NCBI GenBank assembly: GCA_963764725.1
Contig: CAVXTM010000001.1
Location: 64,001 to 128,000, forward strand
DNA: 64,000 nucleotides
Origin: an uncultured Gammaproteobacteria bacterium
Lineage (GTDB): Bacteria; Pseudomonadota; Gammaproteobacteria; JACCXJ01
Reading direction: 5' to 3'
In this document: one piece after another, positions 1 to 64,000 of the stretch
How positions within the stretch are numbered: position 1 is the first letter of the stretch
Layout of the letters: each line of letters starts with the position of its first letter
Translations under genes and position numbers: made by a program
The notes under the pieces: model-generated
Told to the model about the DNA's origin: nothing
Database searches by the model: none
What the model saw: the letters and a program-made list of their open reading frames with translations, nothing else

Positions 1-59
1 TTCGCGGTTCCATGGGATGCGCGGAGAGGCGGGGCGCCCCTCCGCGTTCCGGCCGCTTT

Positions 60-572
60 TTACTCCGGGATCTCCAGTTTTTCCACCGGCTTGTGGCTGA
101 TCGCGGTCGGGAACATCACCTCCCCATTGGGGACCTTGGCGCCGACGGGCCAGAGGTGGAAGATGATGCCATCGGTCTTCGAGGCCGCTGCCGCGATCTC
201 CTTGGCCTTCTCCGGTGTCACATCCAGCACTTGCACCCGCCCGGTCGCCACTTCTTCCGTGTGATCATGGAAGTGCTTGTTCCATTCCTCCAGGGTAACA
301 TTGGTGCGCGCAAGCTTCTTATCGATGAAGTACTCGATCTCGACCAGTTCCGCGTTCGGATCGGTCGACAAGAAGATCATGCACTGCAAGATTTCGGGTT
401 TGATCGATTTGCAGTAGTGGTGATAAGGACCGCCCACCGTGCCGTCTTCATGCCGATGCGGAGCCAGGACATGGATGTTGAAACCCTCCGCCGGGCTTCC
501 CGCGGCAAACAGCGAGGGTGTTGCCAGGGTGAGAGCGCCAACTGTCGCGATAAGATGAAGTTTCTTCAGCAT
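60..572 (-). CDS. DUF1264/OBAP-family exported protein
   Basis: Signal peptide MLKKLHLIATVGALTLATPSLFA; HHYC..QC..F...LVEIEY and HFHDH..E motifs; GGAGA RBS upstream of ATG 572. Confidence 0.7.
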   Translation of the reverse strand: MLKKLHLIATVGALTLATPSLFAAGSPAEGFNIHVLAPHRHEDGTVGGPYHHYCKSIKPEILQCMIFLSTDPNAELVEIEYFIDKKLARTNVTLEEWNKHFHDHTEEVATGRVQVLDVTPEKAKEIAAAASKTDGIIFHLWPVGAKVPNGEVMFPTAISHKPVEKLEIPE

Positions 573-721
573 GATAATAGTCTCCAATTGTTGTTGAGAT
601 TAAGATCCTCCAGCGCTTCTGACCTCTTAGGCCCAGCGCAACTTGCCTCGTTTGGGCGAGACAGCCCTTATCCGGCGCCGTCGGTAGAACAGACAATGAA
701 TCTTGCTAAAATCCCAATCCA

Positions 722-1168
722 CTATGCATCCTGCCGTGACGCCGACCCTTGCATCTCTCGGGGCGACAGCCACTGATAAAACTTCATCCCCAGGAGCATG
801 GAAAGCACGAATACCCAGACCGTGAACAACCCGCTCACCAGTGAGGTGAGTGCAGGGCCGGGGCAAAACCCCCCGAGTCCCCAGCCCACACCGAAAAGGG
901 CGCTGCCTGCGATGAGGCGAACGTCCAAGCTACCGAGCTTGGGCAAATGGAAGACTGCCCCGACGAGCGGACGATCACGCTTGAAGGTCCAGCGATAGCC
1001 CAAGGCGGTGACGCTGATGGCAGCCGCCATCACCCAGAGCAGATCCGGGTCCCAGCGCCCAGTCACATCGAGAAAACCGATGATCTTCTCGGGCCGCGTC
1101 ATGCCGGCGATGCCGAGCCCAAGGGCGAACAACAGACCGCAAAGAAAGGCCACAAGCTGGCGCTTCAT
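722..1168 (-). CDS. YeeE/YedE-family sulfur transporter half
   Basis: GLLFALGLGIAGMTRPEKIIGFLD and GVGWGLGGFCPGPA motifs; hydrophobic. Confidence 0.9.
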   Translation of the reverse strand: MKRQLVAFLCGLLFALGLGIAGMTRPEKIIGFLDVTGRWDPDLLWVMAAAISVTALGYRWTFKRDRPLVGAVFHLPKLGSLDVRLIAGSALFGVGWGLGGFCPGPALTSLVSGLFTVWVFVLSMLLGMKFYQWLSPREMQGSASRQDA

Positions 1169-1596
1169 ACGCTTCCTCCAAACCAGGTGTTGATCGCGAG
1201 CACGGTCAGCATCCCCGTGGCGATGAAGGTAAGGGTTGCCGCGATCGAGCGCGGGGATAGCCGACTTACCCCGCAGACACCGTGACCGCTGGTACAGCCG
1301 TTACCGAGCCGCGAGCCGAAGCCAACCAGAAGTCCGGCGGCTGCCGTTGCCATGAGCGAGCGGTCAGGGGACACGCCAAAGGCCTGGGGGTATGCAAGCA
1401 ATAACAGCAGCCCGCCGCTCATGAGACCGCCCAAAAAGGCGGAGCGCCATCCGCTCTCCCGAGGATCCCGATCGAGCAGGCCGTACACGATCCCGCTCAC
1501 CCCGAGCAGGCGACCGTTGAAGAGCGCGAACAGCACGACCGAGAGGCCGATGAGCGCGCCACCTAAAAGCGCTGTCATTGGAAAGACGCGATTCAT
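1165..1596 (-). CDS. YeeE/YedE-family sulfur transporter half
   Basis: GGALIG..NGR..GVSG and GNGCTSGHGVCGVSRLS motifs; overlaps downstream partner by 4 nt. Confidence 0.9.
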   Translation of the reverse strand: MNRVFPMTALLGGALIGLSVVLFALFNGRLLGVSGIVYGLLDRDPRESGWRSAFLGGLMSGGLLLLLAYPQAFGVSPDRSLMATAAAGLLVGFGSRLGNGCTSGHGVCGVSRLSPRSIAATLTFIATGMLTVLAINTWFGGSV

Positions 1597-1609
1597 TGGG
1601 ACTCCTAGC

Positions 1610-1886
1610 TCACGCCGTCGCGAGCAAGTAGGATTCCATGTGCGGCAGGTCGAAGCTCACACCCTTCAGCAAGGGCAGCAGGTATTTCTTGCCGATCCAC
1701 CAGAGGTAGCGGTTCTCGCGCGGATCGAGCCAGGGGAAGGAAGGCGTCACCTGGCCATCGTAGGAGAACTCGGCCAGCATCACGGTTTGCAAGGAGGTAG
1801 TCAGGGGGCAGGCGCCGCATAGTGGCTGCCACCGAGATCCCGGCGGCCCCGCCCCCGACGATGAGGATGCGATGCTGCTTAGTCAT
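1610..1886 (-). pseudogene. sqr: Sulfide:quinone oxidoreductase relic, most of the gene deleted
   Basis: N-terminal FAD motif ILIVGGGAAGISVAA joined out of frame to C-terminal GACPLTTSLQTVMLAEFSYDGQVTPSFPWLDP. Confidence 0.8.
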
Positions 1887-1919
1887 GGGATTTTCCTCCT
1901 GCCGGTTCTCTAGTTGTTT

Positions 1920-2816
1920 TCAAGCGCGTCGCGCCTGGGTTCGGCGGGACGCCGCCCTCAGGACTTCCCCTATGACCAGGGGAATGGCCGCAAGAGCAAG
2001 ACCGATGAGCCAAAGCACCGGGTGTTCGTGGACGCTGCCCATGAGCCATGCTAAAGGCAACTCTCGATACAGAGAATACCCCGCAACGCTCAGGACAAAA
2101 ATACCAAACCCTTGTTTCAAACGAGCGCTCTGCACGCGGTTCGCCACCAGGCTGCCCAGCAGCGTACCGGTTGAAGCCACCACGATGAGCATCCCGGCGA
2201 GGGGATAGCTTACATCCACATGCTGCACGTAGGCGGCGAATCCGGCAAAGGACTTCATCGCAATGACCAGCAGCGAGGTACCGATCGCTGCATGCATCGG
2301 CAGGCGGCCCAACAGGTGCAGCGCCGGCACCACCAGGAAGCCACCTCCCGCACCGACGAGCCCGGTCGCGCCACCAACCAAAAGCCCATCGACCAGGATC
2401 CGCGCTAAAGGCAGAGTGCTAGCGTTCTGACAAGGCGAAGCGTAGGGGGGTGCTATGCCGCCCTCTTCAGGGCGGCTACGCAACATCGCCAAGGCCGTGG
2501 CGAGCATGATCGCGGTGAAGAGCGAGAGCAACGCCTGAGCCGGGATGAAGCGGGCCCCCCAACCCCCCGCATAGGCCCCGATCATGGCGGCAAAACCGAA
2601 CAGCAGGCCCACGCGCCGGCACACCTGGCCGCGGCGGGCGTAGGGGATCGTGGTGAGGATGCTGGTGACGCCAACCACCAGCAGTGAGGTGGCCATCGCC
2701 GCTTTGGTTTCGATCCCGAGGCCGTAGACCAGAAGCGGCACGGTTAGGATCGAACCGCCTCCGCCCAGGAGTCCTAGGGCAAGACCGATTCCCAGCGCGC
2801 CTAGCCAAACGAGCAT
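1920..2816 (-). CDS. TauE/SafE (TSUP) sulfite exporter
   Basis: GLLGGGGSILTVP and GLVGAGGGFLVVPAL repeats, AIGTSL. Confidence 0.9.
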   Translation of the reverse strand: MLVWLGALGIGLALGLLGGGGSILTVPLLVYGLGIETKAAMATSLLVVGVTSILTTIPYARRGQVCRRVGLLFGFAAMIGAYAGGWGARFIPAQALLSLFTAIMLATALAMLRSRPEEGGIAPPYASPCQNASTLPLARILVDGLLVGGATGLVGAGGGFLVVPALHLLGRLPMHAAIGTSLLVIAMKSFAGFAAYVQHVDVSYPLAGMLIVVASTGTLLGSLVANRVQSARLKQGFGIFVLSVAGYSLYRELPLAWLMGSVHEHPVLWLIGLALAAIPLVIGEVLRAASRRTQARRA

Positions 2817-3299
2817 ACCGCGTCCTCCTCAATCGAATGCCTTTGGCCGCGATTCTCACTCCCTGAACGCGCGACCTCTGTGCAAGCCCCGGCCATGTAA
2901 GAGGTGAACTGCTCCTCGGCCACAAGCCACAATCGCACCGGCTCGGGGAGGGCGGGTGGCGTCGTGGCGAGTTCACCCAGGACTTCAAGCACCGGCATCA
3001 TGCCTTGTGAGCTTAGGAAAACCACTTTGCTGAGCGAGCGCCGGCGACTGGTCAAGGTGCCGGCGAGTACAGGTCGCCAGCCCTTTTTGAAGACGCGCCT
3101 TAGCAAACCGAAGCGGGCTAGGATCTCGAGCGAAGCCACATTCATGATCGCGAGGTAACGGCTGTTGGTCATATGGCTGTTGACATCGAGATCGGTCGGC
3201 AAGACGTGAAAATGCTTCTTTACCCTCTGATGGAGCCCGATCACAGGCTTATATCCACAGGTGATAGCGAACCAGGCGAGGCGTAGCAACAGATTCATG
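2801..3299 (-). pseudogene. Acyl-CoA thioesterase (hotdog fold), probably internally deleted
   Basis: MNLLLRL...VLPTDLDVNSHMTNSRYL motif; expected middle strands missing after RRSL. Confidence 0.6.
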
Positions 3300-3351
3300 G
3301 CGTATTCCCTATGCAAACGTTGAATCAACATGAACACTTGCTTTGGTAAGG

Positions 3352-3366
3352 GCTGGTTTCGTGCCA
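3352..3366 (-). promoter_or_regulatory. sigma54 -24/-12 promoter for the sulfur operon
   Basis: Minus strand TGGCACGAAACCAGC, GG-N10-GC; divergent from a sigma54 activator gene. Confidence 0.75.
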
Positions 3367-3393
3367 TGCTCAGAGGAATCGCTTAAATTAGCG

Positions 3394-3406
3394 TAACTTC
3401 ATGATT
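3394..3406 (-). promoter_or_regulatory. Probable IHF site
   Basis: AATCATGAAGTTA, one mismatch to WATCAANNNNTTR, in an AT-rich tract just upstream of the sigma54 promoter. Confidence 0.5.
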
Positions 3407-3499
3407 ATATTGTATGTTATATATAAACAGTTGGGGTTGCTTGACCCGGATATAGTTTCACTATAAGTTGCAATGATACATATAAGGCTGAACTGATAC

Positions 3500-4900
3500 A
3501 TGATGAAACGTGCTGCGCCGGCTGCGACGAGTTTGAGTCCGGAGAGTCTCCAGCGCTGGCTGGACGCGATTGACCCCAGCGTCGGCTTTACCACCTTGGC
3601 CGGACTTATCGACCAGGCGGCGGTCTTCGTGGTCAACCGTGACCGGGCGGTCCAATATTGGAATACGGGGGCAGAGAAGCTGCTTGGATTCCGAGCCGGA
3701 GAGGTGCTAGGCCAGCATTGCCTGAAGTCCAACCGCTGCCCCCAATGCATGCGGGGTTGCGGGATCGCTCAGCATGGACGAGTTACGGGCGCCCTGATTA
3801 CGCTTCTCCGCGCCGACGGCAGCAGCCTTGCGGTGCGGAAATACGCCCAGGCGTTTTTCGATGCCGACGGGAGCTTCGCGGGCGGGATCGAGGTGCTGGT
3901 CCCGGAGGCGGTGGAAGACACAAAGACGTTACCCGACACCTGGCTTTTTTCAGGCGCTCAGCGTGAAGAGTTCCATGGGCTGCTCACCCGCTCGCCCGTC
4001 ATGCGCCAAGTTTTTCCGATCATCGCCAATGCCGCCGAGACAGAGAGCACGGTGCTGGTGCGCGGGGAGAGCGGTACTGGGAAGGAGCTCATAGCGCGCG
4101 CGATCCACAACTTAAGCCACCGCAAAGACGGTCCGTTCCTCGCGGTCAACTGCGCGGCCCTTACTCCGAGCCTGCTGGAGAGCGAGCTTTTCGGGCATGT
4201 ACGAGGCGCCTTCACCGGGGCGCTGCGGGATCATCCGGGCTTATTTCAACGCGCCGATGGTGGCACAGTGTTCCTAGATGAGGTTGCAGAGCTGCCCGTG
4301 AATCTCCAGGCCAAGCTCCTGCGGGTGCTGCAAGAGCGCAACTTTGTGCCCGTGGGTGGAGATCGCAGCGTAACGGTGGATGTGCGCATCGTCGCGGCGA
4401 CGCACCGGGCGCTGAGGGAAGAGGTCAAAGCCGGGCGCTTTCGCGAGGATCTCATGTACCGGTTGCGGGTGGTGCCGATCTTTCTACCTGCGCTGCGCGA
4501 ACGGCGCGAGGACGTGGGCCTGCTCTTATGGGAATTCATCGAGCGCCATAACGCGCGGGGCGTGCGGCGCATCGAGCGCATCGCTCCTGAGGCCATGCGG
4601 GTGCTGCTCGATCATTCCTGGCCGGGCAACGTGCGGGAACTAAAGAATGTCGTCGAGTATGCTTTTGCCGTGGGGCGGGGGGCCGAACTGCGGCTCTCCG
4701 AATTGCCGCCCGAGTTTCGGGAGCCAAGAACGCCCCCGCCCGTCGCAATTAAAAGAAACGAACGCTTAAGCCCAGAACAGCAGGCCGAACGGGTCCGACT
4801 CGCCCTGCAAGAGACTGGTGGAGACATACACAGGGCCGCCCAGCGCGCCGGGATGAGCCGCGCCACCTTCTGGCGTAAGCGCAAGCAGTTTGGGATCTAA
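3500..4900 (+). CDS. PAS-domain sigma54-dependent activator with Fis-type HTH
   Basis: GESGTGKE Walker [20 protein letters not shown]-terminal HTH; N-terminal PAS with C-x5-C-x2-C-x3-C. Confidence 0.95.
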
Positions 4901-4928
4901 AAGCCGTGGTCGAATCCAGGGATCCCGG

Positions 4929-5021
4929 CCGTTGCTCGAACTCGGTGAAGTCCTCCACGTTTTTCAAAGCGCGCTGGGAGCCAAACAGGCGCTGGATGTT
5001 CGCCCCCCGCAAGGAAGGGGT
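4929..5021 (-). pseudogene. Short fragment resembling a diheme peroxidase (BthA-like, bCcP/MauG superfamily)
   Basis: TPSLRGANIQRLFGSQRALKNVEDFTEFEQR recalled as a conserved block of that family; no flanking domain. Confidence 0.45.
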
Positions 5022-5131
5022 GTGTTCCGAGGTCACTTATGGATTCGTTTCCCCGCTCCAACCCTCCTCTCCCTTGTTTGCGCCCATGAGAGAGTTTTAC
5101 ACGACAATGAAAAATAAATCGCGCTTCAATC

Positions 5132-5145
5132 TTGATCTACGTCAA
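5132..5145. promoter_or_regulatory. FNR box
   Basis: TTGATCTACGTCAA, 9/10 to TTGAT-N4-ATCAA. Confidence 0.55.
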
Positions 5146-5486
5146 CACAATGCGACCGTGAGTTATCCACGGCAGATTGGTAAGAAGCAGCGCGGTCAGT
5201 GGCTGCTCGGCCTGTCGGGTATCAAGGCAGCTTCGCTTCTGGCGCTGCTTGTCGGTCACGCGCTTGTTGTGTGATCTAGAACAGTATGTCGTACCGCCCG
5301 AGTGCTATCATTGTTGGCGTATAGAGGTTTTTATGAAGGCTCCGCGGGCTAATTTCCGCGCAAAATCCTCTTCCCTGCTACAACAGATGTAGAACCATTT
5401 TGAAGAGTAGCGTGTCAAAAAAAGCGTGTGAAAGTTAGTCTCTCACACACACATTTAATCCTTAAATCCTAGTAAGGAGAAAAATC

Positions 5487-5831
5487 ATGAAACATTCAGG
5501 CTTAGCGGTGGCATTGTTTACAGGTTCGTTAGGGGTTGTAGGAATAGCCTATGCAGCCGAACATACCGGGCACCAGACGGAAGCGGTAACACATACTCAG
5601 CAGGCAATTGAGCACGGCAAAATGGGCCATGCGGATGTGGCCGCCGAGCACTGCACCCAGGCTTTGACGCATGCTGAAGCCGGCGCTAAGGCAATGGCCG
5701 ACCCCCATATGGATGAAGGCAGCAAACATCTGAAAGACTGCGTGGAGCATGGCAAGATGGGCCATGCGGATGTCGCTACCGAGCATGCCACCACGGCCAT
5801 GGAGCATCTCAATCAGGCTTACAAAAAGTGA
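5487..5831 (+). CDS. smbP: Small metal-binding protein, SmbP family
   Basis: Signal peptide, periodic His residues, repeated EHGKMGHADVA; AAGGAG RBS. Confidence 0.85.
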   Translation: MKHSGLAVALFTGSLGVVGIAYAAEHTGHQTEAVTHTQQAIEHGKMGHADVAAEHCTQALTHAEAGAKAMADPHMDEGSKHLKDCVEHGKMGHADVATEHATTAMEHLNQAYKK

Positions 5832-5909
5832 TGTTTTGAGTCGCGACGCAAAAGACTCGCAAAGTTAGAAAATGTAGCGAACACCTTGGAGATTGCCTAA
5901 GCAAGCAGG

Positions 5910-5947
5910 AAAAATCCCCACCTCTCCAAACGGGTGGGGATTTTTTT
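5910..5947. terminator. Intrinsic (bidirectional) terminator
   Basis: AAAAATCCCCACC...GGTGGGGATTTTTTT stem with T-tract after smbP. Confidence 0.85.
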
Positions 5948-5976
5948 GTCTTTGGGAGCGTGGAGAATAGCAAGCG

Positions 5977-6085
5977 ATAGGGGTCGGGAAGTGCTAGCGC
6001 CCTCCCGCCCTCCGAACCGTGTGGGCGGTTCTCCCGCGCACGGCTTTCCAGTCCGTGGTTTCCTCATCGGGATTGGCGCGCCAGG
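5977..6085 (-). ncRNA. Group II intron 3' fragment (domains V-VI)
   Basis: Minus strand GGAAAGCCGTGCGCGGGAGAACCGCCCACACGGTTCGGAGGG (DV, AGC triad), then DVI ending CCCGACCCCTAT; no RT ORF nearby. Confidence 0.85.
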
Positions 6086-6114
6086 CAAAGGGGTCAAATA
6101 GGTAAAATGCGCCG

Positions 6115-6256
6115 CAGCATGACCGACTCAAAGACGCCGATGCCACCGGGGACGTGACATCAATCGGCCGCAAACACGCCCGTGCCTATATTCGTGGACC
6201 GCACTCATCAGCGTCAAATCTATGGCGCCGGGTAGCGTTTGAGCAGCGGCCGTTCT
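6115..6256 (-). pseudogene. Deletion-riddled copy of an mprF segment
   Basis: Colinear with 12985-13176 but about 50 bp shorter through several short gaps. Confidence 0.85.
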
Positions 6257-6301
6257 TGGTGCCGCCGCGAGGCCCAACATGGCCGCGCTCGCATGGACCA
6301 G

Positions 6302-6814
6302 TTACGGGAGCACAGCGGGACGCGTGAATACATGGTCCGTATTCTTCACCTGGATATGGCATCCCATGCATTCTGTTACGAATGACGCATCGCTTCCATA
6401 AGGCCTTTGCTCCAAACCGAGCCAGCGGGCGAAACCCCATCCCCCAGTCGAGATATATTTCTGAGAATCCTTGACCATGAACTCGGCGTGGACGAATGAA
6501 CCGGGGATTGTGGCAGTGGACCACGCATCGTGGGTCTTGTCTTCCCAAACGAGCTTGGCGAGGATGGAACCCTCAGGCCATGGATTAGTATGTTTTGCCC
6601 GCGCCGCTTGGATGGCGATGTCGTTGCCGAGGATGACGCGCAGACTATTCTTATCAGTCCGGTGGGAGGAAGCGATCACGCGCCAGTCCTGGTACCCTTG
6701 TGGTAACTGAATCCCGTTGGGTACCGATGGCACCATGTTGGAGGCCGGCTGGGAGCAACCAGCGACGAGGACGAGGGCCCCCACAAGTAAGGTTCGATTT
6801 AGCTGCTTCATCAT
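6302..6814 (-). CDS. Cytochrome P460-family lipoprotein
   Basis: Lipobox LVAGC; PQGYQDW, WPEGSILAK, MVKDS..Y..TGGWGF, C-terminal CMGCH. Confidence 0.9.
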   Translation of the reverse strand: MMKQLNRTLLVGALVLVAGCSQPASNMVPSVPNGIQLPQGYQDWRVIASSHRTDKNSLRVILGNDIAIQAARAKHTNPWPEGSILAKLVWEDKTHDAWSTATIPGSFVHAEFMVKDSQKYISTGGWGFARWLGLEQRPYGSDASFVTECMGCHIQVKNTDHVFTRPAVLP

Positions 6815-6956
6815 TTCTTCGTCATTTACGACGTTACGTGGCGGTTGACGACGGCTAAGAGCGGATTCCAGTGCTTTCGAGTAACCGCCACCGCTCGCGA
6901 TGGCCGACACGCTGTCGCTCAGAGCGTTTCCACGCCTGCGCGTATATTGCAGACGG

Positions 6957-7010
6957 AGTCTGTTTGGTCTTGACATATCAGTTTATTATATCTCCAGACG
7001 TGACCCCTTT
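6957..7010. repeat. REP-like palindromic repeat (GGGGTCA.GTCT family), copy 1
   Basis: CATATCAGTTTATT.TAT...AGAC.TGACCCCTTT shared with 17127-17183. Confidence 0.7.
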
Positions 7011-7444
7011 TCGTGCACGGTCAGCACTGGGACCTCGGAGGTGCGAACCACCCGCTCCGCCACACTCCCCAGCATCATGTGCGACAGGCCGGTGCGGCCG
7101 TGGGTGCCGATGACGATGAGATCGGCTTGTTGCTGCTTAGCAACCTCGACGATCTGGAGGTAGGGCACGCCTTCGGCCAGATGGACGGTCGTCTTGGGCG
7201 CCTCAGCCGCCGTTTCTTTGACGAACTGCTCGAGCCGCTCCCGCAGCCGCATCGCCAGGTTTTCCTGCATGTAAGGGGGCAGATCCACGGCACCGTCCTC
7301 GACCGCAAAGTTTGGAAACTCGTAGACGTGGATCACATCGACCTGCGCCCCCAGGCGCTCGGCCAGCGCCAAAGCGTACTCCAAGGCGCGTGCGGAAGGC
7401 TTGGAAAAATCGACCGGACAGAGAATTCGATTGATGACGAGCAT
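6986..7444 (-). CDS. Universal stress protein
   Basis: ILCPVDFS, DLIVIGTHGRTG..LGSVAERVVR; close paralog of 26604-27053; 3' end runs into the REP. Confidence 0.95.
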   Translation of the reverse strand: MLVINRILCPVDFSKPSARALEYALALAERLGAQVDVIHVYEFPNFAVEDGAVDLPPYMQENLAMRLRERLEQFVKETAAEAPKTTVHLAEGVPYLQIVEVAKQQQADLIVIGTHGRTGLSHMMLGSVAERVVRTSEVPVLTVHEKGSRLEI

Positions 7445-7542
7445 AAGATCCTCCTCGCATTAGCAATGGTGTTTCGACTCGCATGGTATGCATTGCGAGT
7501 TGTGTCAGGGGGACTAAGCCGTGTTTCTCAGCATTATTTAAC

Positions 7543-7583
7543 ATCATACTCAAAACGCCGGACGCGAACGTGATCTGGATCAA
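7543..7583 (-). promoter_or_regulatory. Class II FNR promoter of usp
   Basis: Box GTGATCTGGATCAA (7570-7583) and -10 TATGAT (7543-7548, minus). Confidence 0.75.
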
Positions 7584-7682
7584 ACCAAGGGCGGCCTCAC
7601 CGGTCTACCGAAGTCGAAGGCGAACGCCGCACGGATGCCGTGAAGCGCGAACTTGATCGCCTTACGGGATCTGAACCCCCGT

Positions 7683-9278
7683 TCAGCGAGTGGGCCGACA
7701 TTGCGTGAGCCGCTCGAGGTCGGCGGCGATGGGCGCGGCTTCGGCGGGGCACTCGGTGTCCCAGATCAGAGTCAGCGACTGCTCGTGCGGCGTTAAGGAC
7801 TCCTGGCTACGGCGCTGGTGTTCGAGCACCGCGAGATCGGCCTCGGAGGCATCGTGCCCTTCTACCGCGCGGCGCGCGATCCGCAGACGCAACGCCGCCT
7901 CGCCGGCCCGAAAATCCAAGATCCGGAACGGCGCACCGAGCGATCTCGCAAGCGCCGCGAAGGCCTCTCGCCGCGCACGGGCGAGGAAGGTGGCATCGAC
8001 GATGACCGGAATGCCGCAGGCGCTCACGATGCGGGCGACGTCCAAGAGCCGTTCATAGGTGCGATCGGTCATGGCGGCATCGTAGATCCCGGCCGCTACC
8101 GTGCTTGCGGTCTTCGCCTCGGCCGACAGACCGGCCAGCCGCTTGCGCTCGACGTCGGAACGGATGCGTAGCGCTCCGAGCCGGGGGATCAACACCGCGC
8201 TCCCCATAGTCTTGCCGGCGCCGGAAACACCGTGGGTAAGGAGGATGAGACCCGGAGGACGTGGCTCCGCATAGCGCCGAGCAAGCGCGAGATGCCGCTC
8301 GTAGCGCGCAAGACACGCCGCCTTCGCGCCCCCGGAACGATGCTCGAGATAGGCGACCTTGGCCCGCACGAGCGATCGGTAAACGCGGTACAGGTCCAGC
8401 AGAGGCAGGCCCTCGTAGTCACCCGTCTCCTCCAAATAATGGTTGAGGAAGATCCATGCGAGATCGGGACGCTCGCGAACATCGAGGTCCATCAAGAGAA
8501 AGGCGATCTCGCTCATGACATCGACGAAAGACAGCGCGGCATTGAACTCGATGCCATCGAAGACCACGATCCTCCCCTCCAGCAACACCATGTTCGTGAG
8601 ATGCAGATCCCCGTGACATTGCCGCACCCGCCCTTGCCGCTTGCGTCCTGAGATGAGCTCGCAATGCCGCTCAAGCTGCCTCTCGGTCCAGGCGCGCAAG
8701 GACGCGAGCGCGTTGCCGGCATCGATCTCCGCGGGCCCGCTCCCCATCTGCGCGAAGTTCGCCAAGGCGTACTTGGCGACCTCGGAGGCGTTTCCATACG
8801 GCACATTGGCCGAAGCGATCTCGGCGCGGTCGTGGAACGCCGCGATCGCCTTGGCGAGCGCCTCGAGCAAGTCCCCGGTGAGCTCGCCGCGCGCAAGCAC
8901 CTGGTCGAGCTGCGCCGTGCGAGGAAAGCGGCGCATCTTGACGCAGTATTCGATGGGAGTGCCGGGCCCTCCGAAACGAGGCGCATCCTCCGTCCCCGTC
9001 ACCGTTTCAACCCCGAGATAAAGCTCGGGGGCGAGGCGCCCGTTGAGCCTCAGCTCCTCCTCGCAATAAAACCTGCGCTTCTCGAGCGTAGAGAAGTCGA
9101 GAAACCCGAAGTCCACCGGCTTCTTGAATTTATATGCATACGGGCCGGCCAGGAGCACGTAAGAGATGTGGGTCTCCGCCAACTCAAAGCCCGCGGTCGG
9201 GTGGTCGAAGTGTTGAGGTTTCTGTAAGCTTTTGAGCAATCGCCCCAAGCGATCGGAGGCCATCGCCGTAGCGCTCAC
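7683..9278 (-). CDS. Bifunctional APH-like phosphotransferase / AAA_33 kinase (Rv2004c-like)
   Basis: ETHIS, KKPVDFGFLDFSTLEKR, CHGDLHL.N, FD.IEFN, P-loop GVSGAGKT, RSDVERK. Confidence 0.92.
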   Translation of the reverse strand: MSATAMASDRLGRLLKSLQKPQHFDHPTAGFELAETHISYVLLAGPYAYKFKKPVDFGFLDFSTLEKRRFYCEEELRLNGRLAPELYLGVETVTGTEDAPRFGGPGTPIEYCVKMRRFPRTAQLDQVLARGELTGDLLEALAKAIAAFHDRAEIASANVPYGNASEVAKYALANFAQMGSGPAEIDAGNALASLRAWTERQLERHCELISGRKRQGRVRQCHGDLHLTNMVLLEGRIVVFDGIEFNAALSFVDVMSEIAFLLMDLDVRERPDLAWIFLNHYLEETGDYEGLPLLDLYRVYRSLVRAKVAYLEHRSGGAKAACLARYERHLALARRYAEPRPPGLILLTHGVSGAGKTMGSAVLIPRLGALRIRSDVERKRLAGLSAEAKTASTVAAGIYDAAMTDRTYERLLDVARIVSACGIPVIVDATFLARARREAFAALARSLGAPFRILDFRAGEAALRLRIARRAVEGHDASEADLAVLEHQRRSQESLTPHEQSLTLIWDTECPAEAAPIAADLERLTQCRPTR

Positions 9279-9366
9279 GTGCCCACACTCGACACGGTTC
9301 TTGCCCAGACGATCGCGCGGTTGATGAGCACGCTTGTGTACAATAGAGCGAGCCGCTTAGAGCGCC

Positions 9367-9423
9367 GGGGGTGATCAGGTCTTGATTAATAGTTTGGCGT
9401 TCTACGCAAACTATAAATCAAGA
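9367..9423. repeat. REP-like palindrome, same family
   Basis: GGGGGTGATCAGGTCTTGATT.ATAGTTTG...CAAACTAT.AATCAAGA long hairpin. Confidence 0.65.
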
Positions 9424-9424
9424 A

Positions 9425-9557
9425 GCGAGCGAAGGCCACTACCGGGTCCTGCAATGTGCGTACGGGAGCGTTCAACGGGCTGCGAGAGGCGTACTCAAGA
9501 TCGAGGTGCCGAAGGCCGAGGCGGCGAGAGAGAACCATCGACATCAAGGTTCGCTGA
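9425..9557 (+). pseudogene. Hsp20 C-terminal relic
   Basis: Frameshifted blocks EGHYRVLQCAYGSVQR, GVLKIEVPKAEAA, RTIDIKVR*. Confidence 0.7.
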
Positions 9558-9666
9558 GCCGAGGACCGGGTTTTTGAGCAGGCGCAAGGACGTTGCGCCG
9601 ACACCCGAAAGACTGTAGGATTTTCAATGGCTCGCCGGGTTCGTTCCGGCAGACGAGGAGAAGACG

Positions 9667-9859
9667 ATGTCCGAAGATGACCTATCGGGCTCCCGCTATC
9701 ACATGGGCTGGCGTTTCTACCTGGCCGGGCTGTTGCTCCTCTACATCGTCGTCGCGGCGCTGGCTCGCGCTCCTCATCCCGATCCCGGTCGTGATCTTCG
9801 GTCTGTACTGGGACAAGAACTATCCCCTGCCAACGCGGGTAGGGACCGTTAGGCGCTGA
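9667..9859 (+). pseudogene. Internally deleted paralog of the 17232-17792 membrane protein
   Basis: Same upstream leader and N-terminus joined directly to YHMGWRFYLAG..., then frameshifted ...YWDKNYPLPTR. Confidence 0.85.
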
Positions 9860-9875
9860 ACCTCGGGAGGTCGTT

Positions 9876-10256
9876 ATGGTTGGATATTCAAGGCGGATCG
9901 CGTTTGCGCTCGCAGCTGCTCTGTCGGCGATCTCGAGCGGAGCCGCGGCAGACCCGAGCGCAGAAACGAACCCGCGCGGCGCAGTAGGTCCATACGGAGA
10001 GATCGGGTCGCCGCGGGGCACGGGCCCGAGCGTCGAGGAAGGGGAGCACCGCAGGCGGGGATCCCATTCGGGGATGGAGCAGCGCCAAGGGATAGGCATG
10101 CAGCAGGGCATGGACATGAACGAGGGCATGGGCATGCAACACGGGATGGACATGCAGCAGCAGGGCATGGGCATGCACCAGGGGATGGACATGCAGAAGG
10201 GGATGGGACATCACGGTGGCATGGAGCCGGGTGGCGGCCGTGAGCGAAACCCATAA
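9876..10256 (+). CDS. Exported Met/Gly/Gln-rich low-complexity protein
   Basis: Signal peptide, GGAGG RBS, tandem GMDM/GMGM repeats. Confidence 0.7.
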   Translation: MVGYSRRIAFALAAALSAISSGAAADPSAETNPRGAVGPYGEIGSPRGTGPSVEEGEHRRRGSHSGMEQRQGIGMQQGMDMNEGMGMQHGMDMQQQGMGMHQGMDMQKGMGHHGGMEPGGGRERNP

Positions 10257-10571
10257 GGTCATTGATCTCCCAAACTTACCGATCCTGCTGCCGCCTGCAA
10301 CAGCTCTGTCTACCACATGGTCGCGATCCCCATGAGATCGCCGCGAGCTCAAGCATGCGATTCGGGTTGCTATGGAAGAGATGAACGCATGAGAGCGCCT
10401 TCGTGATCCAGCGCTTCCTCGAGTGCTTCCGCGCGCAGGTTCTGAGTTTTCGTTCCTTCAATAAGTTCGGATGGTATATCGACCTGACGCTTTTGTGCTC
10501 CCTCTTCGATCTCTTCCAGGCGCAGGAAGGTTTCTTCAGCGGAACTAATCCATGAACAGATCAGGTTTTAG

Positions 10572-10637
10572 AGTGGCCGCTTCACCGATCATGGTGATGT
10601 CAGCCGTGCCGGCGAGAATCTGCTTCAGGCCCTCGCG
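10572..10637 (-). pseudogene. NarL-type response regulator receiver fragment
   Basis: REGLKQILAGTADITMIGEAAT. Confidence 0.55.
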
Positions 10638-10664
10638 CTAGGGTGCTCCTCGGCACTCGCCGCG

Positions 10665-11111
10665 TCAGCGGTAAACCATCACGGGAATCTTCGAGTGTGT
10701 CAGCACCTTGTTGGTCTCGCTCCCGAGAACCAAGGCAGATACGCCTTTGCGACCGTGGGATGCCATGAAGATAAGATCACAGCCTTCCTTTTCGGCGGTT
10801 TGTATGATGGCGGCGAAGGGATCGGGGCTATTAACATAGCGTGTCTCGACCGGTACGGATGCATTCTTCGCGGCGTCAGAAACGAATTGGAGAATTCGGT
10901 CTACTCTTTCTTTGAATTCCCGTTCAATCTTTTCTCCGATTTCCTTGCTGACTGCGCCGGATGCGACGTATACCTGCGTCAGGTCATTGTGACTGGCGGC
11001 ATGACACGCTATCACTCGGGCGCCAATCTGCTGGGCGAATTCAATTCCCTTGAGAACTGTTTTCCGAGAAAGCTCAGAATCATCAGTGGGCAGCAGAATG
11101 TTGTTGAACAT
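10665..11111 (-). CDS. Universal stress protein
   Basis: MFNNILLPTD.S, CDLIFMASHGRKG...LGSETNKVLTHS. Confidence 0.95.
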   Translation of the reverse strand: MFNNILLPTDDSELSRKTVLKGIEFAQQIGARVIACHAASHNDLTQVYVASGAVSKEIGEKIEREFKERVDRILQFVSDAAKNASVPVETRYVNSPDPFAAIIQTAEKEGCDLIFMASHGRKGVSALVLGSETNKVLTHSKIPVMVYR

Positions 11112-11208
11112 TCGATCTCCTCGTGGAAAGTGCAACTAAGCTCGTACAACATTTATAACATCATTGCAAACCACTCCGGTGGAGAAGCAACGAAAGGAGC
11201 TTCTGGGC

Positions 11209-13827
11209 TCACGCAGCGCGACCGACCAGCCCGGCGATATCCCGTAGAATCCGGGGCGTCTTGAGTATGTGCGGCAGCGCGACATACTTCGGGTGATATG
11301 CGGGATTGAGACTCTCGACGAACCGCCGGTAACTGTCGCCATCGGCGAAATACTCAGTGTGAGAAAAGAGCAGCGCTCCAAAATCGTTCCACAACGGCGT
11401 CAGCGTGTGTTGCTCGACATCGGCGAGCGGTAGGAGTCCGAGATTGATATGCCCATAACCAGGCTGCCCTCTTCTTCCCCCCCAGCTCCACCAATGACGT
11501 TCACGAGCGCGCCCGTTCAACATGAGTTCCAGTACCAGGAATTCCGCGATCCCCGGAGGCGCATCGTGACGATGGCGTATGAGATCCAGACGCACCTCTT
11601 CTTCATGAGCTCCGACCAAGAGTGTCGCGAACGCGAGGATGTGCTTGTCGTTGCGTACGACGGCGCACGGGAAATTGCTTACATAGGCAGGATCGAAAAA
11701 GCCGCGCGAGAATCCGTGCTCGGTGCGCCTCGTATGGGCCAGCCAATCGTCCGATACGGCCTTGAGCTCCGGTATGAGCCGCGATACATCCTTAGAATTC
11801 GCGATGGACAGACGGAGATGCTGCGCGCGCAGACGAGCATGGAGATCACGCAGTTCGGCGCGCTCTGCGCCGCGCAGGGTAAAGCGATCGAGAGCGATGC
11901 GGGCCTCCTCGCCCACTTTCAGCACCGAGAGACCGAGATCGACGTATACCGGTAAGTTTGCGGCATCGATCAAGTAGAAGACCGGATCCCCGCCATAGCT
12001 TGAGCACAGATCATAGAAGGCCCGTATGAGCCTTTCATGCTCCTGTCGGGTCCCGATCGGATCCCCTAGCGCCACCCAGCTCGTGCTCTTGACGCCATAC
12101 ATGATGAAGGCATGACCTGACTCGCTAAACAGGAACCGTTTGTCGCCGAGTAAGGCGAGATGTGCGCGCGGGTCCGGATCGTCTTCCGCGATGCGACGCG
12201 CCTGCGTGAGCGTCATCGCGTCAGGCAGGTCGGGCGGCGGGGTGCGACGGAGCAGCTTCACGACGGTGAGCCCGGCGGCCACGGCCAGGATCGCCATCGT
12301 GGTGCGCAAGAATCGGGGGAGTTCCGCGTCGTAGGCGAGGTGCCACCAGAATGCATGAGGCGTCGGTACATGTTTATACGAGAACATGCCAAGCCAAACC
12401 GTCACGGCCAGAATCGTCGTCAGCGTCGGCGCCCATTCAGCAGCAGAGCCGATGCTCGATTCCTGGCTTTGGAACTCGGGTCGCATGATCCAGAGCACGG
12501 CGAGGACCATGGCAAGGATCACAGCGCCTTCGATGTTCAGACCTTTCAATAAAAGCGCGGCGACCCCTATGGCCAACAACCAAATACTATACTTGTGCTC
12601 AGCGGCGAGCCGTCGCCTTAGGCCGCGAGCGAAGATGATGAGTCCCACGCCGGCACCGCCCGCGATCATGTGCGAGGCTTCGAGAACCGGTAACGGCACG
12701 AACGTCTCCATGAGGGCTAAGCGCTCAGGAGACGCCGGGACTGCGCAGGAAAAGAGGAGCACCACGCCGGCCAGAAAGACGATCGCGGCCATTACTTGCG
12801 GCCCGATGTCCCTGACCCATTCCATGGCCGTATCCCGTGCGCGCGAGATCTGTGCGTGCTGCAGGCTTAACTCGTAGGCCGCCAGTGCGATCGCTGCAAG
12901 GCCCAGGGGAACGAAGTAGTAGGTGCAGCGGAACATTAGGATGGCGCTGAGCAGCGATGCCGCCGGCACCTCGGGAAGACCGATCAGCATGACCGACTCA
13001 AAGACGCCGATGCCGCCGGGGACGTGGCTTATCACTCCGGCGGCCAAGGCGGCCGCAAACACTCCGAGATAAGCGAAAAAGTCCGTGTCCATATTCGTAG
13101 GCAGCAATACATAGATGACCGCACTCATCAGCATCAGATCTATGGCGCCGAGTAGCGTTTGGGCAGCGGCCGTTCTCGCGGAAGGTAATCTAAGCGACCA
13201 GAACGGCATCTGGATCGTCACGGGGCGAATCGCGGGGACCACGACGTAAGCGGCGATCGTACCTAACACGAGTACGCCCACGGCGAGCCGCAGCTCCTCC
13301 GGCATGGGCAGGGCCGACGCCGAGGCTGTCCCGAATAGCATCGCTAGCGCGGCGATGAATGCGACGCCCAAGGACGAGGTGAGCGAATACATCGTCGTCA
13401 CACTCGCGATGTCGAGTGCCGACAGTCCCGCCTGCGTGTAGATGCGGTAGCGGATCGCGCCGCCCGTGATTAGGACGAAGCCGAGATTGCTGCCGAAAGC
13501 GTCGGCGAGACAGCTCGCGAGAGCCACACGCCTATACGGGAGAGGGCGGCCAATATGATGCAAGGCCACCACATCGTAGCCGGTCGCGAGCAGGTAGCTG
13601 AGACCGGTGATGAGGAAGGCCAAAAGAACTGACCGCAGCGGTAGCGCCTGAAATTGCTCCACGACATTAGCGAGCTCGACCGTGCTGACCGTTCGATACG
13701 CAGCCCATAAGGCCAGGCTCACGATCGCGAGACTAAGAAATGGACGCGCCTGAACGAATAACCTCTTGAAAAGATTACCGAACAGGCCTGCGGTTGTAGA
13801 CCGGAGTTCGGTCGTAATTGCACTCAT
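11209..13827 (-). CDS. mprF: MprF aminoacyl-phosphatidylglycerol flippase/synthase
   Basis: GGAIRYRIY, HVPGGIGVFE, LALLGDKRFLFS, WVALGDPIG, KVGEEA; C-terminal motifs divergent. Confidence 0.9.
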   Translation of the reverse strand: MSAITTELRSTTAGLFGNLFKRLFVQARPFLSLAIVSLALWAAYRTVSTVELANVVEQFQALPLRSVLLAFLITGLSYLLATGYDVVALHHIGRPLPYRRVALASCLADAFGSNLGFVLITGGAIRYRIYTQAGLSALDIASVTTMYSLTSSLGVAFIAALAMLFGTASASALPMPEELRLAVGVLVLGTIAAYVVVPAIRPVTIQMPFWSLRLPSARTAAAQTLLGAIDLMLMSAVIYVLLPTNMDTDFFAYLGVFAAALAAGVISHVPGGIGVFESVMLIGLPEVPAASLLSAILMFRCTYYFVPLGLAAIALAAYELSLQHAQISRARDTAMEWVRDIGPQVMAAIVFLAGVVLLFSCAVPASPERLALMETFVPLPVLEASHMIAGGAGVGLIIFARGLRRRLAAEHKYSIWLLAIGVAALLLKGLNIEGAVILAMVLAVLWIMRPEFQSQESSIGSAAEWAPTLTTILAVTVWLGMFSYKHVPTPHAFWWHLAYDAELPRFLRTTMAILAVAAGLTVVKLLRRTPPPDLPDAMTLTQARRIAEDDPDPRAHLALLGDKRFLFSESGHAFIMYGVKSTSWVALGDPIGTRQEHERLIRAFYDLCSSYGGDPVFYLIDAANLPVYVDLGLSVLKVGEEARIALDRFTLRGAERAELRDLHARLRAQHLRLSIANSKDVSRLIPELKAVSDDWLAHTRRTEHGFSRGFFDPAYVSNFPCAVVRNDKHILAFATLLVGAHEEEVRLDLIRHRHDAPPGIAEFLVLELMLNGRARERHWWSWGGRRGQPGYGHINLGLLPLADVEQHTLTPLWNDFGALLFSHTEYFADGDSYRRFVESLNPAYHPKYVALPHILKTPRILRDIAGLVGRAA

Positions 13828-14198
13828 TTCCAAATCACCGGTCTGGCTGTGTGCCGTCCTCGACGCGTGGTATCGAGCGCAGCAAGAGTAGGGTACACAT
13901 CCGCAACAAAAATCAGCCGCATCCCACACCCATTTATCCAGCAAGCAGAGGACTTGACCACTTCGGATGTTTGACTCGGTACTTCTCCACGGCGGACTTT
14001 GCTACGTAAATACCGAGCAGCCGTGGTACTTACCGTATGCAGCTCCGCATCGGGTGTGCCCGGCGCATCAGACGATGCGCCAACGGCGCCTAAGCGGTCC
14101 GGCGGCTCGTGAGCCCTTCGCGTTCACTTAGCACAGGTCGATGACTCCCAACCTGTGATCCTACTCGTCTTGAACATCCACCACTGGACTGCGAGAGA

Positions 14199-16067
14199 TC
14201 ATTCCACAGAAAAATCGCGCATCATACCCATGTCTTCGTGTTCGAGGTTATGGCAGTGAACCATGAACAAGCCTTTGAAATCCTGATACGGCTTGATGAT
14301 CCGCACTCGTTCGCCAGGCATAACCAGTACGGTATCCTTCCAGCCGCTGGTAACGAAACCTTCTCGTACGGTGGCATAGTCGTCCGCTCGCTCCGCACCA
14401 TTGGTGCGGCTGAGGATCTGGAAATATTGACCGTGCAAATGGATCGGGTGAGCCATGGAAAGCATCATGCCCATGCCACCGCCCATTCCCATGCCTTGCA
14501 TGCCCATTCCTCCCATCGCGTGACTGCCTTCCTGCGGTTTGCGGCTCTCGCCGTGTTCTCCCGTTCCTTCCATGCGTCCCATCATTCCCATGCCTCGCAT
14601 GCCGCCACCCATCATTCCGTCCCGCATTCCGCCCATGGCCCGTTCATTACCCTCCTGCTGGTGTCCTCCGGAGTCATGACCGCCGGGTAACGATTCCGAT
14701 TGGGGGCCGTGTCCGCCGCCATGAGCATGAAAGATCTCCATCAGTTGCAAAGTATTGAATGGCATCCGTTCGCTGGGTTGCACGTCGTCATACGCGTAAG
14801 GCCGTCCGTTAAGCAACATCGCCATGGGGCCCTCGGAAATGCCGACCGGCACCGGCTTATTGGGGTTGGCGGTATCGTCGACTTGATACCGGGTGAACTT
14901 GGAGAGGCGCGTCGGAAGCTTGGGGCTGTCGCTGACTTCGCGGGTTACGCGGGCGGTAAAGATGGGGTAGTCGCTCCCCACGGCTAGCTTGCTTCCCGCC
15001 ATCATGCCGTCTCCCATCCCTCCGTGCATACCTCCCATGCCGCCACCCGTCATGCGCTCGGCCATATTCGGCAGCACGCCGGAGAAGGGACGGCTACGCA
15101 TGACCAGCTGTGAGCCAGCCGCACGCCCGGTGAAATCCGCCCAGACATCCAGCCGTTCACCAGGCGCTAACATGGCATAAGGTATGTTCTCCGGTTTCTC
15201 CAGCAATCCGCCCTCGACGCCGATGACGGTGACGGGCGTACCGTCATCCCAGGCCAGTTTGTAGATACGTGCGGTGGATCCATTCATTATGCGGAGGCGG
15301 TAGGCACGGCTGGCCACGTCGATGCGGAAGTCGGGCCTGCCGTTGACCAGGATGCGATCACCGTAAAAGCCGATCATTCGATCGTGCATGCTGCGAACAT
15401 ATATCAGTTGATTCTGCTCGTCGAACATCCGGTCCTGAATGACGATAGGAATTTCGTACTCACCCGAGGGCAATTCGAGTGCGCGCTCTTCGTCGTCATT
15501 GACCAGGATGGCGCCCACCAAACCGTAGTAGACCTGTCTGGCCGTTGCCTCATGGGGGTGTGGATGATAGATATTCATGCTCGCTCGGTTAAGCATTTCG
15601 AATTCGTAAACGAAAGTCTGGCCCGGAGTGATCGCATACATGGGATGCCCGTCCATCAGGGCTGGGACGTGCAAACCGTGCCAGTGGGTGATGGTGGGTT
15701 CGGTCAGTTCGTTACGCAGGTGGATCCGTATCTTCTGACCTTTCCGAAACCGCATAATGCGCCCCAGATACGATTCCGGCATAGTCGTCAGCGTGTTTTC
15801 CGGCCCTTTGATCAGCCCCGCGAAATACTGGTACACCCGGGTTGGCTGGCCGTTCAGTATGGACACTGAAGCGGGACGGCAGACGAGTTCGATTTCGACG
15901 TCCGGGTTAAAGGTGAGAGAAGCGGTGTTGGGCACGCTGTTCGGCATAGCTTGCATGCCCATGGCGTCCATGGTGCGTAACCAGCCGGGTAGCCCTGCGT
16001 ACGCTATCAAGCCGATGCTGGCCTGGGAAAGAAAACGACGGCGGGAACGGTTGACGAAATTTTGCAT
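14199..16067 (-). CDS. Tat-exported multicopper oxidase with long Met/His-rich loops
   Basis: SRRRFL Tat motif; HWHG, HPH, HPIHLHG, HCHNLEHEDMGM copper ligands. Confidence 0.95.
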   Translation of the reverse strand: MQNFVNRSRRRFLSQASIGLIAYAGLPGWLRTMDAMGMQAMPNSVPNTASLTFNPDVEIELVCRPASVSILNGQPTRVYQYFAGLIKGPENTLTTMPESYLGRIMRFRKGQKIRIHLRNELTEPTITHWHGLHVPALMDGHPMYAITPGQTFVYEFEMLNRASMNIYHPHPHEATARQVYYGLVGAILVNDDEERALELPSGEYEIPIVIQDRMFDEQNQLIYVRSMHDRMIGFYGDRILVNGRPDFRIDVASRAYRLRIMNGSTARIYKLAWDDGTPVTVIGVEGGLLEKPENIPYAMLAPGERLDVWADFTGRAAGSQLVMRSRPFSGVLPNMAERMTGGGMGGMHGGMGDGMMAGSKLAVGSDYPIFTARVTREVSDSPKLPTRLSKFTRYQVDDTANPNKPVPVGISEGPMAMLLNGRPYAYDDVQPSERMPFNTLQLMEIFHAHGGGHGPQSESLPGGHDSGGHQQEGNERAMGGMRDGMMGGGMRGMGMMGRMEGTGEHGESRKPQEGSHAMGGMGMQGMGMGGGMGMMLSMAHPIHLHGQYFQILSRTNGAERADDYATVREGFVTSGWKDTVLVMPGERVRIIKPYQDFKGLFMVHCHNLEHEDMGMMRDFSVE

Positions 16068-16169
16068 GAAACCTCCTCGAACGGAATCGCCTCTTATTGA
16101 TGATTGTCGTTACCCGGCTCTCCAAAGGCTCACGGTCGGTCTGACGGCTCTAATCTTTAGGTCATCGTT

Positions 16170-16562
16170 ATGAGGAACTCGCAAATCAATACCTGCGCCC
16201 CAAACAGTTGGCTTTCTGCGCTTGGCGCCGTATTTATTCGCCACTGCATGACATTAGCAAGATTACTATTCCTGAAAATTTCTGATAGCATTCTACTAAA
16301 ACCCGGGCCGCTAGATGCAGGGAGACCGAAAGCATGCGTACCCACGCGCGCAAGGGGCGGGATCATCGACGAAATGCTCGCGAGTTTCGATTTTGGCAGC
16401 ATAGAACACGTGGATATACTGCGCAACATTGCGGAGTTTCGCCATGAAGCGGTCAACGGGAAAGGTTATCCACGCGGACTTCAAGGACAGGACATCCCGC
16501 TAGAAGCGCGTATCGTGGCGGTTGCAGATGTGTTCGATGCTCTCACGAGTCGGCGTCCGTAG
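16170..16562 (+). pseudogene. HD-GYP phosphodiesterase relic
   Basis: YSPLHDISKI (other frame), ILLKPGPL, HE..NGKGYP.GL.G..IPLEARIVAVADVFDALTSRRP*. Confidence 0.85.
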
Positions 16563-16576
16563 TATTGTCACATCCT

Positions 16577-16617
16577 ATGACATAGATCAATTCATTCGGT
16601 GGTACAAGAGGTATCGT
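16577..16617 (+). promoter_or_regulatory. Class II FNR promoter
   Basis: ATGACATAGATCAA (16577-16590) and -10 TATCGT (16612-16617). Confidence 0.6.
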
Positions 16618-16772
16618 GTAGGTGGGATCCATGAGAGAAGCGTGGAAAGAAATAGCAGATAACCGCTCACTTTCTAGCGCAATTCATATTCTCGATAACA
16701 GAAGCGTTCCGATCGCTGAGATGAGTGATCGATCGCATTAGTTGTTCGCGAAAATCAAACTGGAGAAATAGT

Positions 16773-16901
16773 ATGAAAGCCATATTGAATACGATCGCAA
16801 TATTAGCCATGACGCTAGTCTTAGCAGCGTGTCAAGACAACCCGGCACCGACGGGTATGGGGCCAGGGAGCGATAAACCCGAAAGTTCCCAAACTCAGTA
16901 A
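16773..16901 (+). CDS. 42-aa small lipoprotein (not in ORF track)
   Basis: MKAILNTIAILAMTLVLAACQDNPAPTGMGPGSDKPESSQTQ; GGAG RBS; lipobox LAAC. Confidence 0.7.
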   Translation: MKAILNTIAILAMTLVLAACQDNPAPTGMGPGSDKPESSQTQ

Positions 16902-17126
16902 ACGAGCGGCTTGTTCCCGATTCACGCTCAGCATAACTGGCCGCTCGGCGTGACCAGTAAGAGAGCGTTTGTAATGTCAGTGCGGTGCCAAGCGATAGCG
17001 GTTTGCGTTGTCTTGGCCCGATAGAAAATGCGACGCTCTCTTACACTTTCGCGGCTGTTCGCCCTTCTTGACCGCAATCGCGGACCAAGGACCAGCGCGG
17101 TCGAGGAGCAGGAACAGACGTGGACA

Positions 17127-17183
17127 CGGGGTCTAGTGTTGACATACATATCAGTTTATTTTATGTAAAGACATGACCCCTTT
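17127..17183. repeat. REP-like palindrome, copy 2
   Basis: GGGGTCTAGTGTTGACATA...TATGTAAAGACATGACCCC inverted arms (15/19). Confidence 0.7.
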
Positions 17184-17231
17184 GGTTCGCCGGGTTAGTT
17201 CCGGCAGACGAGGAGAAGGCGATGTTTGAAG

Positions 17232-17792
17232 ATGACCCCATCGGGCTCCCGCGAGGGGGCCCCTTTTCCCAGATCAAGGTGGGCTGTCGAAGAGTTCGCT
17301 TTCCTCGGGCTCGTGGCGTTGTCGGTCATCGGGGAGGTCGTCGGGAACTACTCACCCATCATCAGCTTCTGGTACTGGTTGACCATGATGCCGGTGTTCG
17401 CCGCGACCGCCATCGTCACGGAGTGGTCGCGCGCCCGCGCCGCGGGGCAAAGCGCCATGAAGGTGATCTGGATCCAGGTCGCGCACTGGGGGGGCACGGT
17501 CATCGCGCTGTTCGCCACCTATTCGCTCTGGCATGTGGGCCGGCTCGGCAACGAGCACACGGGCCTGATCGTGCTGCTCCTCCTCGCGCTTACCACCTTC
17601 CTCGACGGCTACCACGTGGGCTGGCGTTTCTACTTAGCCGGGCTGCTGCTCTTCATCTACACCATCGTCGCGGCGTTGCTCAAGGCCGTGATCTGGCTCA
17701 CGCTCCTCATCGCGATCCCGGTCGTCGTCTTCGGCCTCTACTGGGACAAGAACCATCCCCTGCCGACGCGAGCGGGGACGACTGGCAGTTAG
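17232..17792 (+). CDS. Hypothetical multi-pass membrane protein
   Basis: Several TM segments, QVAHWGG; RBS-linked ATG 17222 is out of frame by one base relative to the paralog. Confidence 0.75.
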   Translation: MTPSGSREGAPFPRSRWAVEEFAFLGLVALSVIGEVVGNYSPIISFWYWLTMMPVFAATAIVTEWSRARAAGQSAMKVIWIQVAHWGGTVIALFATYSLWHVGRLGNEHTGLIVLLLLALTTFLDGYHVGWRFYLAGLLLFIYTIVAALLKAVIWLTLLIAIPVVVFGLYWDKNHPLPTRAGTTGS

Positions 17793-17875
17793 AGCTCCGG
17801 AGGTGTTGCGCCGGGTCTCGCCCGGGGATCGGCCGGATCTCAGTGTCGGGGAAGGTGAACTAGGGTGGGCTCCAG

Positions 17876-20557
17876 ATGAGCATTCGCAACCTGGAATTCG
17901 CCCTCAAGCCTCGGTCCGTGGCGCTCATCGGCGCAAGCAAGCGACCTGGGTCCGTCGGGGCGGTGCTCGCCCGGAACCTCTTCAAGGGGGGATTCGACGG
18001 GCCCATCATGCCCGTCAATCCCAAATACCAGGCCATCGAGGGGGTGCTCACCTACCCGACCATCGAGACCCTGCCGTTGGTGCCGGATCTTGCGGTCATC
18101 AGTACCCCGCCCGAGACCGTGCCCGGAATCGTCAAGGCGCTCGGAAGGAAGGGTACGCGGGCCGCCGTCGTCATCACCGCCGGTTTCGGAGAGGGTCGGG
18201 ACGGCGTCGGCCGGGCGCTGCAGCAAGCCTTGCTCGATGCCGCGAGACCCAATCTCTTGCGCATCATCGGCCCGAATTGCCTCGGTGTCCTGGTCCCCGG
18301 GATCGGGCTCAACGCGAGCTTCGCCCATCTCAACCCGGCGAAAGGCCCCATCGCCTTCGTCGCGCAGTCGGGGGCCATCGTCACCTCGGTGATGGACTGG
18401 GCCGAGCGGCGCGGCATCGGCTTCTCGCACCTCGTCTCCTTGGGGGACATGGCGGATGTGGATTTCGGGGATCTGCTCGACTACCTCGCGAGCGATCCCG
18501 AGACCCGCGCCATCCTGCTCTATATCGAGGCGGTGACCGAGGCCCGCAAATTCATGTCTGCGGCCCGGGCCGCGGCCCGGATGAAACCCACCATCGTCGT
18601 CAAGGCGGGTCGCCACGCCGAGGGCGCGCGCGCCGCTGCCTCGCACACGGGCGCGATGGCCGGGTCCGATGCGGTCTACGAAGCCGCGTTCCGCCGCGCC
18701 GGGATGCTGCGTGTCTACAGCCTCGATGAGCTCTTCGATGCGGTGGAGATCTTGGCGATGGCCCCGCAAGCGAAGGGGCCGCGCATGGCCATCTTGAGCA
18801 ACGGCGGCGGCCTCGCCGTTCTCGCGACCGACCACCTGATTGACGAGGGTGGGGTCCTGGCTGAGCTCGCACCCGAGACGATGGAGCGGCTGAACGCGAC
18901 GCTGCCACCCACCTGGTCCCATCACAACCCGGTGGACATCATCGGCGATGCCCCCGGTAGCCGCTATGCCCAGGCGCTCTCGGCCTTGATCGAGGACCCG
19001 GGCGTCGACGCCGTGCTGGCCCTCAATTGCCCCACCGCTGTGGCCTCCGGCACCGAGGCGGCCCAGGCGCTCATCGAGGCGTTCGGCAAGAGGCGCGAAC
19101 CGGCGCTCATCACGAGCTGGGTCGGGGATGGTGCGGCAGAGGCGGCACGGCGGATGTTTTGCACGCATGGGATCCCGAGCTACGCGACGCCCGGCCAAGC
19201 CGTGCGAGCCTTCATGTATTTGGTCAACTACCGGCGTTCGCAAGAGCTCTTGATGCAGACCCCGCCCTCGGTTCCAGAGGAATTCACGCCCGACACCGAA
19301 ACCGCCCGTGCGCTCATCGGGCGGGCAATTGGCGAAGGGCGCGCCTGGCTCACCGAGCCCGAGGCCAAGGCGCTCCTCGGCGCCTACGGGGTGCCTGCGG
19401 TCGCGACGCGGATCGCGCGGACGCCCTCCGATGCGGCCGCGATCGCCACGGAGATCGGGGCGCCCGTGGCACTCAAGATCCTCTCCCGCGACATCACCCA
19501 CAAGTCCGACCTCGGAGGTGTGGCCCTGGGGCTCCTCGGGCCCGGCGCCGTCGGGGACGCCGCCTCAGCGATGCTCGAGCGCATCCGCGCGGCGCGGCCC
19601 GAGGCCCGCATCGAGGGCTTCAGCGTGCAGCCCATGGTGCACCGTCCCGGCGCCTACGAGCTCATCGCCGGCATGATCGACGATGTGCAGTTCGGCCCCG
19701 TGATCCTCTTCGGCCAGGGAGGGACGGCGGTCGAGGTCATCGCCGACCAGGCCCTGGGGCTGCCCCCGCTCAACATGCGGCTCGCCGCCGAGATCATCTC
19801 ACGCACCCGCATCTACAAGCAGCTCAAAGGATTTCGGGGCGTCGAGCCGGTCGATCTCGAAGCCCTGGCCCTGACGCTCATCCGAATCTCGCAGATGGTG
19901 ATCGAGCACCCCGAGATCGCCGAGCTCGATGTCAACCCGCTCCTCGCCGATGCTGCGGGCGTCCTGGCCCTCGACGCAAGGATCAAATTGGCAGAGCCCC
20001 GGGGGGAGGGCGCCGATCGGCTCGCCATCCGGCCGTACCCCAAAGGGCTCGAGGAAGAGGTCGCGCTCGCGGGGGGCCAGAGGCTCCTGCTCCGGCCCAT
20101 ACGGCCGGAGGACGAGCCCGCCCTCCAGGCGATCTTCGCGCACCTCACCCCCGAGCAGGTCCGCATGCGGTTCTTCGTCTCCTTGAAGACCCTCTCGCAC
20201 GCAATGGCGGCCCGCATCACCCAGGTCGATTACGACCGGGAGATGGGGCTGGTCTTGAGTGCGCCCGGCGTCCCGGGCCGGGCGGAGATCTACGGTGTGG
20301 CCCAGGTGTGCGCTGACCCTGACAACGAACGCGCGGAGTTTGCGATCCTGGTGCGCGGCGACATGACCGGGAAGGGACTCGGTACCTTGCTGATGCGGCA
20401 CATGATCGCGTATTGCCGAGGCCGTGGGATCGGCGAGATCTATGGCGATGTGCTGTGTGAGAACCTGACGATGAGACGGCTCTGCAGGAAGCTCGGATTC
20501 ACGGAGACACCGCTCGCCGATGACCCGGGCATTGTCCGGGTCACGGTCAATCTCTGA
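17876..20557 (+). CDS. Protein lysine acetyltransferase (acetate-CoA ligase-like + GNAT; Pat/YfiQ family)
   Basis: PRSVALIGAS, GPNCLG, QSGA, SHTGA, HKSD.GGV, C-terminal GNAT EFAILVR...GKGLG. Confidence 0.92.
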   Translation: MSIRNLEFALKPRSVALIGASKRPGSVGAVLARNLFKGGFDGPIMPVNPKYQAIEGVLTYPTIETLPLVPDLAVISTPPETVPGIVKALGRKGTRAAVVITAGFGEGRDGVGRALQQALLDAARPNLLRIIGPNCLGVLVPGIGLNASFAHLNPAKGPIAFVAQSGAIVTSVMDWAERRGIGFSHLVSLGDMADVDFGDLLDYLASDPETRAILLYIEAVTEARKFMSAARAAARMKPTIVVKAGRHAEGARAAASHTGAMAGSDAVYEAAFRRAGMLRVYSLDELFDAVEILAMAPQAKGPRMAILSNGGGLAVLATDHLIDEGGVLAELAPETMERLNATLPPTWSHHNPVDIIGDAPGSRYAQALSALIEDPGVDAVLALNCPTAVASGTEAAQALIEAFGKRREPALITSWVGDGAAEAARRMFCTHGIPSYATPGQAVRAFMYLVNYRRSQELLMQTPPSVPEEFTPDTETARALIGRAIGEGRAWLTEPEAKALLGAYGVPAVATRIARTPSDAAAIATEIGAPVALKILSRDITHKSDLGGVALGLLGPGAVGDAASAMLERIRAARPEARIEGFSVQPMVHRPGAYELIAGMIDDVQFGPVILFGQGGTAVEVIADQALGLPPLNMRLAAEIISRTRIYKQLKGFRGVEPVDLEALALTLIRISQMVIEHPEIAELDVNPLLADAAGVLALDARIKLAEPRGEGADRLAIRPYPKGLEEEVALAGGQRLLLRPIRPEDEPALQAIFAHLTPEQVRMRFFVSLKTLSHAMAARITQVDYDREMGLVLSAPGVPGRAEIYGVAQVCADPDNERAEFAILVRGDMTGKGLGTLLMRHMIAYCRGRGIGEIYGDVLCENLTMRRLCRKLGFTETPLADDPGIVRVTVNL

Positions 20558-20630
20558 GATTAGGCTGTGTCGAGATTTACGCTAGGACGGAGCGGATCGT
20601 GCGAGGTTTCGAGAACCGACGCGCAACCTT

Positions 20631-20671
20631 TTGATCTGGATCAAAACGGCCTGGCCATACTATGGCAAAGT
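20631..20671 (+). promoter_or_regulatory. Class II FNR promoter
   Basis: Perfect TTGATCTGGATCAA (20631-20644); TG-extended -10-like CAAAGT (20666-20671). Confidence 0.75.
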
Positions 20672-20711
20672 TCAAAGGGACCGGCGAGGCTAAGTGAGAC
20701 GAGGATGGCGT

Positions 20712-20816
20712 ATGTACGAGCAAACCGAATTTGACGAGATGTGGGGACGTTGCGCACCGATCAAGCGACCGGCGCGCAAGGAGCGCCAGCGGGTCGCAGC
20801 GGCCGCGATCGGGTGA
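20712..20816 (+). CDS. Candidate 34-aa small protein
   Basis: MYEQTEFDEMWGRCAPIKRPARKERQRVAAAAIG; GAGGA RBS 6 nt upstream; follows the FNR promoter. Confidence 0.4.
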   Translation: MYEQTEFDEMWGRCAPIKRPARKERQRVAAAAIG

Positions 20817-21268
20817 GACGCCGCCGGCCAGTCGAGTGCAGCTATCGATTTCGAAACATCTTTGAGGAGCTACACGAATGAGGCGCTACCACTTTGCTCT
20901 CAACGGAAGTCTTGTCACCATAGACTTTGATCCCGTAAGCAGCGCGCGGCTGCGACTGAATAATGCGCCAACGAACAGCCGTTGCGAGCTGCCCCCGACC
21001 CCAGCGGCCGCAAAGAGCACCAGCGGGCCGAGCGGCCGCGATTGCGTAAAACGCCCGCCGGCTGCTATACGCCGGCTGATTTGGGGAGATGCCGACAGAC
21101 GGTTGATTCTGGTCCAAGAAAAAGTGCGATGCATTCGAGCCGACGACTAGCGTCGCATCGAGCTAACCTCCGGCACCGCGGGTAGCCGAGAGAAACCGGA
21201 CTGGAGGGAGCGGGATGCCTCCTCGTCCCGAGCCCTCCGCTAAACCCCGCTTCGAAGGGATGGGATCC

Positions 21269-21670
21269 TCACATCCCCCCGCCCATGCCTCCCTTCATGG
21301 GCATGCCGGTGCAATGGCTCTCCATCATCTTGCCCATGTGGCCCATCTCGGATTGGTCTAGCGTGCCGTCCTTGTTTGTGTCCATCTGCGCGAACGCGTC
21401 ATCGTGGTGTTTCGTGAACTCATCCTTGGAAACCTTGCCGTCCTTGTCGGTGTCCATCATGGCCCCCATGTTCTTGCCACAGCCTTCCATCCCTTCCATT
21501 TTGTCCTTACCGCCCATGCCTCCCATCTGGGCCAGGATCAGGGAGCCGCTCCCTGGATCTCCCCCGGCCAAGGGCTCGTCAGCGGCCGTGACGAAGGGGG
21601 ATGCGATGAGCGACAAGACGAGCGCAGCGCCTACCACCACCGTAGCATTGGTCCTTGTATAGGTCATCAT
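21269..21670 (-). CDS. Exported Met-rich EF-hand protein
   Basis: Signal peptide; DTDKDGKVSKDE and DTNKDGTLDQSE loops; Met/Gly-rich flanks. Confidence 0.85.
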   Translation of the reverse strand: MMTYTRTNATVVVGAALVLSLIASPFVTAADEPLAGGDPGSGSLILAQMGGMGGKDKMEGMEGCGKNMGAMMDTDKDGKVSKDEFTKHHDDAFAQMDTNKDGTLDQSEMGHMGKMMESHCTGMPMKGGMGGGM

Positions 21671-21805
21671 ACCTCTCCTCAGCGGGCGCGGCAGAATCGC
21701 CGCCGCATCATTATAGTTAATCTGTCTGGATCCAGTAACTGGACTGTTGCCTGGCCGGCGGGGTCAAGGCGGTTTGTGTCTCGGGCTCATGAACCCGTCG
21801 TAGGG

Positions 21806-22561
21806 TTAAGAGGCATCCTCGGCCGAGCGCGGCACGCTCGTGGGCGTCAAACAGGGCTCGACGAAGGCGCGCAATCGATCGAGGTCGTGAATGTGTACGT
21901 TGCGCTGGTTGACGCTCAGGATCCCTTGCACTTGAAAGCTCGAGAGCTGTCGGCTTACGGTCTCGGCTGCGACCCCGAGGAAATTGGCGATGTCATGACG
22001 GCTCATGCTGAGGCTGAATTCGGTCCTCGACAGACCGCGCTCACCAAAGCGCATCGCAAGGCTCAAGAAAAAGGCCGCGAGCCGTTCCTCGGCACTGCGG
22101 TTGGCGAGCAGAAGGAGCGCCTGGTGTTCGGAGGCGATTTCCTTGCCGATGAACTTGAGCAACTGCTGCTGGAGGCGGGGTAGCTGCGCGCACAGCTCCT
22201 CGAGCCGGCCTAAGGGTAGCTCGCACACCGCGGTGGTCTCGAGGGCTACGGCGGCGCAGGTGTGGCGCTCACGCTCCAGCCCATCGAAACCCAGCACCTC
22301 GCCGAGCAGATAGAACGCGACCGTCTGTTCGGTCCCGTCGGCCGTCGAGGTAAAGGCCCGGAGAGAGCCGGCGCGCACGGCAAAAAGCCCTCGCATGGGA
22401 TCGCCTTGGCGGTAGAGATACTGGCCTCGCTGCAAGGGCAGGCCGCGTTTGACGATCCCATCAAGCCGCTCCATGTCCTCGCGGCCCAAGCCGCGCGGGA
22501 GGCATAAGGTGGCGACCCGGCAGTTTGCGCAAGCCAGCTTGAGCAGTTTGAGATTTACCAT
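21806..22561 (-). CDS. fnr: FNR oxygen-sensing regulator
   Basis: CANC...LC N-terminal cluster plus VCE Cys; HTH ETVSR. Confidence 0.92.
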   Translation of the reverse strand: MVNLKLLKLACANCRVATLCLPRGLGREDMERLDGIVKRGLPLQRGQYLYRQGDPMRGLFAVRAGSLRAFTSTADGTEQTVAFYLLGEVLGFDGLERERHTCAAVALETTAVCELPLGRLEELCAQLPRLQQQLLKFIGKEIASEHQALLLLANRSAEERLAAFFLSLAMRFGERGLSRTEFSLSMSRHDIANFLGVAAETVSRQLSSFQVQGILSVNQRNVHIHDLDRLRAFVEPCLTPTSVPRSAEDAS

Positions 22562-22606
22562 AAGATACCCTTGTCAGCGGAGAGCAGCCTATGAAATCGG
22601 AAAGGA

Positions 22607-22620
22607 TCGATCCATGTCAA
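22607..22620 (-). promoter_or_regulatory. FNR box upstream of fnr (possible autoregulation)
   Basis: Minus strand TTGACATGGATCGA, overlapping a TTGACA hexamer. Confidence 0.5.
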
Positions 22621-22778
22621 TACTGCGCGGCGCGGGGCGCGCGTCCCACCAGCCAACCTGTCGACCCGCGGCTGACAACTCGAGTCGCGTCACGCGGCGG
22701 TTCGAGCGCTGCAGTCCCGTACTTATCCGATCTTCACAGATCAAGCCCGCATCGGCGCAAGGTCTCGCCTCCGTTTTT

Positions 22779-23681
22779 CTATTTCCCTCCGTCAGGCTTC
22801 TGTCTGCGGGGGCAGACCAGCGCCGAGCAAGCACAGTGCTGCAAGATCTGATGCGAGGTACTGCCCAATCGAAGGCCGGCGAAACCGCCTAGCCCGCGAG
22901 TGCCTACGGCGATGAGGCTCGCATCCCAAGTGGTCGCGTGCTCTAGGAGAGCCGCTGCGGCTTGACCCTCGAGCTCAACGGAATCGGCCGCAATACCGGC
23001 CTGCCGGGCCTGCTCGCAGAATTTCGCCAGGAGCTTCCCGGCCGACTCATAGTTCCCCACGAGAGGCTCTACTTGCGCTCCTTTCACCGAATTTCTGACG
23101 TGGGCAAATCGGATCGTACCGCCGAGCAGTGCGACGAGACCCAAGGACGCGATTCCCGCCCTCTCGCTCTCGATCGAGCCGTCCAGACCGCAGAGAGCTC
23201 GTTGAAATGGAGTATCAGGCACGGGGCCATAGCCCTTGCTTACCAACACCGTGGAAGCGGCGTGGAGGACAACTTTAGTGACGACGCTTCCCAATAACCA
23301 ACGCTCAACGCCGCTGACACCTCGACGACCAACCACGATTAGTTCGCAGCCACGTTTGGCCGCGATTTCCAGAATACTGCCGGCCGGTTCTCCCTCGAGA
23401 ACCAACTGCTCGATGGGGAAACCGGTTTCGTTCTGAATCCTGTTGAGCAGGGCCCGGGCATCGGCCTGCAACTCGGCCTCGCCCTGGGCACGGTGGATAC
23501 CGAGTTGAAATACTTGATGATAGGGGATCACACAGAGCCCCAGGAGACGCGACGACAGTCGTTTCGCTATCATCGCACCCAGTTTAGCGGCGTGGAGGCT
23601 CTCCTCGGAGCCGTCCACGCCACAGAGAATGGTTCGCCAGTCGAGCAGGACCTCACCCATCACGTCTACGGCTAGTTTCAT
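22779..23681 (-). CDS. Tandem-domain universal stress protein
   Basis: Two ILCG.DGS ... LIVVG.RG...LGS units; start uncertain. Confidence 0.9.
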   Translation of the reverse strand: MKLAVDVMGEVLLDWRTILCGVDGSEESLHAAKLGAMIAKRLSSRLLGLCVIPYHQVFQLGIHRAQGEAELQADARALLNRIQNETGFPIEQLVLEGEPAGSILEIAAKRGCELIVVGRRGVSGVERWLLGSVVTKVVLHAASTVLVSKGYGPVPDTPFQRALCGLDGSIESERAGIASLGLVALLGGTIRFAHVRNSVKGAQVEPLVGNYESAGKLLAKFCEQARQAGIAADSVELEGQAAAALLEHATTWDASLIAVGTRGLGGFAGLRLGSTSHQILQHCACSALVCPRRQKPDGGK

Positions 23682-23937
23682 CGCCAGAACGAAACACACA
23701 TTCCGCCATTACCCGCGCGAAGCTCATACGTCCCTCTGTTCCGTCATTCAATCGATTGCTCCCTGCGGCCAGGACCTTGCTGAGTGGAATCGTCAGATAG
23801 GACACATCCCTTGACAAGGGTACCTGCGCGCGAGTGCACATGCAATCGGATTGCGGAGTCGCGGCGCGTCGGACGCAACGGCGAATAGGTGAGACAAGAG
23901 CAACCCGAGTATAGAGGCCTTACGCAAGCTGAAGCCG

Positions 23938-26580
23938 CTATTTCCCCAAGGCCCCGGTGCGCACGAGCCATTTGGCGAACTCGAGCACCGGAGCCACCGA
24001 GAGCGCGATCACCGTGACGATCGCCCAATCCTCGGCACTGAGCCGGTAGGTACCGAGAGCGTGCTGCAGGAAGGGTACGTGGACGATCAGGTAGAGCAAC
24101 ATCAACTCCCAGACCACCGCGAGGTTGAGCCAGCGATTGGCGAAGGGCCTCCGGAAGACGGAACAGCGGTCGGAGCGGAAGTTGTAGGCCTTGACGAGCT
24201 CGATGAGCACCAGCGCGACGAAGCAGAGCGTCATCGCGTGCTCGGGGGCGCGTCCGGATGTGAGGGCCCAGCCGAAGAGCCCGAAATTGACCAGCATCGA
24301 CCACAGGCCGCCGGCCAGCATCAGAAACACGACGGGCCGGGTGAAGATACCTTTCGTCGGGTCCCTCGGCGGGCGGCGCATCGCGTCGGCCTCGGCGGGA
24401 TCTACCGCGAGTGCAAGCGCCGGCAGGCCGTCGGTTGCGAGGTTGACATAGAGGATCTGGACCGCGCTCAGGGGCAAGGGCATGCCCGCAAGCGTGGCGC
24501 CCGCCATGAGCCCGATCTCGCCGATGTTCGACGACAAGAGGTACATGAGGTACTTCTTGATGTTGCCGAAGATGGCGCGGCCTTCCTCCACGGCCGCGAC
24601 GATGGAGGCGAAGTTGTCATCGGTCAGGATCACGTCCGCGGCTTCGCGGCTCACCTCGGTCCCTGTGATCCCCATGGCGATGCCGACATCGGCCTGCTTC
24701 AATGCGGGTGCGTCGTTGACGCCATCGCCGGTCATGGCGACGATGTGGCCGTTCTGCTGCCAGGCGCTCACCACCCGCAGCTTGTGCTCGGGGGAGACCC
24801 GAGCGTAGACCGCGATTTTCTGTACCTCGCGCGCGAGGTCGAGTGCCGACATCGCTTCGAGCTCGGCGCCGGTCACCACACGCCCCGATCCAAGTAGACC
24901 GATCTCCTCGGCGACCGCGGCAGCGGTCTGCGGGTGATCGCCCGTGATCATGACCGGCAGGATCCCCGCCGCCTTGCAGGTCTCGATGGCCTGTGCGGCC
25001 TCGGCCCTGGGCGGATCGATGAGGCCGATGAGACCCAAGAAGACCATCTCGCATTCGGCATCCCCGATGTCGGCATTCGGCTTCTGGGCCACCGCAAGCA
25101 CCCGTAACGCCCTGGCGGCCATCGCCTGCGCGGCCTCGCGGACGGCATGGCGGTGGGCCTCATCCAAGGCCATCGTGCCGTACGCGGCGCGCCCTCGGGT
25201 GCAGGCTGCGAGGATCACCTCGGGTGCGCCTTTGGAGCACGCGATAACGCCGCTTTGTCCTCGATGGAGCGTGGTCATGCGTTTGCGCTCGGAGCTGAAG
25301 GGGACCTCGCGCACGCGCGGCCAGTAGGTCTCGAGCGCCCGTGCATCGAGGCCGGCCTTGGCGGCCGCCACCATCAGCGCCGCCTCGGTGGGATCGCCCT
25401 TGACCTTGACGCCGCCGTCCACCTCGACCAGCCTTGCGTCCGAGCATAGCGCCGCGGCGCGCAGGCACTCCATCGCCGGGAGCGCGGGTCGCATCGACGC
25501 GCCGTCGACGGTGAACCGGCCTTCGGGTGTGTACCCGCCCCCGGTGATCACGATCTCCTGTCCATTCACCCAGAGCCTGCGCGCCGTCATCTCATCCCGG
25601 GTCAAGGTGCCGGTCTTATCCGAGAGGATCACCGTGATGGCACCTAGGGTCTCGACCGCCGGGAGATGGCGGACCAGGGCGTTGCGCTTGGCCATGCGCT
25701 GGACGCCGAGGGCGAGGGAGATCGTGACGACGGCGGGTAAGGCCTCGGGCACCACGGCGACGGCGAGGGCGATGCCGAACATGAACATCTCCATGAGGCT
25801 CGCGCCGCGCATGAGGCCGAGCACGACGATGAGCGACACTACGGCGAGCGCCGCTGCGGCCAGGCCGCGGCCCACGCGGTCCAGGTTTTCTTGCAGAGGG
25901 GTCTTGGAGGCCTTAACGCCTGTGACCAGGCGGGTGATCTTACCCAGCTCGGTCTGCATGCCGGTGGCGACGATGATCGCCTTGCCCCTGCCATAGGTGA
26001 CGGCCGTGCCCGCATAGACCATGTTGTGGCGCTCGGCGAGCGGGAGCGTATCCTCCGCCAATGTCTCCTGAACCTTTTCGACCGGCGCGGACTCGCCGGT
26101 CAAGGCCGACTCGTTGAGCCTCAGATTGACCGCCTCGACCAGCCTTCCGTCGGCGGGCACCTTATCGCCGGCCCTGAGCAGAACCAGGTCTCCGGGCACG
26201 AGGTCCTGCGCCGGGACTTCGGTCTCCGTGCCGCCACGGAGCACACGCGCCATTGGCGCTGCCATTTGCCTGAGGGCTGCGAGGGCGCGCTCTGCGCGAT
26301 ACTCCTGGACGAACCCGAGCAGGATCGCGAAGCCGACGATCACCCCGATGGCGATGGCTTCGACCACCTCTCCTAGATACGCAGAGAGGGCGATCGCGAT
26401 GAGCAGGATCAGGATGAGGACGTTCTGGAACTGGGCCCGCAACACCGACCAGGGCGAAACCGGATGTGCCTCCCCGAGCTGGTTGGGACCGAACGCGAGG
26501 AGCCGCCGGTGCGCCTCGGCGGCGTCGAGCCCCGCGGGCGCCGCCGACAGGCGCTCGCAAAGCTCCGAAAGCGCGAGCAT
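23938..26580 (-). CDS. P-type cation-transporting ATPase (type IIA-like)
   Basis: TGES, PEAL, DKTGTLT, KGAPE, MITGD, GDGVNDAPAL, NLATDGLP. Confidence 0.95.
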   Translation of the reverse strand: MLALSELCERLSAAPAGLDAAEAHRRLLAFGPNQLGEAHPVSPWSVLRAQFQNVLILILLIAIALSAYLGEVVEAIAIGVIVGFAILLGFVQEYRAERALAALRQMAAPMARVLRGGTETEVPAQDLVPGDLVLLRAGDKVPADGRLVEAVNLRLNESALTGESAPVEKVQETLAEDTLPLAERHNMVYAGTAVTYGRGKAIIVATGMQTELGKITRLVTGVKASKTPLQENLDRVGRGLAAAALAVVSLIVVLGLMRGASLMEMFMFGIALAVAVVPEALPAVVTISLALGVQRMAKRNALVRHLPAVETLGAITVILSDKTGTLTRDEMTARRLWVNGQEIVITGGGYTPEGRFTVDGASMRPALPAMECLRAAALCSDARLVEVDGGVKVKGDPTEAALMVAAAKAGLDARALETYWPRVREVPFSSERKRMTTLHRGQSGVIACSKGAPEVILAACTRGRAAYGTMALDEAHRHAVREAAQAMAARALRVLAVAQKPNADIGDAECEMVFLGLIGLIDPPRAEAAQAIETCKAAGILPVMITGDHPQTAAAVAEEIGLLGSGRVVTGAELEAMSALDLAREVQKIAVYARVSPEHKLRVVSAWQQNGHIVAMTGDGVNDAPALKQADVGIAMGITGTEVSREAADVILTDDNFASIVAAVEEGRAIFGNIKKYLMYLLSSNIGEIGLMAGATLAGMPLPLSAVQILYVNLATDGLPALALAVDPAEADAMRRPPRDPTKGIFTRPVVFLMLAGGLWSMLVNFGLFGWALTSGRAPEHAMTLCFVALVLIELVKAYNFRSDRCSVFRRPFANRWLNLAVVWELMLLYLIVHVPFLQHALGTYRLSAEDWAIVTVIALSVAPVLEFAKWLVRTGALGK

Positions 26581-26603
26581 GTGCCAGGACGACGCAGGGG
26601 CCG

Positions 26604-27053
26604 TCAGGGCGAGCCCGCCGACCGGATGGTCAGCACAGGGACCTCAGAGTTGCGCACCACCCGCTCCGCCACACTTCCGAGAAACACGTGCGACAGCCCC
26701 GTGCGTCCGTGGGTACCGATGACGACGAGATCCGCCCGGTGCTCTTTGGCGGCCTCTACAATCTGGAGGTAGGGTATGCCCTCGAGGAGATGGGTGCTCG
26801 TCTCAGGCCCCTCGACCGTCTTCCTTTTGACGAACTGCTCGAGCCGCTCGCGTAGCCGCATCGCCAGGTTTTCCTGCACGTAAGGGGGCAGCTCCACGGC
26901 ACCGTCCTCGACCGCAAAGTTTGGAAACTGGTAGACGTGGATGGCATCGACTTGCGCCCCCAGCCGCTCGGCCAGTGCCAGGGCATACTGCAAGGCCCGC
27001 GCAGAGGGTTCGGAGAAATCGACGGCACACAGAATTCGATTAATGACGAGCAT
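26604..27053 (-). CDS. Universal stress protein
   Basis: USP motifs; paralog of 6986-7444. Confidence 0.95.
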   Translation of the reverse strand: MLVINRILCAVDFSEPSARALQYALALAERLGAQVDAIHVYQFPNFAVEDGAVELPPYVQENLAMRLRERLEQFVKRKTVEGPETSTHLLEGIPYLQIVEAAKEHRADLVVIGTHGRTGLSHVFLGSVAERVVRNSEVPVLTIRSAGSP

Positions 27054-27157
27054 GAGATTCTCCTTGCATGATTACTAGCATCGCATTTAAAAACATCGCC
27101 TGCTCCGGGAATCGCAGATGCACCGACCGCCGCCGTCTTTCCCCGGGCTGGTGTCAA

Positions 27158-27198
27158 ATCATACCCAAAATCTGATACGCGAAGGTGGTCTGGGTCAA
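27158..27198 (-). promoter_or_regulatory. Class II FNR promoter with degenerate box
   Basis: GTGGTCTGGGTCAA (27185-27198) and TATGAT (27158-27163), same spacing as at 7543-7583. Confidence 0.55.
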
Positions 27199-27291
27199 GC
27201 CGGGCTAGCGATGCCCCGAGGCCTGCACGCAGCCCCGGCTGGGTACGGTCGAGGGCCTGCATTTGGGACTTCTCATCGTGTAGGAAAGTAT

Positions 27292-27500
27292 ATGACTGAC
27301 CAAATCAAAACCGCGCCGACGATCCTTCGGCGCAAACAAGTGGAAGCCCGCATCGGACTCTCGCGGACAACGCTTTATCTTCTCATCTTCAAAGGAACAT
27401 TCCCTCTCCAGGTGAAGCTTGGCGGGCCGCATGCGGTCGGCTGGATCGAAAGCGAGATCGAGGCTTAGCTGTCCCGACAAATTGAACAAAGCCGAAATGC
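27292..27500 (+). pseudogene. AlpA-family regulator/excisionase with premature stop
   Basis: ILRRKQVEARIGLSRTTLY...GTFP..VKLG..AVGWIESEIEA*LSRQI; TAG where Trp is expected. Confidence 0.85.
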
Positions 27501-27537
27501 AATTCCTCTCTGCAGAAGGATCGGCCCAATACCCCGC

Positions 27538-28272
27538 TCAAGAGTTGGCCACAAGGTGTGCTGCCAGGCCGGGTGCCAGGCGCATGAGCCAGGGGAGATA
27601 CCTTACCTGGCCGACGAACACCTCGTCACGACCGCGCTCGATTGCGCGTAAGGTCGCATCCACCACCGCCGCTGGGCTCATCTTGCGCCCGGGCATATTG
27701 GCGGTCAGCGGGGTATCGACGAACGGAGGTAAGGTTTCAACGACGCGGATCCCGCAACCATCGAGCTGATAGCGAAGGGCGCGGGTAAACGCGCGTAGAC
27801 CGGCCTTGGTGGCCGAGTAGACAGGGGCGCGACGAGCAGGCAGCAATGCATAGCCCGAGGTGACCATCAGTATCAACGGTTCACGCCCTTCCCGGAGCAA
27901 AGGTAAAAACCGACGCGTGAGGAGGATCGGGGCCGTTAGGTTCGTCTCAATCTCGCGCGCGATAGTCGCATCGTCAACCTCATCGTCACGGACGTTCACC
28001 TGTGTCATGACCCCGGCGTTGTTCACCAGCATATCGAGCCGACCGCACTTGTTTGCAATGTGATCGCGCAAGGCATCGACCTCCCGAGCTGAGGCGATAT
28101 CGCAACGCCAGGCATCGATCCCTGGGTGTGCCGCACGCAATTCGCTCAATGTGCGCGCATTGCGGCCACAAGTGAACACCCGCGCGCCGGCTGCAACGAA
28201 GCGATCGACAAACGCCCGACCGATGCCGGAGTTACCGCCGGTGATGAGAACGATGCGATCCCGGTAATTCAT
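27538..28272 (-). CDS. Short-chain dehydrogenase (DltE-like)
   Basis: TGGNSGIG, NNAG, YSATK. Confidence 0.92.
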   Translation of the reverse strand: MNYRDRIVLITGGNSGIGRAFVDRFVAAGARVFTCGRNARTLSELRAAHPGIDAWRCDIASAREVDALRDHIANKCGRLDMLVNNAGVMTQVNVRDDEVDDATIAREIETNLTAPILLTRRFLPLLREGREPLILMVTSGYALLPARRAPVYSATKAGLRAFTRALRYQLDGCGIRVVETLPPFVDTPLTANMPGRKMSPAAVVDATLRAIERGRDEVFVGQVRYLPWLMRLAPGLAAHLVANS

Positions 28273-28414
28273 CGCTGCATCCCTCGAACTCGAAGCCCCC
28301 AAAAGGACTCTGTTCAACACTTGAGTGTAGAAAGATCGGTTTCGGATAATTTGACCATAACGACATCGGCGCTGGGAAGCGATATTCTTGCGCCTGCAAT
28401 GTTAACGAGTCAGG

Positions 28415-29290
28415 GTGAGAAGTGACTCCATATTGAGGATTACCACGAAGCTCCGCCGCTGGGTTATGGTGCTACTCGTGACAGCGATCACAGCAGTGGA
28501 AATAGGCGCTATGGACTCCATCGAGAAGAATGAATCTGATGTGGAAAGGAGTATCTGTGGTTTCCTACGCGAGCCCTTCGCCTTCTGGTCGTTTCAGCTG
28601 ACGGCTGGCGCGCCCGATGCGAAACGCACGCGCGCAATACCCGGGATCGAGCGCTTGTCTTTCACAACCCGCGATGGCCGAAGCTTAGGCGGTTACAAGC
28701 TGCGCGCGGTGGCGCCTTGGGGCTACCTCTTGGTCGCCCAGGGGAATGCCATGCTGGCGGACCAAATCATCGGTGAGTTGCAATTCTTCCGGGATTTTGG
28801 CCTGGACGTTTACATTTATGACTACCGTGGCTATGGACTATCGGGGGGCAAAAGTCGACTCAAAGCGCTTATTTCTGACTACCAAGAGATCATTCGGGCG
28901 TTGAACGCCCAGGATTACCGCCGTCGTTTTTTGTATGGCATTTCGATGGGCGGCATAATCCTCTTGGATGCAGTCGGAATCACCGATGAGTATGACGCCG
29001 CCGTCATCGATTCTTCCCCAAGCCGGATCTCCCCTTTAGGGTGCCCGGAGGAATACGATCCGATCAACCACTTACCCATCGATGCCTCAGGGATAAAGAT
29101 CGTGATCGGGCTGAGCGATCGAGTGGTCCCCGCCGCAGAGATAGAAGAGATGGCGAAGGAGGCACAAAGCCGTGGGGCGGCGGTGTCGAAACATCCGGAG
29201 TTTGCCCATCCGTTCCAAGATTTCAGCTTGGAGACGCATCTCCGCCGGTTTCAGGAGGTGGCGGATTTTTTCACACGATGGCGGCCCTGA
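28415..29290 (+). CDS. Alpha/beta hydrolase
   Basis: DYRGYGLS, GISMGG nucleophile elbow, D and H candidates. Confidence 0.85.
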   Translation: MRSDSILRITTKLRRWVMVLLVTAITAVEIGAMDSIEKNESDVERSICGFLREPFAFWSFQLTAGAPDAKRTRAIPGIERLSFTTRDGRSLGGYKLRAVAPWGYLLVAQGNAMLADQIIGELQFFRDFGLDVYIYDYRGYGLSGGKSRLKALISDYQEIIRALNAQDYRRRFLYGISMGGIILLDAVGITDEYDAAVIDSSPSRISPLGCPEEYDPINHLPIDASGIKIVIGLSDRVVPAAEIEEMAKEAQSRGAAVSKHPEFAHPFQDFSLETHLRRFQEVADFFTRWRP

Positions 29291-29937
29291 AGACAGGGTT
29301 ACCGCTGTTCGTCGTCATCGCCCTCGGTGTTGCTTGTGCGGTAGCGGTTAAGAACGATGCTTACTTATTTCACCAAGAGGGACTGACGACCCCGGTCTAT
29401 TTGGTCAGCGACCATTGGCATGCCGGCGTTGTGATCAAGATCTCCGACATCCCGCGCGACCTGGTGCCGGAAAGTCACGATTTTCCCGAGGCCGACTACC
29501 TAGAGTTTAGCTGGGGCGATTGGGATTTTTATCAGGCGCCGAATTTCAACTTGGGCTACGCAATCAAAGCCCTGTTATTTCCGACCAAGAGCGTGTTGCA
29601 TGTCGTTGGTTTCAGCGGACCGGTAGTAAATTATGCGCCCCATCGGGAGATTATCCAATTCCGTCCTTCGTCGCGCAATTTTGAGCGCTTGGCGGCCTAT
29701 ATCGATGAGAGTTTTGCGAGACTGGTCACGGGAGCTGCGGCGCCATTAGGCCGAGGGCTTTATGGCAACAGCCGGTTCTACCCGGCACGGGGGAAGTTTC
29801 ATCTATTCAACACGTGTAATACCTGGGCAGCCCGTGCCCTAGGGGCTGCGGGTTATCCAATATCGCCCGCCGTCATGGTGGATACGCTGGTGTCAGAGGC
29901 GCGCCAGTTCGGCGAGGCAATTCAAGCGGGGCGTTGA
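29278..29937 (+). CDS. DUF2459-family protein
   Basis: WHAG, FSWGD.DFY, FYPA.GKFHLFNTCNTW. Confidence 0.8.
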   Translation: MAALKTGLPLFVVIALGVACAVAVKNDAYLFHQEGLTTPVYLVSDHWHAGVVIKISDIPRDLVPESHDFPEADYLEFSWGDWDFYQAPNFNLGYAIKALLFPTKSVLHVVGFSGPVVNYAPHREIIQFRPSSRNFERLAAYIDESFARLVTGAAAPLGRGLYGNSRFYPARGKFHLFNTCNTWAARALGAAGYPISPAVMVDTLVSEARQFGEAIQAGR

Positions 29938-30023
29938 GGCGTCCTGCAAGCAGGTGGAAACCGTGGCGAATACTCGGGCACGTGCTTAAGGGATCTTCGG
30001 GTCTATGATAGTCGTCGATGAGC

Positions 30024-30057
30024 AGAGTCGTCTTATCCGAGAGGATAAGACGACTCT
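30024..30057. terminator. Perfect 15-bp hairpin, probable terminator
   Basis: AGAGTCGTCTTATCC-GAGA-GGATAAGACGACTCT. Confidence 0.7.
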
Positions 30058-30065
30058 CTCTGCGC

Positions 30066-30152
30066 TCATGAGGTTCGAATAAAGTAAAAGAGCGCCCCGA
30101 GCGCGAGTACGATGCAAACTACCGGGGCCAGGGCTAGAATTTCTGTAAACAT
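30066..30152 (-). CDS. 28-aa single-TM peptide (not in ORF track)
   Basis: MFTEILALAPVVCIVLALGALFYFIRTS; purine-rich RBS AGGAGGGAAGGA; followed by the hairpin. Confidence 0.6.
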   Translation of the reverse strand: MFTEILALAPVVCIVLALGALFYFIRTS

Positions 30153-30314
30153 ATTCCTTCCCTCCTACCGAGGCTACGATACGATATTAAACCGCCGCAC
30201 GTTGCCATGGAACGCAATTCTTATGGGCATCATATTAATTGTATGCCGAGAATCATCATTATCAAGCCATCGTTAGCACAAATTTAGCTGCTACCCCAAG
30301 CAAACTGATTTTTC

Positions 30315-31820
30315 GGTGTTGTTTCAGTTTGAATTTCGGCTTACGACCCCTTGCAGACGCTCACTGGAGATGGAAGCTGACATTCATGTGGACCTCGTGA
30401 CGACATGGACCTTCTTCTGTTGAAGGCCCAAAAGCTCGGATCAGTCCGATTTCCTCACTGGTCCAGCCTTATCGGTACACTCCAGCCAACACGTCAGGGG
30501 TATGCGGCCGCGACGCCCGCCTTGTGCTCCTCGCGCATCCCAGCCTCAAGGCTGTCGAGCCAGTCCAACAACGCATCCCAACTGCGCAGGCTGAATGCCT
30601 CCACACCATAGCGTTTCTGGAGATTTACCGTCGGCATACAGACAAGGCCGGCCATGAAAATGTCGATCACGATGGCGTCGCAATACGGCGCATACAGCGA
30701 GATGTGCTTGATGTCCTCAAACACGCCCTTCAAGCGCTGGCGCGCTTCTTTTCGGTTCGAGAACGTACCACGCTTTACCATTTCCCGCATCGTCGCGAAC
30801 ATGTGCGACGAGAGCCACATGTACGGCACCTCAGCAAAGTGCGGTGATTGGAAGAAATCTATACAGCGCCGGACGCGTTCCGGGAGCGGTTGATCCTTCG
30901 GCAGGCAATACATCATGTGCTCCATCACCTTTGCGACCATGGGCGAATTGATGGCGGCGTTGAAGTCACCCTCAGCGTAGCGCTTGATCATCGTGAGATA
31001 CGTGTGCACGTACTGGCGGCCTGCATCATGAATTTCCAAGGCCACGGCTTCGTTAAAAGTCTGAGTTGAGACCTGCCACTGGTCGAGCACCTTGACCAGT
31101 TCGTCCACCGCCTCTTCCTTCAACCGACGCTTCAACTCAATATCGCACATGTAACCGCCAACATCGATGCGGAAGTAGCCGTCCCATTTGTCCAGGGCAC
31201 CCTGGATGGCATCCCGGTCTTCAACGATGTACTCCGGCGGCTGGTCCTTCAAGAATGCCTCCCAGGCTTTCAGCACCTGCTTGCGTTCTACGTTGTAGTG
31301 CTTCTCGAACTTTACGCCGCGCGACGTGGCTTTGATGAATTCCATTAGCTGATCCTCGTGGCCCCGCCACTGGTGCGTTTCGTCTTCGTGAACCGAAGAA
31401 TATGGAGCGACGAGCAGCTGCAGGCGGCACATTCGCTTGACGCGCTCAGTGGCTACTTTGAAGCGCGGGTCTTTTCTGCGCAACGCACCGGAGAAAAAGA
31501 ACTGGTCGAGGTAAATAACCTTCTTGCGGATCTCTGGCAGCCACACAACGCGCTGGTATTGGCAGTACTTACAGCCTCGGAGGACATATTCGCGCACTGA
31601 GACATTGCCGAAGCTGTCCTTCGCCCCGCACCCAGGGCAATCGCCAAGCACTCTAGTCACCAGCATCGCTTCCGGTTTCCGTCGGTTCTGTCGTCAAGAT
31701 CCCCCGGGTCCAACCATCCAACATAGTTTAGCGGGAGATCGTCGCTGACCGTCAGCTATCGGGCAAGACTCTCAAGGTCCGGTCATGGCCGATAGCCGAA
31801 ATTCAAACTGAGACACTACC
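30315..31820. mobile_element. Non-autonomous transposon / mobile insertion cassette, 1506 bp
   Basis: 27-bp TIRs (24/27) GGTAGTGTCTCAGTTTGAATTTCGGCT; exact 8-bp flanking repeat GATTTTTC at 30307-30314 and 31821-31828; no transposase. Confidence 0.85.
30494..31666 (-). CDS. Hypothetical protein, N-terminal Zn ribbon plus PIN-like acidic motifs
   Basis: CPGC...CKYC; VIYLDQ; HEDE; DIKH...APYCDAIVID. Confidence 0.7.
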   Translation of the reverse strand: MLVTRVLGDCPGCGAKDSFGNVSVREYVLRGCKYCQYQRVVWLPEIRKKVIYLDQFFFSGALRRKDPRFKVATERVKRMCRLQLLVAPYSSVHEDETHQWRGHEDQLMEFIKATSRGVKFEKHYNVERKQVLKAWEAFLKDQPPEYIVEDRDAIQGALDKWDGYFRIDVGGYMCDIELKRRLKEEAVDELVKVLDQWQVSTQTFNEAVALEIHDAGRQYVHTYLTMIKRYAEGDFNAAINSPMVAKVMEHMMYCLPKDQPLPERVRRCIDFFQSPHFAEVPYMWLSSHMFATMREMVKRGTFSNRKEARQRLKGVFEDIKHISLYAPYCDAIVIDIFMAGLVCMPTVNLQKRYGVEAFSLRSWDALLDWLDSLEAGMREEHKAGVAAAYP

Positions 31821-31851
31821 GATTTTTCTAACCACACGTCAGTAGGCGCAG

Positions 31852-33237
31852 TCAGCGCTTATCGAGGATCGCTTCGGGGTCAAAAACCCGGCCGCCTTTG
31901 ACCACGGAATGGATGCGTCGGAGGTTACGGATATCGGCGAGCGGGTCAGCCTCGAGGACTAATAGATCTGCGAGCTTACCGGGTTCTAGGGTGCCGAGCT
32001 CCGCGGAACGCCCCATGACGCGAGCCCCTCCGAGGGTGGCAGCCGTAAGGATCTCAGCCGGGGCGAGACCGGCCTCGGCCATGAGCTCCAGTTCCCGATG
32101 TAAACCCGCACCGTGCAAGGTGCCGATATTGCCCGCATCGCTGCCCGCCGCGATGGGGATCCCGCTTGCATGCAGGCGTTTTAGGTTCCAAAACATGAGC
32201 TCCGGACCGGGCCAATGTTTGAGCCACTGCGACCAGCGTTTCCATGGGGGTAGAACTCCCAGATCGTCCAATGTCGCCAGCACTTCGGGATCTCCGACTC
32301 GCCGCTCGAATTCGGTAAGTTCGACCTTTTCTTGCAATACTTCTCGATATCCTTCGTTGAGCGCCAGGGTGGTTACGTAAAGCACAGCGCGCTTTTTTAA
32401 GAGTTGGATGAAGGGGTCATCGACGCGCCGGTCTCGAACGCTGTGCACCAGAATGTCCGCCCCCGCTTCGACCGCCGCGCGCGCCACTTCAAGCTCTGTG
32501 GCATGTACCGCGACCCGCAGGCCTTGGGCGTGGCTTTCTTCGATGGCTGCCGCGACCCAGTCGATCTGCATGGAGAGCGGTAAGCCCCAAGCGGGGATAA
32601 ACCATATCTTAATAAGATCGGGCCGCCGATGGATCTGACGCCGTACGGCAGCGCGTGCCTCCTCCGGCGATTTGACCTGGGCGATCGGTGGGTCGCCGGT
32701 CTTCAGCGCTGCGGGCAGGGTCGTCGAAATCAGCGGCCCGGCTACCGCGACCCGCGGAGCCTGCAGACGCCGGCGCGCTAGCTCTCGCACCTCAAAGGTC
32801 CAATTCGGTCCGCCCATGTCCACTACCGAGGTCACGCCGCTTGCGAGGTAGTGCGCCAAGGTGGCGGGAAGCCGCTCGCGGATCCCAGCGATCTCCTCTT
32901 CATACGGCCGGACCGCGCGGAGATCGATCACATCGGGTCGCGTGTAGAGACCTCCCGACTGGAAGAAATGAACATGAGCGTCGATCAATCCGGGCACAAT
33001 CCATTTCCCTCTGACATCGAAGACTCTTGCGTTTTTCGGTATTGCGAGCTCTGACTTGTTCCCGACCGCGCTGATATGTTCGTTTTCGATCAACACTGTG
33101 GCATCGGGGCGAGAACCTCGGCCGGTCCCATCGATGAGGGTCGCTCCTACGAACGCCTGGTAGTGGTGCAGGGAGTCGGCCTGCGCGAGCTCGAGCGACA
33201 CCAAGCACAGCGCCCCGCATAGAAGGATCGTGTTCGT
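31852..33237 (-). CDS. Amidohydrolase-family protein
   Basis: PGLIDAHVH, AVHA, LVH, GSDAGN, GKLADLLVL; signal peptide begins at ACG 33237. Confidence 0.9.
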   Translation of the reverse strand, partial: TNTILLCGALCLVSLELAQADSLHHYQAFVGATLIDGTGRGSRPDATVLIENEHISAVGNKSELAIPKNARVFDVRGKWIVPGLIDAHVHFFQSGGLYTRPDVIDLRAVRPYEEEIAGIRERLPATLAHYLASGVTSVVDMGGPNWTFEVRELARRRLQAPRVAVAGPLISTTLPAALKTGDPPIAQVKSPEEARAAVRRQIHRRPDLIKIWFIPAWGLPLSMQIDWVAAAIEESHAQGLRVAVHATELEVARAAVEAGADILVHSVRDRRVDDPFIQLLKKRAVLYVTTLALNEGYREVLQEKVELTEFERRVGDPEVLATLDDLGVLPPWKRWSQWLKHWPGPELMFWNLKRLHASGIPIAAGSDAGNIGTLHGAGLHRELELMAEAGLAPAEILTAATLGGARVMGRSAELGTLEPGKLADLLVLEADPLADIRNLRRIHSVVKGGRVFDPEAILDKR

Positions 33238-33261
33238 TGTGGCCTTCTCCTTTAGTCCGTC

Positions 33262-33987
33262 CTACGTATCTAGCTCCGGATAGTGCCGAAAGATGTCGTC
33301 TTCGTTGAACGGGATACGCCGGTCGGACGCCAGATAGGCGGTGATGTTCGGGCGCGCCGCAACCTTATCGTGCAGCGCCACCAAGCCGGGATGTTTCGGT
33401 TCCAATCTCTTCATCGTCTTTGGGAAGGCGTAACGTAGGCCGGCGATGAGCTGGAACATTGACAGATCGACGTAGGACAAGTTGCGACCGAGCATATACC
33501 CTCTGCCCTTCGGATTGCCGGCGAGCACCTGCTCGAAATAATGAAGGAACTTGGGAGCGCGTTCCGCCGTGAAATATCCGGCGCGACGCCGCGCCTCGCG
33601 CTTCTGCTGGTGATAATACAGGCAGCCTGCGATAGGATGATGCACGTCATGGATCTCCGCAACAAAGTCGGCGATCGTCAACTGCAGTTGATGCGCCCAC
33701 AGCCGGCCCGCCTCGGCCTTCGGAACCAGACCGAGCCGCGGCCCCAGATACAGCAGGATGTTGGCGGTCTGGGCAATCACCCGATCGCCGGCCTTTAGAA
33801 ACGGTGGCGCGAACGGCAGAGAGCCAGTCTCAATGCCCTCAAGAAAGTGCATCATCGCCGGGAGACCCTTGCCGCGCCCCGCCTGACGCGCTACATCTAC
33901 GTAGTCGGCACCGGCCTCCTCGAGCGCGAGCCGCACGTATTCGCCACGGCCTTGTATGCCGGGCCAGTAGTAGAGCTCATAGCGCAT
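33262..33987 (-). CDS. Glutathione S-transferase
   Basis: YYWPGIQGRGEYVRLALE, FAPPFL, QTANIL, SYVDLS. Confidence 0.92.
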   Translation of the reverse strand: MRYELYYWPGIQGRGEYVRLALEEAGADYVDVARQAGRGKGLPAMMHFLEGIETGSLPFAPPFLKAGDRVIAQTANILLYLGPRLGLVPKAEAGRLWAHQLQLTIADFVAEIHDVHHPIAGCLYYHQQKREARRRAGYFTAERAPKFLHYFEQVLAGNPKGRGYMLGRNLSYVDLSMFQLIAGLRYAFPKTMKRLEPKHPGLVALHDKVAARPNITAYLASDRRIPFNEDDIFRHYPELDT

Positions 33988-34107
33988 ACCAAGGTCCTCC
34001 TGCATCAAGCATTGGTAGCGGTTCCAAGCTCACTATCTCAGCACGGCTGCGGGACTTTCGCTGGGCTGCTTTCCGCGCTCGGGAAAGCCGGCACGCGGCA
34101 CTCACCG

Positions 34108-35775
34108 CTACCCTACCTGGGGTCGCGCGCGCTCGATGATCGCCTCGCAATCGGTCCCTCCCGGTAAAGTTCCAAAGGAGTGCCGATGATCGTCACCGAG
34201 GCGCGTGGTGCAAAAAGCCTCCGCGACCACGGCCGGGGCATGTTGCAGCAGCAACGCGCTCTGTAGCGCGAGTGCGAGTCCCTCCACTATGCGCCGAGCG
34301 CGCGTCTCCGCTTGACTCGTATCACGGATCTCGGTTTCGAGCCGGGTTACAAAACGATCGAATCGATGATGGACTCCCATTGCGGCACGAATTTCCGTGA
34401 AGACTATCGAAACTGAATCCGGATCTTTGTGCATCGCGCGCAGCACATCGAGACACTGAACATTGCCGGCACCTTCCCAGAGCGAGTTCAGCGGCACGTC
34501 GCGATAGAGGCGCGACAACGGGGACTCTTCTACATAGCCGTTGCCGCCGGTACATTCGAGCGACTCGGCGACCGCTACCAGCGCGCGTTTTGTGATCCAG
34601 TATTTGGCCACCGGCGTGGCGATCCGCGTAAACCTCGTCTCCTCTACACTGTTTGCGGATTCATCAAAACCACGCGCCAAACGCAAAACGAGCGCCGTCG
34701 ACGCCTCGGACTCTAAGCAAAGATCCGCGAGCACGTTCCGCATTAAGGGTTGATCGAGTAGGCGCCGCCCGAAAGCGTGACGGTACGCTGCGTGATGGGT
34801 GGCTTCGGCGACGGCGCGCCGCATGGTAGCCGCCGATCCGCAGGCGCAATCGAGACGGGTATGGCGAACCATGTCCATGATGGTCGCAATCCCACGGCCT
34901 TCCTCGCCAAGAAGGCGTGCCCAGGCATGGCGGAGCTCGACTTCCGCCGATGCATTGGAACGATTCCCGAGCTTATCCTTAAGCCGGGTGAGATGGAAAG
35001 AATTTCGGGTACCGTCCGGCTTCCAGCGCGGCAGGAGAAAACAGGAAAGACCGCCTTTCGCCTGCGCTAAGACCAGAAACGCGTCGGACATGGGCGCGGA
35101 GCAAAACCATTTGTGCCCGATAAGTGCGTACTCGCCGCCCGGGCCGGCAGCGCCAAGCGGGTGTGCGCGGGTGGTGTTGGCCCGTAGATCGCTACCGCCT
35201 TGGCGCTCGGTCATCGCCATTCCAAAGAGGGCGCTGCGCTTCTGCGGTGCCGGTATACTGCGCGGGTCATAGTCGGTAGACAAAACCCGAGGCTCCCACT
35301 CCGCCGCCAGCTCAGGCTGTACGCGTAATGCTGGAATCACGGCAAAGGTCATCGTGATCGGGCAGCTCGATCCCTCGTCGATTTGATGGCGAAGCAGGTT
35401 GAGCGCGCTGCGGGCCACGTGCGCACCGGGAGGGGCGCTGGTCCACGCGAGCGAGTGGTTGGCGTGGGCGATGCCGATACGCACCAATTCGTGCCAGGCG
35501 GGATGAAACTCTACTTCGTCGATGCGATGTCCGAATCGGTCATGGGTGCGAAGCAGCGGCGGATAGCGGTTGGCAAGCTCACCGAGCTGGATCGTCTCGG
35601 CTGCACCGAGGAGTGCACCGTATTCATGGGCTTGCGCCTCTATCCATCCGCCGCCTTCCCGATGCAGCGCCTCGCGCAGCGGTAGGTCGTATTCAAAAAG
35701 GTTATAGTTCGCAAGCGCTGGCGGCTGATTGAATACTTCATCGGGTTCGTGAGCCGAATAATCATCAGGATCCAT
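34108..35775 (-). CDS. aidB: AidB-like acyl-CoA dehydrogenase
   Basis: VFNQPP, CPITMT, MTERQGGSD, GHKWFCSAP, KDKLGNRSNAS, WEG.GN. Confidence 0.9.
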   Translation of the reverse strand: MDPDDYSAHEPDEVFNQPPALANYNLFEYDLPLREALHREGGGWIEAQAHEYGALLGAAETIQLGELANRYPPLLRTHDRFGHRIDEVEFHPAWHELVRIGIAHANHSLAWTSAPPGAHVARSALNLLRHQIDEGSSCPITMTFAVIPALRVQPELAAEWEPRVLSTDYDPRSIPAPQKRSALFGMAMTERQGGSDLRANTTRAHPLGAAGPGGEYALIGHKWFCSAPMSDAFLVLAQAKGGLSCFLLPRWKPDGTRNSFHLTRLKDKLGNRSNASAEVELRHAWARLLGEEGRGIATIMDMVRHTRLDCACGSAATMRRAVAEATHHAAYRHAFGRRLLDQPLMRNVLADLCLESEASTALVLRLARGFDESANSVEETRFTRIATPVAKYWITKRALVAVAESLECTGGNGYVEESPLSRLYRDVPLNSLWEGAGNVQCLDVLRAMHKDPDSVSIVFTEIRAAMGVHHRFDRFVTRLETEIRDTSQAETRARRIVEGLALALQSALLLQHAPAVVAEAFCTTRLGDDHRHSFGTLPGGTDCEAIIERARPQVG

Positions 35776-35870
35776 AGCAGTATCCCCACTGCAAAGGCAT
35801 TTACCTTAGGTCAGTCACGTAAGGTGAGATCAGGAGTCCTGTCGCGGGGCGTCACAGCGACCTCAGCAAG

Positions 35871-36014
35871 TCACTGGAAATGTTGCCGCCGCTGGAGGTT
35901 TTCGCACTTGAAATAGACGTTCGCCGGCCCGAATTTCGCCGGTAAGAGCGGCGTATGGATCGCCACCGTGTGGATCCGCTCGCGGGCCTGCTGGATGTCG
36001 GCAAGCGTAATCAT
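35871..36014 (-). pseudogene. Threonine/serine dehydratase N-terminal fragment
   Basis: MITLADIQQARERI...TPL...VYFKCENLQR, truncated before the PLP lysine. Confidence 0.8.
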
Positions 36015-36276
36015 CCTACGATCATAGCGCTCCCAAGCGTTCGGAGCGACGCGGTCGATCGTCTGGCGCGCGCTGGTCACGGGTTGCACGCCCATGCCGC
36101 GGACATAGAAAGGTAAGCGCCTACGACCACCCCGGAACAAAATGACCACTGCAGTTCTCATCTTCGCTCGGCTAGCATCCCACTGGACATCGGCTCCGCA
36201 GAAGTACCATTATAGAGACTAATGAATAGCGATGGATTTTCAGGAGACAGATCGAACACCTGTCCTGTAAGGGCGA

Positions 36277-37044
36277 ATGAGAGCTACCGTCTCACACCCG
36301 ATGCAGCACCGTAGGGGTTCTCAAATCGCTTGGCTCGCCGGAGTTGACGGCTGTCGCGGCGGTTGGTTTGCGGTGCTGCAGGGTAGGGGCCAAGCCTCGC
36401 CCCGTGTCGTTGAGGTGCGCTTCGCCCTGTGCCGGGGCTTTTCGGAGGTGATGAATTTACCGGAAAACCCCGCGCCGATCGCGGTGGATATTCCCATCGG
36501 CTTGCTCGAGCAAGCCGAGCCGGGCGGACGCTCTTGCGATCGCGCAGCGCGCGCCTTGCTGGGCCAGGAGCGCGCGAGCAGCATATTCACCCCGCCCACG
36601 CGGGCGGCGCTTCAAGCCCAGTCCTATCGCGAGGCGATGCGCTTGAATGGCGCGGGAATGAGCAAGCAAACGTTCAACCTCATGGGCAAGATCCGGGAAG
36701 TGGACGCGCTCATCGAGCCAGCATTGCAGCAGCGTATCTTCGAGGCGCACCCGGAGCTTGCTTTCCTCACCCTTGCCGGGCGCCCCCTGCGTCACAACAA
36801 GAAAACCCCGGCCGGGGGGCGGGAACGCGAAGCGCTACTCGGTCCTCGCTTCGGCGCTGCTTTTATCAAACCGAGCGAAGTCCGGGACTGCTTTCCTCGC
36901 TCGCAGGTGGGCGCGGACGATGTGCTCGATGCTTATGCGCTGGCGCTTACCGCTCGCCGCATTCATGCGGGCAGCGCAGTGAGGCTCCCGGAACCGGAGC
37001 CCGAGCGCGACTTCAGGGGATTGCGCATGGAAATCTGGTACTGA
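36277..37044 (+). CDS. DUF429 family protein (predicted RNase H-like nuclease)
   Basis: GVDGCRGGW, VDIPIGL, R.CD..AR, EAHPE, DDVLDA, MEIWY. Confidence 0.9.
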   Translation: MRATVSHPMQHRRGSQIAWLAGVDGCRGGWFAVLQGRGQASPRVVEVRFALCRGFSEVMNLPENPAPIAVDIPIGLLEQAEPGGRSCDRAARALLGQERASSIFTPPTRAALQAQSYREAMRLNGAGMSKQTFNLMGKIREVDALIEPALQQRIFEAHPELAFLTLAGRPLRHNKKTPAGGREREALLGPRFGAAFIKPSEVRDCFPRSQVGADDVLDAYALALTARRIHAGSAVRLPEPEPERDFRGLRMEIWY

Positions 37045-37240
37045 AATTGATGGAGGGAGAGAGGATCAGCGTCGCCTGCCGCGGGTTTGCAGGTTTCGGT
37101 CGCAATGGACACAAGCGCCCTGTAGCGCCCATCGAGGCAACCAGACGGATGGCTCACTCTGAAGTCTGCTTCTTGATCCACCCGCTATTTTAGCGCTCCA
37201 TGTTGCTGTAGGGAGGGACGCTGGCAGTACCGAGTCCGGC

Positions 37241-37702
37241 CTAGAGCATATGCGGCTGAAGCATATTGGTTATGACCCAAACACCGGCATCCTCTCGCTC
37301 CAGTACGACCACTGTGCCGGGGACAAAGACCACAAGCGCCGGCTCGTCGTTTCCTGTGACTAAATAAGAGACCAGTTTAGCGAGGAACGGCAGGTGCCCG
37401 ACAATGGCTAAGTCCTCGGATCGGCTTTTGAGTCGGGTCGAAAAATCCGAAGGCGAATCGAGCGGGTCAAGCCCCGCTGCCTGCTCGATCTTTCGTTCCC
37501 GTGCTATGGTCTGCGCTAGGATCTCGGCCGTCTCCCGGGCGCGGGCCTTACCGCTATGAATGATGCGAGACACGCTTACCCTGTGGCGCGACAGAAAACT
37601 CGCAAGCCGCTCTATGCTCTGGCGCCCTGCGGCGGTGAGAGGCCGATCCGGGTCGATGTCCTTGGACACCGCCTCCCCGTGTTGAACTAAATACAATCGC
37701 AT
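37241..37702 (-). CDS. sixA: Phosphohistidine phosphatase SixA
   Basis: MRLYLVQHGEA, RPLT..G, HSGK.RA.ETA, VGHLP. Confidence 0.9.
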   Translation of the reverse strand: MRLYLVQHGEAVSKDIDPDRPLTAAGRQSIERLASFLSRHRVSVSRIIHSGKARARETAEILAQTIARERKIEQAAGLDPLDSPSDFSTRLKSRSEDLAIVGHLPFLAKLVSYLVTGNDEPALVVFVPGTVVVLEREDAGVWVITNMLQPHML

Positions 37703-38142
37703 TACGCCCATTCCCGATCCTCGGCTGCGCACCAGCGCTTTGCACAAGCTAAGCCCTCACGATGAACAAAGTGTAGCTATTGGAACGCCTGCCTTACAAA
37801 TGTCATTTCAACGTCGAGCAGTCAGAATGCGAGATAAGCTCCTACTGAGGGGTGTCATGATGTCCTGCCGCCGGATTATAGGGTCGTGGGGGCTTCTGCT
37901 GCCAGAGCTTCTCGGTCGCTCATGTAAGCATGCGAAGTTCGATTGGTTTAAAATCTAGCCTCGGTTCCGACGCCGCGAAACGACTATCATCGGCGAAGGC
38001 TCCGCCCCGGCAATGCCAGGCAACAGGCGGCACCTTCGATCCGGCCTATTAAACTACACCCTGGGCAATGACTCCGTTCTTTCGGATCTGCGGCGATTTG
38101 GCGGTCGGTTCTGGTTGAAGGTGACGTTCAGATCGGGCAGGC

Positions 38143-39162
38143 GTGCTAAAGTGTAATGTCCATCCGCTGGTTGGATTTGCGCTCGTCTTACTGTACCTCG
38201 CGGGCAACCCAATGAGCGATCCTCGCTTCCGCGCGCCGGACGTCATCCAGGCAACGGAATTGGCGGCGCTTGCCGAGCGATTAGAGGCCCACGTGCGCAG
38301 GCTGGCAGGGGAGATCGGGGAGCGCAATGTGTTCCGCTCGCAGGCGCTCCGGGCCGCGGCGGATTATCTCCGCGCGCAATGGGCGTCGCTCGGCTATCAG
38401 GTCGCGTCCCAGAGCTACGAAGCCCACGGTGTGCGCAGCGAGAACCTCGAAGTTACACTACCCGGCGTGCACAAGCCGAGCGAGATCATTCTCATCGGGG
38501 CACACTACGATTCGGTGAAAGGTAGCCCCGGAGCCAACGACAATGCCAGCGGCGTGGCAGCCCTATTGGAGCTCAGCGGCGCACTGGCTCAAGCAAAGCC
38601 GGCGCGAACGCTGCGCTTCGTCGCCTTCGTCAATGAGGAACCGCCGTTCTTCTACTGGGGCGAGATGGGCAGCAAGGTATACGCCGAGGGGGCTCGCGCC
38701 CGAGGCGACGACATACGGCTGATGATCTCCCTCGAGATGCTGGGTTACTACAGCGACGAGCAGGGCAGTCAGCGCTACCCGCCGTTGTTTGGATTCTTTT
38801 ACCCAGACCGAGCGAACTTCGTCGGCTTTGTGTCGAACTTCGACTCGCGCAGCCAACTGAAAGAGCTGGTGGCCGCCTTCCGTGCCTGCTCTGATTTTCC
38901 GGCGGAGTCGCTCGCCACCTTCGAGTTCGTGCCGGGCGTCGGCTGGAGCGACCATCGCTCCTTCTGGCGTGAAGGCTATCCGGCGGTGATGGTCACCGAT
39001 ACCGCTTTCTATCGCTATTCCCACTACCACAGTCCAACGGATACGCCCGAGAAGCTCAACTACCCCGCCATGGCACAGGTGGTGGCGGGGCTGCAGGCAG
39101 CGCTTGGCGTCTTAGCGCGGCAGTTAACAGGCGCAGGACGCGCCGGGTGCCCCACGAGGTGA
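38143..39162 (+). CDS. M28 family peptidase
   Basis: GAHYDS, GANDNASG, NEEPP, SDH, YH. Confidence 0.9.
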   Translation: MLKCNVHPLVGFALVLLYLAGNPMSDPRFRAPDVIQATELAALAERLEAHVRRLAGEIGERNVFRSQALRAAADYLRAQWASLGYQVASQSYEAHGVRSENLEVTLPGVHKPSEIILIGAHYDSVKGSPGANDNASGVAALLELSGALAQAKPARTLRFVAFVNEEPPFFYWGEMGSKVYAEGARARGDDIRLMISLEMLGYYSDEQGSQRYPPLFGFFYPDRANFVGFVSNFDSRSQLKELVAAFRACSDFPAESLATFEFVPGVGWSDHRSFWREGYPAVMVTDTAFYRYSHYHSPTDTPEKLNYPAMAQVVAGLQAALGVLARQLTGAGRAGCPTR

Positions 39163-39426
39163 GAGAACGACAACGCTGCCCCGTTCCCGCGTTGCCTTTT
39201 TGCCATATTGAACTGAAGGCACAAAACAAGATCTTACGATCCTCTTACCCTCGGCGAGTTGACCCTGGCTCACTGTCTATGGGAGCGGGCGGGCGACAGC
39301 CGAGGAAGGAATACCGCGAAATCATTGCGAGGTTTCTTGGGATTCCTTGATGACGCGTCGCGGCAACCCGCCTCTAATTTCGGCTGGAAACAACCGCCAG
39401 CGCGAATGTCCGTCAACCCAGATAAT

Positions 39427-39454
39427 AAGAGCCCGGCACAAGGCCCGGGCTCTT
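39427..39454. terminator. Hairpin terminator candidate
   Basis: AAGAGCCCGG...CCGGGCTCTT between convergent genes. Confidence 0.5.
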
Positions 39455-39482
39455 GGAACCATAAATGAGCAATCTTAACGAA

Positions 39483-39737
39483 TCACGAAACTTCTTCAGT
39501 TGCTCTCTTTGATTCTAACGGAATTGCGCCACCTTCGGTGCCGGCGGTAGACTCAATTTCAGTGGCCTCATCGGCCGTAGCCGCAGCCTCATCTCCGGCA
39601 ACAACACCGCCCTGATCGGCCCGAAGGTATTGAGCGCCCCCTTCGGGCTTAACATCGTCTTCTTTTCTCGCCCAGTGAAGCGCGTAAAGACCGATGCACG
39701 CTACTAGTACCGGAATAAGCATACCAAGCTCGTCCAT
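39483..39737 (-). CDS. Small protein, N-terminal TM plus acidic tail
   Basis: AGGAGG RBS; hydrophobic residues 5-22; Ala/Glu-rich remainder. Confidence 0.65.
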   Translation of the reverse strand: MDELGMLIPVLVACIGLYALHWARKEDDVKPEGGAQYLRADQGGVVAGDEAAATADEATEIESTAGTEGGAIPLESKRATEEVS

Positions 39738-40092
39738 AAATTCCTCCTGTATTCCCTTCTATTATTCGTCACATGCGACCCTGCTTCCCATAGCTCTCAT
39801 CACCAAAAGGAGCAAAATTATTATAGCGTAGCGCGTGTCCCTGATCTATTGCCAAAAGCGCAGGCAATGCGGCAGAAATCCCTGACGAGCGGAAGGCCCT
39901 GACAGGATTGATTGAGGTTTGCCAACCCCAATATTCCGGCAAGTGAGGAAGCCGCTCGTGGGGTCGCGTGGTCCCCGGGCGCGAAGAAAATGCGTTGCAC
40001 CATGGATGAATCGCGGGTGTAGGTTTCTCCGTTCAGCCCCCGTTGAGAAAGAGGGGTATAATCGTGATGAAGTGTCTTTGAGGGATACCGCC

Positions 40093-40815
40093 ATGAGTGG
40101 GCTATTGGACGGGAAAATCGCTCTCGTGACCGGCGTTAGCAACGACGGGCAGATCGGACAGAGTGTCGCACGGGTCTTCGCTCACAACGGTGCTGGCTTA
40201 GGGATCGCTGCACGGTCACAGCAAAACGTTGAAGCGCGTGCAAAAGAGCTTGAATCAGAAGGCGCTAGGGTGCTCGCACTTCGGGTCGATCTCACCGATG
40301 AAACCCAAGTCGGCCAGGCTGTAGAGCGCATGATCGCTCACTATGGCCGGATTCACATATTGGTCAACCTCGCGGGCGGTTTGACCCGGTACAAGTCTAC
40401 GATCGACCACACCCTCGATGACTGGAACGCTGAAATCAAAAACAATCTTCTCACCGCATTTCTTTGCTCTCGCGCGGTGTTTCCCCACATGCGGGAAAGT
40501 GGCGGCGGGTGCATCGTTAACTTCTCGCGTGCGGGGCGTCCCCAAGCCAACATGGTCGCCTACAATTGTGCGAAGGCCGCGATCGAAGCGCTCACGCAGA
40601 CGCTGGCTCTGGAAGGACGGGATGCGAAGATTCGGGTGAACGCCGTCGCACCGGGCTTAGTGGATACCGCCTCCAACCTTGCAGCCATGAAGCCAAAAGA
40701 CCTTACCAAGTGGGCCAAGCGGGATGATATCGCGCAGGCGGTGCTCTTCTTGGCCTCCGATGCTGCGAACGGTGTCACAGGACATACGCTTACGGTGGCC
40801 GGCTGGGGAATTTAG
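40093..40815 (+). CDS. SDR oxidoreductase
   Basis: ALVTGVSNDGQIG, NLAGG, YNCAK, RVNAVAPG. Confidence 0.92.
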   Translation: MSGLLDGKIALVTGVSNDGQIGQSVARVFAHNGAGLGIAARSQQNVEARAKELESEGARVLALRVDLTDETQVGQAVERMIAHYGRIHILVNLAGGLTRYKSTIDHTLDDWNAEIKNNLLTAFLCSRAVFPHMRESGGGCIVNFSRAGRPQANMVAYNCAKAAIEALTQTLALEGRDAKIRVNAVAPGLVDTASNLAAMKPKDLTKWAKRDDIAQAVLFLASDAANGVTGHTLTVAGWGI

Positions 40816-40947
40816 GTGTTCGGAGGCGAGGAAAGGGTACTGAATCCTACGACACGTACTCACATACGTGTAAGCTCGCAAAACCGTTTAAGCGACGCTG
40901 GTCTGTGGCGGCGGCGCGCGAGCAACGGATTTATTGCAACTCCTCCG

Positions 40948-41142
40948 TTAGGCGTTGAAATTGCCCCGCTTACCTGCATGCTTGCGCGTCTTGTTCATCA
41001 GGTACCCGAAACGTAAAACGACCACCAAGCTTAACGCTAGCCAACCGTATGGATAGGAGGTTACTCCGGCGAAGAAGAGCGCCACGGTGGTTGCGAGCAA
41101 CGCTCCGCTAACTAAGAATATGGGGTCGCCACGAAATTCCAT
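40948..41142 (-). CDS. Small two-TM membrane protein
   Basis: Two hydrophobic segments with a basic tail. Confidence 0.5.
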   Translation of the reverse strand: MEFRGDPIFLVSGALLATTVALFFAGVTSYPYGWLALSLVVVLRFGYLMNKTRKHAGKRGNFNA

Positions 41143-41325
41143 CTAAGCGCGTACCTGGCTAGTAAGTCGATATCAATTTGATTGGCCGCTAAGCACGCGG
41201 TCGATTTTAGCATACCTCGTGAGCAGTATCGGCAGTTCGCCTGATCGGGATTCGTCACTGATGCTAGACTATGGTCTTCATTCTCCCATCCTGAACAGTG
41301 GCCGCGCCTAGTTCAGGCTCATCTT

Positions 41326-41631
41326 GTGTGGGTGCCGCAGCGTAACCAAATCGAGCTGCACCCAGTAGATCTCGATGCCACCCTCGCGCCGGAGTATCCG
41401 GCGCGCGCGGTGTGGGCGTTTGTCGAGAGCTTGGATCTCTCGGCGCTCGACCGCGATATCAGCTCGGTGGAAGGCCGTGCGGGTCGCGCCGCGATCGACC
41501 CGCGCATACTGATCGCGCTGTGGTTGTTTGCAACGGTCGAGGGGGTGGGTAGCGCGCGGGAAATTGAGCGACTGACCGACAGCCACGACGCGTATCGGTG
41601 GATCTGCGGCGGGGTGAACGTGAACCATCAC
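41326..41631 (+). mobile_element. IS1182-family transposase N-terminal fragment
   Basis: GRAAIDPRILIALWLFAT.EGVGSAREIERL...DAYRWICGG..VNHH. Confidence 0.85.
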
Positions 41632-42305
41632 TACGGACTTCCTTAAGGAACCAGTTTTCTGCTCCCCTTTTAATTCCGATCGCTTTTCAATCGCGGCAGC
41701 GGCACAGAGGTCGCTTTCTTGGTATGCCTCGCGAGTCCGCTGAATCTCGCGCTTGTTTAGCTCGTCTAGGCCTTCGTAGAAATCCAGATTTTCTAGGTGT
41801 ACGAGGAAATGCCAAAGCGAGATCCACGAAATCAAGCCATTCTTAAACTTTAAGAGAATGGTTGCTGCTACGCTGCGGTTCATGACTGCCCCATGTCGTG
41901 GTCGTCTCGTTTTCTGGCTAGCGCGAAGTGAACCAGTTACCCAACTACCATTGAGGTGAAAACTTACTCGCGACGAGTGCTCGTCTTTGTCGATCGACAA
42001 GTTAATGAGCGACGGTGTTCGGGAACTGAGTGTTTTCATAGTTTTCTCTTTATCGGAGCGAGTGAGAGTTTCATTTCCAGGAGTTCGAAATGATGTAACG
42101 TTTCGAATTGAATTGCGGTGAAATATTTACATTTCGTTCACATCTTATTTTTCGCCATTTCTATGGCGATGTTGAATTCGGGTCCCCCAGTCTTTTGTTT
42201 CCGGTAGCGAGTGGAAACCCAGGCGCAGATTGTTGCCCCCGCCGCTTTAAAAGCGCCTGTCGGAGGAGCACACTTGCGGCAAGCATCGAGATGGTGGGCA
42301 GATCA

Positions 42306-42709
42306 ATGAACGCCATTCCTAAAGCAGTCGAAGAGAAAGAACCTGTCGGCATCTGGATTAAATTTAGACGCAGTAGGAAGATCGCAGAGGTAGACCCCCA
42401 CGCTTAAAGGTTAAAATATTGGGTTGGTCGAGAAGAGCTTTAGCGATATGGCGAGAATTGCTTGAACTCTCGGACATTTTCCGTGAGTATGGAGCCGACG
42501 TCATATCGCTCCAAGAAGCCATAGATACGACTTCCCCAGCTGGCCGCCTCTTCTACACCGTGATCGCTGCCATGGCACAGTGGGAGAGGGAGGAGATAGC
42601 AGAGCGGGTTGCCGCCTCCGTCTCCATACACGCCAAGCTGGGGAAACCCCTCGGCGGGGCCGCGCCCTTCGGGTACCAGTGGAGGGATAAGAAGCTTTTG
42701 CCCACGTGA
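42306..42709 (+). pseudogene. Large serine recombinase relic
   Basis: VGIWIK start, then [35 protein letters not shown]...GGAAPFGY; catalytic RxS segment and C-terminus lost. Confidence 0.85.
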
Positions 42710-42803
42710 TCAGTCATCGGAGCGCAGCGACGGTGTTGGTTTTTTTTCGACGCTCGATATAAATCGCGATTTCAGCCGACACTTTTTCCCTACCAGGGTT
42801 AAA

Positions 42804-43595
42804 TCATATCGAATCTGACCCCATAGGCCCCTCGTCATCAGTCTTAGCCGACCTTTCCATCCACGGTTTGATGAGGTCGATGGGCAAAGGGAAGGCGATG
42901 ATGGAACCCCGCTCGCCTGCGATCTCGGTCAAGGTCTGGAGGTAGCGGAGCTGCATGGATTGGGGATTTTTGGCGAGCGTCTGGGCGGCCTGGAGCAGCT
43001 TCTCCGAGGCCTGCAATTCCCCTTCGGCATGAATGACCTTGGCGCGCCGCTCCCGTTCCGCCTCGGCCTGCTTTGCGATCGCCCGAATCATGCTCTCATT
43101 CAGGTCGATGCGCTTGATCTCCACATTGCTGACCTTGATCCCCCAGGCCACGGTCTGTTCGTCCAAGATCCTTTGCACGTGCGCGTTGAGTCGGTCGCGT
43201 TCGACGAGCATCTCGTCGAGCTCGTGCTGACCCAACACCGAGCGCAGGGTCGTCTGAGCGAGGAGGCTGGTGGCCGCATGGAAGTCCTCGACTTGAATGA
43301 TGGCCTTTTCGGGGTCTAGCACCCGGAAGTAGATAACCGCATCCACCTTCACCGAGACGTTGTCGCGGGAGATGATGTCTTGGGTGGGCACCTCCAGGAC
43401 CACCGTCCGCAGATCGACGCGTACCATCTGCTGAATCCCGGGAACGATGATGATGAGCCCAGGACCCTTCACTGTCTGAAAGCGTCCCAGGAAAAACACC
43501 ACGCCCCGCTGGTATTCAAGCAGAACGTTGAGAACGACCCAGAGGGTCAGGAAGGCGGCAATCAAAATGGTCAACGCTACAGTCAGGCTAGTCAT
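42804..43595 (-). CDS. SPFH/band 7 (stomatin-like) protein
   Basis: [42 protein letters not shown]. Confidence 0.95.
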
Positions 43596-43596
43596 G

Positions 43597-44970
43597 TCAA
43601 TGGTCCTCCAGTAGCGGTTCCACGATTAGAGTCAAACCTTCGATTCGGGTGACACGCACCTTTTGGCCGCGTTTTAGTGCGGCGATCGAGAATGCGTGCC
43701 AAGCCTCTCCGTGGGCCCGGACCCAGCCGGAACCGGCAAAATCCTCCACAGCTTGCCCGATGCTGCCGACCATCTCTTCGGCCCCACTCACCACGGGTCG
43801 CCGTCGTACTTTCAAGGCTTTCGCTAAGACCCCCATAAAAAACCCCGCACTAAGCAGTGCGACCCCTACGATCAAAGGGAGCGAAGGGGTATAGCCGCTG
43901 ATGTCCGGATCAAACAAGATCACGGAACCGATCACAAAGGCGATGACCCCGCCGATCCCCAGAGCGCCATAGCCGGAAGCGAATAGCTCGGCTACCATGA
44001 ACCCAATGCCGACCGCGATAAGCGCTAGCCCCGCGTAGTTGACCGGCAGGAGCTGAAACGCATACAGGGCGAGCAGCAGGCAGATGGCACCGATAACACC
44101 GGGCAGCACGTAGCCGGGATTCATGAGTTCGAAGAAGAGACCGTATGCTCCAAGCAACAGCAAGATATAGGCGATGGTGGGGTTAGTGATCACCCCGAGG
44201 AGTCGGCTGCGCCAATCCGCCTCGATAAACTCGACGCTCGCGTTGGCGGTGGTTAGCTTGCGGGTAAGCCCCTGCACCTTTACCTCGCGACCGTTTAACG
44301 CCTGCAGCAATTGGTTTAAATCCATCGCGATCAAATCAATTACCCCCTTCCGCAAGGCCTCTTCGGCCGAGAGACTCGCCCCCTCCCGCACCGCCTTTTC
44401 GGCCCATGCGGCGTTGCGTCCCCGTAGCTCGGCCAAACTTCGGATGTAGGCGACGGCATCGTTGACCAATTTCCTGGTCATGGCATCAGGCGGCGGCGCG
44501 CCCTCTTCGCCCTTGTCCTTCTCCCGCTTTTTGGTGTTCTTATCGCGCCCTTCGTCGAAGGGTTCGAAATCCGGAGCGGTGCCGATCTGCACGGGCGTCG
44601 CCGCGCCCAAGTTGGTCGCCGGTGCCATCGCCGCGACATGGGCCGCGTAAAGTATGTAGGTCCCCGCGCTGGCCGCCCTGGCGCCCGGAGGGGTTACATA
44701 GACGGCCACCGGCATCGGGGAGGCAATGATCGCCCGGATAATGTCGCGCATCGCGAGATCCAAACCGCCCGGGGTATTTAGTTGAATAACTACCAGATGG
44801 GCATTCCTCTCAGCGGCTTGGATCAATCCGCGTTGCAGATAGTCGCTGGTAGCGGGGGTGATAGCATCGTCCACCGTCAGAACAGTCACCCCATTCACGC
44901 CCTGCTTCCCTGCCACCAGCGGAACCATTGCCAGTAAGGATAAAAGCAATGCCCGTTTAATGCCGCTCAT
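43597..44970 (-). CDS. nfeD: NfeD membrane-bound serine protease
   Basis: [20 protein letters not shown] block, C-terminal OB fold. Confidence 0.93.
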
Positions 44971-45094
44971 TTGAGTACTTACACCCGCTTTAACATGCGG
45001 TCTCTGCTTTTAAGCATAGTCCAAAATGGTACCTTCAGCTGTCGCCATCGGACGCTCAAACAGCCCGTGCCGGGTGCGGGTAGAAACGGATCTC

Positions 45095-45496
45095 TCAGTC
45101 CTCGCGTGCCAGCCGGGCTTCGGCAAGATCGATTTCGCGCTCGAGGCGGATCAGCACGTCGTCGCCGATCTTGTCCTCTCGCCACAGCTTGATGAGTGCA
45201 TCGCGCTGCGCGGCGGCGGCGGCGAGCCATAGTCGCGTCTCGCTGTCGAGCGAAGTCGATCCACCCGAGCGATGCAGTGAAGGACTGTTGAAGAAGCGCT
45301 TCACGGCTACGGCCTCAGGCAGCACGATCGCGAGCATCAGGTGCGGCTCGAGCTGCAAACCCGGCCAGTCCCAGTCGTGCACGAATCCGAGTCCGATTCC
45401 TGCCAGGACCAGCACGACGGGGTAGGGGACGTAAATGCGGTTTGCCAGCCAGCCGGCTGCGATCGCGCACACCATCACCAGGATGAGTGAAATCAT
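45095..45496 (-). pseudogene. CPA1 Na+/H+ antiporter with most of the gene deleted in frame
   Basis: N-terminal VPYPVVLVLAG...LEP.LML.IVLP joined to C-terminal AQRDALIKLWREDKIGDDVL.RLEREIDL. Confidence 0.8.
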
Positions 45497-45514
45497 CAGG
45501 TCCTTTCCATTGCC

Positions 45515-45577
45515 TCTCGCGCTTGCGGGAGAGCAATTTTCCTCAGACTCTCTCCCGCGGGACGCGGGGGTGAGGGC
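45515..45577. repeat. REP-like CTCTCCCGC...GCGGGAGAG doublet
   Basis: Two short GC hairpins TCTCGCGC..GCGGGAGA and TCTCCCGC..GCGGGGGTGAGGG. Confidence 0.5.
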
Positions 45578-46049
45578 ATGTGCTACCGCGTCCTAGAGGA
45601 GTCAAGGTAAGGGCAACTCAATCGGGACGCTCACAGGATCCGCGGGACCGTAGCGGAACACCAATGCTAGCCCTTCGGCACCTCCGCGAGCAGGACTCGA
45701 ACTTTGCATCGCGGCTCGCGCTGGCGGCGAGCAATCGTGGGTCCACAATCACGGGGCCAGTCGTCTATTATTTTCCAAACGAACTGCAACCAATTGGCGT
45801 AGCCCTTTCCGTCATTAGGCCTGTCACGGATCCCCGCTACGGTCGGAGGCTTTCCTCAACAAAATCAAGAGGTAAGGAGATCGTCCCATGCATTCAATCA
45901 GAGTCGCCGCGGCGATTTCCGCGAGCTGCAGCAGCTTGTTCCCGCCCAATCCGACGCCGCACCGCCCGTAGGAAGTTGAGCCTACCCGTATAATCCCGTT
46001 ATATTCGGGCCATAGAGGTCCCTATGAAGCGGGGAAAAGGCCTATTTTA

Positions 46050-46736
46050 ATGCGAAACGACAGCGCCGACTCAAAGGCATATAACCTTTTTCTGGAAGGA
46101 GACCTGGAAAAATGGGGAGAAAATCTTCCCGCCCTTGTAGAAATCAATGTGCCCGACAAAGGACTGATTTATCGCGAGGGCGATCGGTCTTCCAAGGTCT
46201 TTTGTATTATCAGTGGGGTCGTTAAGCTCTCTGTGATGACAGCACAGGGGAACGAATTGACTACGGCCCTTCTTCGGCGCGGCGAAATTTTTGGGTCTTT
46301 GCAGCCCGAGTCATTACAAGAAACAAAGGAAACAGCACAAGCGGTGGGAGAAGTAAGAGCCTATCAGATCAACCGTGACGAATTTAAGGCACTGTTATCC
46401 CAACAGCCCCGACTATCGTGGTGGTTCATCGAAGCCTTATGCACCCAGCGGCAGCGGACCGAACGCAAACTTCAAAACATCCTAACGCAGACAGTAGAGA
46501 TGCGCGTGCTCGGAACATTAAAAGAGTTGTCTGAGGTGTTCGGTGTGCGATGTCTGCACGGATATGCTTTGGAGATCCGTTTGACCCAGCAGGATCTCGC
46601 AGACTTAGTGGGTGCCAGCCGTTCGGTCGTGAGCACTGTTATGAATGAGCTCAGACGGCGCGGTATGCTCGATTACACGCGAGATCTGATTTGTATTAAT
46701 GATCCTGCGTTATCGGATCTTCGCACAGCGAGATAA
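46050..46736 (+). CDS. Crp/Fnr-family regulator
   Basis: IYREGD, G.VKLS, GEIFG, LTQQDLADLVGASR. Confidence 0.92.
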   Translation: MRNDSADSKAYNLFLEGDLEKWGENLPALVEINVPDKGLIYREGDRSSKVFCIISGVVKLSVMTAQGNELTTALLRRGEIFGSLQPESLQETKETAQAVGEVRAYQINRDEFKALLSQQPRLSWWFIEALCTQRQRTERKLQNILTQTVEMRVLGTLKELSEVFGVRCLHGYALEIRLTQQDLADLVGASRSVVSTVMNELRRRGMLDYTRDLICINDPALSDLRTAR

Positions 46737-46762
46737 AACTCTTATTGTCTCCGCTGTCTTCG

Positions 46763-46806
46763 TGTTATCCAGATAACAGACATCGTTGTTTGCCGCGCAT
46801 TAAACT
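46763..46806 (+). promoter_or_regulatory. CRP-like palindrome with -10 element
   Basis: TGTTA-TCCAGA-TAACA (46763-46778), TAAACT at 46801. Confidence 0.6.
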
Positions 46807-46841
46807 GTCGCGGTGATAATCATCTAAAAGAGGAGAGTGCC

Positions 46842-47201
46842 GTGAAAATTCTCAACCCACGTACACATGGCTATCTTGATTATGTAACTGTGATTCTATT
46901 TTTAGTCGCCCCAACGATTCTCGGGTTGACCGGAATACCCGCGATGCTTGCCTACGCCTTGGCTATCATTCATCTGGTAATGACTCTTGTCACGGATTTT
47001 CCTTTGGGGGTTGTCCCGTTCATCCCCTTCACGATCCATGGTTGGGTAGAGCGTGTGGTAGGACCGTTGCTTATTATCGTGCCCTTTGTGCTCGGCTTTT
47101 CGACTGATTTGGCGGCACGAAATTTTTATGTGGCGATCGGCGTTGTCATCGTCCTAGTCGGATTGGTCACCGATTATAAGGGGACAGAAACACAAACTTG
47201 A
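46842..47201 (+). CDS. SPW-repeat-like small membrane protein
   Basis: THGYLDY, LVTDF, HGWVE, LVTDY; GAGGAG RBS. Confidence 0.8.
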   Translation: MKILNPRTHGYLDYVTVILFLVAPTILGLTGIPAMLAYALAIIHLVMTLVTDFPLGVVPFIPFTIHGWVERVVGPLLIIVPFVLGFSTDLAARNFYVAIGVVIVLVGLVTDYKGTETQT

Positions 47202-47447
47202 ACGGGGCCAGTAGGCCTGGCGCCTCTAATCCCGATGTTGGGGACAACCTCATGGTTCAAACTCGCTCTGCGGCCCGGACGACGAATGATGCAGAAGTGC
47301 CTCCGAAGCTCGGATGATTTGGCACCGACACCGTTATCGTTGTGCTCGATAATTTCTTCTGCATGGCGGGACCGTGAGGTCTCTCCTATCCTGATTTAGG
47401 TGTGTTGCACAAGGCTGTGGCAGGGCGAAATAAGAGAAGATGACAGC

Positions 47448-47687
47448 ATGAACTCACAAATTACCGGATTGCGAGTTGCTAGTGTTGCGTTCGGTCTGAT
47501 GGCCATCGCGCAATTGGTGCGGCTAGCGATACGCCCAGAGGTACTGGTGGCCGGTCATCCGATGCCGTTGTGGCCAAGTGTGCTGGCCTTCATCATTTTG
47601 GGCGGTCTGAGTCTTTGGATGTGGAAACTCGCTCGCACGCCGAGCAAATTGAACGAATCTGGAGGGCCCGTGCGGCGTAACCCATAA
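47448..47687 (+). CDS. Small two-TM hypothetical protein
   Basis: Two hydrophobic helices; stop lies inside the downstream palindrome. Confidence 0.65.
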   Translation: MNSQITGLRVASVAFGLMAIAQLVRLAIRPEVLVAGHPMPLWPSVLAFIILGGLSLWMWKLARTPSKLNESGGPVRRNP

Positions 47688-47735
47688 GGATTAAGACGAC
47701 CCGAAGTTGTCGTTTCAATCCTTAATGGGTTAAAC
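47675..47735. other. attC-like 61-bp palindrome (non-canonical)
   Basis: GCGTAAC...GTTAAAC ends, near-perfect stem, between convergent small genes. Confidence 0.4.
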
Positions 47736-47765
47736 GGCAGCCGTGTCAGATGGAGGCACCCATGC

Positions 47766-48197
47766 CTACTCAGCGAGGTAGTGGAGCGCTGCGCGAGCCG
47801 CAATGAACCAAACAGCCAGAGTGGAGAACAAGTAAAGATAGAACCGCAGTATCACGATATTGACCGTGCAATGGACTGCGCTGTGAAGCGCGCGAAAGAC
47901 AACGAAGACCCACGCGGCACTCACGTACGTGGCATCGACCTGGCTCGTGACGAAGAGATACAGCGCGAGCGCATAGAAGATCACCGGGATCTCGAAGAGG
48001 TTCTTCAGGTTGTCCGATGGATTGGACACGGCTGGTGGGGAAAGCTGAGCGAGCGCACCGGGCACGACCAGATCCTTCTGTCTCAGCTTGTTGCCCCTGA
48101 TGAAGCTGATGCGCCGGATGTACATATAAACCCATACGAGCAGCGTAAGGAGCACCGTCGCGAACACCGGACCAAAGATCGCTGTCTGCGGCACCAT
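47766..48197 (-). CDS. MAPEG-family protein (cassette-like)
   Basis: SDNLKNLFEIPVIFY, AWVFV.FRALHS.VH. Confidence 0.9.
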   Translation of the reverse strand: MVPQTAIFGPVFATVLLTLLVWVYMYIRRISFIRGNKLRQKDLVVPGALAQLSPPAVSNPSDNLKNLFEIPVIFYALALYLFVTSQVDATYVSAAWVFVVFRALHSAVHCTVNIVILRFYLYLFSTLAVWFIAARAALHYLAE

Positions 48198-48236
48198 GTT
48201 TTCCGCCTCGGAAGTCGCGCCTCAGTGGTTGGGGCC

Positions 48237-48317
48237 GTCTAACGCGCCACATGACCCGCCGGCGAACCGCGGGCGTGAGCCCGCTCGTAGACGATCCGAT
48301 CGATGTGGAGGTTGAGC
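48237..48317 (-). other. Integron attC site
   Basis: Minus: R'' GCTCAAC, 5 nt, L'' CATCGATC ... L' GGTCATG, 6 nt, R' GTTAGAC; extra base in L''. Confidence 0.75.
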
Positions 48318-48375
48318 GGTAGTGGGTAGGGTCATCTTCCTTTGCGCTTGATACGCAACGTTACGAATGCGCCGC

Positions 48376-48760
48376 TCAATAACCGAGTGCGATGCTGAAC
48401 AATGCGGCTGCGGCAAGCGACGCTGCCGTCCGAACGTGGTTCCAGGCCGTCCAGCTAGCGACGTAGCCGGCCCACAGGCTCGTGCCGTCGGGATCGGCCG
48501 GAACAACTGATGCTAGCGCCTCGTTCTTGGGCACGTTGCAGACGATCGTCACCAACACTGTGCCGACCAGATAGAACGCGCTGGCAATGAGTAAGTAGAC
48601 AGCTTCCGGTTTGTACCATCGCAACATTGAGGCGACCAACGCAAGCAGGCACGCCGCAGCTGTGCCAAAGAACGCGCCCAGGAACCATGGATTCAGGACG
48701 GTAATGTTGATCGATTGCATGGCGGCGATACCCTCGCTGGGAGAAAGGCCAGCGCCATCG
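48376..48760 (-). pseudogene. DUF1772 (anthrone oxygenase-like), 5'-truncated
   Basis: EGIAAMQSIN..VLNPWF, NVPKNEALA, WTAWNHVRT; native N-terminus missing. Confidence 0.85.
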
Positions 48761-48968
48761 AAAAGATGTTGAGCAGCGGCGACCACGAGCTCGGAGCGCG
48801 CACAACGACATGGGCGCTTACTCAATATCCGTCCAACAAGAAATTGCAAGAGCTTAAGGAGCTTGCTTTCTTGAAACTAAAAGAGAAATACCAGGAGTTC
48901 AATCCCTTCAAGTTCATTATCTACTCACAGTCTATCCATCATGAAACGCCCCAGTTGCAGCAATTCCT

Positions 48969-48994
48969 GCCTAACAAAGGCATTGAGGCGACGC
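48969..48994 (+). other. Left half of an attC site interrupted by IS3
   Basis: GCCTAAC-AAAGG-CATTGAGGCGACGC directly followed by an IS3-like end. Confidence 0.55.
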
Positions 48995-49155
48995 TGAACC
49001 TCCCCCGAAAAAGTAGACACCTTGATCTAACCAAAGAGGAGGTGTCGGATGCCGAGAGCAGGGCTGAGAAAGATTATTCGCTACAGTGGTGAATTCAAGG
49101 TCACGGCGGTAAAACTGACCCTTGCCAGGGGTGCTGATTCAAGATATTGCACGCT
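48995..49155 (+). mobile_element. IS3-family left end and orfA fragment
   Basis: TGAACCTCCCCCGAAAAAGTAGACACC, GAGGAGG RBS, MPRAGLRKIIRYSGEFKVTAVKL. Confidence 0.8.
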
Positions 49156-49344
49156 GGGCAGGCAGAGTTGTCATTGTGAAAACATCCGAGCTTGTCCCCT
49201 TTAGCTTTATGCGGTGATCTAGTCGCTCATGCGGGTCTCCGTTTGTCTGGAAAGGCGCTAAGTCTATCCCCGGCGCCCTAGCCCATTCAGCCCCGGTTAA
49301 TCGACCCCCTCGATAATTCGGCACAGCCGGATGAGGAATGAGCC

Positions 49345-50808
49345 ATGAATACACTCATGAAACTGATCTGGATCCTGGTCCTGTGGGTCCCGTTATCCTT
49401 GCCAGCCGCCGCGACGCTGGTCTTTGAGGATGACAAAGCGCATTTCAGCCGTGCCGAGCTGGACCAGATGCTGGCGCCGATTGCGCTCTATCCGGACACG
49501 ATGCTCTCCCACGTCCTAATTGCTTCGACGTATCCACTCGAAGTGGTCGAGGCGGCGCGGTGGTCGCACCGGCACCCGGATCTACAGGGCGAAGAGGCGG
49601 TGGAGGCGATCGAGGACATGGACTGGGACCCCAGCGTCAAGGCCCTCGTGGCATTCCCGGAAATCCTCGCCCGCATGGACGAGGACCTGGAGTGGATCCA
49701 GCGCCTCGGCGAAGCGTTCCTGGCGCAGGAAGCGCAGGTGATGGACAGCGTGCAGGGCCTGCGCGAGCGGGCGTATGCGGTCGGCAGCCTGAATTCGCTG
49801 GAACACGTGCGCGTGATTCGCGAGCGGGAAGCGATCGTCATCGAGCCAGCCTTCAGCCACATCGTCTACTTGCCGTACTACGACCCCTGGTCCATCTACG
49901 GCACATGGTGGTGGCCGGCGAACCGCCCGTACTGCTGGAGAAATTGGCTCGGTCACCCGGTTGCTTACTACGGGCCTGGGTTCCACTGGGGCGTCGGCTT
50001 CGGGGTTTCACCGGTCTCTCATTTCAGTTCTTTCAACTGGCATCGGCGCCAGGTCGTGGTGGTGCATCACCATCACCCATGGCCGATCCGCTCCGGTTTG
50101 GAAGTTGCGCGGCACGGGGATGCCCGCCACTGGCGGCACGACCGCACCCACCGGCGGGGCGTGGCCCACCACAACAAGCGGCTGAACCATGACTATGGCC
50201 ACAACCGCCGCAACGCCGTGGACCGGGAACAGAGCCTGGCGCGCCGCGAATCCCCCGTGGGACGAAGCGGCAACGAGCGCCACAAAGACAACGCAGACCG
50301 CGATGAGCGCGAGCGGGTTCGAACCCAGTTGCACGAACGCCGGCGTGACGAAAACCGCGATGCGTATCGCTCACGGAACCGCGGCGATTCGCGTTTCGAG
50401 ACACGTTCAAGCCGGCATTCCGACGATCCGAGACCTAAGTTTCGTGGCCACGACGACGGATCTGTGGGCGGTGATGGCAATCGGCCGCGCGCACCTGAAT
50501 CGCGCGCTCGCCCGGAACGTCCGGCCCGGCAACCACACTATGCCGATCGCGCTGCCGCCCGCGCGGAGGAAAGGCGTCCGAAAGATCCACGCGACACTCG
50601 CCGCGAACAATTTGAAAGGCGCGAGACACGCCGAGGGCCAGATGCGAACGCTTCCGACCGTGAGGTGGCGAGCGGCCGTCATCCATCACGGGAGGCACGT
50701 GAACCGCGACGTTCCAGCCATGGCCCTGACAATCCCGAGCAAGCAGTCCGCGGACGACCCGAACGTCACGACGGCCGCGGGCGAGGGAAGCGCGACCGCG
50801 ACGCCTAG
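49345..50808 (+). CDS. DUF3300-domain protein with long Arg/Asp-rich tail
   Basis: ELDQMLAPIALYPD.LS.VL.ASTYPLEVV.AARW, WDPSVKAL.AFP. Confidence 0.9.
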   Translation: MNTLMKLIWILVLWVPLSLPAAATLVFEDDKAHFSRAELDQMLAPIALYPDTMLSHVLIASTYPLEVVEAARWSHRHPDLQGEEAVEAIEDMDWDPSVKALVAFPEILARMDEDLEWIQRLGEAFLAQEAQVMDSVQGLRERAYAVGSLNSLEHVRVIREREAIVIEPAFSHIVYLPYYDPWSIYGTWWWPANRPYCWRNWLGHPVAYYGPGFHWGVGFGVSPVSHFSSFNWHRRQVVVVHHHHPWPIRSGLEVARHGDARHWRHDRTHRRGVAHHNKRLNHDYGHNRRNAVDREQSLARRESPVGRSGNERHKDNADRDERERVRTQLHERRRDENRDAYRSRNRGDSRFETRSSRHSDDPRPKFRGHDDGSVGGDGNRPRAPESRARPERPARQPHYADRAAARAEERRPKDPRDTRREQFERRETRRGPDANASDREVASGRHPSREAREPRRSSHGPDNPEQAVRGRPERHDGRGRGKRDRDA

Positions 50809-50870
50809 CATAAAAAACCAGCGTGACCTGACCCCTTCCACTGCCCTTCCATAAGGTATGTAACAAACGC

Positions 50871-51091
50871 AGTCCCTCGGACGGCTTTTCGCTCAAGCCC
50901 TACTTTCGGATCCCGCCCTGGGTCAGTTGCGCGGGATCTAATAAGCGAGGTCCTCTTCAGAGAGGTCGGTCAGTTCGCGCGCCACCTCGCGCACTGAGCG
51001 GCCTTCCTTGTACGCCCGGCTGGCGATTCTGCGCGCCTTTTTTCGTAGCCGATAAGCGCGTTCAAGGCCGTGACCAAGATCGGGTTGCGTT
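50871..51091 (-). repeat. Degenerate direct repeat of the fumC 3' end
   Basis: Matches 52788-53011 with substitutions and frameshifting indels. Confidence 0.92.
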
Positions 51092-51169
51092 TCACGGGGG
51101 GATCCGGCCATGGACGAGAAGGCTCGAACGGTGGTCTAGTTCCGATTGCCGGAAGCTTGATTGATCTCC

Positions 51170-51186
51170 GTATAGTTCCGCTATAC
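51170..51186. promoter_or_regulatory. Probable HigA operator
   Basis: GTATAG-N5-CTATAC palindrome immediately upstream of higB. Confidence 0.55.
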
Positions 51187-51196
51187 ATTGAGGGCG

Positions 51197-51475
51197 GTGA
51201 TCAAGAGTTTTCAGCACAAGGGGATCGAGTCTTTCTTCAAAACAGGGAGCAAGGCAGGAATTCAACCTCGGCACGAACACCGGCTGCGCCTTCAATTGGG
51301 CGCTTTGGACGCCGCCGTCGGGCCGGATGGGATGAACTTCCCGGGCTGGAAACTGCATCCACTCAAAGGCGAGCTTGCTCGTCATTGGGCGGTCAGGATC
51401 GACAAAAGCTGGCGTTTGACCTTTGCCTTTGAAGGGCAAGACGCGGTATTGGTGAACTATCAGAATTATCATTAA
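51197..51475 (+). CDS. higB: HigB (RelE/ParE-family) toxin
   Basis: IKSFQHKG...GS..GIQP.H..RL, PGW.LH.LKG, WRLTF.F. Confidence 0.93.
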
Positions 51476-51488
51476 TCGGAACAAAACG

Positions 51489-51779
51489 ATGACGCGCATG
51501 TTTAATCCACCCCATCCAGGCGAAGTGCTGAAAGATGGGGTGTTTTCGGATACGGGTATTACCGTCACCGAGGCGGCCAAGGCATTGGGTATAACCCGTG
51601 CGGCTTTATCCCGGATAGTCAATGGCAAAGCCGGGATCAGCGCGGAGATGGCGTTGCGCCTTGGGCAGTGGCTCGGCAGTGGACCCGAGGTCTGGCTCAA
51701 TATGCAGTCCGCCTATGACCTTTGGCAGGCGGAGCAGAGGCCACGCCCCAGAATCGAGCGGCTTGCGGTGAGAAGTTAG
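51489..51779 (+). CDS. higA: HigA antitoxin
   Basis: [30 protein letters not shown]. Confidence 0.95.
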
Positions 51780-51876
51780 TCAGTCGGCTCGATGAGTATG
51801 CGGCGCGGCCCCAGATGTCTCGCCCGGATGGGCAAGGTCAATTCAATAGCGTTAAGAACCGAGTCCAAGCTCGCGT

Positions 51877-51967
51877 ATAGGGCGCAATAGGCGATACCCG
51901 TATTTGCGCCGCATGGGTGTGTCGTTTGGCGCAATATGAAGCTGCTATTGCGCCCGTACTACGGGCT
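51877..51967. repeat. REP doublet (REPIN/BIME-like)
   Basis: AGGGCGCAATA..TATTTGCGCC and GGCGCAATA..TATTGCGCCC inverted pair. Confidence 0.7.
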
Positions 51968-52006
51968 GATGAATTGTTATACTAGTGATGAAGCACATTT
52001 CTGGGA

Positions 52007-52711
52007 TCAGCCGACAAGTAATGTCTTGATCTGAGCACAACCATCTGGTTGAGGGAACTTGAAGGATATCAGCGTCCCCCTTGGCCGCCCGCTCAGCCAT
52101 TCCTCTGGAGGTTGATCTGTCCGCCACCAGACCATTCCTTGCAAGCCCCCAGACATCAACACGGCTGGCACCACTGTGGGACCGGACCCCCAAGCATGGA
52201 GCCGCAAATTAACGTATGTGAGGAGCGGGTACCGTGCTCCGGAGAATGCACCCTCTGCACTCAACACGTGGTTCTCAGGGATTCCGATCGAAACATGGGG
52301 CTTGTTCGGCTTAGTCGTAGTGTCGGCATAGTATCGAGCCGCGTCGCTGAACAGTATAAAGCGAAGAAACGTCGGAGTATCGGGGGTAAGCGGGACCTCG
52401 CTAGACACACGATGGACGTAGCGCTCTGCCGCCTTCACAGTCTTGAGATGAAACCCATCCGAATGGTAGCTGATGTGATCCAAGGGTAGATCGACGGGAT
52501 TGGCTTCGTGCCAGTGGTAGTCGAGGGCCGCTAAGTCCACTTCCCGGAGAGAGCGTTCGGGCCATTCGAGTCGCAAGAAGGGCAGCCCCTTTGCCAGTCC
52601 AGAGACGCCGAGCATCATCTCGTCCTGGTTTATGTGGTGCGCCCAAAGCAGGCGGCGAAATGTGTTAGGGCTTGTCCTGAGGTAAAGCCTCACTGGTCTG
52701 GATCTGGCCAT
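52007..52711 (-). CDS. Hypothetical protein
   Basis: 234-aa ORF with lower GC than flanks; HISYHSDGFHLK motif; family not recognised. Confidence 0.65.
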   Translation of the reverse strand: MARSRPVRLYLRTSPNTFRRLLWAHHINQDEMMLGVSGLAKGLPFLRLEWPERSLREVDLAALDYHWHEANPVDLPLDHISYHSDGFHLKTVKAAERYVHRVSSEVPLTPDTPTFLRFILFSDAARYYADTTTKPNKPHVSIGIPENHVLSAEGAFSGARYPLLTYVNLRLHAWGSGPTVVPAVLMSGGLQGMVWWRTDQPPEEWLSGRPRGTLISFKFPQPDGCAQIKTLLVG

Positions 52712-52817
52712 AGAGTTTTTTCAAGGTCTTGCAGACGCCTGCCCCCGCTTCCTGCAACAACAGAGGTATCCGTCGGTGACCAATCTTAGTCCCCCGGGAC
52801 GGCTTTTCGCTCAAGCC

Positions 52818-54200
52818 CTACTTTCGGATCCCGCCCTGGGTCAGTTGCGCGGGATCTAATAAACGAGCGAGGTCCTCTTCAGAGAGGTCCGTCAGCTCGC
52901 GTGCCACCTCGCGCACTGCGCGGCCTTCCTTGTACGCCCGTTTGGCAATCTGAGCACCCTTTTCGTAGCCGATAACCGCGTTCAAGGCCGTGACCAAGAT
53001 CGGGTTGCGTTCGAGCGCCTGGTTCAACCGGCCGTGGTTGACCGAGAAACCCCGAATCGCCTTATCCGCGAGGAGGCGCGCGCTCGCCGCCAGCAACTCG
53101 ATGCTTTGGCAAAGGTTATAAGCGATGACCGGCAGCATGACGTTGAGTTGAAAATTACCGGACTGGCCCGCGACCGTGATGGTGACGTCATTGCCAATCA
53201 CTTGGGCGCACACCATGCACATCGCCTCGGGGATCACGGGATTGACCTTGCCTGGCATGATGCTGCTGCCCGGTTGCAGATCGGGCAGGGCGATCTCCGC
53301 CAAACCGGCGAGCGGCCCGCTGTTCATCCAGCGCAGATCGTTGGCGATTTTCATGAGGCTCACGGCGACAGTCTTCAACTGTCCGCTCATCTCGACCGCG
53401 GCATCCTGCGAGCTCAAGCCTTCGAAGAAATTGTCCTTGCTGACGAACGGCACGCCCGTTTGCGCCGCCAGGATCGCCGCGACGCGCGCGCCGAATTCCG
53501 GGTGGGCGTTAATGCCCGTGCCGACCGCCGAGCCCCCGAGCGGCAAGGCCCGCAAGCGCGTGAGCGCGGCGCCGAGCCTGTCTCTACCCAAACGAATTTG
53601 CGCCGCCCAGCCGCCCAGCTCCTGAGTGAGCGTCACTGGCATCGCATCCATGAGATGGGTGCGGCCGGTCTTGACGACGCTTTGCAACTCCTCGGCGCGC
53701 CGGGTAATCGCGGCTTCGAGATGCGCCAGGGCCGGCAGCAATCCCTCGGTGACTAGCAAGCTGCCCGCAACATGGATCGCAGTCGGGATCACGTCGTTAC
53801 TGCTCTGGCCCATGTTTACGTGATCGTTGGCATGCACGGGCGCGCCGAGCCGGCTGCCGGTCAAGCGGGCGATGACCTCGTTGGCATTCATGTTGGAGCT
53901 GGTGCCGGAGCCGGTTTGGAAAATATCGACGGGAAACTGCGCATCGTGCTCCCCGTCAGCCACTTCCAGCGCAGCGTTGCGAATGGCTTCCGCCATGCTC
54001 CCGTCCAGTAATCCGAGCGCGAGATTCGCTTGGGCCGAGGCCGCTTTGATGAGTCCGAGCGCCCGGATGATCGCACGCGGCATGGTCAAACCGCTGATCG
54101 GGAAGTTGTCCACCGCCCGCTGCGTCTGTGCCCCATAGAGGGCCGAGGTCGGAACGCGGACCTCGCCCATGCTGTCTTTTTCGATGCGATAATCGCTCAT
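52818..54200 (-). CDS. fumC: Fumarate hydratase class II
   Basis: YGAQTQRA, QTGSGTSSNMNANEV, KTGRTHLMDA, GSSIMPGKVNP. Confidence 0.97.
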   Translation of the reverse strand: MSDYRIEKDSMGEVRVPTSALYGAQTQRAVDNFPISGLTMPRAIIRALGLIKAASAQANLALGLLDGSMAEAIRNAALEVADGEHDAQFPVDIFQTGSGTSSNMNANEVIARLTGSRLGAPVHANDHVNMGQSSNDVIPTAIHVAGSLLVTEGLLPALAHLEAAITRRAEELQSVVKTGRTHLMDAMPVTLTQELGGWAAQIRLGRDRLGAALTRLRALPLGGSAVGTGINAHPEFGARVAAILAAQTGVPFVSKDNFFEGLSSQDAAVEMSGQLKTVAVSLMKIANDLRWMNSGPLAGLAEIALPDLQPGSSIMPGKVNPVIPEAMCMVCAQVIGNDVTITVAGQSGNFQLNVMLPVIAYNLCQSIELLAASARLLADKAIRGFSVNHGRLNQALERNPILVTALNAVIGYEKGAQIAKRAYKEGRAVREVARELTDLSEEDLARLLDPAQLTQGGIRK

Positions 54201-54245
54201 GGCTTTCACGATCGTCACACGCTCGTCATAAAAGTACGCGTAAGA

Positions 54246-54662
54246 TTAGCTTTGCTCCCAAGGTAAGCCCCGTTGCCGCCAACCATTGATCCTGCCCCGG
54301 TGCTTGTGCGCATCGAGATCGCCCTCGAATCCCTCCGCAACATTGTAGAGCCGCTTAAACCCGTGCTCCGCCAGCGCCTCGGCGGCGGCTCGCGAGCGCT
54401 TGCCGCTGCGGCAAATCGTCATCACCGTAACATCTTCCACCGGCGCGCGGTGTCGTAACGCCTGGCGAATGCGCTCGGCGAAGTCCGGCAATACGCGCCA
54501 CTCGGGTGCCTCCATCCAAGGCACGTGGAGCGCGCCCGCGGGATGGCCGACGTACTGATATTCCATGGTCGTTCGGACATCGACGATGACCGCGTTGGGA
54601 TCCTCGCGCTGTAGCTCGAAGGCCTCATCGGGGCGAATGTCTTTAATCTCGATCTCTGGCAT
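54246..54662 (-). CDS. Rhodanese-like protein
   Basis: DVRT..EY..VGH, CRSGKRS, EGFEGD, GW...GLPWEQ. Confidence 0.92.
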   Translation of the reverse strand: MPEIEIKDIRPDEAFELQREDPNAVIVDVRTTMEYQYVGHPAGALHVPWMEAPEWRVLPDFAERIRQALRHRAPVEDVTVMTICRSGKRSRAAAEALAEHGFKRLYNVAEGFEGDLDAHKHRGRINGWRQRGLPWEQS

Positions 54663-54934
54663 GATGCGGGCCTCAAGTGGAATACAGCATCTATCGCGCG
54701 CGGCGCTGGTAAAGCCGCCGCGCCCGTGCAGTATATCGCGAAGCCAGGGCGGGGACATCACGGCGGGGTTATCAGAGTCGAGATATTTCGCCCGCGGGGC
54801 AAGTGCCCTGCAAGCGATCAGAGGGGAGCGTTGCACGCCTCCCCTTTGGAAACCCCATGGCTAGAGTGCCGGCCGCACGCGCGGCGTTAGTGAATTACGA
54901 TTTCTCGGGAGGCATCGATCGTGGGGAGAAGAAC

Positions 54935-56428
54935 ATGCCGTTAGCCGCGGGTCCGGTGGCGGCGGTGGACCTCGGTTCCAATAGCTTTCACATGCTGGTG
55001 GCCCAGGTCTCCAGCGGGCGCTTGCAGGTCGTCGATCGCATCAAGGAAATGGTGCGTCTCGCGGCCGGGCTTGACGATCGCAACTTTCTCGATGAGGCGG
55101 CCATGACGCGCGCCCTCGAGACCCTCAAGCGTTTCGGACAGCGCCTGCGCGACGTCCCCAAGGGCAATGTGCGCGCCGTCGGGACCAACACGCTGCGCAA
55201 GGCCCGCAATCGAAAAGAGTTCTTGGCGCGCGCGCGGCAGGCGCTCGGCCACCCGATCGATATCATCGGCGGCCGTGAGGAGGCGCGTTTGATCTACCTC
55301 GGCGTATCGCACAGCCTCGAGGACAGCGCCGAGCGGCGCTTGGTCGTCGATATCGGGGGCGGTAGCACCGAGCTCATCCTCGGCCAGCAGTTTAGACCCG
55401 ATCACATGGAGAGCCTGTACATGGGATGCGTGGAGGTGAGCCGGCGATTTTTTAAAGAGGGGTTAATTGACGACGCCAGCATGGAGAAGGCCGAGCTATT
55501 CGCGTTGCAGGAGCTCGAGCCGATCTCCTCCCCGTTTCGGCACGTCGGCTGGGAGTCCGCCATCGGGGCGTCGGGAACCGTGCTCGCGGCGCAGGAAATC
55601 ATGCGCCATCAGGGATGGACTCAAAATGGCATCACTTCGGGCGCTTTGCGTAAACTGCGCAAGGCGGTGATTGCGGCGGGCCGCATCGATAAGCTAGCGT
55701 TCGACGGGCTGCAAAGCGACCGCGCCCCGGTATTCGCGGGCGGTGTGGCGATCCTCGTCGCGATTTTCCAATCCCTGGGTGTCGAGCGCATGCAGGCGTC
55801 GAGCGGCGCCTTACGCGAAGGCCTGTTATACGAGCTTTTAGGCCGCATCGAGCAGGAGGATGTGCGCGCGGCCACCGTCGCCGAGCTCATGCGCCGCTAT
55901 CAAGTTGACGAGCCGCAAGCGGCGCGCGTGGCGACGACGGCACGGGGCTTACTTGAACAAGCACCCGGCGCTTGGGGGACCGACCGGGAGGAGCACGGTC
56001 AGCTCATAACGTGGGCGGCGCGATTGCATGAAATCGGCCTCGCCATCTCCCACAGTCAATACCACAAGCATGGGGCCTATCTCGTCAGCAACATGGACCT
56101 GCCCGGTTTCTTCCAGGGTGAGCAGGAAGTGCTTGCTGTCTTGATCCGCGGACACCGGCGTAAGCTACCGCTCGGCGAGCTTCAGAACCTTGGCGAGACG
56201 GTACGGCAACCGGCCTTATACCTGTGCGTGATATTACGGCTGGCCGTCGCGCTGCACCGGAACCGAACCGATGCGCCGCTCGCGCCGATCACGCTGGAAG
56301 GAGACACCGGAGTCGTGAAGCTCCGTTTTGCACCGGGATGGTTGGAGCTAAATCCCTTGACCCAAGCCGATTTAGCACAGGAGGCGTGGTATTTGAGTGC
56401 CGCGGAGATCAAGCTCAAGTACAAGTGA
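54935..56428 (+). CDS. ppx: Exopolyphosphatase Ppx/GppA
   Basis: DLGSNSFH, GREEARLIY, DIGGGSTE, ALREG, LHEIG. Confidence 0.95.
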   Translation: MPLAAGPVAAVDLGSNSFHMLVAQVSSGRLQVVDRIKEMVRLAAGLDDRNFLDEAAMTRALETLKRFGQRLRDVPKGNVRAVGTNTLRKARNRKEFLARARQALGHPIDIIGGREEARLIYLGVSHSLEDSAERRLVVDIGGGSTELILGQQFRPDHMESLYMGCVEVSRRFFKEGLIDDASMEKAELFALQELEPISSPFRHVGWESAIGASGTVLAAQEIMRHQGWTQNGITSGALRKLRKAVIAAGRIDKLAFDGLQSDRAPVFAGGVAILVAIFQSLGVERMQASSGALREGLLYELLGRIEQEDVRAATVAELMRRYQVDEPQAARVATTARGLLEQAPGAWGTDREEHGQLITWAARLHEIGLAISHSQYHKHGAYLVSNMDLPGFFQGEQEVLAVLIRGHRRKLPLGELQNLGETVRQPALYLCVILRLAVALHRNRTDAPLAPITLEGDTGVVKLRFAPGWLELNPLTQADLAQEAWYLSAAEIKLKYK

Positions 56429-56519
56429 ACCACAATTCAGGCTATGCGCGGATCGCGGGTCCGTAGCCGTTTAGCGGGGACAATCCTATACTTAACCAGA
56501 TTACGCATGGAGGGGCGCT

Positions 56520-57386
56520 ATGGATACGCTGCAGCGGGAAATCAACGGCACGGGCATCGGCGTTTACCCGATCGGGCTTGGGGCCATGCCCTTGTCGATT
56601 GCCGGCCGGCCCGAGGAGGCTCAAGCCTTCCAGGTGATCAAGGCTTTTGTCGAGGCGGGCGGTGACTTTATCGATACCGCAAATGTCTATTGCCTCGATG
56701 ATGCCGATATCGGTCACAACGAGCAGTTAATCGCGAAGGCATTGGAGCGCCTCGGCAAGCGAGGCGGCGTCACCGTCGCCACCAAGGGCGGCCTGCGCCG
56801 CCCCAAAGGCGAGTGGACCACCGACGGCCATCCCGTATCGCTGCGAGCCTCGTGCGAAAAGAGTCTGCGGGATCTTAACGCCGGCGCCATCACGCTTTAT
56901 CAACTCCATGCGATCGATCCCGCGGTCGATCTCGCGGAATCGCTCGCGGAGCTCATGCGACTCAAGGAAGAGGGGAAGATCCTGCATATCGGGTTGTCCA
57001 ACATTAACCCGCGCCAGTTGGAACAGGCCTTGACGATGACGCCGATCGCCTCGGTACAAAACCGCTGCAACGTTCTCGAACAGACGGATTTTAAGAACGG
57101 CATGGTGGCGCTTTGCCAAGCGAAGAGTGTCGCCTATATTCCTCATAGCCCGGTGGGAGGCCACCATCGACATGTGCGGTTACGCGATGAACCGATGCTG
57201 ACGAGGCTTGGGGAAAAATACAGCGTCTCGCCATATCAAATCGCCCTCGCTTGGTTGCTGCATAAGGGCGAGAATATTCTACCGATCCCGGGCGCCAGCA
57301 AGCCGAAGAGTATTCTCGATAGCTTGAAATCCGTGGAGGTTCGCCTGGCTACAGAGGAAATCGCCGCGTTGGATCGGCTGGATTAA
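56520..57386 (+). CDS. Aldo/keto reductase
   Basis: GLGAM, DTANVY, ATKGG, LYQLH, IGLSN, PIPG. Confidence 0.93.
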   Translation: MDTLQREINGTGIGVYPIGLGAMPLSIAGRPEEAQAFQVIKAFVEAGGDFIDTANVYCLDDADIGHNEQLIAKALERLGKRGGVTVATKGGLRRPKGEWTTDGHPVSLRASCEKSLRDLNAGAITLYQLHAIDPAVDLAESLAELMRLKEEGKILHIGLSNINPRQLEQALTMTPIASVQNRCNVLEQTDFKNGMVALCQAKSVAYIPHSPVGGHHRHVRLRDEPMLTRLGEKYSVSPYQIALAWLLHKGENILPIPGASKPKSILDSLKSVEVRLATEEIAALDRLD

Positions 57387-57513
57387 GCGGGCAAAACGTG
57401 CGTTGAGAGTTCACCGCCTTTTCACAGAGAGCCTGAAAGGTCATTGCGACAAAGAGCCCCCGAGGAAGTGCTGCCGATAGGCGAATAACCCTTTCAAGGA
57501 CCGACTCAGGCGT

Positions 57514-58389
57514 ATGTGCTACCAAAATTTATATGATGACACGAAGGAACTTAACTCTTGGAAGGGATTAATAGACTTTTATTACGACAACGATAAATTC
57601 AAAACCAAAAGCTGGTGTTTTCGGGGGCAAGAAAACGCGAAATGGGATCTTCGGACAAGTCTGGAATGGGCGGCTCGGCGCTTAGGTAAAGAATGGAATG
57701 AGTTTCCTGTTATTGAGGAAGGACTCCTAAGACATTTCAAGCGGCAGGCCCACCACCACATTACCGATGTACCCGCCGATGACCAGTTCATTGAATGGCT
57801 CTCATTAATGCGACATCATGGAGCGCCTACACGCCTTCTTGACTGGACTTATTCTTTCTTTGTGGCTGTCTACTTTGCCATTGAGACCGTACAGCCAGAA
57901 AAGCCCTGCGCCATATGGGCAATCGATAGCGATTGGTTACGAACGAGGGCAGAAGCGGTTTTGCCGAATGAGGCCAAAGAGGAGCTTGCGCAAGATAAGT
58001 TCGCTAAAAACCCAGGCACAGTTGCGGCAATCATTAGACGACCAGAACCTATCCCTCTCGTTTTTACGTTGAATCCTTTTCGCCTAAATCAGCGGTTGGT
58101 GTTGCAGCAGGGGCGTTTTCTTGTCCCAGGGGATGTCAGGCGATCGTTTATGGAAAACATGCGAGTGATTCTTGAGGGATCGGAGTCCAAAAACCATTTT
58201 ATCAAGCTTAATATTCGCTGTACTCAGAAGTTCCTATGTGAAGCCATCAGAGGATTGCTCAGCATGAACATTAGCCGAGCAACTCTCTTCCCTGACCTGG
58301 ACGGTTTCTCAAAGAACCTTCGAAATCTTATCGCCATCCCGCGGGCAATTGATGTCCCAGGGTCATCAATTTCCAAAGTCCCGCCGTAA
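57514..58389 (+). CDS. FRG-domain protein
   Basis: FRGQ, MRHHGAPTRLLDWT, R...QQG.F, LFPDLDG; AT-richer than flanks. Confidence 0.92.
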   Translation: MCYQNLYDDTKELNSWKGLIDFYYDNDKFKTKSWCFRGQENAKWDLRTSLEWAARRLGKEWNEFPVIEEGLLRHFKRQAHHHITDVPADDQFIEWLSLMRHHGAPTRLLDWTYSFFVAVYFAIETVQPEKPCAIWAIDSDWLRTRAEAVLPNEAKEELAQDKFAKNPGTVAAIIRRPEPIPLVFTLNPFRLNQRLVLQQGRFLVPGDVRRSFMENMRVILEGSESKNHFIKLNIRCTQKFLCEAIRGLLSMNISRATLFPDLDGFSKNLRNLIAIPRAIDVPGSSISKVPP

Positions 58390-58391
58390 GA

Positions 58392-58467
58392 TAGCGCAGC
58401 GAAACCCGGGAGAATGCTTCGTTTCCCGGGTTACGCCGCTGCCCGCTGCGCGGCAAACCCAGGCTAC
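58392..58467. repeat. REP doublet
   Basis: GCGCAGCGAAACCCGGG...CCCGGGTTACG...AAACCCAGGCTAC. Confidence 0.65.
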
Positions 58468-58480
58468 AATTTCTACGATA

Positions 58481-59632
58481 CTAACCTTTCGTATCCGCGA
58501 CCACACCGAAACCCAGCGCGCGCAATAACGCTCGGAGCGCGTTCCGGTCTGAGGGCGCCAACACCTCGACCGCGCTGAACTCGCGGCGCGTGCGGTAATG
58601 CGCGCGCAGCGCGTCGAAATGCTGGCCACGCTCGGTTAGCTGCAGTCCACTAATCTCTGCTAACGCGCGGTGATCATCGCGCGCGTCATAGCAGGCGAAG
58701 ACGGCCCGGCGTAATAGATCTTCGTCTGTCTCCGCCTCATCCAAGCACACGGTACCCGGTGTGTCCGCGGCGGCGGGTGGCTGCCACTCCGTAGGCACGC
58801 CTAAAAATTCGCAGACCGATTGATACAACATCTCCGTTGCGCGGAGCTTCGCATCGTCACTGTAACCGGCGATATGCGGGGTTCCGATCGCCGCGCGTCG
58901 CAGGAGCTCGGCGTCGATGTCCGGCTCATGACACCAGCAGTCGATCACCGCGGCCATGCGGGAGCGTCGCGTCAGCAGGGTTCGCAATGCCGGTTCGTTG
59001 ACGACGCCTCCGCGGGCGGTGTTGATGAGGATCGCATCGTTGCGCATGCGAGTGAGCTCATCTAGGCCGATAAGGTTGACCGTCGGATGGGAGCCGCTCG
59101 CCGTGAGCGGTACGTGCAAGCTGACGACATGCGCGGACAGGGCGTCATCAAGGCTGCCGTACTTCGCTTCTCCCGTCAGTTCCTGAAGCGGCGGATCATT
59201 GATAATGCACTCGACCCCGAGCGCCCCAAGCAAGTCCGTAACCCGCGCGCCGACATGCCCGCAGCCGATGATCCCCGCCGTCATCCCCGTGAGTGAAACG
59301 CCGCGTTCCTGCGTCAGAACCAGGACCGCGCTTAGTACATATTCCGCGACGGCGGTGGCATTGCTTCCGGATGCAGCGGCGAAAGCGATCCCTTTGTGGC
59401 TTAGGTACTCGAGATCGATGTGATCGACGCCGCTCGTCGCCGTGCCGACGAAGCGCACCCGGCTGCCTTCGAGCAAGGCGGCATCGACCCGGGTCACGGA
59501 ACGGACCAAGAGCAGATCGGCGTCGCGCGCGATCTCCGGGGTCCAGTCACGGCCAGGAACCACGCACAAGTCCCCAAGCGCGGCGAACGCCTCGCGCACA
59601 TAGGCGATATTGGGATCGGCGATGATGCGCAT
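58481..59632 (-). CDS. pdxB: Erythronate-4-phosphate dehydrogenase
   Basis: MRIIADPNI, LLVRSVTRV, GTAT.G.DH, LHVPL, TPHIAGYS. Confidence 0.95.
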   Translation of the reverse strand: MRIIADPNIAYVREAFAALGDLCVVPGRDWTPEIARDADLLLVRSVTRVDAALLEGSRVRFVGTATSGVDHIDLEYLSHKGIAFAAASGSNATAVAEYVLSAVLVLTQERGVSLTGMTAGIIGCGHVGARVTDLLGALGVECIINDPPLQELTGEAKYGSLDDALSAHVVSLHVPLTASGSHPTVNLIGLDELTRMRNDAILINTARGGVVNEPALRTLLTRRSRMAAVIDCWCHEPDIDAELLRRAAIGTPHIAGYSDDAKLRATEMLYQSVCEFLGVPTEWQPPAAADTPGTVCLDEAETDEDLLRRAVFACYDARDDHRALAEISGLQLTERGQHFDALRAHYRTRREFSAVEVLAPSDRNALRALLRALGFGVVADTKG

Positions 59633-59672
59633 GCGTGCGCTCCGCCGTCGCGGGACGGGTAGGCCTTAGCGG

Positions 59673-60611
59673 TTAAGGACGCCCACCAAGCTCGGCGCCC
59701 TCCTTCTTCACCGGCAAGAGATCGGCACGGCTGACCCCGAGCACGAGCGCGACGGGGCTGGCAACATAGATCGACGATAAGGTCCCGATGACGACACCCA
59801 GGATCAGCGCCAGTGCGAAATCATCGATCACACCACCGCCCAGAAAATAGAGCGCGATCAATACGACGAGCGTGGTCGGCCCGGTGACCAAGGTCCGCGA
59901 TAAGGTTTCGTTGATCGAGCGATTCATGACCTCGATAGGGCCCTCCTTGCGGAGCTTGCGGAAGTTTTCGCGGATGCGATCGAAGACGACAATGGTATCA
60001 TTAACCGAATAGCCAGCCACCGTGAGGATGGCGGCCAGCATGGTGAGATCGAATTGCAGACCTAAGAGGCTGACAAGCCCCGTGGTGATGATGAGATCGT
60101 GCAAGGTCGCGATGACCGTTGCGACGGCAAGACGGAGCTCGAAACGAAACGCCACGTAGACCAGGATCCCGATGAGCGCGAACACCACCGCAAGCCCGCC
60201 GTCTTCCAGGAGCTCCTCTCCTACTTGAGGTCCGACGAAGTCGACCTGACGTATCTCGACGGATGCTCCGGCGGCGGTCTTCAAGGCCTCGAGGACCTTA
60301 TTGCTGAGATCGGCGGAGTTTAGGCCTGCGCGCGGGGGGATCCGCACCATCACGCCCTTCGAGGTGCCGACGTGCTGTACGACTGCACCCTCGAAACCAC
60401 CGCGCGCAAGCGCGCCGCGCACCTCGGCCAAGTCAACAGCTTTGTTGTATTCGACCTCAATGAGCGTGCCGCCGGTAAAATCGATGCCCAGGTTCAAACC
60501 GCGCACGAAGAAGGCGCCGATCGAGACGGCGAAGATAGCACCCGAAAGAGCAAAGGCGACATAGCGCTTGGACATGAAATCGATCTTTGGGGTCTTTTTA
60601 AAGAGATCCAT
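59673..60611 (-). CDS. secF: Protein translocase subunit SecF
   Basis: GIDFTGGT, VGPQVG.EL, GYSVNDTIVVFDRIREN. Confidence 0.97.
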   Translation of the reverse strand: MDLFKKTPKIDFMSKRYVAFALSGAIFAVSIGAFFVRGLNLGIDFTGGTLIEVEYNKAVDLAEVRGALARGGFEGAVVQHVGTSKGVMVRIPPRAGLNSADLSNKVLEALKTAAGASVEIRQVDFVGPQVGEELLEDGGLAVVFALIGILVYVAFRFELRLAVATVIATLHDLIITTGLVSLLGLQFDLTMLAAILTVAGYSVNDTIVVFDRIRENFRKLRKEGPIEVMNRSINETLSRTLVTGPTTLVVLIALYFLGGGVIDDFALALILGVVIGTLSSIYVASPVALVLGVSRADLLPVKKEGAELGGRP

Positions 60612-60627
60612 CGCCTAATACCTTTAA

Positions 60628-60769
60628 GGAAGCTCTGCAAAAGTTACTGCGCAGCCCATCTGTTTGTCGCGTGCTCGCTCCTCGCTCGCCTATCTACCTG
60701 ATATGTCTCGCGACTCGCTCCGCGGCTTCGCGCATCTGGGCTTGCTCGCGATACTCTTGCAGAGCTTCC
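60628..60769. mobile_element. 142-bp MITE between secD and secF
   Basis: 17-bp TIRs GGAAGCTCTGCAAAAGT / GGAAGCTCTGCAAGAGT with palindromic interior. Confidence 0.65.
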
Positions 60770-60777
60770 CGTGACGG

Positions 60778-62634
60778 TTACACCGCGAGGCGGGCGAGCC
60801 GCCGGCCTCCGTACAGAAGATTGATCGCGGCGCGCGTACCGGCGATGGCGGTGAACATCGAGGTCACGATTCCGAGCGACAGGGTCACCGCGAAGCCTTT
60901 CACCGGACCGGTCCCGAACGCAAATAGGACGAGGGCCGCGATGAGGGTGGTGAGGTTGGAATCGGCGATGGTGGCGAAGGCCTTCTCATAGCCAGCGTTG
61001 ATGGCGGCCTGAGGGGTGGTGCCGTTGCGCAGTTCCTCGCGGATGCGCTCGAAGATGAGCACATTGGCGTCGATCGCCATGCCCACCGTCAACACGATGC
61101 CCGCGATGCCAGGCAATGTCAGGGTCGCCTGCAGCAGCGACATCAGCGCGAGCAGCAGCACCAGATTGAGCACCAGCGCGAGATCGGCCACCAAGCCGAA
61201 GACCCCGTAGTACACGGCGGTAAACAACAGCACCAGCGCGAAGCCGACGACGGCCGCGTTGTAGCCCATCGTGATGTTGTCTTGGCCGAGACTCGGTCCC
61301 ACCGTGCGCTCCTCGATGATCGAGATCGGCGCGGCCAGCGCTCCGGCGCGCAGCAGGAGGGCGAGGTTCCGCGCTTCCTCGGTGCTATCGAGCCCCGTGA
61401 TCTGGAAGCGCTTGCTCAGTTGCTCGCGAATGGTGGCGATATTGATGACTTCCTCGACTGTTTTCTTTACCCTGATGGTCTCATTGCCCTTCTTCTGCGT
61501 GTCGATTTTGGTCTCGATGAAAACCACGGCCATGGGCCGCCCGACGTTATCGCGGGTGGCGCGGCTGAAGATGCGCGCGCCTTTGCCATCCAAGGTGATG
61601 AAGACGGCCGGGCGATTGTCGACCGAGTCCAGGCCCGAGCTCGCGTCGATGATGTATTCGCCGGTCAGCATCACCTGGCGTTTCAAGAGGACCGGTTCGC
61701 CCTCGCGCGTCCGATAGAGCTTAACGCCCGGCGGCGTCTTACCTTCGACGGCGTCCTGCGGGTCGTGTTCCTCATCCTGCATGCGGAATTCGAGGGTCGC
61801 GGTCGCGCCGAGGATTTCCTTGGCCCTAGCCGTGTCTTGCACACCCGGCAATTGCACGACGATGCGATCCACGCCCTGCTGTTGGATGATGGGCTCCGCT
61901 ACGCCGAGCTCATTGACGCGGTTGCGCAAGGTGGTGAGGTTCTGTTGCAGGGCAAGCTTGCGCGTCTCGCGGATGTAATCCTCCTTCAAGCTCAGTCGCA
62001 GCGCGCTGCCCTCTGGATCATCCTCGGGCACAAGCTGGAGATCACGAAATTCATCGTCGATCAGCCTTTCGGCCTCGGCTAGACTGGCTGCATCGCGCAA
62101 GGTCACGAGGATCCCGCGGCCGGCCTCGCGCGCGATGGTCTTATAGCGGATCTTTTTCTCGCGCAGCGCCGAACGCAGATCGGAGACAAAGCGTTCTTCG
62201 GCCATGCGCACGACCGCCTCCATATCGACCTCCATCAAGAAATGCACGCCGCCGCGCAGATCCAAGCCGAGGTACATGGGCTTGGCGCCCAGCGCTTGCA
62301 GCCACACGGGGGTCGCGGGCGCTAGATTCAAGGCCACCACATAGTCTGGCCCGAGCGCCGCCGCCACGGCATCATTAGCCTTGAGCTGCGCCTCGGTATC
62401 GGCGAAACGCACCAGCAGGCCGCGCGCATCGCGCTCGAGGGCCAGGGGTTTCAATTTGGCTTCCTTGAGCGCGGCGCGCACCTTAGTTTCCAGAGCCTCA
62501 TCGAGCGGTGCGGACCGCACTGTCGAGATCTGAAGGGCGGGGTGCTCCCCGTAGAGATTCGGCAGCGCATAGAGCACCCCGAGAACGATAATGCCCAAGA
62601 TGAGCAGGTTCTTCCATAAGGGATAGCGATTCAT
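60778..62634 (-). CDS. secD: Protein translocase subunit SecD
   Basis: LGLDLRGGVHF, RNRVNELGVAEP, GPSLG, DANVLIFERIREE. Confidence 0.98.
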   Translation of the reverse strand: MNRYPLWKNLLILGIIVLGVLYALPNLYGEHPALQISTVRSAPLDEALETKVRAALKEAKLKPLALERDARGLLVRFADTEAQLKANDAVAAALGPDYVVALNLAPATPVWLQALGAKPMYLGLDLRGGVHFLMEVDMEAVVRMAEERFVSDLRSALREKKIRYKTIAREAGRGILVTLRDAASLAEAERLIDDEFRDLQLVPEDDPEGSALRLSLKEDYIRETRKLALQQNLTTLRNRVNELGVAEPIIQQQGVDRIVVQLPGVQDTARAKEILGATATLEFRMQDEEHDPQDAVEGKTPPGVKLYRTREGEPVLLKRQVMLTGEYIIDASSGLDSVDNRPAVFITLDGKGARIFSRATRDNVGRPMAVVFIETKIDTQKKGNETIRVKKTVEEVINIATIREQLSKRFQITGLDSTEEARNLALLLRAGALAAPISIIEERTVGPSLGQDNITMGYNAAVVGFALVLLFTAVYYGVFGLVADLALVLNLVLLLALMSLLQATLTLPGIAGIVLTVGMAIDANVLIFERIREELRNGTTPQAAINAGYEKAFATIADSNLTTLIAALVLFAFGTGPVKGFAVTLSLGIVTSMFTAIAGTRAAINLLYGGRRLARLAV

Positions 62635-62656
62635 CGCCTAGGTCTATCGCGCTTGC

Positions 62657-62989
62657 TTAAAGGGTCTTGACGGTGCCTTTCGGGACCGTGTTGGCGACCT
62701 GGGCTTTCTGCACCTTAATCTCGACGGCCTTGCCGACATCGATGAGCACGAAATTCTCCCCGACCTCCAAGACCCGGCCGAGCAAGCCGCCGGTGGTGAC
62801 GATCTCATCGCCCTTGACCAAGGCCTCCATCATCTTCTTATGCTCTTTGTTGCGCTTCGACTGCGGCCGGATCATCACGAAGTAGAACACGACGAACAGA
62901 AAGACGATGGGAAGGATATCGAGGAAAAACTGCGCCGGCGGCCGCGAGGGGGCTGCCTGGGCGAAAGCGTCGGCGATGAGAAATTCCAT
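62657..62989 (-). CDS. yajC: Preprotein translocase subunit YajC
   Basis: MIRPQSKR.KEH, KGDEIVT.GG. Confidence 0.97.
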   Translation of the reverse strand: MEFLIADAFAQAAPSRPPAQFFLDILPIVFLFVVFYFVMIRPQSKRNKEHKKMMEALVKGDEIVTTGGLLGRVLEVGENFVLIDVGKAVEIKVQKAQVANTVPKGTVKTL

Positions 62990-63022
62990 TTGTCCTCCTT
63001 ATAGCACCTAAACGGCGCGGTA

Positions 63023-64000
<978 letters not shown>

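What the first reader, a model, noticed from the sequence alone, without database searches (positions are those of the whole stretch)
30307..31828. Transposase-free 1.5-kb mobile cassette with TIRs and an exact 8-bp target duplication
Seen: 27-bp inverted ends (24/27), GATTTTTC repeated exactly on both sides, one passenger ORF and no transposase. Just inside the ends are related short motifs (GGCTTACGACCCCTTGCAGAC left; GGCTATCGGCCATGACCGGAC and GCCCGATAGCTGAC right, minus strand) that may be a second layer of recombination sites for cargo capture. Known: GG-starting TIRs with 8-bp duplications occur in IS6 and IS256/ISKra4-type elements. Inference: a non-autonomous single-gene shuttle mobilised in trans; the strongest candidate for an undescribed system here.
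Basis: partly seen in the sequence, partly recalled or inferred. Interest (0 to 1): 0.8.

Follow-up and report, generated by a model that had tools for sequence, protein, structure and literature searches.

The report
Transposase-less IS1-type gene cassette (MIC)
This is a real 1.5-kb mobile cassette that carries one gene of unknown function and no transposase, and it uses the ends of an IS1-family insertion sequence, so it is a new example of a known kind of element, the mobile insertion cassette.

Summary
Window 30315-31820 (1506 bp) has 27-nt inverted ends (24/27) and an exact 8-bp duplication, GATTTTTC. It carries one 390-aa ORF and no transposase.

Two congeners (G006, G008) have the uninterrupted site with a single GATTTTTC, so the cassette inserted by transposition.

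The same ends occur 15 times in this genome, in 8 of 8 congeneric genomes, and in many phyla. They mostly bracket unrelated cargo: toxin-antitoxin pairs, AbiV-like, PDC-S39 and NERD proteins, enzymes, and a 148-bp MITE.

In a minority of elements the same ends, with exact 8-bp duplications (8 of 8), enclose a ~300-aa HTH+DDE transposase. Pfam (DDE_Tnp_IS1) and PGAP place it in the IS1 family. One congener (G003) has an intact copy. The window's own genome has none.

The element is therefore a mobile insertion cassette (MIC) of an IS1-family transporter IS, mobilised in trans and now probably stranded. It is not IS6, IS256 or ISKra4, and it is not an undescribed system.

The cargo belongs to a conserved, sporadically distributed hypothetical family. 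It has an N-terminal zinc ribbon and a helical body, with no fold match.

One point is unexplained and mildly novel. Orthologous sites in sister species hold the same ends but unrelated cargo, and cassette-type ends share a sub-terminal motif absent from the transposase-bearing copies I examined.

The parts
30307..30314 (.). Left copy of the 8-bp target-site duplication, GATTTTTC
   Evidence: The sequence is single-copy at the orthologous empty site in G006:C95 and G008:C10.
30315..30341 (+). Left terminal inverted repeat, 27 nt, with 3 mismatches to the family consensus GGTAGTGTCTCAGTTTGAATTTCGGCT
   Evidence: The consensus comes from 9 ends in the own genome and 82 ends from other genomes.
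30342..30364 (+). Left sub-terminal region of the 'B-type' form (..TACGACCCCTTGCAGACGCTCA). It is semi-conserved among cassette-type ends.
   Evidence: The region is also kept in the 90%-identical relative L207, whose outer TIR has decayed.
30365..30493 (-). Non-coding stretch downstream of the cargo gene, part of the cassette
   Evidence: It aligns at about 90% with metagenome locus L207 together with the ORF.
30494..31666 (-). Cargo gene of 390 aa: N-terminal CxxC..CxxC zinc ribbon plus a helical body. It belongs to a conserved hypothetical family and is not a transposase.
31752..31799 (.). Right sub-terminal imperfect inverted repeat, 15 of 18 (TCAGCTATCGGGCAAGAC / GTCATGGCCGATAGCCGA). It includes the 'A-type' motif GGCTATCGGCC and lies upstream of the cargo start codon.
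   Evidence: I5
31794..31820 (-). Right terminal inverted repeat, 27 nt. It is identical over all 27 nt to the left end of the transposase-bearing element in L133.
31821..31828 (.). Right copy of the 8-bp target-site duplication, GATTTTTC

Best explanation
Window 30315-31820 is a mobile insertion cassette (MIC): a non-autonomous relative of an IS1-family 'transporter IS'.

An HTH+DDE transposase of about 300 aa, encoded by an autonomous relative, recognises the ~27-nt ends (GGTAGTGTCTCAGTTTGAATTTCGGCT). It moves whatever lies between them and makes staggered cuts 8 bp apart in the target, which after repair give the GATTTTTC duplication.

Shown: the ends, the duplication, the empty site, the lack of a transposase inside, and the same ends around IS1-family transposase genes elsewhere, with the same 8-bp duplication.

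Inferred: the cassette was mobilised in trans. It entered this lineage after its split from G006, G008 and G003. It is now stranded, because this genome encodes no matching transposase.

The cargo is a stand-alone accessory gene of unknown function. By association with the cargo of sister cassettes (toxin-antitoxin pairs, AbiV-like, PDC-S39, NERD) a defence or addiction role is a guess, not a finding.
For: (1) Ends and duplication.

(2) Empty site: G006:C95 and G008:C10 read ...caaactGATTTTTCtaaccac... without the element.

(3) Family of same-ended elements. There are 15 ends in G000. Exact 8/8 duplications flank the C1 and C7 elements and the C10 58785/75095 pair. The ends were found in 9 of 41 relatives searched, that is the own genome plus 8 of 8 congeners and 0 of 32 genomes of other genera. 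The 20-mer core gave 94 stretches across phyla.

(4) Transposase. A recurrent ~300-aa protein lies inside the same ends in 7 of 80 loci. DDE_Tnp_IS1 scores 25.7, 32.2 and 24.7 bits against a cut-off of 24.1. The D..D..E residues are invariant (D69, D141, E208). The VERxNLxxR..FSKK block aligns with E. coli InsB. PGAP names the 61-68% identical plasmid homologues 'IS1 family transposase'.

(5) All 8 of 8 transposase-bearing elements examined have exact 8-bp duplications.

(6) An intact copy exists in the genus: G003:C198, a 2810-bp element whose first 19 nt of TIR are identical.

(7) The cargo is not a transposase. It has no family hit. The model is mostly helical, pLDDT 81.9. Foldseek gave 0 matches at E<=0.001 in PDB or BFVD. 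None of 80 homologue loci carries these ends.
Against: No mobilisation experiment exists.

No matching transposase was found in the window's own genome. PF03400 gave 0 hits. tblastn gave only a 65-aa, 32-35% match on C16. The genome is 96.9% complete in 19 contigs.

The NCBIfam IS1 equivalog model is not reached (47.8 and 69 bits against a cut-off of 100), so the transposase is a divergent IS1 branch.

The transposase-bearing copies examined share only the first 19-27 nt with the cassette ends. They lack the sub-terminal CGRCC-N4-6-CGGYCAYT motif of cassette-type ends. The true cognate partner may therefore not have been seen.

The left TIR has 3 mismatches to the consensus.
Confidence: 0.87

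Rival explanations
1. The 390-aa zinc-ribbon protein is itself a new kind of transposase, and the element is autonomous.
For: It has an N-terminal CxxC..CxxC ribbon of the sort many transposases carry. It has no known family or fold, so a new enzyme cannot be strictly excluded.
Against: It is single-copy in the genome. None of 80 homologue loci in metagenomes has these ends. It is present in 1 of 400 class genomes, the own genome only. Other same-ended elements carry unrelated cargo. The predicted fold is almost all helical, with no RNase-H-like sheet. A bona fide IS1-family transposase sits inside the same ends elsewhere.
Confidence: 0.03
2. It arrived as a transposase-bearing IS and lost its transposase gene by deletion in place, so it never moved as a cassette.
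For: Autonomous relatives carry passenger genes beside the transposase, so one deletion would yield this layout.
Against: A 90%-identical copy in an unrelated metagenome contig (L207) already has the same junction of left sub-terminal region, spacer and ORF. Dozens of cassettes in many taxa share the cassette-type ends that the transposase-bearing copies I examined lack. A 148-bp MITE with an exact 8-bp duplication shows that transposase-less forms do move. L207 ends before the right side, so a transposase once lying there cannot be excluded.
Confidence: 0.06
3. The ends are sites of a site-specific recombination system (integron-like or Xer/dif-module-like) rather than transposon ends.
For: Orthologous sites carry different cargo between conserved ends. 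Cassette ends carry a small sub-terminal palindromic motif.
Against: Exact 8-bp duplications of unrelated sequence flank many elements, and the empty site holds one copy. That is the mark of DDE transposition, not of site-specific recombination. No integrase or recombinase is linked to the ends in the cassettes examined.
Confidence: 0.04

Closest known systems
Mobile insertion cassettes (MIC231 of Bacillus cereus; the qnrD and qnrS2 mic elements; Tn3-like MICs of Xanthomonas)
   Same: Two inverted repeats bracket passenger gene(s), no transposase lies inside, and a target duplication is present. Mobilisation by the transposase of a related IS is supplied in trans. The definition and the MIC231 precedent come from passages of PMC3913671. 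The Xanthomonas MICs are known to me only from the listing and abstract of PMC4337579.
   Different: The ends here belong to an IS1-family element, not to IS231 (IS4 family) or Tn3. The duplication is 8 bp. The cassette family is very large and crosses phyla, and it has a sub-terminal motif of its own. No trans-mobilisation has been shown for it.
IS1 family, single-ORF members carrying passenger genes ('transporter IS', tIS)
   Same: The autonomous partners have one ~300-aa HTH+DDE ORF that matches DDE_Tnp_IS1. Their ends begin GGTnnTG, as do both ends of E. coli IS1A taken from NC_000913. They make an 8-bp duplication and carry passenger genes beside the transposase. The tIS concept comes from a passage of PMC9330008. 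That ISfinder has a single-ORF IS1 subgroup reaching several kb is my recollection only.
   Different: The window's element has no transposase. The transposase branch falls below the NCBIfam IS1 cut-off and has no InsA/InsB frameshift arrangement.
MITEs
   Same: They are non-autonomous, TIR-bounded and carry a target duplication. A 148-bp member of this same family is seen in L095 with an exact 8-bp duplication.
   Different: MITEs carry no gene; this element carries a complete 390-aa gene.
IS6, IS256 and ISKra4
   Same: Their ends start with GG and they make 8-9 bp duplications (recalled).
   Different: The transposase found inside these ends scores only 18-21 bits against a cut-off of 125 for the IS6 model. 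The one IS256-type transposase in this genome has its own, unrelated ends.

Membership tests
Mobile insertion cassette (MIC) | Bracketed by two inverted repeats | tested here: met
   24 of 27 complementary; 36-nt arms at 83%; 0 of 100 shuffles matched
Mobile insertion cassette (MIC) | No transposase gene inside | tested here: met
   There is one ORF. It has no Pfam, NCBIfam or PADLOC family, a helical model and no fold match.
Mobile insertion cassette (MIC) | Target-site duplication showing insertion by transposition | tested here: met
   GATTTTTC on both sides; a single copy at the empty site in G006 and G008
Mobile insertion cassette (MIC) | Ends match those of an autonomous IS whose transposase can act in trans | tested here: met
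   The right end is identical over 27 nt to an end of the transposase-bearing element in L133, and over 19 nt to the congeneric element in L186. This is a sequence match only.
Mobile insertion cassette (MIC) | Mobilised in trans in an experiment | not testable with these tools
   Needs a transposition assay
IS1 family (for the autonomous partners) | Transposase with the IS1-type DDE domain | tested here: inconclusive
   Pfam PF03400 is just above its cut-off (25.7, 32.2 and 24.7 bits against 24.1). NCBIfam NF033558 is below its cut-off (47.8 and 69 against 100). PGAP names the plasmid homologues IS1 family. The catalytic E block aligns with InsB.
IS1 family (for the autonomous partners) | Ends of the form GGnnnTG (form recalled; IS1A ends read from NC_000913) | tested here: met
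   9 of the first 12 nt are identical between one IS1A end and the window's right end
IS1 family (for the autonomous partners) | Duplication of 8-9 bp (range recalled) | tested here: met
   Exact 8 bp in 8 of 8 transposase-bearing elements
IS1 family (for the autonomous partners) | InsA/InsB two-frame arrangement of classical IS1 | tested here: not met
   A single continuous ORF of about 295-310 aa, so this is a single-ORF branch and not classical IS1
IS6 / IS256 / ISKra4 | Cognate transposase associated with these ends | tested here: not met
   The IS6 model scores 18-21 bits against 125. The IS256-type gene on G000 C15 has different ends. ISKra4 was not tested with a model.
Integron cassette / Xer dif module | Site-specific recombination sites, no target duplication, linked recombinase | tested here: not met
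   8-bp duplications of unrelated sequence; no recombinase in the cassettes examined

The most novel reading that the evidence does not exclude
These ends define a cross-phylum family of IS1-type cassettes in which the cargo between fixed ends is exchanged in place. Sister species hold the same insertion, to the nucleotide and in the same orientation, yet with unrelated cargo starting about 43-47 nt inside each end. Cassette-type ends share a small sub-terminal palindromic motif (CGRCC-N4-6-CGGYCAYT) that the transposase-bearing copies I examined lack. If that motif is the crossover or binding site of a dedicated cargo-swapping step, this would be a transposon-borne, integron-like way of shuffling defence and addiction genes.
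Probability: 0.18. Interest if true: 0.65.

Novelty: new member of a known kind. Interest (0 to 1): 0.35.

Why it matters
As a single locus it is ordinary: a stranded mobile insertion cassette.

Three things make it worth recording. First, it ties a very widespread, unannotated 27-nt repeat to the IS1 family, so many 'orphan' inverted repeats in Proteobacteria, Acidobacteriota and other genomes can now be read as MIC or MITE ends.

Second, most elements with these ends appear to lack a transposase. A transposase was seen in only 7 of 80 loci, a figure limited by the 8-kb off-centre windows. Their cargo is rich in toxin-antitoxin and defence-like genes. The ends could therefore serve as a cheap flag for finding new accessory or defence genes, such as this 390-aa zinc-ribbon family.

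Third, the same-site, different-cargo pairs pose a concrete and testable question about how cassette contents turn over.

Tried and rejected
ORF as transposase. Rejected.

IS256-type partner. A Transposase_mut gene lies 1.3 kb inside a solo end on G000 C15. Its own inverted ends are unrelated and it interrupts another gene. Rejected.

IS1182-like partner. In G001 several ends are followed by an identical multi-copy sequence that breaks the assembly. A full copy in G008:C49 shows it is a separate IS with its own ends and no cassette TIR outside them. It inserts into the cassette ends and does not mobilise them. Rejected as the partner.

Search for a transposase-bearing copy whose ends carry the cassette-type sub-terminal motif. 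None was found in the 8 autonomous elements, in plasmids with a 55-nt cassette end (2 weak, unannotated hits), or in five genomes that hold such ends. Of those five, G415 and G416 have cassette-type ends and no transposase match, and the G414 match has no recognisable ends nearby.

Inner, decayed TIRs that would indicate a composite of two MITEs. None was detected with the end profile in the window's element, and my by-eye check of the stretch before the inner A-motif gave 8 of 24, which is random.

Cargo function. There were no PDB sequence hits and no fold hits. The Atlas returned only 'hypothetical protein' clusters. No neighbour was conserved in 80 loci. The 116 immediate neighbours are heterogeneous: 3 phage-type integrases, 2 rve, 2 PIN. 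The promoter and terminator scan of the element was at chance level.

Base composition shows no anomaly.

Literature. No paper in the searchable library prints the end sequence (three strings, 'anywhere' match, 0 papers). 'ISMhu11' returned no paper (0 occurrences in the two papers listed). I did not see ISfinder or TnPedia, so the name of the autonomous IS there is unknown to me. Supplementary files were not consulted.

Claims resting on UNPUBLISHED genomes (G001, G002, G005, G007, G008):
- the G008 empty site (the G006 one does not depend on them);
- elements L057 and L058 (G008), L068 and L069 (G001), and the end in L046 (G005);
- the PDC-S39, ankyrin and AbiV cargo calls;
- the transposase fragments in G001 and G008;
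- the IS1182-like copies in G001 and G008;
- the L057 side of the same-site comparison;
- five of the eight congeners in the 8-of-8 count.
Full report
1. THE OBSERVATION.

GATTTTTC lies at 30307-30314 and again at 31821-31828. Just inside are 27-nt ends, 30315-30341 (GGTGTTGTTTCAGTTTGAATTTCGGCT) and 31794-31820 (reverse complement GGTAGTGTCTCAGTTTGAATTTCGGCT). They agree at 24 of 27 positions.

The repeat finder extends the arms to 36 nt at 83%.

The element is 1506 bp and holds one long ORF, 30494-31666 on the minus strand, 390 aa. Base composition is unremarkable.

2. IT INSERTED BY TRANSPOSITION.

A 4.5-kb query spanning the locus found both flanks adjacent in congeneric genomes. Read out, G006:C95 and G008:C10 run straight from the left flank through a single GATTTTTC into the right flank. 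G003:C359 has a small deletion at the spot. G001:C140 has a different 580-bp insert just upstream and a single GATTTTTT.

G008 and G001 are unpublished; G006 and G003 were not flagged as such.

3. A FAMILY OF SAME-ENDED ELEMENTS WITH UNRELATED CARGO.

The window is G000:C1:64001-128000. A profile of the ends finds 15 ends in the 4.2-Mb genome.

Paired ends in G000:
- C7 67624-72986, 5.4 kb, duplication GAGACATC 8/8. Cargo is a PPIase, DUF3604 and an unknown 393-aa protein.
- C10 58785 with 75095, duplication TGTGATGA 8/8, plus an inner right end at 61226 (7/8). This encloses a NERD+SEC-C protein.
- C18 333958-339495, 5.5 kb, only 5/8. It carries a 919-aa protein with weak PDC-M54A/Avs4 similarity.

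These rest.

Solo ends lie beside a XamI restriction-modification pair, a Fic/DOC protein and others. None of the cargo proteins resembles the window's ORF.

The end motif was found in the own genome and in 8 of 8 congeners, and in 0 of 32 genomes of other genera among the 41 relatives searched.

Seven further paired elements in congeners, 977 to 4291 bp, all lack a transposase. They carry:
- TacA-like antitoxin plus a GNAT protein (L060, L068);
- PrlF/YhaV (L062);
- HEPN_AbiV (L069);
- a DUF7380/DUF4209 protein matching PADLOC PDC-S39 at E 1e-235, plus ankyrin proteins (L057);
- unknowns.

These rest. Their duplications are 8/8 (L069), 7/8 (L056, L057, L068), 6/8 (L058), a 7-nt shifted match (L060) and none (L062).

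4. THE AUTONOMOUS PARTNER IS AN IS1-FAMILY TRANSPOSASE.

An exact scan of one genome per species with the 20-nt core of the end returned 94 stretches (80 loci kept). They come from Alpha-, Beta- and Gammaproteobacteria, Acidobacteriota, Planctomycetota, Binatota and others.

I examined 20 paired elements from these loci. A ~300-aa protein recurred next to one end in L105, L133, L159 and L170, with a fragment in L121. tblastn finds it in 7 of the 80 loci. The loci are 8-kb off-centre windows, so 7 is a floor.

Family evidence for this protein:
- It matches Pfam DDE_Tnp_IS1 just above cut-off and has an N-terminal HTH.
- It matches the NCBIfam IS1 model best, but below cut-off.
- It keeps an invariant D..D..E.
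- Its VERxNLxxR...FSKK block aligns with InsB of E. coli IS1A.
- Its 61-68% identical homologues on plasmids of Hoeflea, Acidiphilium and Mesorhizobium loti are named 'IS1 family transposase' by their annotators.

The transposase-bearing elements are 2.5 to 3.8 kb and carry passenger genes too. All have exact 8-bp duplications:
- L105 CGCATTTG
- L133 AAACGAAC
- L159 CAGTCTCG
- L170 AATTTGTG
- L121 AGATCGCG
- L186 CCGGCCCG (all six)
- Acidiphilium multivorum NZ_CP041717.1 AAGCCGAG
- M. loti CP050295.1 CGCTGGTG

The window's right end is identical over 27 nt to the left end of the L133 element. The ends also begin like those of IS1A read from NC_000913, with 9 of the first 12 nt shared.

Within the genus, one intact copy exists. 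It is G003:C198, a 2810-bp element with a 308-aa ORF and a 352-aa passenger, and the first 19 nt of its TIR are identical. G001 and G008 hold only fragments.

The window's own genome has none. PF03400 finds nothing, while the control genomes respond. tblastn gives only a 65-aa, 32-35% match on C16.

5. THE CARGO.

The 390-aa protein starts with a CxxC...CxxC ribbon. It has 623 homologues at E<=0.001 among the candidates scored. The best 120 are 56-100% identical, all 'hypothetical', and none has a Pfam domain. Many residues are invariant, including the four cysteines.

The AlphaFold model is confident (pLDDT 81.9, pTM 0.81). It shows a small beta ribbon followed by helices. No PDB sequence matched. 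No PDB or BFVD fold matched at E<=0.001. The Atlas returned only unnamed clusters.

The gene is sporadic: 1 of 400 genomes sampled from the class, the own one only. In 80 metagenome loci encoding homologues, none has these ends and no neighbour is conserved. The neighbours are a mixed accessory set.

One contig, L207, is about 90% identical from the left sub-terminal region through the ORF. Its outer TIR has decayed. The cassette architecture on that side therefore predates the insertion seen here.

6. HOW IT WORKS.

The best reading is a mobile insertion cassette. The IS1-type transposase of an autonomous relative binds the ~27-nt ends and moves the segment, giving an 8-bp duplication.

[quoted passage not shown] Both come from passages of PMC3913671. 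'Transporter IS' for IS that carry passenger genes comes from a passage of PMC9330008.

Shown: anatomy, empty site, shared ends, linked transposase. Inferred: trans-mobilisation, and present-day immobility in G000.

7. WHAT REMAINS ODD.

(a) Conservation is near-total to position 27 and then falls off. The wide set was selected on positions 7-26, so that part is by construction. Cassette-type ends nevertheless share a loose sub-terminal motif, CGRCC-N4-6-CGGYCAYT, at about positions 30-48. It appears in this genus and in Rhizobium, Mesorhizobium and beta-proteobacterial records. The 8 transposase-bearing elements lack it.

Most cassettes pair an 'A' form (GGCTATCGGCC) with a 'B' form (GGCTTCCGACCC). 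By my reading, this holds for all four G000 pairs and for L056, L062 and L069.

(b) Orthologous sites hold different cargo. L056 (G006) and L057 (G008) have flanks 92-94% identical, and the homology runs 43 and 47 nt into the two ends. Then 2.9 kb and 4.2 kb of unrelated cargo follow. L060, L068 and L062 show a related but messier case.

In-place cargo replacement is the simpler reading, but I have no mechanism for it.

No recombinase or intermediate supports it.

8. VERDICT.

This is a real, well-supported MIC of an IS1-family element. The kind is known, and this particular family of ends appears unreported in the searchable literature. It is of modest interest as a locus. It is more useful as a key to a widespread class of unannotated cassettes and their cargo.

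Noticed in passing
G000:C18:647508 (L024 about 2008 onward); G001 contig ends (L027, L066, L070, L071); L096 1565-1851; reference copy L088 (G008:C49): A separate IS1182/IS5-like IS sits immediately after about position 30 of the cassette end in several independent places and genomes. It has a transposase of 407+106 aa, frameshifted in the G008 copy, and its own ~20-nt ends. In G001 it is multi-copy and breaks the assembly. It looks like an IS that targets the ends of another transposon, as IS4321/IS5075 do with Tn21 ends (recalled). The evidence rests largely on unpublished G001 and G008.
   Followed up: partly
L056 (G006:C32) vs L057 (G008:C88); L060 (G006:C125), L068 (G001:C68), L062 (G003:C373): The same chromosomal site and the same ends carry unrelated cargo in sister species. 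Homology stops 43-47 nt inside each end. In G003 a decayed TIR-like remnant sits at the old junction.
   Followed up: partly
L095 6035-6182 (record CALLNA010000167.1): A 148-bp MITE with the same ends and an exact 8-bp duplication, AGCTTTTT. It folds into a long hairpin.
   Followed up: partly
G000:C15:231200-232453 (L025 3301-4554): An IS256-family (Transposase_mut) IS with its own ends is inserted into a gene. That gene lies inside a region bounded by a solo cassette end at C15:229930.
   Followed up: partly
G000:C10 61226 and 75095: Two right ends have similar downstream flanks (TGTGATAAcggcggcgcc vs TGTGATGAcgacggcgct). This suggests a duplication of end plus flank, or two nested states, with 13.9 kb between them.
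   Followed up: no
window 30024-30057: A perfect 15-nt hairpin with a 4-nt loop (AGAGTCGTCTTATCC / GGATAAGACGACTCT) lies in the intergenic region left of the cassette (I4). It may be a terminator or operator of the upstream gene.
   Followed up: no
window 27118-27468 (+): The C-terminal half of this small ORF reads like an AlpA-type phage/island regulator. This is recalled resemblance only and was not scanned. It hints at another mobile or island boundary about 3 kb to the left.
   Followed up: no
G000:C15:66317 onward (L023): A solo cassette end lies next to an alpha/beta hydrolase and a XamI-type restriction enzyme with an Eco57I-like methylase. No partner end was found.
   Followed up: no
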